This document shows, one piece after another, positions 1 to 36,852 of a DNA stretch of 36,852 nucleotides. Positions within the stretch are counted from its first letter, which is position 1, and the number at the start of each line of letters is the position of its first letter. The notes under the pieces were generated by a model. That model ran no database searches. It was given only the letters and a program-made list of their open reading frames with translations, and was not told where the DNA came from. Origin of the DNA: a bacterium (GTDB lineage Bacteria; Zhuqueibacterota; Zhuqueibacteria; Oceanimicrobiales; Oceanimicrobiaceae). The stretch spans positions 1-36,852 of the forward strand of contig JBHHXN010000036.1 in assembly GCA_046757025.1 (NCBI GenBank), in the 5' to 3' direction. A program made the position numbers and the translations under genes.

Positions 1-1
1 G

Positions 2-1891
2 GGGGGGGGCGGGGGCCCCACACCCCCCCCCCCCTTTTGGGGGGGGGGCGGGGGGGGGGTTAACACCACTCCGATTGAACTATTGCACCCCGGCGATTTG
101 GTATTCTCCCACGACGGCAAACCGCACCGGATCCTTCGTACGGTTCAGCGTGAATACCACGGCCAGATGATCGGCATTCGTCATGAAGGCAGCGAGCAAT
201 TCCTGTGGGTTACAGCCGATCATCGGGTGTTGATTAAAAAGAGAGGTTATACGCTAAGCGGTAAAAGGGATTGGAGCCACAATCTTGCAAGCAGCTTTCA
301 GAAAGCACGCAAATTGCGTAAAGAAATGACCAAAGCCGAACGACTGCTCTGGTCGAAATTACGCAATCGCCAACTGGGTGTGAAATTTCGCCGGCAGCAT
401 CCCATAGGTCCTTATATTGTTGATTTTCATTGCCCGGAACGAGCTTTGATCATTGAGGTTGATGGCGACTCACATTTTACCATAGAAGCCATGGCATACG
501 ACCGGCAACGAACTAACTATTTGCAAGAAACCGGCTTGCGGGTTATCCGCTTTACCAATACGCAAATATATGATTCCCTGGATAGTGTGGTGGATGAAAT
601 AGTAAAAAACATCGGAGAAGTGGAAGCAGACTTTTCAGAAGCGGTTGTTTGGATGGAAGCCAAATATTTACAAAAAGAAGATGTGGTATTTTTCGGAATC
701 GAACTCAAACCGATGAAAATCAGTGAACTAATCGTTGAAGAGGCCCGGGAGACCGTTTACGATTTGGAAGTAAAAGAGAGTCACTCCTTCCTTACCGAAG
801 TGTGCGCGGTACATAACTGCGGCAGCGGCACCACCGCGGCGGTGGCGGAAAAGCTGGGCCGAAAATGGATTGCCTGCGACCTGGGCCGGTTCGCCGTTCA
901 CACCACGCGCAAGCGGATGATTCAGGTGCAGCGGGAATTGAAAAAAGATGGCAAACCTTACCGCGCCTTTGAGGTGCTCAATCTGGGCAAATACGAACGG
1001 CAGTTCTTTTTCGGCGTGCCCGCCAATATTCCGCAAGAGCAGCAGGAACAACTGCTGGAAGCCAAACAGGAGAAATATGTCCGTCTCATCTTAGAGGGTT
1101 ATTCGGCGCAACGAGTACAGGGGCATAAATACCTGCACGGCAAAAAAGCCGGGCGCTTTGTGCATGTGGGACCGCTTTCTGTTCCCGTAACTAAAACGCT
1201 GGTGGAAGAGGTTTTTGAAGAATGCCGCCAGAACCTGATCACCCAGGTGGATATTTTAGGCTTTGAATTTGAAATGGGGCTGGTGCCGTACATCAAAGAC
1301 GAACTGCGCGGGCAGGGTGTGGACATCCGCATGCGCTACATCCCGCACGAAGCCTTCGACAAGCGCGCGGTTGAAAAAGGCCAGGTGAAATTTTACGATG
1401 TGGCATATATGCAGGTCAAGCCGCACATCAAAGGGAAAACCGTCAAAATCGAACTGACCAACTTCACCACCTACTACACACAGGATGACCTGGAAGAACT
1501 GGAAAAGACGCTGAAAAAAGGCGGTTCCAAAGTGGTCATCGAAAACGGGCAGATCACCAAATTGAGCAAAGACAAAAGCGGGATTCTAAAACGGGAAGTA
1601 CTCACTGAAAACTGGCTTGACTGGATCGACTACTGGGCGGTGGATTTCGATTACGAGGATAAAAAGGAAATCATTCAGATCAAAGAAGATAATAGAGTAA
1701 AAGAAATCTGGAGCGGCAATTATATTTTTGAAAATTTGTGGCAATCGTTCCGGACTAAAAAAAATCAAAAAATTGAATTGATTACCGCGCCGCACACTTT
1801 TGAAAAGGCGGGCAAATATAAAATCATGGTGAAAGTGGTGGACATCGTCGGCGTGGACACCTCGCACGTAATTGAAGTGGAAATAAAGTAG
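2..1891 (+). CDS. Site-specific DNA adenine methyltransferase (Type III R-M Mod-like), 5'-truncated, intein-containing
   Basis: The frame is open from the window edge, so the TTG at 83 is probably not the real start. After the intein comes SAM-binding motif I context CGSGTTAAVAEKLGRKWIACDLGRFA. The C-terminus WLDWIDYWAVDFD...KVVDIVGVDT is typical of Type III Mod-like proteins. The catalytic DPPY/F motif is not in the window. Confidence 0.85.
   Translation, partial: GGGGGPTPPPPFWGGGGGGVNTTPIELLHPGDLVFSHDGKPHRILRTVQREYHGQMIGIRHEGSEQFLWVTADHRVLIKKRGYTLSGKRDWSHNLASSFQKARKLRKEMTKAERLLWSKLRNRQLGVKFRRQHPIGPYIVDFHCPERALIIEVDGDSHFTIEAMAYDRQRTNYLQETGLRVIRFTNTQIYDSLDSVVDEIVKNIGEVEADFSEAVVWMEAKYLQKEDVVFFGIELKPMKISELIVEEARETVYDLEVKESHSFLTEVCAVHNCGSGTTAAVAEKLGRKWIACDLGRFAVHTTRKRMIQVQRELKKDGKPYRAFEVLNLGKYERQFFFGVPANIPQEQQEQLLEAKQEKYVRLILEGYSAQRVQGHKYLHGKKAGRFVHVGPLSVPVTKTLVEEVFEECRQNLITQVDILGFEFEMGLVPYIKDELRGQGVDIRMRYIPHEAFDKRAVEKGQVKFYDVAYMQVKPHIKGKTVKIELTNFTTYYTQDDLEELEKTLKKGGSKVVIENGQITKLSKDKSGILKREVLTENWLDWIDYWAVDFDYEDKKEIIQIKEDNRVKEIWSGNYIFENLWQSFRTKKNQKIELITAPHTFEKAGKYKIMVKVVDIVGVDTSHVIEVEIK
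62..817 (+). mobile_element. Intein (Hint domain, N-terminal block A not visible) with an embedded DUF559/Vsr-like PD-(D/E)XK endonuclease at about 296-613
   Basis: PIELLHPGDLV (N2), VTADH (block B, 209-223), WMEAKYLQKEDVV (N4), VYDLEVKESHSF (block F), VHN/C splice junction (His 812-814, Asn 815-817, Cys+1 818-820). The insert ARKLRKEMTKAERLLWSKLR..FRRQHPIGPYIVDF..IEVDGDSH..DRQRTNYL..GLRVIRFTN is the DUF559 signature. Confidence 0.9.
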
Positions 1892-2233
1892 GGATTGAAC
1901 GAACACGGCGGCAACGCTTGCAGCATTCTTACCAAACAGTTCTGCTGGCGACATTTTTTTAGTCCGAAGTTCCCTGCTCAAAATTGAAAAGATTCTTACA
2001 GAAGGACCTGGAAAACCTCGTTCAAATGTTAATTTTATCCGCTTTTTGAGGTGGGAAAGGTTAATCAAATTTTAAATCCTGTACTTTCACAGTATTTTGT
2101 TGAGTCAAGGTGGGGTTTTTAAAAATGAGAATTTGTCATTTGAGATTTATTTGGAATTTGTTATTTACGATTTGACTTTTCTTTGAAAAAATAAAGAATG
2201 AAACAGAAAACAATCAAACCATAATTATCGACC

Positions 2234-4423
2234 ATGCCCCCAAACCTGAACCACGAGCTGAAACGCCACTTTGGATTTGACCGCTTTCGGCCCGGACAGC
2301 TCGAGGCTGTTCAACATATCCAGAACAAGAATAACGTGCTGGTGGTGATGCCCACGGGCGCGGGCAAATCGCTGTGCTACCAGTTGCCGGCGTTGCTTAG
2401 CGATAAAACCACCCTGGTGGTGTCGCCGCTCATCGCTTTGATGAAAGACCAGGTGGAGTCGCTGCAGGTGCTGAACAAATCCGCCACCTTTATCAATAGC
2501 TCATTGAGCAAACCCGAGGTGGACAAACGGGTGCAGGGTCTGCAGCAGGGGCGATATCGCTTGGTCTATGTGGCGCCGGAGCGCTTCCGCAGCAACGCGT
2601 TCCTGGCGGCGCTGGCCAAAGTCGAAATTCATCTGCTGGTGGTGGACGAAGCGCACTGCATTTCGCACTGGGGGCACGATTTCCGCCCGGACTATTTGAC
2701 CTTGAGCAAAGTGATCGCCTTGCTGAATCAACCCACGGTGGCGGCGCTTACCGCCACCGCCACCTTAACTGTGCAGGACGACATCGTTCGGCATCTCGGC
2801 TTGAAGAAGTGTCAAAGGGTCGTCACGGGATTTAATCGGCCCAATCTCTCGTTTGAAGTGGAATACGCTTATGAGGACGCTACCAAATTGCTCTTCATTT
2901 CAAAGCTGTTGAATCGCAACGGCGCCAGCGCCATCATCTACACCAGTACCCGCGCCAAAGCCGAAGAAGTTGCCGACTATTTGCGCATTGTTTGCAAATG
3001 CAAATGCGATTATTATCACGCCGGCCTGAATGCGGTGGAGCGTTCCCGTATTCAGGAATCGTTCATGACCGACCAGACTCGGGTCATCGCCGCCACCAAC
3101 GCTTTCGGCATGGGCGTGGATAAAGCGAACATTCGCCACGTCATCCATTTTAATTTGCCCAGCACCCTGGAGGCTTATTACCAGGAAGCCGGCCGGGCGG
3201 GCCGCGACGGCAAGCCGGCGCGCAGTATTTTACTGTACTCGCCACAAGACCGCGCCATTCAGGAATGGTTTATCGAAAACAGCCTGCCGGAGTGGGATGA
3301 GCTGGCACATATTTTTGATCTGCTCAAAGATGCCGCCAGCAACCATTTTGTGCGCACCAGTCTGGGCTATTTGATGCGGATGACGCAGTTTTACGAAACC
3401 AAAATCCGCGTGGCCATTGCAGAGCTGGTGAACGAAGGTTTTTTGATCGACCGCGGCGATGAAAGCGGTATGATGAATTTCAAGCTGCCTCCCCGGCCGC
3501 GGGTTGATTTTTCAAATATCGTTCGGCGCATCCACGCCCGAAAAAAATACAAGTACCGCCAGCTCAACCAGATTATTGATTATTCGGAGAGCAATCGTTG
3601 TCGTCGGCGAATTATTTTAAAGCATTTTGGCGACACCGGCAGCGCCGAAGCCGAGCGCTGCTGCGACAATTGCGAATCCCAAAAGGCCGTGCAGGCGAAA
3701 CCGCCGAAATCCGGGCAAGATTACACGGAAACCGAAAAAGCCGCGCTCATCATTTTGCACGCGGTCAAACATCTCAAGCGCGACGTGGGACGGTCGCGTT
3801 TGGTAGAGATTTTGACAGGTTCCAAAGCCAGGGATATTTTCGAATATGGCTGGAACAAATCCAAATACTACAGCCGGCTGCAGCATTTCACCCAAAACCA
3901 GTGCCGGGATTTTATCGATCAGCTTCTGAAGAATCGCTTCCTGAAACTGGTGGGTAGCGATTATCCCGTGCTGAAATGCACTCCTCGCGGCGAGGAGGCG
4001 TTACAGAATTTAGCCAGCATTGCACTGGCGATGAATGCGGCACAAACGCCGGCGCCACCGGACTCGCCTTTGCGTCAGATTGCCGGTTTAACCCCTACCC
4101 AGCAGAAGACTCTGGCCTTGTTTCGTGAAGGTCAAACGGCGGAGGAAATCGCCGAACTGCGCGGATTGTCCGTGGGGACGATTTATACGCACATCAGTCA
4201 GCTCATCGGGCAGGGTCTGGTGCAGGTTTCCTCAGTGGTGCCAGTGGGCAAGATTAAAAAAATTCGTGAAGTGATGCGCCATGTAGGTGCTGGCGCCCTG
4301 AGTCCCATCAAAGAGCAGCTGCCGGAAGAATTCAGCTATGAGGAAATTCGCTGTGTGGTGGCGGCAGAGAGTTTAAAACCGCCTAAAGCGAGCTCAAAAC
4401 ACCCGGAACAAAATAATGTATGA
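2234..4423 (+). CDS. recQ: RecQ-family ATP-dependent DNA helicase with Zn site, RQC and C-terminal HTH
   Basis: FGFDRFRPGQ, MPTGAGKSLCY, VDEAHCISHWGHDFRPDY, ATNAFGMGVDK, QEAGRAGRDG, CRRRII..CCDNC. Confidence 0.93.
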   Translation: MPPNLNHELKRHFGFDRFRPGQLEAVQHIQNKNNVLVVMPTGAGKSLCYQLPALLSDKTTLVVSPLIALMKDQVESLQVLNKSATFINSSLSKPEVDKRVQGLQQGRYRLVYVAPERFRSNAFLAALAKVEIHLLVVDEAHCISHWGHDFRPDYLTLSKVIALLNQPTVAALTATATLTVQDDIVRHLGLKKCQRVVTGFNRPNLSFEVEYAYEDATKLLFISKLLNRNGASAIIYTSTRAKAEEVADYLRIVCKCKCDYYHAGLNAVERSRIQESFMTDQTRVIAATNAFGMGVDKANIRHVIHFNLPSTLEAYYQEAGRAGRDGKPARSILLYSPQDRAIQEWFIENSLPEWDELAHIFDLLKDAASNHFVRTSLGYLMRMTQFYETKIRVAIAELVNEGFLIDRGDESGMMNFKLPPRPRVDFSNIVRRIHARKKYKYRQLNQIIDYSESNRCRRRIILKHFGDTGSAEAERCCDNCESQKAVQAKPPKSGQDYTETEKAALIILHAVKHLKRDVGRSRLVEILTGSKARDIFEYGWNKSKYYSRLQHFTQNQCRDFIDQLLKNRFLKLVGSDYPVLKCTPRGEEALQNLASIALAMNAAQTPAPPDSPLRQIAGLTPTQQKTLALFREGQTAEEIAELRGLSVGTIYTHISQLIGQGLVQVSSVVPVGKIKKIREVMRHVGAGALSPIKEQLPEEFSYEEIRCVVAAESLKPPKASSKHPEQNNV

Positions 4424-4501
4424 TTTCACGGAAATTCGTTGAAAAAGTAAAATAATTTCAATACTTTGCTTTGCCGTGCGCGAGGTTTTTTGCAAAAAGA
4501 A

Positions 4502-4578
4502 GGAGAATGGAGGATAGAAGATGGAGGATGGAGATATAGGACCAGGAACAAAGGACAAAGGACAAAGGACAAGGGACA
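4502..4578 (+). repeat. Degenerate tandem heptamer arrays (GGAGGAT-like x5; ACAAAGG x3-4)
   Basis: ggagaat ggaggat agaagat ggaggat ggagat (4502-4535); acaaagg acaaagg acaaagg acaaggg (4548-4575). Confidence 0.8.
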
Positions 4579-4740
4579 CAGAATAAACAACCGAGGACAG
4601 AGAGTTGAGAGTGGCAGGACGATTTGGGATTTTCGGATTTCGACTTAGAGCTTTTCAATTAGTGACAATATATTTTTGATGTTTGGCGCAAGACGCCGAA
4701 ATTTTAAACTTAATTTTATTCATTAAACAAGGAGGGCAAA

Positions 4741-4941
4741 ATGGCAGTTGCAAGAGTCAGTGAAATTACCGCTTCTTCAACTACGGGCTTTCAGGACGCA
4801 TTTCAGGAGGGAATCAACCGCGCATCCGCGACTTTGAGAAATATCACCGGTGCGGAGATCGTCTCGCAAAAAGCGAAAATTGAAAACGGCAAAGTGGCAG
4901 AATACCGCGTGCGCATGAAGGTGACCTTTATTCTGGAATAA
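4741..4941 (+). CDS. Dodecin-family flavin-binding protein
   Basis: 66 aa; EITASSTTGFQDAFQEGINRASATLRNI..EYRVRMKVTF; strong RBS aaggagg at 4729-4735. Confidence 0.88.
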   Translation: MAVARVSEITASSTTGFQDAFQEGINRASATLRNITGAEIVSQKAKIENGKVAEYRVRMKVTFILE

Positions 4942-5349
4942 GAGGATTGGCTACGGCCGGAATTATTTTTGGATTTTATGCAACTTGGGGTGATTCATGG
5001 CAACAAAGATCATTTCGGCCGCTGCTTTGAATTTCAGGGTGATAAGTTGAAACTTTTACAATCCTAACTTAAGGGTTTGCTTTTGAACGATAAGTTTTAT
5101 TGAACCCTGAATGAGGTTGAAGGGAGATAAGCATGTGCTCTGACTTCATGTGTTGGGTTTGTCCCAATAACTAAAAGGAAGCGACGGATTGTCATTATCT
5201 CGAAGGCAGGAATCCAAGCCGGAATACACCCTCGTTAGGAGTCTTTCGAGTAAGAGATGGATCGTTTACGGATTGGGCCCTAATTATTTATTCGTCAGAC
5301 ACACTTGAAAGTAAAATAGCATAAACGTCATCTGGAATGAGGGATTTTG

Positions 5350-5706
5350 ATGAATTTTCATACTGAAAAAATCAACGAGGTGTTGGTTTTAAGAATTGAC
5401 GAAAAACGATTGGATACCAATGTCGCCTCAGAATTTAAAACCGAGCTGTTGCGGTTTGTGGACAAAGACGGCGAGAAGAAAATTCTGGTGGATTTGAAAA
5501 ATGTGGATTATGTGGACAGCTCGGGGCTGGGGGCGCTGCTGTTCGGGCATCGTCAGGCAAAAGCCCAGTCCGGAAATTTGAGTCTGGTGCATTTAAACGG
5601 CAAAATTAAAACGCTCATTCAAATCGCCAAACTGGAAAAGATTTTAGTCGGTTACAGCACCGAAGCCGAAGCCATTAACAGCTTTACGGCGTCTTTCCGG
5701 GAATGA
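5350..5706 (+). CDS. STAS-domain anti-sigma-factor antagonist
   Basis: RLDTNVASEFK..ILVDLKNVDYVDSSGLGALL (phosphorylatable DSSG motif); ATG at 5350 after a gaggg RBS. Confidence 0.9.
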   Translation: MNFHTEKINEVLVLRIDEKRLDTNVASEFKTELLRFVDKDGEKKILVDLKNVDYVDSSGLGALLFGHRQAKAQSGNLSLVHLNGKIKTLIQIAKLEKILVGYSTEAEAINSFTASFRE

Positions 5707-7235
5707 ACTATTTCAACAAAATATTGATTGCCAACCGTGGCGAAATCGCCGTTCGCATCATTCGCGGCTGTCAGGAGCTCGGCATTTCCACGGTGGCGGT
5801 TTACTCGGAAGTGGACCGGCTGGCGTTACACGTGAGAATGGCAGACGAAGCCTACGGCATCGGTGCGGCGCCGTCGCGCGAGAGCTACCTGGTTCAGGAA
5901 AAGCTCATCGAGGCGGCCAAAAAGGCCGGCGCCGAGGCCATCCATCCCGGCTACGGTTTTCTCGCGGAGAATCCCGAATTTGCCGCTCGCGTGGAAGCGG
6001 CCGGACTGGTTTTCATCGGGCCTTCTGCTGACGCCATGAAACTGATGGGGGACAAGACCGCAGCCCGACAGCGCATGATGCAGGCCGGCGTCCCCATCGT
6101 GCCGGGCACCGAGAAGCCGTTGCAAGATGTCGGGACGGCAAAAAAAATTGCTAATAAATTAGGCTACCCCATCATGTTGAAAGCGGCTGCGGGCGGCGGC
6201 GGTAAAGGCATGCGCATCGTGAAGCAGGAGTCGGAATTGGCTGTGGCCTGGCGTGCTGCCCAATCCGAAGCCGAGTCCGCGTTTGCCGACGGCCGGGTGT
6301 ACCTGGAAAAATATTTAGAAGCCCCGCGTCATATCGAATTTCAGATTTTAGCGGACGCACAAGGCCAGGTGGTGCATCTCGGCGAACGAGAATGTTCCAT
6401 TCAGCGCCGGCACCAGAAAGTCATCGAAGAAGCCCCTTCCTGTATTTTGAATGAAAGCCTGCGAGCCGAAATGGGCCAAGCGGCGGTGAAAGCCGCTCAA
6501 GCCTGTGGTTACCGCAACGCCGGCACCATCGAGTTTATGGTGGACAGCGAGAAAAACTTTTACTTTCTGGAAATGAACACACGTCTGCAAGTGGAGCACC
6601 CGGTGACGGAATGGATCACGGGTCTGGATTTGGTGAAGGAGCAGATTCGGATCGCGGCGGGTGAAAAATTGCCATTTGCGCAATCCGAGATCACATTTCA
6701 CGGCCACGCCATCGAGTGTCGAATTTATGCTGAAGACCCGGCCAACCATTTCCTGCCGTCCACAGGGAAAATCAGTAACATGTCCCTGCCAAGCGGTCCG
6801 GGAGTGCGCGTGGACAGCGGTTACTATGCCGGCAGCGAAGTGTCGGTTTACTACGATCCGCTGATCGCGAAATTGATCGTTTGGGGGCGGGATCGCAGCG
6901 AAGCCATCGCCCGCATGATACGCGCCTTGCAAGAGTACGAGATTTACGGCGTGGAAACGTCCATTCCGTTTTGCGCGCTGGTGATGAACAACGACAAGTT
7001 TGTGCGCGGCGAGTTCGACACGCATTTCATCGAAAAGGAATTTTTGAGGTCGGCTGATTTTTCCGGACAATCGGATGCCCGTGATAGCCGCGACGAGCAG
7101 ATTGCCGTCATCGCGGCCGCGTTGTTCGAGAATCAATTTAATAACAATGCAGCCAGCATGTCATCCCAAACGGACGACCTGCCCGTCAGTAAATGGAAAA
7201 TGTTTGGAAGACAGCAGCAGTTGCAGAATGGATGA
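5703..7235 (+). CDS. accC: Biotin carboxylase subunit of an acetyl/propionyl-CoA carboxylase
   Basis: KILIANRGEIAVRI, HPGYGFLAEN, KAAAGGGGKGMR, RECSIQRRHQK, EMNTRLQVEHPVTE; no biotinyl domain; ATGA overlap with the STAS gene. Confidence 0.9.
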   Translation: MNYFNKILIANRGEIAVRIIRGCQELGISTVAVYSEVDRLALHVRMADEAYGIGAAPSRESYLVQEKLIEAAKKAGAEAIHPGYGFLAENPEFAARVEAAGLVFIGPSADAMKLMGDKTAARQRMMQAGVPIVPGTEKPLQDVGTAKKIANKLGYPIMLKAAAGGGGKGMRIVKQESELAVAWRAAQSEAESAFADGRVYLEKYLEAPRHIEFQILADAQGQVVHLGERECSIQRRHQKVIEEAPSCILNESLRAEMGQAAVKAAQACGYRNAGTIEFMVDSEKNFYFLEMNTRLQVEHPVTEWITGLDLVKEQIRIAAGEKLPFAQSEITFHGHAIECRIYAEDPANHFLPSTGKISNMSLPSGPGVRVDSGYYAGSEVSVYYDPLIAKLIVWGRDRSEAIARMIRALQEYEIYGVETSIPFCALVMNNDKFVRGEFDTHFIEKEFLRSADFSGQSDARDSRDEQIAVIAAALFENQFNNNAASMSSQTDDLPVSKWKMFGRQQQLQNG

Positions 7236-7259
7236 ACATCGGGCGCTTCTTCTTGTATT

Positions 7260-7407
7260 TAGTGATTGACCGAAAAGTCCATATTTCTTTACCCTGAGCC
7301 CTTCGACAAGCTCAGGATAAACTGCGTCGAAGGGTGATAAGCTGTTGTTTTTACGTCATACTTCGACTCCGCTCAGCTTGAAGACGCTCGTTTTCGGTCA
7401 ATCAATA
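7260..7407. mobile_element. MITE-like element with 17-bp terminal inverted repeats and internal REP-like hairpins
   Basis: TAGTGATTGACCGAAAA (7260-7276) vs TTTTCGGTCAATCAATA (7391-7407), one mismatch; internal CCTGAGCCCTTCGACAAGCTCAGG...GTCGAAGGG. Confidence 0.7.
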
Positions 7408-7409
7408 TT

Positions 7410-7561
7410 TAGTGTCCATCCGAATTCGTCATTCCCGAATGCTCCCTGCTTACGGCATGCAGGGACAAGCTCATTAGGAATTTCGTGCCTAACCGACTAA
7501 GGGGTTCCCTGCTTAAAGATTGCGGGAATGACAAAAAAAGGCTCTTTACAGATGGACACCA
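7410..7561. mobile_element. Second adjacent MITE-like element enclosing a GTCATTCCCG...CGGGAATGAC palindrome
   Basis: TAGTGTCCATC (7410-7420) vs GATGGACACCA (7551-7561); perfect 10-bp internal inverted repeat at 7428-7437 / 7523-7532. Confidence 0.62.
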
Positions 7562-7673
7562 TTTAATCTCATCCATCAAAATGGCCGTTCATGCCGTCTA
7601 AAAATACCTTGCAAATCTGCCTGAAATTCCTTAATTTCAACCGCATATAAAATAGTCATCTACCATTGTTGGT

Positions 7674-8417
7674 ATGAGCAAATTTCAGTTATTATTCAAG
7701 AATCCTGAAAAATTTATTCGACTTGTGCGGGAACATTTAAACGTCCATGGTAAATTTGCTCATATCAAACGTCCGGAGTACCAGCCGCGCTTTTCAAAAA
7801 CGTTGTCTGAGTGGGTCATCCACCATCAGAACGAAATTCTCACCAAACAAGTCACCTGGATGGGTGTGCCCATTTGGAAGAATGTTTTGGACTTGCATAT
7901 TTATCAGGAGATCGTGTTTGAACAATCGCCGGATTTCATAGTAGAAATTGGTACGGCGTATGGCGGCTGTGCACTCTATTTGGCGTATTTGTGCGATATT
8001 TTGAACAAAGGCACGGTGGTGACCATCGACGTGGATCATGCGGAATGCGTGGCAGAGCATAAACGCATCATCAAAATAACCGGTAAAAGTCAAAATCCGC
8101 AGGTGGTGGAGCAAGTACACCGGATGGTGAAAGCGAGTTCGGCGCTGGTGATTCAGGACGGCGATCACAGTGCGGAAATGGTGCTGCAGGATTTAAACAA
8201 CTATGCGGATTTGGTCCCTGTCGGCAGCTATTTCATCGTAGAAGATACCATCGCCGATGTGTTCAACAACGGCAACGGAGTGGGCCGGAGCATAGATGGG
8301 CCTCTGTGCGCAGTGGAGCGGTTTCTTGCTGAAAATACCCATTTTGTGGTCGATAAAAACCGAGAAAGGTATCTCATCACCCAGAATCCGGGTGGGTATT
8401 TGAAGCGGATTTTATGA
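7674..8417 (+). CDS. CmcI (cephalosporin hydroxylase)/rhamnosyl O-methyltransferase-family SAM-dependent methyltransferase
   Basis: TWMGVPIWKNVLDLHIYQEIVFEQSPDFIVEIGTAYGG, IQDGDH, GSYFIVEDT, ITQNPGGYLKR. Confidence 0.85.
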   Translation: MSKFQLLFKNPEKFIRLVREHLNVHGKFAHIKRPEYQPRFSKTLSEWVIHHQNEILTKQVTWMGVPIWKNVLDLHIYQEIVFEQSPDFIVEIGTAYGGCALYLAYLCDILNKGTVVTIDVDHAECVAEHKRIIKITGKSQNPQVVEQVHRMVKASSALVIQDGDHSAEMVLQDLNNYADLVPVGSYFIVEDTIADVFNNGNGVGRSIDGPLCAVERFLAENTHFVVDKNRERYLITQNPGGYLKRIL

Positions 8418-8715
8418 GGAATGAGCACAACAACCAAAATCCAGAGATTGGGAGGAAATAGCAAATAGCCAGCGAAAGGCCATTTTCAACAAAGTGTGTT
8501 CATGCAATTGAGGCTCGATGAAAACAAAGAAACAACGTGTTTGTCATTCTGGAAGAATCTTTTTAATAAACAGAACTTTACGATCAAACAATAAAAATGT
8601 TTCCAGCATGACAGAGGCAATGATAATTTAAATTCAGACCCTCTCTTTTATTTTGATTGATGAGGAGTTTAAAATGCTCAATCCGAGTCGGGATAAAAAA
8701 AGGTAAACTGGAATT

Positions 8716-9684
8716 TTGAATTCTGAAAACAATTTAATCGAACACTTTTTTAAAGGCGACCGACGATCTTTATCCAGGGCGATTTCATTGGTTGAAAACG
8801 AAGATCCCTATTCAGTACGTTTACTGGATGCGGTATCGACCAAAATTGGCCGCGCCTATCGTATCGGCATTACCGGACCGCCGGGCGCCGGCAAAAGTAC
8901 CCTGGTGGACGAGCTCACCAAACATTTTCGTAAGCAGAGCAAAACCGTGGGGGTGATCGCGGTGGACCCCACCAGTCCGTTTACCGGCGGCGCGTTGCTG
9001 GGCGACCGCATCCGTATGAGCGACATCGCCCTGGACGAGGGCGTGTTTATCCGCAGCATGGCCACCCGCGGCAGCCTGGGCGGCCTGTCTCAAAAAGCCG
9101 ACGACGTGGCCGATATTTTAGATGCTTTTGGCAAAAACTTTGTGATCATCGAAACCGTGGGCGTGGGGCAATCCGAGCTGGATGTGGTGGGTGTGGCCGA
9201 CACCACGCTGGTGGTGCTGGTGCCGGAATCGGGCGACGCCATCCAGGCCATGAAAGCGGGCTTGATGGAAATCGCGGATTTTTTTATTTTAAACAAGGCC
9301 GACCGCGAGGGCGCCGATCGCGCTATGCAGGAAATTCAGAATATGCTGCTGCTACGGCCGCCTAAGGATTGGGCGCCGAAAGTTTTGCAGGCGGTGGCCA
9401 GCGAAGGGGAAGGGATTACGGAAATCGCTGAACTGATTGCAGAACATCGGAATTATTTGGTTGAAAAGGGCATTTTAGATAAAAAACGGCAAAATCGCCT
9501 GTTTAAAAAAATTCGCGCCATCGTACGCTCCAAACTGGAGAAATCGTTTTGGGATGAATCCGCGCATAAAATCCTCGACGCCAATCTGGAAAAATTCGAC
9601 CATTTGAAATTATCACCTTACAAAATAGCCGAACAACTTCTGAGCAACTTCAAAAGAAAATTGGAGAAACGCCATGAATCGTGA
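8716..9684 (+). CDS. meaB: MeaB/ArgK-family GTPase chaperone of B12-dependent acyl-CoA mutase
   Basis: [61 protein letters not shown]. Confidence 0.93.
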
Positions 9685-11341
9685 CGAGCTTCAAAAGATA
9701 AAAGCGGCCAAGCAGGAATGGGCAAAAAAAGTGGATGCCAGCTCAAAAGGCCGCAAATCCAAATATGTGACGGTTTCCAGCGAGCCGCTGGATATTTTAT
9801 ATACGCCGGATGATATCGAAAATCTCGACTATGAAAAAGATCTCGGTTTCCCCGGCGAATTTCCTTACACCCGCGGCGTGCACCACAACATGTACCGCGG
9901 GCGTTTGTGGACCATGCGTCAGTTTGCCGGTTTCGGTACCGCCCGAGACACCAACCAGCGCTTCAAATATTTGCTGGAGCAGGGGCAGGACGGCTTGTCT
10001 GTGGCGTTCGATTTACCTACCCTCATGGGCGTGGATTCCGACGATCCCCGCAGTCAGGGAGAAGTGGGAGTTTGCGGAGTGGCCATCGACTCGCTGGCCG
10101 ACATGGAAGTGCTCTTCGAGGGCATCCCGCTGGACAAGATCAGCACCTCCATGACCATCAATTCGCCGGCCGCCATTCTGCTGGCCTTCTACATTTGTGT
10201 GGCCGAAAAACAGGGGGTAGCGCCGGATAAATTGCGGGGCACCTTGCAAAACGACATCTTGAAAGAATACATCGCGCAGAAAGAATTCATCTTTCCGCCG
10301 CAGCCTTCCATGCGGATTTTTGTTGATTCGGTGGAATACTGCACCAAACACGTGCCGCTGTGGAACACCATCTCCATCAGCGGTTACCACATTCGGGAAG
10401 CGGGCAGCACCGCGGTGCAGGAGTTGGCTTTTACTCTGGCAGACGGTTTTGCCTACGTGGAAGCCTGCATGGAACGCGGGCTGGATATCGACGCCTTTGC
10501 CCCGCGACTGTCGTTTTTCTTCAATTCCCATATCGACTTTTTTGAGGAGATCGCCAAATTCAGAGCCGCGCGCCGAATTTATGCCAAACGAATGCGTTTT
10601 AAATATGGCGCCAAAGACGAGCGCTCCTGGAAATTGCGATTTCACACCCAAACCGCCGGTTGTTCACTGACCGGCCAGCAGCCAGAAAACAACATCGTAC
10701 GCACGGCGTTTGAAGCGTTGGCGGGCGTGCTCGGCGGTACCCAGTCGCTGCACACCAACTCCCTGGACGAAACCTGGGCCCTGCCATCGGAATGGGCGGC
10801 GAAAATTGCCTTGCGCACGCAGCAGATCATCGCGCACGAAACCGGCGTCATCAACACCATCGATCCCTTTGCCGGCTCGTATTTCATGGAAAATCTCACC
10901 AATCGTATGGAAAAAGGCGCCGAAGAATATTTCGAAAAAATCGACGCCCTGGGCGGCGTGATTCCGGCCATTGAGAAAGGCTTTTTTCAGCGCGAAATTG
11001 CCAACGCCGCGCGCAAATATCAGGATGAAATCGAAGCCCGGGAACGCTTTATCGTGGGCGTGAACGCCTTTGTGGAAAAAAATGAAAAACTGGAGATTCC
11101 GATTCTCAAAATCGATCCCGAAGTGGGCGAGCAGCAAATCGCTAATTTAAAATCGTTGAAACAGAATCGAAATCAGACGCGCGCGCGCGAAGCCTTGGGC
11201 AAGCTTAAATTGGCAGCAAAAGAGGGGGACAACCTGATGCCGCATTTTATCGACTGTGCCCGGGCTTATGCCACCGTCGGTGAAATGATCCACGTTTTGA
11301 AAGAAGAATTTGGCGAATACAGGGAACCCGTAATTTTTTAA
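9674..11341 (+). CDS. icmA: AdoCbl-dependent acyl-CoA mutase large subunit, isobutyryl-CoA-mutase (IcmA)-like
   Basis: MCM-family motifs [39 protein letters not shown]; specificity positions are Phe84 (MRQFAGF) and Gln202 (KEYIAQKE). The family is certain; the substrate is inferred. Confidence 0.75.
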
Positions 11342-11362
11342 CCAATTGGTCTGAGGAGCACT

Positions 11363-11764
11363 ATGGATCGAAAAATCAGAATCTTAGTAGCCAAACCCGG
11401 ATTGGACGGTCATGATCGCGGCGCTAAAGTCATCGCCAGCGCCTTGCGCGACGCCGGTTTTGAAGTGATTTATTCCGGCTTGCACCAAACGCCAGAGATG
11501 ATCGTGGAAGCCGCGTTGCAGGAAGATGTGGACGTCATCGGCGTGAGTTTGCTTTCCGGCGCCCACATGACCCTCTTTCCCAAAATTAAAAAACTCATGG
11601 AAGAGAAAGGGCTGCACGACGTGCTGTTGACCGGCGGTGGCATCATTCCGCCGGAAGATATGAAAGCACTGGAAAAAATGGGTATCGGCAAGCTGTTTGG
11701 CCCGGGCTCGATTTCCGCTGATATCATCGCTTACATCAAAGACTGGGTAGATAAAAACCGATAG
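11363..11764 (+). CDS. Cobalamin-binding small subunit of the acyl-CoA mutase (IcmB-like)
   Basis: [10 protein letters not shown] (DxHxxG), SLLSGAH, GGGIIP. Confidence 0.93.
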
Positions 11765-11779
11765 TTTTCGAGATTTATC

Positions 11780-11808
11780 TTGATCGGGAATATCCTGATC
11801 GATAAATT
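11780..11808 (+). promoter_or_regulatory. Candidate sigma70 promoter for the cysteine leader, lying within an inverted repeat
   Basis: TTGATC (11780-11785)-N17-TAAATT (11803-11808); overlaps the imperfect palindrome ATTTATC..GATCGGGA...TCCTGATC GATAAAT (11773-11807). Confidence 0.4.
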
Positions 11809-11837
11809 TGTTTTGGCTGTTAAAAGTATTAAAAAAC

Positions 11838-11933
11838 ATGAACAAAAACATTTATAATTTCATTTCTTTTATTGATGTAGATGGGTACCAACCTATGATG
11901 CTGTGCTGTTGTAAAAAGAGATGCGGGTTATGA
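11838..11933 (+). CDS. Putative cysteine-rich attenuator leader peptide MNKNIYNFISFIDVDGYQPMMLCCCKKRCGL (alternative starts at 11895/11898)
   Basis: Translated by hand: ...ATG ATG CTG TGC TGT TGT AAA AAG AGA TGC GGG TTA TGA; lies just upstream of a terminator and a cysteine synthesis operon. Confidence 0.72.
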   Translation: MNKNIYNFISFIDVDGYQPMMLCCCKKRCGL

Positions 11934-11967
11934 ATGTTTGCCAATAAACAAAATCGACAATCATCCT

Positions 11968-12002
11968 GACCCACATTGAAATTGATGTGGGTTTTTTATT
12001 TT
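11968..12002 (+). terminator. Intrinsic terminator (attenuator) upstream of cysM
   Basis: Stem ACCCACATT (11969-11977), loop GAAATT, GATGTGGGT (11984-11992), then TTTTTATTTT. Confidence 0.8.
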
Positions 12003-12183
12003 ATACGCCAAATGAGCGATTGGCTTTTCGCTTTTGGCCAGTGGTATTTAATGTCTGGAGACTTACGTTGACTCTATCCATTCACGCGTTAGGTGATTTA
12101 CAAAAACCATCTTAGCTAATTAAATTTTATTTACTAACAGCCAAAGGCTAATAGCGAATAGCTAAATTCAGGTTATAGAAAAC

Positions 12184-13158
12184 ATGACAGTAATTTTTAA
12201 AGCACCGGCCTCTGGAAAGAAAAAGGAAGCCGCTGCTGCAATTGAGAAAAACAACCTTCTCAACCGCATCGGGAAAACGCCTTTACTGGCACTTCCCCGC
12301 ATTTCAAAAGCGGTTTGGCCGGTAAAAATTTACGCCAAAGCAGAGTGGTTCAATCCGGGAGGCTCGGTGAAGGATCGGGCTGCTCTCAACATGATTTTAG
12401 AGGGGGTAAATAGCGGAGGCCTGACGCGGAGCCAAACCATCCTCGACGCCACATCGGGCAACACCGGCATTGCGTATGCCATGATCGGGGCGGCGCTGGG
12501 TTACAAGGTCAGGCTCTGTCTGCCCTCGAATGCCGGCGCTCTGTTCAAACAAATTTTGCATGCGTACGGCGCTGAGCTGATTTACACCGATCCACAGGAG
12601 GGTTCCGATGGCGCCATTCTTGCCGCGAGAAAAATGTACCAGGAAAATCCGGAAAATTACTTTTATCCGGATCAGTACAACAGTCGGGCAAACTGGATGG
12701 CGCATTACCAGGGAACGGCGGTTGAGATCTACCAGCAGACACAGGGCAAGATCACGCACTTCGTGGCCGGTTTGGGAACGAGTGGAACTTTTATGGGCGC
12801 CGGTCGTCGATTAAAAATGTTCAGACACGATGTGCAATTGATCTCCGTTCAGCCGGATTCACCCTTTCATGGATTGGAAGGACTCAAGCATATAAGCTCG
12901 TCCATTCAGCCGGGAATTTACGACCACAAGCTGGCAGACACCAACCTGGAAGTGCGCACAGAAGATGCGCAGATCATGGTGAAACGCTTGGCCAGAGAAG
13001 AGGGATTGCTGGTGGGATTGTCGTCCGGAGCTAACCTGGCAGCGGCGCTCACGGTGGCTGAACAGAGCGCCAACGGTCTTATTGTAGTCATCTTTCCTGA
13101 TAGTGCACATAAATATTTTGATCAAAGATTTTGGAGGGAATTCGAATATGGCCATTAA
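12184..13158 (+). CDS. cysM: PLP-dependent cysteine synthase, CysM-type (probably sulfur-carrier dependent)
   Basis: IGKTPL, KAEWFNPGGSVKDR (PLP Lys), DATSGNTG, GLGTSGT, GLSSGAN; adjacent to JAB and CysO/MoeZ genes. Confidence 0.87.
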   Translation: MTVIFKAPASGKKKEAAAAIEKNNLLNRIGKTPLLALPRISKAVWPVKIYAKAEWFNPGGSVKDRAALNMILEGVNSGGLTRSQTILDATSGNTGIAYAMIGAALGYKVRLCLPSNAGALFKQILHAYGAELIYTDPQEGSDGAILAARKMYQENPENYFYPDQYNSRANWMAHYQGTAVEIYQQTQGKITHFVAGLGTSGTFMGAGRRLKMFRHDVQLISVQPDSPFHGLEGLKHISSSIQPGIYDHKLADTNLEVRTEDAQIMVKRLAREEGLLVGLSSGANLAAALTVAEQSANGLIVVIFPDSAHKYFDQRFWREFEYGH

Positions 13159-13573
13159 AATTGACCAAAAGTATTTCGATTTGCTCAAAGCGTATGGCGA
13201 AGAAACCTACCCGGATGAATGCTGCGGCTTTCTTCTGGGCGCTCATTCCAATGGCGTTAAGGTGGTTCAAACCACCCTGCCGGCCTTCAATGCCCAGCAG
13301 CGAACGGAAAAATATCACCGTTATTTGATCACGCCAGAAACGTTTTTGCAGGGTGAAAAGTTCGCAAAAGAACACGGCTTGGATATCGTGGGATTCTATC
13401 ATTCGCACCCAAATGCGGCAGCGAAGCCTTCGACTTTCGACCTCGAGCACGGCTGGCCGTGGTACTCGTATGTCATCGTTTCTGTGACGGAAAATCAGGC
13501 ACAGGAAGTCGCTTCCTGGGTCATGGATTCGAACAGGGTGGAATTCCAAGAAGAACCGATTATCATCGTTTAA
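13148..13573 (+). CDS. JAB/MPN+ (M67) metallopeptidase, Mec-like sulfur-carrier peptidase
   Basis: YPDECCGFL; JAMM motif YHSHPNAAAKPSTFD; ATG at 13148 after ggaggg, overlapping the end of cysM. Confidence 0.9.
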   Translation: MAIKIDQKYFDLLKAYGEETYPDECCGFLLGAHSNGVKVVQTTLPAFNAQQRTEKYHRYLITPETFLQGEKFAKEHGLDIVGFYHSHPNAAAKPSTFDLEHGWPWYSYVIVSVTENQAQEVASWVMDSNRVEFQEEPIIIV

Positions 13574-13591
13574 TTATTTTGGAGAACGTAC

Positions 13592-15040
13592 ATGTCCATT
13601 AAAGTAATCATACCGACGCCGTTGCGTCAATACACCAAAAATCTGGACGTCGTGGAGCTGGAAGGTAGGAATATCGCCGAGATCTTGTCGCGTTTAACGC
13701 AATCGTTTCCAGATATCAAGAAACATCTTTTTAGTGAGGATGGCCAGATTCGCAATTTCGTCAACGTTTATGTCAACGACGACGACATTCGATTTCTGCA
13801 AAAAAACGATACGCCGGTCACGGCCGGCGACGTCGTCACCATCGTGCCTTCGGTGGCCGGCGGCAGCGAAAGCCATGCCCCATCGGCGGGCGAAGTGCCG
13901 TTTTCAAAAGCCGAGATCGAGCGCTACAGCCGGCATCTGATCATGCCCGAGGTCGCGCTGGAAGGTCAGGAAAAACTGAAGCAGGCCAGTGTGCTGCTCA
14001 TCGGCATGGGGGGGCTGGGGTCGCCGGCATCCATGTATCTGGCTGCTTCCGGCGTGGGTCGAATTGGCATCGTGGATTTCGACGTGGTGGATTACACCAA
14101 TTTGCAGCGGCAGATCATTTACGCCACCGAGGACGTCGGACGCCCAAAACTGCAGGCGGCCAGCGACCGGCTCAAAGGCATCAATCCCCACATCCAAATC
14201 GATCATTTTGAGACGCATCTGACTTCGGAAAATGCCCTGGATATTTTTCAAAATTACGACATCATCGTGGACGGCACCGACAATTTTCCCACCCGCTATT
14301 TGGTGAACGACGCCTGCGTGCTTCTGGGCAAGCCCAACGTTTATGGCAGCATTTTTCGCTTTGAAGGACAGGTGTCGGTGTTCGACGCCAAAGAGGGGCC
14401 GTGCTACCGTTGCTTGTACCCGGAGCCGCCGCCGCCCGGGCTGGTGCCCAGTTGCGCGGAAGGCGGGGTGCTGGGAATCCTGCCCGGCAGCATTGGTCTG
14501 ATGCAGGCCACCGAAGCCATCAAGCTCATCATCGGCAAAGGCAAACCGCTTATCGGCCGGCTGCTTTTGTATGACGCTCTGGCCATGCATTTCAAAGAGC
14601 TCAAGCTCCGCAAAGATCCCGACTGCCCGATATGCGGTGAACATCCCTCGATTTCGGCGCTCATCGATTATGAAGAATTCTGCGGCATCGGCACCGAAGC
14701 CGATCGGCTTGTGCTGGCCCCTGAACATGAAATCACGGTGTCCGAGCTCAATTCGAAACTCATTCAAAATGGCAGCCTGTTTTTGCTGGACGTACGCGAA
14801 CCGCATGAAAAAGCCATCTGCCAATTGCCCAACTCCAGGTTGATTCCGTTGAACCAACTGGCCACCCGCATTCACGAGCTGGATCGCTCCTGGGACATCG
14901 TGGCTTACTGTCGCTCGGGTGTACGCAGTGCAAAAGCGGTGAAGTTTTTGCGGGAAGCCGGTTTCCAGCGTGTGAAGAATTTGGTGGGCGGCATTCTGGC
15001 CTGGTCCGATGAAATCGATCCGTCGCTGCCAAAATATTAA
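13592..15040 (+). CDS. moeB: Fusion of a MoaD/ThiS/CysO ubiquitin-like sulfur carrier, MoeB adenylyltransferase and rhodanese (CysO-MoeZ)
   Basis: aa 1-91 IPTPLRQYT..FVNVYVNDDDIRFL..IVPSVAGG; then ERYSRHL, GMGGLG, NLQRQ, CYRC, CPIC; rhodanese LLDVREPHE..CRSGVRS. Confidence 0.92.
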   Translation: MSIKVIIPTPLRQYTKNLDVVELEGRNIAEILSRLTQSFPDIKKHLFSEDGQIRNFVNVYVNDDDIRFLQKNDTPVTAGDVVTIVPSVAGGSESHAPSAGEVPFSKAEIERYSRHLIMPEVALEGQEKLKQASVLLIGMGGLGSPASMYLAASGVGRIGIVDFDVVDYTNLQRQIIYATEDVGRPKLQAASDRLKGINPHIQIDHFETHLTSENALDIFQNYDIIVDGTDNFPTRYLVNDACVLLGKPNVYGSIFRFEGQVSVFDAKEGPCYRCLYPEPPPPGLVPSCAEGGVLGILPGSIGLMQATEAIKLIIGKGKPLIGRLLLYDALAMHFKELKLRKDPDCPICGEHPSISALIDYEEFCGIGTEADRLVLAPEHEITVSELNSKLIQNGSLFLLDVREPHEKAICQLPNSRLIPLNQLATRIHELDRSWDIVAYCRSGVRSAKAVKFLREAGFQRVKNLVGGILAWSDEIDPSLPKY

Positions 15041-15255
15041 TCCAATTCGTTTTCATTTTTTAGCACCTGTTCTGTTTGAGATTTGGATTTGAGTGCCTGT
15101 AAAATCCGTGTGACCATTTTAGGCGGCAAACACCAGGCACCGAAATAAACAAAAATTGCCAGCAAAACGATCGTTAAAAAATACACGACTTTTTTTACCC
15201 TCGAAATCACTTTGACACTTTTTATTTTCCAGCAAAATTTCATTGTAGTCCTCAT
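15037..15255 (-). CDS. Possible small membrane protein (hypothetical)
   Basis: 72 aa with one hydrophobic segment VVYFLTIVLLAIFVYFGAWCL; the stop overlaps the moeZ stop; no recognisable family. Confidence 0.3.
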   Translation of the reverse strand: MRTTMKFCWKIKSVKVISRVKKVVYFLTIVLLAIFVYFGAWCLPPKMVTRILQALKSKSQTEQVLKNENELD

Positions 15256-15321
15256 TTATTTGAAAAAAAATTTGCACTCAAATTCTGGATAAAAGTTGAG
15301 CGCCTGCAGAATCCCAATTCC

Positions 15322-15520
15322 GGGTGTTCAAGCTTTAGAGGCTGTGTGAAAATGTAAAGCACGCATCTTGCTTGCGAGAATGGATTGCAAAGAAAACAAG
15401 AACTTAGATTAAATTATTGACCTGTTTTAACAAGCCAGAGGCTTGTTTTACCATGTTTTCACACAGGTTCTTTAGCTTGTGGAAGCGTGGAGTAAAGAGC
15501 ACGCTGAAGCGTGAACACCC
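15322..15520. repeat. REP-like inverted repeat interrupted by a MITE
   Basis: The reconstructed left arm GGGTGTTCAAGCTTTAGCTTG pairs with CACGCTGAAGCGTGAACACCC (15500-15520), three mismatches. Confidence 0.7.
15338..15470. mobile_element. 133-bp MITE with 15-bp TIRs and a TTTA target-site duplication (IS1182-like ends, inferred)
   Basis: GAGGCTGTGTGAAAA (15338-15352) vs TTTTCACACAGGTTC (15456-15470); TTTA at 15334-15337 and 15471-15474. Confidence 0.75.
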
Positions 15521-15584
15521 ATTGCGTGTGTAAACGAACACCCGTACTCGCAAGAAATCTTAGCTAACCGACTGTCAGAAGGAA

Positions 15585-15893
15585 TTAAACCACGGAAGGC
15601 GGGGCTCTGCGAAGAGGGCTTAAGAAAATGGCAGGTTTGGGGGAAGTAATCCGTTTGGGGATTGGAATGAATAATTCAAAAAGGAAAAAGTCCAGAGTGG
15701 TGCGTGAATTATGGGGAATCGCTGGTTGTACAATTGGCGAGTTTGGAGTCTGGGCGTCCGAGCCAAATCCATGAAAAACGGCGGTGGCGATGATTTTGGA
15801 TTTGAGTCCGGGCGAGGGGTCGATGGTTTTGAAGCTCGGAATCGCCGCGAAGGTGCAAACCAGCAGAAGATAGATTAAATGTTTGAATTTCAC
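15585..15893 (-). CDS. Small exported/membrane protein ending in RAPP (candidate ribosome arrest peptide)
   Basis: N-terminal signal-like MKFKHLIYLLLVCTFAA; Pro-rich linker; C-terminus IFLSPLRRAPPSVV*; 44-nt gap after the lipoprotein gene. Confidence 0.55.
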   Translation of the reverse strand: MKFKHLIYLLLVCTFAAIPSFKTIDPSPGLKSKIIATAVFHGFGSDAQTPNSPIVQPAIPHNSRTTLDFFLFELFIPIPKRITSPKPAIFLSPLRRAPPSVV

Positions 15894-15937
15894 GTGAAAA
15901 TAAAGCGGTTTGTGTATTTCACTTAATTTTAAATTTG

Positions 15938-16816
15938 TTAATTTAGTTGAATCACGCTGGCCAGGACGTCGTGCTGGCTGTCAAACGAACCCACCGGTTC
16001 CGGCCCTGTTTCAGAAGTAATCACCAGACCTCGAAAAATGAGTGTCCTTTTTACCAGACCTCGGGCGCTGATATAATCGACAAATTCGATATTTTGGTTT
16101 GGTGTGCCATCATTATCAAAGTCGAGATCCCACTGAATTTTAAAGCACTCAAATTCTCCAGCCGGCACTTCGACGGTTTCTTTGCCGATCACGCTTTTTT
16201 CAATGAGAAAGGGATTGCCTTTTTCACGGTAGGCCCAAACCTGGCCCACTTCCGTGGGAAAAGGCAGCACTTGCAGTGGCGGGTTTTCGATGACCAGCGT
16301 GTCCAACAGTGCCAAATCAGAAAAAAGCGCTCGCTCAAAAAACGCGTACATTTCAGGTAAGCTGTTGAATTCCTTTCCAATGAATTGGATTCTTGTTTTG
16401 GCTGGATTTGACGTGGACTTGGGGAGGGATTGACTATTCGCACCGAGTGTGGCGTAGATAAACAAGCCGTCTTCCTCATTTCTGTAGTGAAATTCGCTTT
16501 CCCAGATCTGATTTGTCTCCCGAAACGTTTCGTGCAGAACGTAAGTCTCAGTCCCTCCGGGCAGGGTCTGCATGCGCACCGCCTCCACCGTGGAAGTTCC
16601 CAAAATCAAAGTATCACCGGGAAAGGGGGTATCGGGCACACTCGGCTGAAAATTGACCACGGCGATTTCGTGTTCATACTGCCATTGATTGCCGATTTTC
16701 AGCGGGTAGGCTGAAAAGCCCGTCAGCTGAATCAGGGTATTGCTGTCATCAGAACAGCTCATGAAACAAAACACAGCTGATAAACTAATTACGGTGATTA
16801 TTTTTAAATATTTCAT
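15938..16816 (-). CDS. Hypothetical lipoprotein
   Basis: Signal peptide with lipobox-like FMSC; YPLKIGNQWQY and ETVEVPAGEFECFKI motifs seen in beta-rich secreted proteins; RBS gagg. Confidence 0.78.
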   Translation of the reverse strand: MKYLKIITVISLSAVFCFMSCSDDSNTLIQLTGFSAYPLKIGNQWQYEHEIAVVNFQPSVPDTPFPGDTLILGTSTVEAVRMQTLPGGTETYVLHETFRETNQIWESEFHYRNEEDGLFIYATLGANSQSLPKSTSNPAKTRIQFIGKEFNSLPEMYAFFERALFSDLALLDTLVIENPPLQVLPFPTEVGQVWAYREKGNPFLIEKSVIGKETVEVPAGEFECFKIQWDLDFDNDGTPNQNIEFVDYISARGLVKRTLIFRGLVITSETGPEPVGSFDSQHDVLASVIQLN

Positions 16817-16863
16817 TTTGACCTCACGAAAAGTAAATGAAAATATAAGGATTTTCTAACTGT

Positions 16864-18978
16864 TTATAAATTCAGTGCCTTTTCGGTGGCGGCTAACACC
16901 CGGTTCAAAATGCTTAGAAGCGTCTGCAATTCCTGATTTGCCTGCTGCCAGTCTTTTCGTTCAGCCGCTTCTGCCACACTGGTCAGCGGTTTCGCAGCGT
17001 AGCCGGTATGCAAACCTGGAGCGTAGATTCGGTGTTTAAACCACTTACGACCCGGCAAGCCATTTTGTTCGAGAAAATCTCTTTCGATGTTCATCAAAAT
17101 GGCATTTATTTTTGAGAAATCGTGCCCCTTTGAAATCGCTGTTCGAATCTTTTGTTGCAGCTTTTCACAGGCCTGTTGCCATTTTTGGGCTTTTTCTTTG
17201 GCGGCGCTGAAATCAATTTTGACTTCCATGAATTTTTTCTTAAGCGATTTCTCCAGCTCTTCGATGTGTTCAACAACGGTCGCGGCGTATTGCGTGTATT
17301 CGAATGGAAACACATCGGCCTGAGTGAATCGCAATGCAGTGAGACCGCCGATTTTGGCCATGGCGGCGTGGTACTCAAACGTCGGATCGCCCCAGTTCTG
17401 CATCCAGAAGAAATTGTCCAGGATGGAATGATACACGCCGTAGCGCCCGCCAAATCCCATGCTCAGGCAAGGGATGCCGGCATGTTGCAAAAACGCCGTA
17501 TAATCCGAGCCGCTCCCCAGCCGGCCGATTTTCACGCTGGCGGTGTCCGGCACGGTTTGGTTGAGTTTTTTATATTCTTTTTTATGTAGTCTCTGCCACC
17601 AGCGCGCAAAAACCGTTTCTTTTGTAGTGGGGTCGCGCACTGTTTTTGTCACACTTTGGATGAAATTATCCAGCGACGGCACCGCGCTGGCGCCAAAATT
17701 CGCGCCGGAAACGGCAGAGTCGATATTGATGTACAACACCGCATTTTTAGCCAGCTCGGTTTTGTTGTCTTCCACCCATTCGGTGGAGCCGAGAATGCCG
17801 TACTCTTCGGCGTCCCAGTGCGCTAGAACCAGAGTTCTCTTGGGCTGCCAACCGGATTTAAGCAGCTCGCCGAAACAGCGTCCGATTTCCATGACCGTGG
17901 CGGTGCCGCTGTTGGGATCCACGGCGCCGTAAACCCAGGCGTCGTGATGATTGCCGATGAGGATGAGTTTCTCCGGCTCGACGGCTCCCGGAATGCGGAC
18001 GATGACGTTATAAATGGGTCGAATCTGGTAATCCATTTTGAGCTGCATTTGGACTTTGGCCGGCCCCGGCCCAACATGGTAACGAAATGGCAGGCCGCCC
18101 TGCCAGCCATCCGCCACTTCTTCGCCAGCCAGATTTTGTAAAATTTTCTGCGCGTTGCCGTAAGAAATGGGCAGGGTGGGAATGTTCGCGATGCTCGTTG
18201 CTTCAGCGTGTTTAAGCCGCTTAACGTTTTTTGTGGCGGCGATGCCCGGGGTGAGCGGATCGCCGGGATACTGAAAAATATAGAGCAGACTGCCCCGTTG
18301 GACCGCTTCCGGCGGCCGCATGGGACCGTGTGGATAAAAATCGCCTTTCATGTAACCGTCATCCGCCGGGTCGGAGTAAATGATCAAACCGCTGGCGCCG
18401 CGCTCCTCGGCCACTTTCGCTTTGACGCCGCGAAAGCTGCCGCCGTAGCGCGCCAGAGCGATTTTTCCATCGATCTCTACGCCAAGCTCTTCGAGCTGTG
18501 CGTAATCATCGGGCAGACCTCGATTCACGTACACCACCTGGGCTTGCACGCTTCCTGAAGGTGAGTAGGCGTTGAATGGCAGCACGGCCCGGCTGTCGTA
18601 AGCATCTTTGTCAAACCGCCAGGAAGGCTCGTGCAAATCAAAATGTGACGTGTCCGGTTCGATCAGCGTGAGCGCTACTTGCTCCGGGTAGGGCAGATAA
18701 ACGTGATATTCCACCAATTTGGAGTCCAGTCCCCATTCCTGATATTTAGTGTGAATGTATTCGGCCACGGCTTTGCTTTCCGGACTGCCGGCGATGTGGG
18801 GTTCTTCCGTTAACTTTTTCAAGTACATTTTGGCATTGGCTGCCCGGGGCAAGGTTTGGTACCGCTGTTCAAGTTGGGTCTGCTGAGCTGCCGACTCCGG
18901 AGTAAACCCGGCAATCGATTGTGCAGCCACAGAAAGGGCTGCGGATAAATTCAGCGTTAGCCAGAATAGTATTCGCAT
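16864..18978 (-). CDS. M28 peptidase, glutamate carboxypeptidase II/NAALADase-like (PA domain plus TfR-like dimerisation domain), secreted
   Basis: Signal peptide; PHIAGS, IYSDPADDG, GNHHDAW, DPNSGTA, WDAEEYG, GSGSDY, YHSILD, GLPGRKWFKH. Confidence 0.92.
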   Translation of the reverse strand: MRILFWLTLNLSAALSVAAQSIAGFTPESAAQQTQLEQRYQTLPRAANAKMYLKKLTEEPHIAGSPESKAVAEYIHTKYQEWGLDSKLVEYHVYLPYPEQVALTLIEPDTSHFDLHEPSWRFDKDAYDSRAVLPFNAYSPSGSVQAQVVYVNRGLPDDYAQLEELGVEIDGKIALARYGGSFRGVKAKVAEERGASGLIIYSDPADDGYMKGDFYPHGPMRPPEAVQRGSLLYIFQYPGDPLTPGIAATKNVKRLKHAEATSIANIPTLPISYGNAQKILQNLAGEEVADGWQGGLPFRYHVGPGPAKVQMQLKMDYQIRPIYNVIVRIPGAVEPEKLILIGNHHDAWVYGAVDPNSGTATVMEIGRCFGELLKSGWQPKRTLVLAHWDAEEYGILGSTEWVEDNKTELAKNAVLYINIDSAVSGANFGASAVPSLDNFIQSVTKTVRDPTTKETVFARWWQRLHKKEYKKLNQTVPDTASVKIGRLGSGSDYTAFLQHAGIPCLSMGFGGRYGVYHSILDNFFWMQNWGDPTFEYHAAMAKIGGLTALRFTQADVFPFEYTQYAATVVEHIEELEKSLKKKFMEVKIDFSAAKEKAQKWQQACEKLQQKIRTAISKGHDFSKINAILMNIERDFLEQNGLPGRKWFKHRIYAPGLHTGYAAKPLTSVAEAAERKDWQQANQELQTLLSILNRVLAATEKALNL

Positions 18979-19414
18979 GCTACCTCCGATTGGTCAAAAT
19001 TGGTTTATTTGGGGTTTTTTGTGCTGGAAATGATGCGCTACAATAATACAAGATTGTAGATTAAACAGCAAGCAAAAACTATGGCTGTGGGCATGGATTT
19101 TTGGTCAGATTTTGTAGAAAAGAAGGTGAATGTTTTTTACATTGAGCACCGAAACCGCTGAAAAACACCGAACCGGCAGCAGCTTGATTTATCTAATTCA
19201 CTCAAGTTTCGTATTAGTGTAATCAATGGTTTTTAACGCATTTTTAGCAACCTGAATTCACAAAATTCTTTATTTTAAAGATAGTTACAAATATCCAAAT
19301 CATGAGCATGTCACCATTTATTGAAGAAGTCATTTCTACATCGACTTTTTTCTTTACGACGAAAAAGGCGTTTTACACCTGAGCCAAAGATGATGAAATA
19401 AAAACTTTGATTTT

Positions 19415-19490
19415 AACGCAGAGGCCGCCGAGAGCGCAGAGCGTTTCGCAGAGAGATATTATTCTCTGCGTCCTCAGCGGCCTCTGTAGT
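19415..19490. repeat. Inverted repeat built from CGCAGAG units
   Basis: CGCAGAGGCCGCCGAGAGCGCAGAG (19417-19441) vs CTCTGCGTCCTCAGCGGCCTCTGTA (19464-19488). Confidence 0.8.
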
Positions 19491-19528
19491 ATTATCAGTA
19501 AAGTTTTGCAAAAAAATGCAAAAAAATA

Positions 19529-19676
19529 GAACACGGATTTAACGGATCTGAACGGATTGGATTTAACGGAATGGGTCGAAGTCAGTGGAATGTGTATTGT
19601 GTGGCTCATGATTTTTTTTGGTTTTCATCTAAGACCAAATCCGTGTAAATCCGTTCTATCCGTTAAATCTGTGTTC
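19529..19676. repeat. Inverted arrays of ACGGAT-containing 9-mers
   Basis: GAACACGGATTTAACGGATCTGAACGGATT (from 19529) vs AAATCCGTGTAAATCCGTTCTATCCGTTAAATCTGTGTTC (19637-19676). Confidence 0.8.
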
Positions 19677-19731
19677 CATTCATTTGCGGCTTCGCCGCGC
19701 TGGGTTAAATAGAAAAGTTAGAATGTGTAAT

Positions 19732-19869
19732 TAGTGTCTGAACGAAAGCCTCCTGGCCGAGGGTGAATTCCTGCCTCGCTCGGGGGGCTGTCCTTAGCTT
19801 GTCGAAGGGACGTCTTCGCGAAGAGGTTTTTTTAAATCGCGCATTTCGTGAGTTTTCGTTCAGACAATA
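19732..19869. mobile_element. MITE-like element of the same TAGTG-ended type as 7260-7407
   Basis: TAGTGTCTGAACGAAA (19732-19747) vs TTTCGTTCAGACAATA (19854-19869), one mismatch; contains CCTTAGCTTGTCGAAGGG. Confidence 0.7.
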
Positions 19870-20019
19870 ACTCATAGCCAACGGCTAATAGCGAATCGCT
19901 CAATAGAGGTTAAAATTATTTTCCCTTAATCATTTTGCCTTTTTGGTTGCGGTTCCACCGGGTTAAAAATAATGCAGGTTGAAAATATTGTCACAAAAAA
20001 GTTATTTCATAAAAATAAC

Positions 20020-20047
20020 TTGACAAAGTCCGATGGTATATTAAATT
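20020..20047 (+). promoter_or_regulatory. sigma70-type promoter of the fadR operon
   Basis: TTGACA (20020-20025)-N16-TAAATT (20042-20047). Confidence 0.6.
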
Positions 20048-20067
20048 ATGAATGAATATTCATTCAT
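20048..20067. promoter_or_regulatory. FadR (TetR) operator, perfect 20-bp palindrome
   Basis: ATGAATGAATATTCATTCAT; fits the Bacillus FadR/YsiA box TGAATGANTANTCATTCA; abuts the -10 element. Confidence 0.85.
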
Positions 20068-20134
20068 TTTATGAAATATTTCTCTGCGCCCATCTGTTAT
20101 ACCAGGTAATTATTATTACGAGAATCGAATTTCC

Positions 20135-20722
20135 ATGCCAGTAAAAGAAGACAAAAGAAGCCGCATCCTGAAAGCCGCAGTCAAGGTATTTGCCCAAAAA
20201 GGCTTTTACAACTCCAAAGTAGCCGATATCGCAAAAAATGCTCAAGTGGCGGACGGCACCATTTATCTCTATTTTAAAAATAAGGACGACATTCTGATTT
20301 CGATTTTCGAAGAAGAGATGGGTGAATTTATCACGCGAACCAAATTGGAAATTGCCCGAGAGCACGATCTCATCGCAAAGCTCGAGAAGTTCATCCACAC
20401 ACATTTGAATTTTGTCAAAAAAAATCCGAAATTGGCACAGGTTTTTCAGCTCGAGCTCAGGCAGAGCAATCGCTTTATCAAGGAATACACCGGCTCCAAG
20501 CTCAAAGAGTATTTGAATTTGATCGGCGATTTGATCGTGGAAGGTCAGAATCAGGCGATTTTTCGGTCGGATATTCATCCGGGCCTGGTGAAACGCGCCT
20601 TGTTCGGCGCCCTGGATGAAATCGCCACGCACTGGGTGTTACTAAAAAATGGCAAATATGATCTGGAGCAGTCCGCCCACCAAATTGCTGAAATTTTTAT
20701 TCGAGGCGTGGCGGCCCCGTAA
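20135..20722 (+). CDS. fadR: TetR-family regulator, Bacillus FadR(YsiA)-like
   Basis: KRSRILKAAVKVFAQKGF..VADGTIYLYFKNKDDILISIFEE; QLELRQS; upstream of beta-oxidation genes. Confidence 0.85.
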   Translation: MPVKEDKRSRILKAAVKVFAQKGFYNSKVADIAKNAQVADGTIYLYFKNKDDILISIFEEEMGEFITRTKLEIAREHDLIAKLEKFIHTHLNFVKKNPKLAQVFQLELRQSNRFIKEYTGSKLKEYLNLIGDLIVEGQNQAIFRSDIHPGLVKRALFGALDEIATHWVLLKNGKYDLEQSAHQIAEIFIRGVAAP

Positions 20723-20842
20723 AAACCGCATTTGAATTATCGAAAGAGCGGCCATAAATCCGCTGTAAAAATTTAATAGGAATATCTGCATGGAACGGTT
20801 CAGAGTACACAATTTTATTCAAACAGGGGAGGTTTAAAGACC

Positions 20843-23071
20843 ATGGAAGAAGTAGCAAATCAAGAAATAAAATCCCAGGTTGATTCCGTACAAAAATCAG
20901 ATAAAAACGGTGCTTTTCGTTTGGAGGTTCGTGAAAACGGGGTGGCCTTTTTGATTTTTGATGTGCCCGGCGAAAAAGTGAATATCTTGTCGTCTGAAGT
21001 GATGACGGAATTAAATGATTGGCTGGAAGAGTTAAAATCCAAGGCAGGTATCAGCGCCCTGGTTTTTTTGAGCGGCAAAGAAGACAATTTTATCGCCGGC
21101 GCCGACGTTGCCGAGATCAAGGATGTGTACGACCCGGCTGAAGGCGCTGAGAAAGCCCGCAAGGGGCAGGCGATTTTTCAGAAGATTCACGATTTGCCCT
21201 TTCCCGTGGTCGCAGCGATTCAGGGCGCCTGCGTGGGTGGCGGACTGGAGCTGGCGCTGGCCTGCCATTTCCGAATCGCCAAAGTGCACCCAAAAACCAA
21301 AATCGGTTTGCCGGAAGTGCGATTGGGTATTCTTCCCGGTTTCGGCGGTACCCAGCGACTGCCTCGTCTAATCGGCATTCAGCGCGCCCTAAAGCTCATT
21401 CTCACCGGCAAACTCGTAGATGCAAAATGGGCCGGTAAGTTAGGCATCGTGGACAAAGTGCTGCCGGTGGACTACCCATTTTCTTTCATGAAAGCCGCAG
21501 CCGAGGAATTTGCCTACAACATGCAGCGAAAATTTGCCCGGTCGGCTTACGAAAAAAAGCGCAACGCCAAAAAACTGCACGCCCTGCTTCTGGAAAGCAA
21601 TCCCTTCGGTCGGAAAATTTTATTTGAACAGGCCAAAAAACAAGCTTTGCGCACCACCCGCGGCCATTATCCTGCGCCGCTGAAAGCGCTGGAAGCCGTG
21701 CAAAAAGGCATTGAACTGCCGCTACAGGAAGGATTGGAAGTGGAAGCCCGGCTCTTAGGTGAGCTGATCGCTACCGAAGAGAGCAAAAATCTGATTTCTC
21801 TGTACTATCTCAACGAAGCCCTCAAAAAAGACGCCGGGGTAGATAAGGTCAAGCAGGAAGTGAGGGAAATCAAAAATGTCGCGCTGCTGGGAGCCGGCGT
21901 CATGGGCGGCGGCATCGCCCAGTATCTGGCAGATCATGAGTTTGCCATTCGCATGAAGGACATCAACGAAGAAGCCGTAAACGTAGGGCTCAAGCGAGCG
22001 CGGCAAATATTTCAAAAAGCGCTGGATAAGAAAAAGATCAACTCTCGTGAAATGCAAAGGAAATGGTCCCTGATTTCCGGAACCACGGATTATTCCGGCT
22101 TCAGTCAACTGGATTTCGTGATCGAAGCCATTGTCGAAAATCTGGAGATTAAAAAAGCCGTGTTTTCTGAAGTGGAAGAAAAGGTGAAAGATTCCACCAT
22201 TTTGGCCTCCAACACCTCTTCGCTTTCCATCACCGAAATTGCCTCTGCGGTAAAAAAGCCGGAACGCGTCATCGGCTTTCACTTTTTCAATCCCGTACAC
22301 CGCATGCCGCTGGTTGAAATTATTCGCGGGGAAAAGACTTCAGATGAAACCACCATCACCACCGTGGCCTTTGCCAAACGAATGGGGAAAATTCCCATCG
22401 TGGTTAAAAACAGTCCGGGCTTTTTAGTCAACCGCATTCTGGCGCCTTACATCAACGAAGCCACGCTGATGGTGGAAGAAGGCGCCAAGATCGACGCCAT
22501 CGACCGCGCCATGCTGGATTTCGGTATGCCCATGGGCCCGTTGAATCTGCTGGATGAAGTGGGTATCGACGTGGGTTACAAAGTCGCGAAAATTATGCAG
22601 AAAGCCTTCACGGAGCGCGTGACGCCCTCAAAAGTCATCGCCCGAGTGAACGAGGATGGCCGCTTGGGTAAAAAAGGCGGCAAGGGATTTTACATTTATG
22701 AAGGAAAAAACAAGATTGTGGACCACGCGGTTTATGGATTGCTTAAAGATTTGATCCGGCAGGACACGGAACTTTCGCAGCAGGATATGCAGAATCGCCT
22801 GATTTTTGTGATGCTCAAAGAAGCGGTGCTCTGTTTGGAAGAAGAGATTGTTCGACGCCCTCGGGATGTGGATGCGGGGATGATATTTGGCACCGGTTTT
22901 CCGCCGTTTCGGGGCGGCTTGCTGAAATACGCCGATTCACTGGGGCTTACCACCTGCGTTGAAAGGATGCTTGATTTACAAAAGCAATTTGGCGACCGAT
23001 TCGAGCCGCCGTGTCTGCTGCAAAAGATGGCAGAGAAAAATGCCAAATTTTATGAGAACGATAAAAATTAA
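20843..23071 (+). CDS. fadJ: Fatty-acid oxidation multifunctional enzyme alpha subunit (enoyl-CoA hydratase/3-hydroxyacyl-CoA dehydrogenase)
   Basis: [74 protein letters not shown]. Confidence 0.9.
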
Positions 23072-23098
23072 ATAATAAGGATATTTAAGGAGAAAGCA

Positions 23099-24835
23099 AT
23101 GGCCAATAATATCAAAAACAACAATAGTTTCTCCAAATGCTTGTTTGCAGGAAGCATCGAACAACGTCTTATTTTCCCATTTCCGAAAATAGATGAAGAA
23201 GAAGCCTCCAATTTAAAGCTCATCCTCGACAGCATCCGGCAATTTGCCAAAGATCACATCGATTCCGCTGCCATCGATCGGCAGGAAGAAATCCCCAAAG
23301 AAGTCATCGAAGGGCTGGCCGAACTGGGTCTTTTCGGCATGTCCATTCCGGAAGAATACGGCGGATACGGATTTTCTGCTACAGCCTACAACCGCGTGTT
23401 TGAAGAAATCTCAGGACTCGATGCTTCGTTAGCGGTGACGCTGGGCGGCCATCAATCCATCGGCTTGAAAGCCCTGCTGCTGCACGGAAGCGAAGAACAG
23501 AAAAAAAAGTACCTGCCCAAGCTGGCATCGGGCGAGTGGCTGGCCGCGTTTGCCCTCACCGAACCCGGCGCCGGCTCGGACGCCGCGGGCATTCAATCCA
23601 CCGCCATTCTCGACGCCGCGGACGGCCATTATACTTTGAACGGCAATAAAATTTGGATCACCAACGGCGGTCTGGCTGATTTTTTCACCGTGTTCGCCAA
23701 AACACCGGTAGGCGAAACCGGCGAAAAGAAAATCACCGCTTTCATTGTCACCCGCGACATGGAGGGCTTTTCTTCCGGCAAAGAGGAAGAAAAGCTCGGA
23801 ATTCACGGTTCTTCAACCACGGAGATCAATTTTGATAACGTGAAAGTGCCGGTGGAAAACGTCATCGGACCGGTGGGCAAAGGCTTCAAGGTCGCCATGG
23901 AAGTGTTAAACTCCGGCCGCCTGGGATTGGCTGCGGGCAGCGTCGGAGGCATGAAAAAACTCATCGCCATGAGTGTGGATTATGCCAAAAACCGCAAACA
24001 GTTCAACACCGCTATCGCAGATTTTGAAATGATTCAGGATAAAATCAGCAGCATGGTGGTGGAAACTTTTGCCGTGGAAAGTATGGTGTATTTAACCACG
24101 GGTCTCATCGACCGTGGCGATGTGGATTATTCGGTTGAATCGGCGATATGCAAACTCTATGCTTCGGAGGCGCTGTGGCGCACAGTGAACGAAGCCATGC
24201 AGATCGCCGGTGGTCTGGGTTACAGCAAGGAATATCCTTACGAACGCGCTCTGCGGGATTCCAGAATCAATCTGATTTTTGAAGGCACCAACGAAGTGCT
24301 GCGGCTGTTCGTGGCGCTGGCCGGCATGCAGGAACACGGCGAATATTTGAAACGCGTGGGCAAAGCCCTGCAGAATCCCTTGAACGAGCTGGGCGTGCTC
24401 ACCGATTATGCCATACACCGAATCAAAGATCGCGTGTCCACCGAACGACTGAGCGAGGTTCACGAAGCTCTGAGTGAGGAAGCCGGCAAATTTGAGGAAT
24501 ACGCCAAAGAGCTGCATCTTTCTGTGGAAAAAGTGCTTGCACGCTATCGTAAAGAGATCATTCATCAGGAATTTATCTTGCACCGACTGGCGGATATGAG
24601 CATGGAGCTGTTTGCCATGGCCGCGGTGATTTCACGCGTGGACGCGCTACTCAAAGAAAAGGGTCCTGACAAAACAGGCAGAGAGCTCACCATCGCCCGA
24701 ACATTTTGTGAGCAGGCCTGGCGCAAGATTCGCCGTAATGCCCGGCAAATCGATAACAACATCGATCCCTGGCGTAAAGAAATAGCCGTGAGCACCTATG
24801 AAACCAATGGCTATGTTCTTGATCTGATCGCTTAA
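23099..24835 (+). CDS. Acyl-CoA dehydrogenase (ACAD9/VLCAD-like long form)
   Basis: HQSIGLK, FALTEPGAGSDA, LNGNKIWITNGG, KLGIHGS, RDSRINLIFEGTNEV; C-terminal extension. Confidence 0.92.
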   Translation: MANNIKNNNSFSKCLFAGSIEQRLIFPFPKIDEEEASNLKLILDSIRQFAKDHIDSAAIDRQEEIPKEVIEGLAELGLFGMSIPEEYGGYGFSATAYNRVFEEISGLDASLAVTLGGHQSIGLKALLLHGSEEQKKKYLPKLASGEWLAAFALTEPGAGSDAAGIQSTAILDAADGHYTLNGNKIWITNGGLADFFTVFAKTPVGETGEKKITAFIVTRDMEGFSSGKEEEKLGIHGSSTTEINFDNVKVPVENVIGPVGKGFKVAMEVLNSGRLGLAAGSVGGMKKLIAMSVDYAKNRKQFNTAIADFEMIQDKISSMVVETFAVESMVYLTTGLIDRGDVDYSVESAICKLYASEALWRTVNEAMQIAGGLGYSKEYPYERALRDSRINLIFEGTNEVLRLFVALAGMQEHGEYLKRVGKALQNPLNELGVLTDYAIHRIKDRVSTERLSEVHEALSEEAGKFEEYAKELHLSVEKVLARYRKEIIHQEFILHRLADMSMELFAMAAVISRVDALLKEKGPDKTGRELTIARTFCEQAWRKIRRNARQIDNNIDPWRKEIAVSTYETNGYVLDLIA

Positions 24836-24842
24836 AAAAATG

Positions 24843-24870
24843 TTGACTTCATGGCGAGATATATTAAATT
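24843..24870 (+). promoter_or_regulatory. Candidate sigma70 promoter upstream of etfBA
   Basis: TTGACT-N16-TAAATT, with the same TATATTAAATT context as the fadR promoter. Confidence 0.4.
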
Positions 24871-25242
24871 TCGTGTTACTATTCAACCTGTCATTCCCCG
24901 CCATTGTTTTCGCATCAGCGTGGAACTTTTATTTGACAGGATAACAGGATTTTCAGGATTTACTGGATTACATTCAACTTCGAGTTAATCAGAACATTAA
25001 ATCATTTGTCCATTTACCAAAGTTGGTTTTAGAGTGAGCAAAAATATCCTGAAAGGAAATTTAAAATATTTTTTATTAAACGTAATATTTCGAAGTGAAA
25101 TATTTTAATGTAAATCAATTTTGTTCGATAAAAACTCGATTCCAAGAGATTATGATTTAATTACTGTACTAGGATGAGTTGGTTCATCATTAAACTAAAA
25201 ATTAAGGGATAAATTTATCATCAAAAATTGAAGGAGCAAAAA

Positions 25243-26031
25243 GTGAATATTATCGTTTGCATGAAGCAAGTTCCTGTGAAAGATTCTTTACTGAAAATCA
25301 AAGAGGATAGCAGCTGGATTCACGAATCCGACCTCAATTATGAGATCAACGAAAGCGACCATTATGCGCTGGAAGAAGCCTTGCGTCTGAAAGAAAAGCA
25401 TGACGGCGAAGTGGTGATTTTGTGCATGGGGCCGGAGCGCGTAAAAGAGGCTATTAAACAAGGCTTGGCCAAAGGGGCGGACCGGGCGATTCATATCAAC
25501 AACGAGAGCTTTACCAGTCTGGATCCCATCGTGAATGCGGGCATCTTGACCGCGGCTATCAAACAAGAACAGTTCGATTTGGTTCTGACCGGGCTGCAGA
25601 CGGACGACTACGGTTCCGCTCAGACCGGTGTGATCATGGCGGAAATGCTGCAGGTACCCCATGCCTCCATCGTCATGGAAATCCAGAAACAGAACGGCAG
25701 CATCAAAGTCAAGCGTGAGCTGGAAAGTGGATGGTTTCAATGGGTGGAGCTGCCCACGCCGGCGCTGTTGACCATTCAATCGGGCATCAACCAGATTCGC
25801 TACGCCACCATCAAAGGCATCATGATGGCCAAGAAAAAAGAGATCAAAACTCCGAGCTTGAGCGATCTCGGTCTTTCGGAAAGCGACGTTAAAAACGGCG
25901 GTACGGGTTTAAAATTTCACAAAATTTACATTCCAGAAAAAACCAAGCAAACCGAAATTATCGAAGGCGAACCGAAAGAAGTGGCTCAAAAATTGGCCGA
26001 CAAATTGAAAAACGAAGCGAAAGTATTTTGA
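25243..26031 (+). CDS. etfB: Electron transfer flavoprotein beta subunit
   Basis: IIVCMKQVP, ALEEALRLKE, AKGADRAIHI, RELESG, RYATIKGIMMAKKK; GTG at 25243 after aaggag. Confidence 0.93.
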   Translation: MNIIVCMKQVPVKDSLLKIKEDSSWIHESDLNYEINESDHYALEEALRLKEKHDGEVVILCMGPERVKEAIKQGLAKGADRAIHINNESFTSLDPIVNAGILTAAIKQEQFDLVLTGLQTDDYGSAQTGVIMAEMLQVPHASIVMEIQKQNGSIKVKRELESGWFQWVELPTPALLTIQSGINQIRYATIKGIMMAKKKEIKTPSLSDLGLSESDVKNGGTGLKFHKIYIPEKTKQTEIIEGEPKEVAQKLADKLKNEAKVF

Positions 26032-26115
26032 GGCGTTGCGGCGTTTAAAATGCATCTACATGGACAAATAATTGAATTTAGAATTTGAAAAATAGATCTT
26101 TAAGGAGAGCATTTT

Positions 26116-27102
26116 ATGAGTGGAAATATCATGATCGTGGCTGAACAAAGGGATGGTTCGTTGAACCGATCAACCTGGGAAGCGGTGGTGGCTGGACAAA
26201 AATTAGGCAATGAATTTGGCAAAGAAGTGTCGGTCTTGATTCTCGGAAACAACATTAACAGCCTGGCAGAAGAAGTGGCCGCCAAAGGCGTCAAAGAAGT
26301 TTTGGTAGCGGACGATGCCAAGCTTGGCGACTACACCTCCGACGGTTTTAGCGGGGCCATCAAGCAGGTTATCGAAAAAGAGCAACCCGAGTATGTGTTA
26401 TTTAGCCATACTTACATGGTGCGTGATTACGTGCCCAAGTTGTCGGCGATGTTGAACAAGGCATTGATCAGCGACTGCACCCGCTTTAAAATTGAAAACG
26501 GAACGCCGATTTTTGTGCGGCAGGTTTTTCAGGGCAAAATCGACGCAGATTTTTCATTTGAAGGCGACGGTCCGTATTTGGTCAGCTTTCAGGTGGGCGC
26601 CTTCAATCCCGACGAGCTGGATACTAGCGCCGGCGCGGGCAGCGTGCGCCAGGCAGAAATTGCCATGGACGGGGTCGAAGTGCGTTCGAAAGTGCTGGAG
26701 ATTTTTGAAGGGGTGAAACAAGAGGTGGACCTGAGCAAAGCCGAAAGAATTGTGTCGGTGGGGCGCGGAATCAAAAAGCAGGAAAACATGGAACTGATCG
26801 AGCAACTGGCCAAGGCATTGGACGCCGAGATCGCGGCTTCCAGGCCCGTGTGCGACGACGGCTGGCTGCCGCTCGACCGGCAGATCGGCAGCTCCGGTCA
26901 AACCGTGGCGCCAAAACTTTATCTGGCGGTGGGTATTTCCGGAGCCATCCAGCACATCGTCGGGATGAAGAACTCCGGCACCATCGTGGCTATCAACAAA
27001 GATCCGCACGCACCGATATTCGATATTGCGGATTACGGCGTAGTGGGAGATCTGTTCGAGATTCTGCCGGATCTCACCGTGGCCATTAACGAACTCAAAT
27101 AA
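26116..27102 (+). CDS. etfA: Electron transfer flavoprotein alpha subunit
   Basis: [50 protein letters not shown]. Confidence 0.95.
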
Positions 27103-27122
27103 TCACAAAAAGGAAGTTTTTT

Positions 27123-27650
27123 ATGGAACGGAGAATCCTGAATCGAAAGTCCATCCTGATATGGGCTGTCGGCTGCGCATTGATGTTTAATTGTGCCTCC
27201 TCTGAAAAAGTGACCAGGCCGGCCTCGGAAAGCGAAAAAATTAAGAACTTTGAGCTGATGCAGGAGGATTTTGATCCCCTCACTCTAAAAGAAGAGGATA
27301 TTCAAATTGACGAGTTGGAGCAACTGGGGGCTCGATACGAAGATGAGCCGGTGACCACTGATGTCACTATCGAAGACAGTCTGGTCACAGGTTACCGCAT
27401 TCAGCTCATTCAAACCACGGATCCCGACGAAGCCAAAAATGTGCAAAAAGAAGCCCTTTTGCGCTTTCAGGATGATGTTTACCGCGTCTTTGATCCGCCT
27501 TTCTACAAAGTACGGGTGGGGGATTATCTGAATTGGTTTGATGCGGAAAAAATTCAGAAATTAGCTTTACAGAAGGGCTTTCGGGAAGCCTGGGTCATCC
27601 GCACAAAAGTGAATTTAAAAAAAGCCAGCAAATGGATCGATGAATATTAA
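27123..27650 (+). CDS. SPOR-domain lipoprotein
   Basis: Signal peptide with Cys; C-terminal GYRIQL..PPFYKVRVGDY..GFREAWV. Confidence 0.8.
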   Translation: MERRILNRKSILIWAVGCALMFNCASSEKVTRPASESEKIKNFELMQEDFDPLTLKEEDIQIDELEQLGARYEDEPVTTDVTIEDSLVTGYRIQLIQTTDPDEAKNVQKEALLRFQDDVYRVFDPPFYKVRVGDYLNWFDAEKIQKLALQKGFREAWVIRTKVNLKKASKWIDEY

Positions 27651-27822
27651 GGTCAAATCGATTTGAAAAGTCGCTGCTTGCAATCTTCGATCTGAGCCAC
27701 AAGTAAAGTAGGGAATACGGCATTGGAATGATTCTTTATTTTTTATTGCAAGCGTAAAAAAATGACGGACCCCGGCTTTGAATTCAATTCATTGCGACTT
27801 AGTTTTAGGATGGATTCAATGT

Positions 27823-27858
27823 AAAAACGACATCGTGCAAAACGGTGTCGTTTTTTTT
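27823..27858. terminator. Intrinsic terminator (possibly bidirectional)
   Basis: AAAAACGACATCGT-gcaaa-ACGGTGTCGTTTTTTTT. Confidence 0.75.
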
Positions 27859-27914
27859 ATTTGGAATATGGCAAAAAATTTATTAAATTTAGAGTTTATT
27901 AAGGGAGAATTTTT

Positions 27915-28661
27915 ATGTCGGGGCATTCCAAGTGGAGTACCATAAAGCGAAAGAAAGCCAAGGCCGACGCCGAACGTGGCAAGATTTTCACACGCTTGAT
28001 CAAGGATTTAACCCAGACGGCGCGAGAAGGCGGCGGCGATGAATCAGCTAATCCGCGTTTGCGTTCGGCGATTTTAGCAGCCAAGGCGGCCAATATGCCG
28101 GCTGCGAATATCGAGCGTGCCATCAAAAAAGGCACCGGCGAATTGCCCGGCGTGATTTACGAAGAAGGCGTATTGGAAGGCTACGGACCCGGTGGAGTCG
28201 CAATTTATATTGAATTTCTAACCGACAATCGAAAACGGACGGTAGCGGACGTGCGGCATCACCTCAGTAAACATGGCGGCAATTTAGCGGAATCCGGCGC
28301 CGTGGCCTGGATATTTGAAAAGAAAGGTTTGATAATCGTTCCGAAAAAAGATATCGAAGAAGATGACCTGCTGCTCATCGCCATGGATGCCGGAGCGGAA
28401 GACTTGAAAAGCGAAGACGATGTGTTTGAAATCACCACGGCCACCGAAGATCTTGAAAATGTCAAAACCGCTCTGGAAGCCAATGAAATCCGTTATGACT
28501 CGGCTTCCTTGACCATGTACCCGAAAAATACCGTCAAGGTGGAAGGCCAGGATGCAAGCCAGCTTTTGAAAATTATGGATATTTTAGAGGAGCATGAAGA
28601 CGTTCAAAATGTTTATGCAAATTTCGATATCGATGTAGCTGTCTTGGAGCAAATAGAATAA
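27915..28661 (+). CDS. yebC: YebC/PmpR-family protein
   Basis: MSGHSKWSTIKRKK, NPRLR, YEEGVLEGYGPGGVA, TDNRKRT, DVQNVYAN. Confidence 0.95.
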   Translation: MSGHSKWSTIKRKKAKADAERGKIFTRLIKDLTQTAREGGGDESANPRLRSAILAAKAANMPAANIERAIKKGTGELPGVIYEEGVLEGYGPGGVAIYIEFLTDNRKRTVADVRHHLSKHGGNLAESGAVAWIFEKKGLIIVPKKDIEEDDLLLIAMDAGAEDLKSEDDVFEITTATEDLENVKTALEANEIRYDSASLTMYPKNTVKVEGQDASQLLKIMDILEEHEDVQNVYANFDIDVAVLEQIE

Positions 28662-28678
28662 ATGGGGCGTTAGAGGCG

Positions 28679-29158
28679 ATGCGAATACTTGGGGTGGATC
28701 CGGGGACCGTAGTTCTGGGGTATGGCATAATACAAAAAAATGGCAATACTGTTGAAGCATTGGATTTTGGTTGTCTCAAGCTTTCTTCGAAAGAACAATT
28801 TTCACAGCGATTAAAAAAGATCTATGATAAAATCTCATCAGTGATTCAACAATATCAACCGGATGAATTTGCCATCGAAGACGTGTTTTATGCAGAAAAT
28901 GTCAAAGTCGCTTTGAAAATGGGACATGCCAGAGGGGTGGCTATTTTAGCTGCTGTCAACCACCAGATTCCTACCTCGGAATATTCACCAAAAGAAATCA
29001 AGCAATCGACTGTTGGAAACGGTGCGGCCTCTAAAACGCAAGTACAGAGAATGATTCAACATCTGTTAAATCTGCAATCCTTACCTGAACCGTTCGACGT
29101 TTCCGATGCACTCGCGGTAGCGCTGTGTCATTTACATCGTATGGAATCGAAAATATGA
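28679..29158 (+). CDS. ruvC: Holliday junction resolvase RuvC
   Basis: ILGVDPG, AIEDVF, GHARGV, DVSDALAVALCH. Confidence 0.95.
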   Translation: MRILGVDPGTVVLGYGIIQKNGNTVEALDFGCLKLSSKEQFSQRLKKIYDKISSVIQQYQPDEFAIEDVFYAENVKVALKMGHARGVAILAAVNHQIPTSEYSPKEIKQSTVGNGAASKTQVQRMIQHLLNLQSLPEPFDVSDALAVALCHLHRMESKI

Positions 29159-29754
29159 TCGCGCATTTGCAAGGCGTGGTGACCGAAAAAATGCCAACCC
29201 GTATCGTCCTGGACGTCCAGGGGGTGGGTTACGATTTGCTGGTGCCTATTTCCACCTACGAAAAGGTTGGAGAAATCGGTAGTCCGGTCAGACTGTTGAC
29301 TTATTTACAGGTCCGGGAAGACCTGATGCAATTGTTTGGATTTTTCAGCGAAAACGAAAGAACCATGTTCCAGCATTTGATTTCGGTTTCAGGAATTGGA
29401 CCTAAATTAGCGGTTGGGATTCTTTCCGGCTGCAGCGTGGATGAGCTGCAAAAATACATCGTCAATGATGAAGTGCCCATGCTGACGAAATTATCCGGAG
29501 TGGGCAAAAAAACCGCACAGCGTATGGTCATGGAATTGAAAGAAAAGTTAGGAGATGTGGCAAGGGCTACTGACTGGACTTCCTCAGTCATCGCCGATGA
29601 GCAAACGAAGGATAAGATCAGCGAAGCGGTGCTGGCTTTGATTTCGCTGGGTTTCAATAAAAGTCAGGCGCAAAATGTCTTGCTGCCCATCATCAAAGCG
29701 GATAATTCGTTGCCTCTGGATGAGATAATTAAAAAAGCTCTGCAGGTAAAATAA
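29155..29754 (+). CDS. ruvA: Holliday junction branch migration protein RuvA
   Basis: [44 protein letters not shown] overlap with ruvC. Confidence 0.95.
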
Positions 29755-29755
29755 C

Positions 29756-30781
29756 ATGATATCAGAAGAACGTCCCACAACACCCGAAAGAATGGACGGA
29801 GAGCTCGAGCTGGATCAAACTTTGCGACCCTTGCGGTTCGAGGATTTTGTGGGTCAGGATAAGCTGAAAGATAACTTGCAGGTGTTTATTGACGCGGCCA
29901 AAGCCCGGGAGGAAGCTCTGGATCACGTGTTGTTTTACGGTCCGCCGGGATTGGGTAAAACCACGTTATCGAATATTATCGCCAATGAGTTAGAGGTAAA
30001 CATCAAAACCACCTCCGGCCCGGCGCTGGAAAAACCCGCAGACCTCGCGGGTCTGCTGACAAATTTAAGCGAAAGCGATGTGCTGTTTATCGATGAAATT
30101 CATCGATTGAACCGCGTGGTGGAAGAGTATTTATATCCTGCTATGGAAGACTATAAACTGGACATCATCATCGATCGCGGTGTGAACGCGCGCTCCATTC
30201 AGATTCAACTTCCGAAATTCACTTTGATAGGCGCCACCACCCGTGCAGGGCTTCTGACTTCACCTTTGCGATCTCGTTTTGGGGTGGTGAACCGATTGGA
30301 TTTTTATGAGCCAGAGCAATTGTACCGTATCATCATTCGCTCAGCGAAAATCCTGGAAGTGGAAATTCAGGAAACGGCCGGTCTGGAAATCGCCAGACGG
30401 TCACGCGGCACACCGCGCATTGCCAATCGGCTGTTGCGCCGCATTCGCGATTTTGCGCAGATTGAAGGCGACGGAAAAATCGACAAAGAAATCGCCCAAA
30501 ACGCCCTCCAGCGCCTGGATGTGGATGAGCGCGGCCTCGATGATATGGATAAACGCATTCTCAAGATCCTCATCGAAAAGTTCAATGGCGGCCCGGTGGG
30601 AATTAATACACTGGCCGTGGCCGTGGGTGAACAGGGCGAAACCTTGGAAGAAATTTATGAGCCGTTTCTCATACAGGAAGGATTGCTCAAAAGAACTCCC
30701 CGGGGTCGGGAAGCCACTGAGACGACTTATCGTCATTTTGGTTTAACAAAACAAAAGCAGTTTCAAGAAAAATTATTTTAA
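29756..30781 (+). CDS. ruvB: Holliday junction branch migration helicase RuvB
   Basis: [49 protein letters not shown]. Confidence 0.97.
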
Positions 30782-30811
30782 AATACCAATGAGGTTTAAG
30801 GGAGTGATTAT

Positions 30812-31840
30812 ATGAAACTTACGGATTTTAAGTACAAATTACCTGAAAAGTTGATAGCTCAATATCCTGCCAAGAAGCGGGATCAGTCTCGATTGATGGT
30901 GCTTAACCGGGAAACAGAGACGATTGAGCAAAAAGTATTTTCCGATGCAGTAGAGTATTTTAACAAAGGGGATTGCTTGGTTATCAATGAAACTAAAGTG
31001 TTTCCGGCCAGGTTAATGGGTACTAAAGATAAAACGGATGCTGAGGTTGAAATTTTTCTACTGCGAGAGCTGGAAAATGGATTGTGGGAAGTTCTGGTGA
31101 AGCCGGCGCGCAAAGTGAGGGTCGGCAACAGACTATCGGTAAACAGCAAGCTGTATTGTGATGTCATCGACAATACCGTGTCCGGCGGACGGGTGGTCAG
31201 ATTCAATTACATCGGCGACTTTTTTGAGATCGTGGATGAAATTGGACAGTCACCGCTGCCGCCGTACATCCACCGCGACCCGGAACCTTCAGACAAGGAG
31301 CGCTACCAGACGGTCTTTTCCCGCGTCAGGGGGGCAGTTGCGGCGCCAACTGCCGGCTTGCATTTTACCAAAGAGCTGTTGAAGAAAATCGAAAAAAAAG
31401 GAGTAAAAATAGCTCCGATTGTACTGCATCTCGGATTGGGAAGCTTCAGACCCGTAGTGGTAGAAGATTTGAGCCGGCATAAAATGGATTCGGAATATTA
31501 TGAAGTGACCAGCGAAACCGCGGACGTGGTCAATCGCAGCCGGGCAGAGGGTGGACGTGTATTTGCCGTGGGAACCAGCACAGCCCGGGCACTGGAGTCC
31601 AGCATTACATCCGAGAATCTGGCGAAAGCGTCCCAAGGATGGACGGATAAATTTATCTTTCCACCGTATGAATTTAAAATCGTGGATTGTTTGTTTACGA
31701 ATTTCCACCTGCCATCATCTACGTTGCTGATGTTGGTATGCGCCTTTGCCAACAGGGATTTTATATTTAAAGCCTATCGCAAGGCGATTCGAGAAAAATA
31801 TCGCTTTTATAGTTATGGCGATTCTATGTTAATTATGTAG
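30812..31840 (+). CDS. queA: S-adenosylmethionine:tRNA ribosyltransferase-isomerase
   Basis: LPEKLIAQYP, PLPPYI, YQTVF, AAPTAGLHF, TNFHLPSSTL, YRFYSYGD. Confidence 0.96.
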   Translation: MKLTDFKYKLPEKLIAQYPAKKRDQSRLMVLNRETETIEQKVFSDAVEYFNKGDCLVINETKVFPARLMGTKDKTDAEVEIFLLRELENGLWEVLVKPARKVRVGNRLSVNSKLYCDVIDNTVSGGRVVRFNYIGDFFEIVDEIGQSPLPPYIHRDPEPSDKERYQTVFSRVRGAVAAPTAGLHFTKELLKKIEKKGVKIAPIVLHLGLGSFRPVVVEDLSRHKMDSEYYEVTSETADVVNRSRAEGGRVFAVGTSTARALESSITSENLAKASQGWTDKFIFPPYEFKIVDCLFTNFHLPSSTLLMLVCAFANRDFIFKAYRKAIREKYRFYSYGDSMLIM

Positions 31841-31859
31841 CAGGACAGAGACCAAATTT

Positions 31860-32543
31860 TTGTTAGTTTCAGCTATCATTGTTGCGGCTGGTTCGGGACT
31901 GCGAATGGGCGGTGCCATTCCAAAGCAATTTCAATTGCTCGAAGGTTTGCCCATTCTTTATTATACGTTAAAGCGATTTGAAGCATGCAATGCCGTCGAT
32001 GAAGTGGTGATCGTGGCAGCCAAAGAATGGCTCTCGTTCGTTTCCCAGGAAATTGTTGACCGGTTCAATTTTACAAAAGTTCGAAAAATTGTAGCTGGCG
32101 GTTTAAAACGGCAGGATTCGGTTTATTGCGGAATTAAAGCTTTGGTGGATGCTCCGGATATTACCGTCGTGCACGATGCAGTCAGGCCGTTTGTTACGCC
32201 AGAAAAAATTACCGAAGCCGTCACAATTTGTAAAAAACATGCAGGAGTTATTTTGGCTGTGCCGCCCAAAGATACCATAAAAGTTGAAAAGGCTGGGTTT
32301 GTTGAGAAAACCCCCGCGCGGGATATTCTAAGGTCTGTTCAAACTCCGCAGGTATTCAAACACCATGTGCTGCGCCAGGCTCATGAGAAAGCTATTGAGT
32401 GCGGTATTTACCTGACCGATGATTCAGCCCTGGTGGAAAGATTGGGATATCCCGTGAAGATCATAGAAGGGGATGATAAAAATATCAAGATCACCGAACC
32501 GTACGATCTGAAGTTAGCCGAAGTCATTTTAAATACAGATTAG
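31860..32543 (+). CDS. ispD: 2-C-methyl-D-erythritol 4-phosphate cytidylyltransferase
   Basis: AAGSGLRMG, PKQF, RQDSV, VHDAVRPF, QTPQ, TDD, NIKIT. Confidence 0.95.
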   Translation: MLVSAIIVAAGSGLRMGGAIPKQFQLLEGLPILYYTLKRFEACNAVDEVVIVAAKEWLSFVSQEIVDRFNFTKVRKIVAGGLKRQDSVYCGIKALVDAPDITVVHDAVRPFVTPEKITEAVTICKKHAGVILAVPPKDTIKVEKAGFVEKTPARDILRSVQTPQVFKHHVLRQAHEKAIECGIYLTDDSALVERLGYPVKIIEGDDKNIKITEPYDLKLAEVILNTD

Positions 32544-32546
32544 AAA

Positions 32547-33032
32547 ATGCGAATTGGATTTGGATACGACGTGCATCAATTTGTTTCGGGCCATAAGCTG
32601 GTTTTAGGGGGCGTGACGATTCCGTATGAAAAAGGCCTGCTCGGCCATTCGGACGCGGATGCGCTTTGCCATGCCATTGGCGATGCCTTGTTGGGAAGCG
32701 CTGCTCTCGGCGATTTGGGCAAACATTTTCCCGACAACGATGAGCAGTTCGCCGGCATATCCAGTTTACTCTTGCTCAAAGAAATCCATAAAATGCTGGT
32801 GAAACATGATTTCGTGATAAACAATATCGATTCCACTCTCATTTTAGAAAAACCTAAATTGCTACCATATATTGCACAGATGCGAAAAAACATCGCAGAC
32901 TCTCTTTCTTTGAAGGAATCTCAGGTCTCGGTTAAAGCGACCACCTCGGAAAAATTAGGTTTCATCGGCGCCGGCAAAGGTCTGGCGGCGCATGCATGCG
33001 TACTCATCCAAAAAGGAGAAAGGAATCGATAA
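32547..33032 (+). CDS. ispF: 2-C-methyl-D-erythritol 2,4-cyclodiphosphate synthase
   Basis: RIGFGYDVH, GHSDAD, GDLGKHFP, VKATTSEKLGF. Confidence 0.96.
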   Translation: MRIGFGYDVHQFVSGHKLVLGGVTIPYEKGLLGHSDADALCHAIGDALLGSAALGDLGKHFPDNDEQFAGISSLLLLKEIHKMLVKHDFVINNIDSTLILEKPKLLPYIAQMRKNIADSLSLKESQVSVKATTSEKLGFIGAGKGLAAHACVLIQKGERNR

Positions 33033-33037
33033 CCCCT

Positions 33038-34465
33038 ATGACTCGCTTACGATTCGCCCCCAGCCCCACGGGATTTTTACACATTGGCAACGCCCGCACG
33101 GCGATTTTAAATTGGATTTATGCTCAAAAAAGTCAAGGGAAGTTTATATTAAGAATTGAAGACACCGATCGCGAACGCTCTAAAAAGTCGTTCGAGGAAG
33201 CCATCCTGGCCGATCTGAAATGGCTGGGCCTGGATTGGGATGAAGGGCCGGACATCGGTGGCAGTTTTGGTCCGTACCGCCAATCTGAACGGCTGGAAAT
33301 CTACGCAGAGCATGTTAAATTGCTGCACCAGCGGAAAAAAGCCTATCCTTGCTTTTGCAGCAACGAAGAGCTGGAGGCGAAAAGAAAAAAAGCCCTTGCG
33401 CAAGGCAAAGATCCGCGTTATGACCGCACTTGCTTGAAATTGTCGGAAACAGAAAAGCAGGCTTTTAAAGACGCCGGTCGTCAGCCGGTGTGGCGGTTAG
33501 CTGTGCGGCCAGGCGTCATTGAATGGAACGATTTATTGAAAGGTCGATTGAGATTTGATGGCGAAAATTTGAGCGACTTTATTTTGCTGCGTTCGGACGG
33601 CATTCCCACTTATAATTTTGCGGCTGCGGTGGATGATGCAACCATGAAAATTACCCACGTGGTGCGCGGCGACGACCACGTGTCCAACACGCCCAAACAA
33701 CTGCTGATCTACGAAGCCCTGAGCGTGGAAGCGCCGCAATTTTGCCACATTCCCATGATTCTAGGGGGAGACCGTGCCCGGCTTTCAAAGCGCCACGGCG
33801 CGACCTCTGTGGCAGAATATAAAAAGCAGGGCTATTTGCCGCATGCTTTGATCAACTTCCTCAGTTTGTTGAGCTGGTCTTCGGAATCGGGCGATGAGAT
33901 TTTAACATTAGAGCGATTGGTGAGTGAGTTTGAATTTGAGAGAATGTCCAAATCGCCGGCCATATTTGACACCACGAAACTGAATTGGATGAATGGCCAT
34001 TATCTTCGAAATCTCAGTTTAGATGAATTGCTGCAATTGGCCCAACCGTATTTACAGAACGTGGACTTTGATTTGGGCGATTCAGAAAAAGTAAAAAAAA
34101 TCGTGTCGGTGGTTCGGAATAGTCTGGAAACCTTAAGCCAACTGCCACAGGCCACGGAACCCTTTTATCGGGACATGGTACAGCCCGCGGATGGGCAGGC
34201 CATTGCGATTTCCTCGAAGGATGGTTCGCAAAAAATTTATTGGGCATTTTTACGCAACCTCAAGCATTTCGATGAATTGAACGAGCAATCTTTTCGCATG
34301 ATCATGAAACAAGTGCAGCAGGAAACGGGTATTCTCGGCAAGGATCTCTGGGTACCCATTCGCGTTGCGCTGACGGGACAGATTCATGGTCCGGAACTGC
34401 CAAAAGTTGCCGCTATTTTAGGTAAAGAAAAGTGCCAGAAATTTATCAGAAATTTGATCGATTAG
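33038..34465 (+). CDS. gltX: Glutamate--tRNA ligase
   Basis: RFAPSPTGFLHIGN, LRIEDTD, YRQSER, RGDDH, LSKRHG. Confidence 0.95.
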   Translation: MTRLRFAPSPTGFLHIGNARTAILNWIYAQKSQGKFILRIEDTDRERSKKSFEEAILADLKWLGLDWDEGPDIGGSFGPYRQSERLEIYAEHVKLLHQRKKAYPCFCSNEELEAKRKKALAQGKDPRYDRTCLKLSETEKQAFKDAGRQPVWRLAVRPGVIEWNDLLKGRLRFDGENLSDFILLRSDGIPTYNFAAAVDDATMKITHVVRGDDHVSNTPKQLLIYEALSVEAPQFCHIPMILGGDRARLSKRHGATSVAEYKKQGYLPHALINFLSLLSWSSESGDEILTLERLVSEFEFERMSKSPAIFDTTKLNWMNGHYLRNLSLDELLQLAQPYLQNVDFDLGDSEKVKKIVSVVRNSLETLSQLPQATEPFYRDMVQPADGQAIAISSKDGSQKIYWAFLRNLKHFDELNEQSFRMIMKQVQQETGILGKDLWVPIRVALTGQIHGPELPKVAAILGKEKCQKFIRNLID

Positions 34466-34490
34466 ACTTGGAGTTTTTAAGAGTGCAAAT

Positions 34491-35939
34491 ATGGCCTTAA
34501 AATTATACAACACGCTCACTAAACGTAAAGAAACGTTTGTTCCGTTAGAGCCAGGAAAAGTTAAATTTTACATGTGCGGCCCCACTGTTTACGATTATAT
34601 TCACATTGGTAACGCACGGGCGTTTGTAGTGTTTGATGTGTTGCGGCGATTTTTGCAATTCTTGCAATACGATGTCACTTACGTAATGAATTTGACAGAC
34701 ATCGATGATCGCATCATCGAACGGGCCATTCGAGATAAAATTGACACCCAACAAGTGACTGAAAAATACACTCGAGAATTTTTCGAGGATTTGAAATCCC
34801 TGGGTGTGTTGGAAGCGGATATCCATCCCAAGGCCACCGAGCATGTGGATGAGATCATCGCGCTGATCAATCGCTTGATGGAGCGGGGGATGGCGTATCA
34901 AGTGAATGGGGATGTCTATTTCAAAGTGAAGGCCTTTGCAGAGTACGGCAGGCTTTCCGGCAAAAAGATCGCGGACCTGCAGGCAGGAGCCCGCATCGAA
35001 GTGGATGAAAAAAAACAGAGCCCGATGGATTTTGCCCTCTGGAAAAGTCAAAAGCCCGGGGAACCCGCCTGGGACAGTCCCTGGGGAAAAGGGCGTCCCG
35101 GCTGGCACATCGAATGTTCTGCCATGTCCATGAATTATTTAGGTGAGAATTTCGACATTCATGCCGGCGGAATCGATCTGGTTTTTCCGCATCATGAAAA
35201 TGAAATCGCTCAGAGCGAAGGCGCCACGGGAAAAACTTTTGTTAGATACTGGCTGCACAACGGCTTCTTGGAAATCGACGGGGATAAAATGGCCAAATCC
35301 CTGGGTAATTTCAAAACGGTACGGGAGGTTACTCAAAAATATTCGGGGAAAGTGATTAGGTTATATTTTCTACAAAAACATTATCGTGGCCCCATTGATT
35401 TTACCAAAGAAGGATTGGAATCGGCGAAAAGTGCGGCCGCACGCTTAAAAATATTTTACCAAAATTTGAAAAAAGCGGTTGGTGATCAGGAGACTTCGAT
35501 TGCGCGACTGGATGAGAACAACTTGAATAACGAAGAAAAAGACTTTGTAAATGCGATTAAAAATTTACAAAGTGAACTGGTGTCAGCCATGGAAGATGAT
35601 TTGAACACCCCCGCCGCCCTGTCTGCGTTTTTTGATATGGTTCGTGAAAGCAATAAATTATTGTCAAAAGAGTCGTTCACCGATAGCGAACAGCAGATTC
35701 TGATTTGGCTTCAAAGCGAATTTGACCAATTGGACACGATTTTTGGGATCATCGACAAAAACGAGCAAACCCAGGATTTAGGTCTGATTGAGGAATTAAT
35801 TCAGTTGTTGCTCGATATCAGAAAAGAATTGCGTGAGGAGAAAATTTGGAATCTCGCAGATAAGATTCGCGATGAATTAAATAACAAAGGCGTCGTTTTA
35901 GAAGACAAAAATGATCGTACAAGTTGGAGGTTCAAATGA
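34491..35939 (+). CDS. cysS: Cysteine--tRNA ligase
   Basis: CGPTVY, HIGNAR, DFALWK, GRPGWHIECSAM, FPHHENE, KMAKS. Confidence 0.97.
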   Translation: MALKLYNTLTKRKETFVPLEPGKVKFYMCGPTVYDYIHIGNARAFVVFDVLRRFLQFLQYDVTYVMNLTDIDDRIIERAIRDKIDTQQVTEKYTREFFEDLKSLGVLEADIHPKATEHVDEIIALINRLMERGMAYQVNGDVYFKVKAFAEYGRLSGKKIADLQAGARIEVDEKKQSPMDFALWKSQKPGEPAWDSPWGKGRPGWHIECSAMSMNYLGENFDIHAGGIDLVFPHHENEIAQSEGATGKTFVRYWLHNGFLEIDGDKMAKSLGNFKTVREVTQKYSGKVIRLYFLQKHYRGPIDFTKEGLESAKSAAARLKIFYQNLKKAVGDQETSIARLDENNLNNEEKDFVNAIKNLQSELVSAMEDDLNTPAALSAFFDMVRESNKLLSKESFTDSEQQILIWLQSEFDQLDTIFGIIDKNEQTQDLGLIEELIQLLLDIRKELREEKIWNLADKIRDELNNKGVVLEDKNDRTSWRFK

Positions 35940-35964
35940 TTTTTAAATTCTCAACAAAAAAAAC

Positions 35965-35994
35965 TTGACAATTGTAATTTTATTTATATATTAT
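35965..35994 (+). promoter_or_regulatory. sigma70 promoter of the tRNA operon
   Basis: A-tract followed by TTGACA (35965-35970), then TATATT (35987-35992) / TATTAT (35989-35994). Confidence 0.65.
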
Positions 35995-36061
35995 AAGGCT
36001 GTATTTTATTTAAAAATAACCTGTTTTTGATAATTTAAGCTACTGATATTAATACTTTTGC

Positions 36062-36134
36062 GCCACCATAGCTCAGATGGTAGAGCACCTCACTTGTAAT
36101 GAGGATGTCGCGGGTTCGATTCCTGCTGGTGGCT
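36062..36134 (+). tRNA. tRNA-Thr(TGT)
   Basis: Acceptor GCCACCA/TGGTGGC; anticodon arm CCTCA-CT TGT AA-TGAGG; GGTTCGATTCC T-arm. Confidence 0.96.
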
Positions 36135-36150
36135 CTTTTTTGTATTAAAT

Positions 36151-36235
36151 GGAGAGGTTCCCGAGTGGCCAAAGGGATCAGACTGTAAATCTGACGGCAC
36201 AGCCTTCGGAGGTTCGAATCCTCCCCTCTCCACCA
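36151..36235 (+). tRNA. tRNA-Tyr(GTA)
   Basis: Acceptor GGAGAGG/CCTCTCC; TCAGA-CT GTA AA-TCTGA; long variable arm; CCA encoded. Confidence 0.97.
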
Positions 36236-36396
36236 AAAGAAAGAAAAACGGTTCTTTGATTTTTTATCTGGCGGGCAAAATATTGAAAGAGTAACGAGGG
36301 GTGGTTGGATCAAAAACCCGGATACTTTTTGTTGGTCGAGTCATCCCGAGCGCGGTTCGGGATTGGTCGCCGTTCGCCGGCAGCGGATTACAAACT

Positions 36397-36469
36397 GCGG
36401 GAGTAACTCAGTTGGTAGAGTCACAGCCTTCCAAGCTGTTGGTCGCGGGTTCGAGTCCCGTCTCCCGCT
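36397..36469 (+). tRNA. tRNA-Gly(TCC)
   Basis: Acceptor GCGGGAG/CTCCCGC; CAGC-CT TCC AA-GCTG. Confidence 0.96.
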
Positions 36470-36483
36470 CAGAAGCTGGACTG

Positions 36484-36556
36484 GCCCACGTAGCTCAGTC
36501 GGTAGAGCACATCCTTGGTAAGGATGAGGTCACCGGTTCAATCCCGGTCGTGGGCT
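36484..36556 (+). tRNA. tRNA-Thr(GGT)
   Basis: Acceptor GCCCACG/CGTGGGC; ATCC-TT GGT AA-GGAT. Confidence 0.96.
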
Positions 36557-36606
36557 CTTGTTCTTATAATCAATAGAAAAAACAATTAAACGTAGAAAAA
36601 GTTAAA

Positions 36607-36756
36607 ATGCGTCAATTAGTTATTTTAGAATGTACGGGTTGTAAGCAAAGGAATTATACGACAACTAAAAATAAAACCAAACACTCCGGCCGGGTCGAAT
36701 ATAAAAAATATTGTCCTTTTTGCAACAAACACACCATGCATAAAGAAACCCGGTAA
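36607..36756 (+). CDS. rpmG: 50S ribosomal protein L33 (Zn-binding form), below the ORF-track cutoff
   Basis: [49 protein letters not shown]. Confidence 0.96.
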
Positions 36757-36778
36757 GATCCGAGGAAAAAACTGAATT

Positions 36779-36851
36779 AGGTGAGTAGCTCAACTGGTAG
36801 AGCACTGGTCTCCAAAACCAGCGGCTGCGGGTTCAAGTCCTGCCTCACCTG
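36779..36851 (+). tRNA. tRNA-Trp(CCA)
   Basis: Acceptor AGGTGAG/CTCACCT; CTGGT-CT CCA AA-ACCAG; follows rpmG as in the canonical locus. Confidence 0.95.
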
Positions 36852-36852
36852 C

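Follow-up and report, generated by a model that had tools for sequence, protein, structure and literature searches.

A motif-I intein of a Type III Mod methyltransferase carries its DUF559 nuclease outside the canonical endonuclease loop

In this study, sequence comparisons confirmed that positions 62-817 of the window (the whole stretch of 36,852 nucleotides that was analysed) hold a class-1-type intein whose HN/C end lies within SAM-binding motif I of a Type III Mod methyltransferase. Its nuclease, a DUF559 domain, is placed between block B and block N4 rather than at the usual endonuclease site, and the family to which the intein belongs, with at least a hundred members and signs of continued mobility, is an exception to the single-endonuclease-loop rule. 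The reading that we favour, and regard as moderately probable, is that the nuclease of this motif-I Mod intein originated in a DUF559 cassette flanked by BoxC, that the intein splices by the class-1 route, and that the nuclease drives its homing.

The features from position 25 onwards that are described here lie on the forward strand, and residues are numbered in the translation of 62-1888. The Hint N-terminal part (62-238), recognized from alignments and structure matches, comprises N2 and block B, with the TADH motif (T51-x-x-H54) at 212-223. Block N4 (WMEAKYLQKEDVVFF; 650-694) begins with its tryptophan at 650, was aligned to W81-V93 of Mtu RecA and falls on model strands 195-199 and 208-211. 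Blocks F and G occupy 755-817 and finish with HN at 812-817, directly followed by Cys+1 at 818-820. The intein C-terminus profile TIGR01443 matched residues 232-253 above its cut-off, and in the homologue alignment H251 was invariant and N252 nearly so. An AF2 model built from a 53-row alignment (pLDDT 87.5, pTM 0.75) resembled Hint folds with Z-scores of 13-16 (up to 16.0). The window displays the Hint fold, block B TxxH, terminal HN and Cys+1 of class-1 inteins. The complete homologues start as DFF/CVRKGT or DPT/CVRKGT (C-V/L-R-K-G-T) and carry Cys1, a position that lies off the contig in the window, and the empty alleles read through as DFF/CGSGT and DPT/CGSGT, indicating a precise in-frame insertion. 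Judging from Cys1 in the complete homologues together with TxxH, HN and Cys+1, class-1 splicing that restores the methylase is likely. An earlier note, made from these letters without database searches, had placed an intein in a methyltransferase with HN/C directly before CGSGTT of motif I, and its coordinates proved right. The profile scans that it had proposed returned DUF559 and the intein C-terminus above their cut-offs and N6_N4_Mtase below its curated cut-off.

The nuclease (299-613) is a Vsr-like PD-(D/E)XK domain in the loop between block B and N4, with E93, D121, H138 and D147 as putative catalytic residues. Pfam DUF559 (PF04480) matched residues 80-184 over profile positions 5-108 of 109 (E-value 5.7e-34; 116.7 bits against a Pfam cut-off of 20.6), a near-full profile that bears out the complete domain placed earlier at about 296-613, and a Pfam domain search found it to be the only nuclease domain in the intein. 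Among DUF559/Vsr folds, the AF2 model matched the DUF559 protein 3hrl (Z 15.0), I-Bth0305I 3r3p (Z 11.3) and Vsr 1cw0 (Z 10.3). The Vsr fold and the catalytic E, D, H and D agree with an EDxHD nuclease, and the spacing of D121-H138-D147 (17, 9) equals that of D196/H213/D222 in I-Bth0305I (PMC3239194), an equivalence by spacing and not by residue-level superposition. Residues E93, D121, E132, D134, H138 and D147 were kept in 149-151 of 152 aligned rows, all of them chosen for having the DUF559 motif. In five unsaturated pairs, which were drawn from 21 loci plus the window and share sequences, dN/dS was 0.11-0.15 for the nuclease core against 0.08-0.16 for the Hint part. Such low values in the nuclease denote purifying selection, which could reflect folding constraint.

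Ahead of the nuclease, alignment revealed a family-specific linker (239-298) with an invariant W71 and a P75 conserved in homologues, which may serve as a candidate DNA-recognition extension; model confidence is low at residues 61-70. With only about 20 residues between block B and the nuclease, a NUMOD-type N-terminal DNA-binding region is absent. In I-Bth0305I the N-terminal region is 166 residues long, and its absence here was counted against simple homing.

The position of the nuclease was investigated in three ways. Firstly, phmmer aligned residues 35-58 to 55-77 of the Mtu RecA mini-intein and residues 197-209 to 81-93, with weak E-values of 0.003-0.03; since these alignments flank the nuclease, the insert replaces a short turn between block B and N4. 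Secondly, in the AF2 model the N4 strand passes by a short turn into the long strand that leads to block F. The canonical endonuclease loop (695-712), which is the turn between strands 208-211 and 216-237 at about 35-40 residues from the intein end, is empty. The nuclease insert ends about 58 residues from the intein C-terminus, and the C35 site between N4 and block F, where an endonuclease is canonically located, holds none in the window intein. Thirdly, the nuclease lay between the block-B histidine and the N4 tryptophan, 134-144 residues apart, in 53 of the 53 parsed complete homologues. The stretch from N4 to block F measured 22 residues in 35 of these 53 and 52-103 in the other 18, and those long loops that were inspected are filled with repeat peptides. 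The proposal that the nuclease sits in a non-canonical loop, which an insert at the usual site would have overturned, was thus sustained by phmmer, by the model and by the homologues, and so was the short linker from an N4 beginning at 650 to block F.

The window runs from base 1 of contig C36, in an assembly of 5.96 Mb that is 95% complete, and frame 2 has no stop codon between the contig start and 1891. Because the contig begins within the intein, block A, Cys1 and the N-extein belong upstream of it, and the match of Hint structures to the model begins only at their residue 13-17, indicating that the intein is 5'-incomplete. The G-rich contig start (1-24) is assembly noise that the long contigs of other runs do not match; the long contigs of runs X1, X2 and X4 start at 25, and X2 and X4 have different letters before 25, open in frame 2. 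Positions 25-62, in the loop of the intein that follows block A, carry a garbled BoxC-like hairpin made of a C-run, a short loop and two successive G-runs. These bases are error-laden, and their fold gives a 10-bp stem. Hairpins were present at the matching position in 20 of 23 related intein loci, and repeats resembling the hairpin occur on contigs C17, C72, C122, C235 and C258 of the source genome. The hairpin is the likely cause of the contig break.

It might be argued that the copy in the window arose as a chimera at the contig end, or that it is a dead relic which does not splice, as bases 1-62 are corrupt and the assembly contains neither Cys1 nor the N-extein, and tblastn with homologous N-exteins, including that of a 90% orthologue, returned nothing or a distant methyltransferase on C18. 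We find this hardly credible. The stretch is present in four runs of hydrothermal-vent material, all from a single study; one run may be the source sample. Their contigs cover 25-1648, 25-1615, 131-2300 and 25-2300. In all four runs positions 700-1100, which hold the intein/extein junction, are covered in one piece with 0-6 differences, and therefore the junction is real and not the chimera that the earlier note had allowed for. Moreover, the frame is open, and blocks B, F and G and Cys+1 are intact. In these vent runs, related methyltransferases of other organisms are also represented by empty alleles, which read DFF/CG through the insertion site.

The host gene resumes at Cys+1 of motif I (CGSGTT) as the C-extein of a Type III Mod methyltransferase (818-1891; PADLOC), matching the PADLOC profile MTase_III PDLC03633 with an E-value of 1.4e-55; the intein interrupts motif I at its F/C bond, and the rest of the window consists of housekeeping genes. 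N6_N4_Mtase matched from residue 253 (E-value 2e-4) and stays under its curated cut-off, as the sequence covers no more than the final 29 positions of the profile. In genome G012 of the same family, an empty orthologue with 90% identity follows a Res gene, in res-mod order. In the source genome, contig C120 ends inside a Res gene after its first 155 codons; this gene is 89% identical to the Res gene of G012. The res-mod operon was therefore probably split by the assembly, an arrangement that again speaks against a contig-end artefact. The assignment to Type III Mod thus combines the MTase_III profile with a linked Res, the linkage in the source genome being drawn from two contig ends. As the insert splits the SAM-binding motif of Mod, host methylation and restriction would both depend on splicing; for methylation, this follows from the position of the insert.

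A search with residues 1-300 showed how far the intein extends beyond this contig. Among the matches listed, 120 proteins were counted, all of them with DUF559. With the window's own protein left aside, HN/C stood at the same site in 117 of the 119 listed homologues: 112 end in HN/CGSGT, 5 have HN/C with a variant motif I, and 2 are decayed. Their hosts form three methyltransferase groups, namely Mod family A (the window type), Mod family B (PDLC03632) and a rarer CGCGT type, and record titles include Chloroflexota, cyanobacteria, Poribacteria, Armatimonadota, Nitrospira, Leptospiraceae and Planctomycetaceae. The DUF559 intein family is old and widespread and not a local novelty, a point absent from the earlier note; databases label these proteins merely as DUF559 or methylase. 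No close donor of the window intein was found among the matches listed, where the best reached 52-58% identity, and phage and plasmid collections gave no full-length match. For comparison, 95 sister Hints with TxxH and without DUF559 were scanned, and an N4-like motif was noticed within 90 residues in 30 of them. At the level of this motif scan, 16 of the 30 had a LAGLIDADG-like motif close by, in all 16 after N4, and Pfam LAGLIDADG_3 was detected in 12 of 13 sister proteins checked. The block-B histidine and N4 are 3-72 residues apart in sister Hints. The nearest other Hint domains mostly have LAGLIDADG at the usual site.

Evidence of mobility was obtained from trees and from empty alleles. 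In the tree of 58 inteins, starred branches force at least seven switches between the two Mod families, and a single clade of family-A-hosted inteins was rejected over the 58 rows (p-AU 1.7e-6). The window intein clusters there with three B-hosted inteins, and in some pairs the inteins are 80-88% identical and the exteins about 40%. In the family-A C-extein tree (n=123; 78 empty, 45 filled), the window and 41 empty alleles share a clade with a support of 100, and the nearest filled exteins are 58% identical to that of the window; the empty alleles are enriched near the window because they were retrieved by similarity to it. Only one of 40 related genomes (G036) harbors the intein, inside a B host, and all three same-family orthologues that cover the site are empty. 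Among 17 genomes of the genus Microcystis, 3 are filled, and two precisely empty alleles were found, one of them beside a filled copy in the same genome. Among 29 genomes of a Poribacteria family, 3 are filled, one of which was parsed at its N-junction alone, and empty alleles occur in 12. The intein-less alleles that the earlier note had suggested looking for thus exist, precisely empty, in related genomes, Microcystis and Poribacteria. Independence from the host gene and a nuclease under selection are the marks of a homing element, and since relatives are scattered over distant methylases in many phyla, the DUF559 domain likely spreads the element.

The same trees bear on the proposition that DUF559 is a passenger or performs a host service, such as Vsr-type mismatch nicking, and that the intein spreads solely through transfer and recombination of restriction-modification genes. 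In the accessible text of PMC12907096, the free DUF559 protein VsrA of Caulobacter is put forward as a nickase acting in mismatch repair, and it damages DNA if cytosine methylation is lacking, which lends this proposition some colour. The patchy occurrence of Type III restriction-modification genes among relatives also fits it. However, the hosts are N6/N4 methyltransferases, for which we know of no use of T:G repair, and the intein and extein trees are in strong conflict. A nuclease-free allele, which ought then to be common, did not appear among the 120 hits listed by a further search or the best 150 of 1766 Hint representatives, and we judge the proposition improbable.

That last search was made with a Hint-only profile against 1.84 billion representatives and gave 1766 matches, the best 150 of which were examined. 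Family members numbered 49, and none of the 101 others had the motif-I junction. Neither these best 150 nor the 120 hits of the further search included a DUF559-less allele at the motif-I site, and the five intein-bearing hits of the latter that lack DUF559 are fragments starting inside or after the domain. The suggestion that a mini-intein had been invaded by a DUF559 element consequently gained no support from these two sets, in which no mini-intein allele was found. Of the 49 members, 15 lie in methyltransferases (two reassigned by hand), 16 are cut short or frameshifted, and the other 18 end with no methyltransferase C-extein.

Many of the 18 host-less members lack Cys1 or HN, and all 15 that could be aligned keep all six nuclease residues. 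Strict homing predicts otherwise, and these copies were counted against it. Because host-less copies exist, strict allele-to-allele homing may not be the whole mechanism. What the earlier note called a new homing unit accordingly stood as to mobility, given the host switches, purifying selection and empty alleles, and may fall short as to homing in the strict sense.

A further feature, missed by the earlier note, is that C-run/G-run hairpins resembling BoxC/TM-ECO fill loops of related inteins. Complete homologues have Pro/Gly-rich repeat peptides after block A, and the distance from Cys1 to the next motif is 37-129 residues across the 53 parsed proteins, compared with 16-20 for sister Hints. 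The BoxC-like pattern was recovered in related loci by a relaxed scan; a stricter pattern gave no match in the source genome, and the window copy is corrupt. Within 250 nt, hairpins accompany 44 of 56 non-intein DUF559 matches (1.98 per kb, falling to 0.07 at greater distance) and 21 of 24 intein loci (1.57 per kb, falling to 0.12). Around free DUF559 genes the hairpins concentrate in two zones relative to the core, about -130 to -210 and +225 to +300. At loci L023 and L024 the hairpins directly adjoin the nuclease, inside the intein, and L031, the nearest non-intein DUF559 on the tree (support 94, short alignment), is a hairpin-flanked in-frame insert with a similar linker. For these two reasons, a BoxC-flanked cassette is proposed as the source of the nuclease. 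Several independent captures were also considered, as P0125, P0128, P0129 and L024 fell among free genes on the tree, and one clade was not rejected (p-AU 0.41 and 0.60); on these trees more than one DUF559 capture is possible.

These hairpins give rise to the main rival of the reading that we favour. According to it, the nuclease still mobilises the BoxC/DUF559 cassette by nicking at or near hairpins or at loose targets, and carries the block as a whole with a few flank codons; the intein is the vehicle by which a landing in motif I does no harm, and host-less copies are ectopic landings. The enrichment of hairpins around both non-intein DUF559 genes and intein loci would be expected, and so would the many copies of the Microcystis loop hairpin, 97-100% identical, across the host genomes. 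Five of the 24 loci (L017-L020 and L023) lack any trace of a methyltransferase within the locus; at L017 and L020 nothing but a few motif-I-like codons survives at either flank. In addition, the host family is switched often, even though A and B have only about 35 residues in common past the site. On the contrary, the nearest upstream hairpin of the main intein family lies at about -350 or beyond in 20 of 23 loci, not at -130 to -210 where free cassettes have it, and is absent within range in the remaining 3. The methyltransferase insertions are codon-precise, at a single bond, and in three loci (L004, L011 and L013) the methyltransferase is decaying around a surviving intein, offering an alternative source of orphans. 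Any action of DUF559 on BoxC is itself putative, and we consider this rival rather unlikely.

Under our preferred reading, namely homing by a captured nuclease, the DUF559 domain would have come from a cassette flanked by BoxC hairpins and landed in a tolerant Hint loop, any LAGLIDADG domain having been lost before or after the landing. The precursor would splice by the class-1 route, rebuilding motif I and restoring the methylase. The freed intein would then nick or cut empty motif-I alleles, and these may be repaired from the filled allele by recombination across the short conserved motif-I flanks. A more speculative view, which we entertain with considerable doubt, is that DUF559 is the enzyme that moves BoxC/PIT repeats and their cassettes, and that its capture by an intein made a hybrid able to hop between distant methyltransferase families and unrelated sites with a few codons of homology. 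If it were true, inteins would have a route of spread other than classical allele-specific homing. One small protein bears on the target of DUF559, on intein jumps between genes sharing about 35 residues, and on the spread of BoxC.

No description of a DUF559 intein family was found in the open-access literature that was searched. A section of PMC9403480 on intein-containing genes names a DUF559 gene without description, and the figure or supplements of that paper may list a family member. The accessible text of the 2019 structural paper PMC6801210 places all intein endonucleases at one site, 35 residues from the C-terminus (C35), calls this puzzling, and states that random invasion should have given exceptions. 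Vsr-like nucleases between split inteins and in introns are described for fractured-gene loci in passages of PMC2677866 and PMC3239194. Anti-sense Vsr-like inteins are described in actinobacteriophages in the part of bioRxiv 2025.01.02.630785 that was available, whose authors give the split-intein loci as the sole previous report of an association with inteins. These nucleases resemble the present one in being linked to inteins and differ in being separate or opposite-strand ORFs, so that, as far as these texts go, the in-frame DUF559 would be an in-frame Vsr-type intein nuclease where the literature reports separate or anti-sense ORFs.

In comparison with canonical class-1 inteins (PI-MtuI/Mtu RecA, PI-PfuI, PI-TkoII and PI-SceI), the window intein has the same Hint fold (Z 9-14.5), TxxH and HN/C, and likewise sits in a conserved nucleotide-binding motif with a sporadic distribution, whereas its nuclease belongs to DUF559 instead of LAGLIDADG or HNH and is set about 58 residues back from the C-terminus. 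It shares with I-Bth0305I (Vsr-like, EDxHD) the Vsr-type fold and the D-H-D spacing, but that enzyme has an N-terminal DNA-binding region of its own and the window domain is minimal, with about 20 extra residues, being closer to 3hrl (45%) than to 3r3p (22%). The DNA recognition region of PI-SceI presumably occupies the same Hint loop as the DUF559 insert. Both are DNA-directed inserts in the Hint domain away from the endonuclease site, although the PI-SceI region has no nuclease role (PMC8966425). Inteins occur in mycobacteriophage N6_N4 methylases according to the accessible portion of PMC5050341, and the available part of bioRxiv 2025.01.02.630785 describes extein switching via shared nucleotide-binding motifs. 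The former resemble our family in host enzyme class and the latter in jumping between genes that share a short motif, but our family resides in cellular restriction-modification genes, shows many switches against two, and carries another nuclease. Finally, the hairpins resemble the BoxC/PIT/TM-ECO intrastrand-triplex repeats in their C-run, short loop, G-run and second purine run and in being dispersed in many genomes. The E. coli BoxC repeats are, in the accessible text of PMC4666352, always intergenic and unlinked to mobile elements, whereas those found here are translated in frame inside an intein, cluster at DUF559 genes, and have stems that deviate from the E. coli consensus.

The 5' end of a Type III Res gene was observed on another contig of the source genome (C120:3-467), where it runs off the contig and is 89% identical to the Res gene of G012, a related genome of the same family; it is likely to be the upstream partner of the intein-bearing methyltransferase gene of the window. 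The 90% identical methyltransferase orthologue of G012 (L082, on contig C25) is empty and harbors Gly, not Cys, as its +1 residue (DLF/GGSGT), and, as judged from its sequence, this site could not support splicing by an intein of the window type. Just past the insertion site, at 841-871, five differences were noticed in a contig of X4, one of the hydrothermal-vent sequencing runs covering the start of the window, with hardly any elsewhere, as if two flank variants in the population both hold the intein. Directly downstream of the methyltransferase gene lies a RecQ-family helicase with RQC and C-terminal helix-turn-helix domains (2234-4423); in the orthologous locus of G012 the helicase is not adjacent to the methyltransferase gene. 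The short intergenic stretch at 2085-2175 is matched by many unrelated contigs, displays a depth spike and loose ends at 2131 and 2166, and is probably a dispersed repeat of the heptamer type.

The third-codon-position GC of window 287-817, comprising the nuclease and the C-terminal Hint part, was 0.44-0.47, lower than the 0.53-0.68 measured for ten other genes of the window and consistent with a foreign origin. Intein copies without a host were detected at L017, L020 and L023, located between unrelated genes that we take to be menB/menA-like, corrinoid-protein-like and sugar-transporter-like, and a few motif-I-like codons are found on both sides of the L017 and L020 copies. The top-scoring relative of the window intein among the representatives, considering the best 150 of 1766, is P0297 (52% identity), a stand-alone ORF of 308 aa starting with MSVRKGT and ending with HNN.

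The DUF559 nuclease is also found without an intein. A BoxC-like purine/pyrimidine repeat marks the beginning of a free-standing DUF559 gene outside the window (C254:26-400 of the source genome), and the contig ends directly behind this gene, where the second repeat seems to begin. L031, L040, L052, L060 and L072 display in-frame, hairpin-flanked, intein-less DUF559 inserts inside large host proteins, presumably resembling R-M enzymes, methionine synthase and leucyl-tRNA synthetase.

Some divergent inteins inserted at the motif-I site (P0125, P0128, P0129, P0132, P0133 and L024) carry, in the block B-N4 loop, a DUF559 lacking the family linker, a possible second capture of this nuclease. In sister inteins of the LAGLIDADG type (P0231, P0248, P0307 and P0320), that loop is occupied by CxCGCG-type inserts, which may be accessory modules for DNA binding.

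Follow-up and report, generated by a model that had tools for sequence, protein, structure and literature searches.

A candidate cysteine-sensing transcription attenuator upstream of a sulfur-carrier cysteine operon in an uncultured bacterial lineage

Classical transcription attenuation has been catalogued for Trp, His, Leu and Thr (Rfam families RF00513, RF00514, RF00512 and RF00506 for trpL, hisL, leuL and thrL, as listed in the accessible portion of PMC3766115), and the printed Cys leaders that we found are mycobacterial, leaderless and, where dissected, translational. Mycobacterial polycysteine short ORFs such as Ms5788A are leaderless, and in the one that was dissected control is translational, a Shine-Dalgarno site being hidden (10.1101/834739, partial text); actinobacterial Cys leaders have been described without conserved terminator hairpins (PMC1262725, partial text), and the mycobacterial polycysteine work is cited in PMC13236596 and PMC13096801 (both partial texts). 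The initial annotation of the locus studied here had mentioned such mycobacterial attenuators, as these sources bear out in the parts available, and had known of no classical terminator/antiterminator Cys attenuator in control of a CysM-Mec-CysO/MoeZ operon in a lineage like this. Our search of the literature, covering main texts and a minority of the subscription papers, agrees: no terminator-based cysteine attenuator was found in print, and the Cys-sensing leaders encountered were all actinobacterial, of the mycobacterial translational kind in the partial texts concerned. The string “cys” is absent from the main text of PMC11109978 and of PMC4833913, and no Cys attenuator occurs in the available parts of PMC2965389, PMC13613805 and PMC3766115. 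With a conserved version of the terminator/antiterminator type, cysteine would join the amino acids of textbook attenuation; such a version would also show control of a sulfur-carrier cysteine pathway in an uncultured lineage, and would imply coupled transcription and translation there.

The window that we analysed is the whole of a 36,852-nt stretch from a member of the Zhuqueibacterota (contig JBHHXN010000036.1), in which a short ORF with tandem Cys codons precedes genes for cysteine synthesis. The features discussed below are:

11780..11808, + strand: predicted sigma-70-type promoter TTGATC-N17-TAAATT, read from the sequence, 58 nt before the leader start
11838..11933, + strand: leader ORF of 31 codons, this start being inferred over 11895/11898
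11846..11870, + strand: segment 1, the 5′ strand of a predicted 1:2 protector/pause helix (fold; inverted repeats I8 and I15)
11904..11912, + strand: three tandem Cys codons, the inferred sensing site (sequence and translation)
11910..11939, + strand: segment 2, including the stop codon; pairs with segment 1 or, via 11920-11938, with segment 3
11955..11977, + strand: segment 3, which supplies the 3′ strand to the predicted 2:3 antiterminator and whose last part is the terminator 5′ arm (11968-11977)
11968..12002, + strand: intrinsic terminator, 3:4 hairpin and T tract (fold; terminator scan)
12015..12175, no strand assigned: MITE-like repeat of ~160 bp with 25-nt imperfect inverted ends, between terminator and cysM (inverted repeat I1)
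12184..13158, + strand: cysteine-synthase-family PLP enzyme, CysM-like (PF00291)
13148..13573, + strand: Mec-like JAB peptidase, Prok-JAB (PF14464); the frame is open from 13103, with 13148 the presumed start
13592..15040, + strand: CysO (ThiS-like) fused to MoeZ (ThiF and rhodanese; PF02597, PF00899, PF00581)

When compared with trpL, hisL, leuL and thrL, the locus shares an upstream short reading frame in which codons for the pathway product stand in tandem, the alternative 1:2, 2:3 and 3:4 helices, a terminator before the first gene and a stop codon that overlaps segment 2. An antiterminator exclusive of the terminator is predicted in 14 of 14 loci, as is a 1:2 helix, at which pausing might occur; by the spacing and the mask model described below, a ribosome at the sensing codons would leave segment 2 free and one at the stop would cover it. 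Unlike these systems, the amino acid sensed would be cysteine, and no Rfam family matched. In E. coli trp the codons that sense the amino acid are within or next to segment 1, and the same is seen by eye in the His leaders of the window's own family, unlike the window, where they lie outside segment 1. A stalled ribosome would therefore not itself cover segment 1, and we set the locus apart from a plain classical attenuator because segment 1 ends 33 nt before the first clustered Cys codon in the window and more than 18 nt before it in 8 of 14 loci. The element would work like the trp and his attenuators, and differs from them by responding to another amino acid and by placing segment 1 elsewhere. 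With the Ms5788A type it shares Cys runs late in a short upstream reading frame, a position before sulfur or cysteine genes and, as predicted here, the sensing of charged tRNA-Cys (10.1101/834739, PMC1262725, both partial texts); unlike that type, it has a predicted 5′ leader of ~23 nt and a conserved intrinsic terminator and antiterminator. The ATG, 29 nt after the predicted -10, is not placed as in a leaderless transcript (the transcription start being itself predicted), and segment 2 is predicted to pair with an arm of a conserved terminator, where leader RNA of the mycobacterial type pairs with the downstream ribosome-binding site.

We consider it very probable that the cysM-mec-cysO/moeZ operon is under the control of a transcription attenuator of the ribosome-stalling type, with charged tRNA-Cys as the signal sensed, and comparison of the sequences indicates that the element is real, conserved and cis-regulatory. 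The reading is supported because leader, segment 2 and terminator occur at all 12 of the same-family cysM loci and at one in a neighbouring family. Given this anatomy, conservation and predicted pairing, the steps that concern promoter use, translation, stalling, timing and the response to cysteine would be as follows. Transcription would start near 11815, and the leader would be translated from 11838. When cysteine is plentiful, the ribosome would translate the leader through to its stop (11933), where it masks segment 2; the 3:4 hairpin would then form and RNA polymerase would halt in the T tract near 12000; were the leader untranslated, or the ribosome gone, segment 1 would capture segment 2 with the same termination. 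When cysteine is short, the ribosome would stall at 11904-11912, 11920-11938 would stay free for segment 3, and 2:3 pairing before segment 4 is made would give read-through into cysM. Steric hindrance or a queued second ribosome would presumably prevent the 1:2 helix from re-forming during the stall, since 33 nt separate segment 1 from the first Cys codon, which places it outside the footprint of one ribosome. The role of segment 1 is thus the weakest step of the mechanism, and its displacement poses the question of whether a stalled ribosome blocks pairing across itself or a queue is needed.

The leader ORF (11838-11933, + strand) translates as MNKNIYNFISFIDVDGYQPMMLCCCKKRCGL followed by a stop, and sequence and translation agree with the initial annotation in placing three tandem Cys codons, TGC TGT TGT, at 11904-11912 and a fourth, TGC, at 11922-11924. 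This fourth codon lies within segment 2 and the aligned codon is non-Cys in most relatives; it is disfavoured as a sensor and, as judged from the alignment, is an incidental variant in segment 2. Two starts had been offered for the ORF, 11838 or 11895/11898, the latter at the MM codons (11895-11900) that precede the Cys run. The first is the likely one, favoured because the N-termini of related leaders, which are 26-40 codons long, align with that of the window (KNIYN, for example, is common to the window and L008 leaders), and the second is disfavoured, relatives retaining the longer N-terminal part that carries segment 1. No Shine-Dalgarno motif is visible by eye before 11838. Relatives have 4-9 Cys codons per leader, and the window, with only three in its run, has the fewest of the locus set. 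As an estimate of chance, the 5.96-Mb genome holds 799 terminator-like sites, and a short ORF with three or more Cys within 6 codons precedes 7 of them; neither this terminator-site scan nor the model searches found a second Cys attenuator in the window's own genome.

A TTGATC-N17-TAAATT promoter had also been proposed. The sequence is present, and 11 of 14 loci have a similar TTGnnn-N16-18-TAnnnT site 51-68 nt ahead of where their leader starts; a consensus promoter scanner did not list it. The predicted -10 hexamer is spaced similarly from the leader ATG in the same number of loci, and a transcription start near 11815 is predicted from it. A hairpin at 11776-11802 overlaps the -35 and spacer of this predicted promoter, and could serve as an operator or as a weak terminator for the mutase gene.

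The initial annotation described a terminator about 35 nt downstream of the leader and a pairing between 11920-11930 and 11967-11977 at 10 of 11 positions, both of which we find: the terminator stem (11968-11977/11984-11993, -13.8 kcal/mol) begins 34 nt past the leader stop and is followed by T at 11992-11997 and 11999-12002, and the antiterminator pairing has the single mismatch C11924-A11973, amounting with its extension to -13.1 kcal/mol in the window. It had missed the predicted 1:2 helix (11846-11870 with 11910-11939; the fold of 11844-11942 has -27.6 kcal/mol), which gives the locus the full 1:2, 2:3 and 3:4 set of an attenuator and which recurs as duplexes of -12 to -28 kcal/mol across 14 loci. 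Spacing between segments is conserved: the last run Cys is 9-18 nt from the segment-2 core and this core is 6-23 nt from the end of the stop codon (14 loci); the sensing codons lie 6-33 nt downstream of segment 1 in 13 of the 14.

Pairing was examined by covariation and by duplex energy. In the terminator, 96.9% of cells are paired and 4 pairs have changed on both sides (13 loci), with a covariation score exceeding all of 500 shuffles. The 7-pair core of the 2:3 helix does not rise above shuffles in column covariation (341 of 500 reach its score); it is 91% paired, yet too invariant for this test, the segment 2 core GTGGGTTATG being near-invariant among relatives. The check proposed in the initial annotation, for poly-Cys ORFs and covarying stems in relatives, gave Cys-rich leaders at all 13 close orthologues and a covarying terminator. 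Because the 1:2 columns slip in the MAFFT alignment, we used a permutation test of duplex energies over 14 loci (L042 included, L029 and L043 left out). Cognate segments pair better than non-cognate ones both for 2:3 (-19.4 vs -16.9, p=0.0012) and for 1:2 (-20.0 vs -15.5, p=2e-5), these p-values being overstated in that related genomes are not independent; five control pairings in the same test were all not significant (p 0.24-0.96).

We modelled the ribosome as a mask that covers the leader from its start to 10 nt beyond a Cys codon, on transcripts ending in the terminator loop. In all 14 loci the state changes: with the mask to the Cys codons upstream of segment 2, the terminator 5′ arm is captured (P 0.54-1.0), and extending the mask past the stop codon releases it (P at most 0.26). 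When one ribosome alone is masked, the antiterminator in the window has P = 0.08, 0.45 and 0.85 at the three Cys codons, and is also low in L004 and L006; the model is without sterics, so that 1:2 can re-form in it. In the ribosome-free equilibrium fold 2:3 is preferred over 1:2 in 8 of 14 loci, and the protector role therefore also depends on 1:2 forming first. It had been expected that the terminator would dominate only when its competitor is masked; at equilibrium this proved wrong, the full-length fold being the terminator in every state (P at least 0.9, masked or unmasked), with 2:3 yielding to it once the window transcript extends to 11990. The switch must therefore be kinetic. Dominance of the terminator at equilibrium, with kinetic switching, is normal for attenuators. 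The original stall and read-through reading is supported, with conservation at 13 of 13 loci and the mask model at 14 of 14 on its side, and had to be supplemented by the 1:2 helix, the treatment of equilibrium and the repeat discussed below.

Downstream, the cysteine genes named in the initial annotation are recognisable as a PALP-family cysteine synthase, a Prok-JAB peptidase and a ThiS-ThiF-rhodanese fusion, with cysM starting 250 nt beyond the leader stop. The closest solved relatives of the CysM-like protein are cysteine synthases and its best NCBIfam match is cysM; as this match scores 330 bits, under the cut-off of 394, the assignment of function rests on gene neighbourhood. In mycobacteria a CysM-CysO-Mec-MoeZ route produces cysteine (PMC3227635, partial text), and the same four protein functions are predicted here in one operon, which differs from that pathway in the fusion of CysO to MoeZ. 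The fusion is joined via an internal GG (residues 90-91), and the adjacent JAB peptidase might release CysO from it. A free GG-ended CysO occurs in L092, the genome of L091 and L092 having both a fused-length copy and the free CysO. No cysE scored over cut-off in the window's genome, which is 95% complete.

A cysM orthologue (E <1e-85) was found in 26 of the 167 genomes of a phylum sample, namely the window genome, 12 of 20 from the same family, 11 of 19 from family f10 and a single genome from each of two further families. A Cys-rich leader, antiterminator strand and intrinsic terminator are present at all 13 close orthologues (12 same-family, 1 neighbouring-family): the leaders run to 26-40 codons, 4-9 of them for Cys, a segment resembling GTGGGTTATG lies close to the stop, and the terminator has the form ACCCACA...TGTGGGT. 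At the neighbouring-family locus (L005) the element stands ahead of a rhodanese-like gene, which cysM follows, and L043 and L029 show the same design in different sequence. By simple patterns, most of the more distant cysM loci and L015 (46% identity) have no such element; at L018, L019 and L030 Cys-rich short ORFs precede more distant cysM operons, with no clear U-tract terminator. From a further set of 26 loci we examined 20, leaving out six actinobacterial ones (30-32% identity), and found a Cys leader with terminator in 6, of which L029 alone is counted as new, the other five possibly repeating genomes.

Might the hairpin be only the terminator of a methylmalonyl-CoA mutase operon, with the cysM promoter downstream, for instance in the repeat, and the leader copy a relic? 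Between the mutase stop and the leader there is just a weak hairpin, the terminator dominates at equilibrium, and a hairpin of this sequence type stands by itself, without a leader, behind a mutase subunit at L060. A mutase subunit is directly upstream of the element in just 7 of 14 loci, however, from which we conclude that the element follows cysM and not the upstream gene; in the 7 loci lacking a directly upstream mutase, leader, segments 1 and 2 and a promoter-like site still accompany cysM, and in the window all of these are intact. The MITE-like repeat, which the first reading had overlooked and which matches 20 places in the genome, the window copy included, holds a promoter-like TTTACA-N18-TAAATT (12097-12126), which would suit this account; promoter-like sites number 3, however, against 3.0 expected from shuffles. 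We regard the account as highly improbable, and use of the hairpin by the mutase operon is in any case compatible with attenuation: the window hairpin may also end mutase transcripts, given the terminator of the same type that follows the mutase gene at L060. The repeat may, in this genome, supply a bypass promoter for cysM.

At L060/L092 the bare terminator after the mutase subunit is followed by the free cysO and an apparent moeZ fragment, a layout likely left behind when leader and cysM were displaced by a rearrangement. L043 has a different short-repeat insert after its terminator, and the family of the MITE-like repeat (12015-12175, 19870-19912) has conserved ends and variable internal insertions.

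A switch independent of the ribosome, in which a protein on UG-rich repeats or a metabolite-binding RNA acts and the ORF is incidental, is a shade less probable still. The Cys run is indeed UG-rich, and translation of a leader that has no visible Shine-Dalgarno motif before 11838 is a prediction. Against it, TGY triplets fall 91, 19 and 10 by frame over the 14 loci (a count that is partly circular, the frame having been chosen for its Cys), both synonymous Cys codons are in use (69 TGT and 22 TGC), an open frame with its start at a conserved distance is retained in 14 of 14 loci, and the same core bears His or Trp codons ahead of his or trp genes; an Rfam scan of 11600-12300 gave no meaningful match (3 hits, E 0.86-4, all below gathering score). 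Least probable is that the Cys-rich peptide itself has a function, as a metal binder or as a substrate of the ThiF or JAB enzymes, and the hairpin just ends or tunes the transcript. Peptides of 26-40 residues rich in Cys do adjoin E1-like and JAB enzymes, but their Cys residues differ freely in number (4-9) and spacing, the residues that are conserved (IHN, S/G/R-G-L) are the ones that the pairing of segments 1 and 2 imposes, and the neighbouring enzymes have a sufficient known role (PMC3227635, partial text).

Candidate attenuators with leaders for other amino acids occur as well. In the window's own genome, a His leader with five tandem His codons and a terminator lies directly before hisG and the his operon (G000:C6, about 42130-42305, L093), and a Trp/Tyr/Phe-rich leader with a terminator lies before trpE (G000:C43, about 1454-1610, L094), leaders similar to the latter being found in five relatives. 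A model built from 13 Cys elements had matches in 17 of 125 class genomes, and its 7 weak hits were one His leader (hisG), two moeZ-linked leaders and four Met/Cys leaders (TonB-receptor-like ORFs); 5 of the 13 weak hits of a second model were Trp leaders. Models of the Cys element thus retrieve leaders with His and Trp codons ahead of hisG and trpE-like genes in relatives. His-rich leaders were present at 11 of 13 hisG loci examined, a 14th locus being without upstream sequence. The two moeZ-linked cases (L077, L079) are a 3-Cys leader before an intact moeZ and a Met/Cys leader before a decayed moeZ remnant and a thrC-like gene. Met/Cys-rich leaders on the same scaffold precede TonB-receptor-like ORFs at L078, L080, L082 and L083, three of the ORFs being confirmed by family scan, and make TonB-dependent receptors candidates for the import of sulfur compounds. 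A GTGGG and CCCAC core is common to most of these His, Trp and Met/Cys leaders.

We put forward tentatively, at somewhat less than an even chance for the joint claim, that one scaffold (promoter, segment 1, GTGGG segment 2, ACCCAC...GTGGG terminator) was copied and its sensing codons swapped, with Cys allocated to cysM/moeZ, Met and Cys to thrC-like genes and TonB-dependent receptors, His to hisG and Trp to trpE. As part of this claim, segment 1 of the Cys version would have moved to the leader start because UG-rich Cys codons cannot pair with a GU-rich segment 2, and ribosome queuing would therefore be needed to switch; the sister family f10 would possibly be Rho-dependent. With a shared scaffold, nature would have supplied a set of variants in which changes of attenuator specificity can be studied.

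At all 10 f10 loci with upstream sequence (L014, L044-L049, L051-L053) an RC[LV]C leader and a strong helix containing GCGGGGAG are found upstream of cysM. A U-tract hairpin occurs in 0 of these 10, and C exceeds G in the next 60 nt in 10 of 10; the f10 Cys leaders are possibly a candidate Rho-dependent form.

A possible and recent-looking case of exchanged codons lies at L107/L081 (G013:C269, about 7300-7800, minus strand), where two tandem His attenuators stand before a divergent hisG that is only 33% identical to the family's own. The upstream His leader at L107 resembles Cys leaders and retains two Cys codons, and its scores against them (mean 39, best 61) exceed those against native His leaders (mean 27, best 47), which suggests a Cys-type leader with its codons swapped, the alternative being convergence on a favoured terminator.
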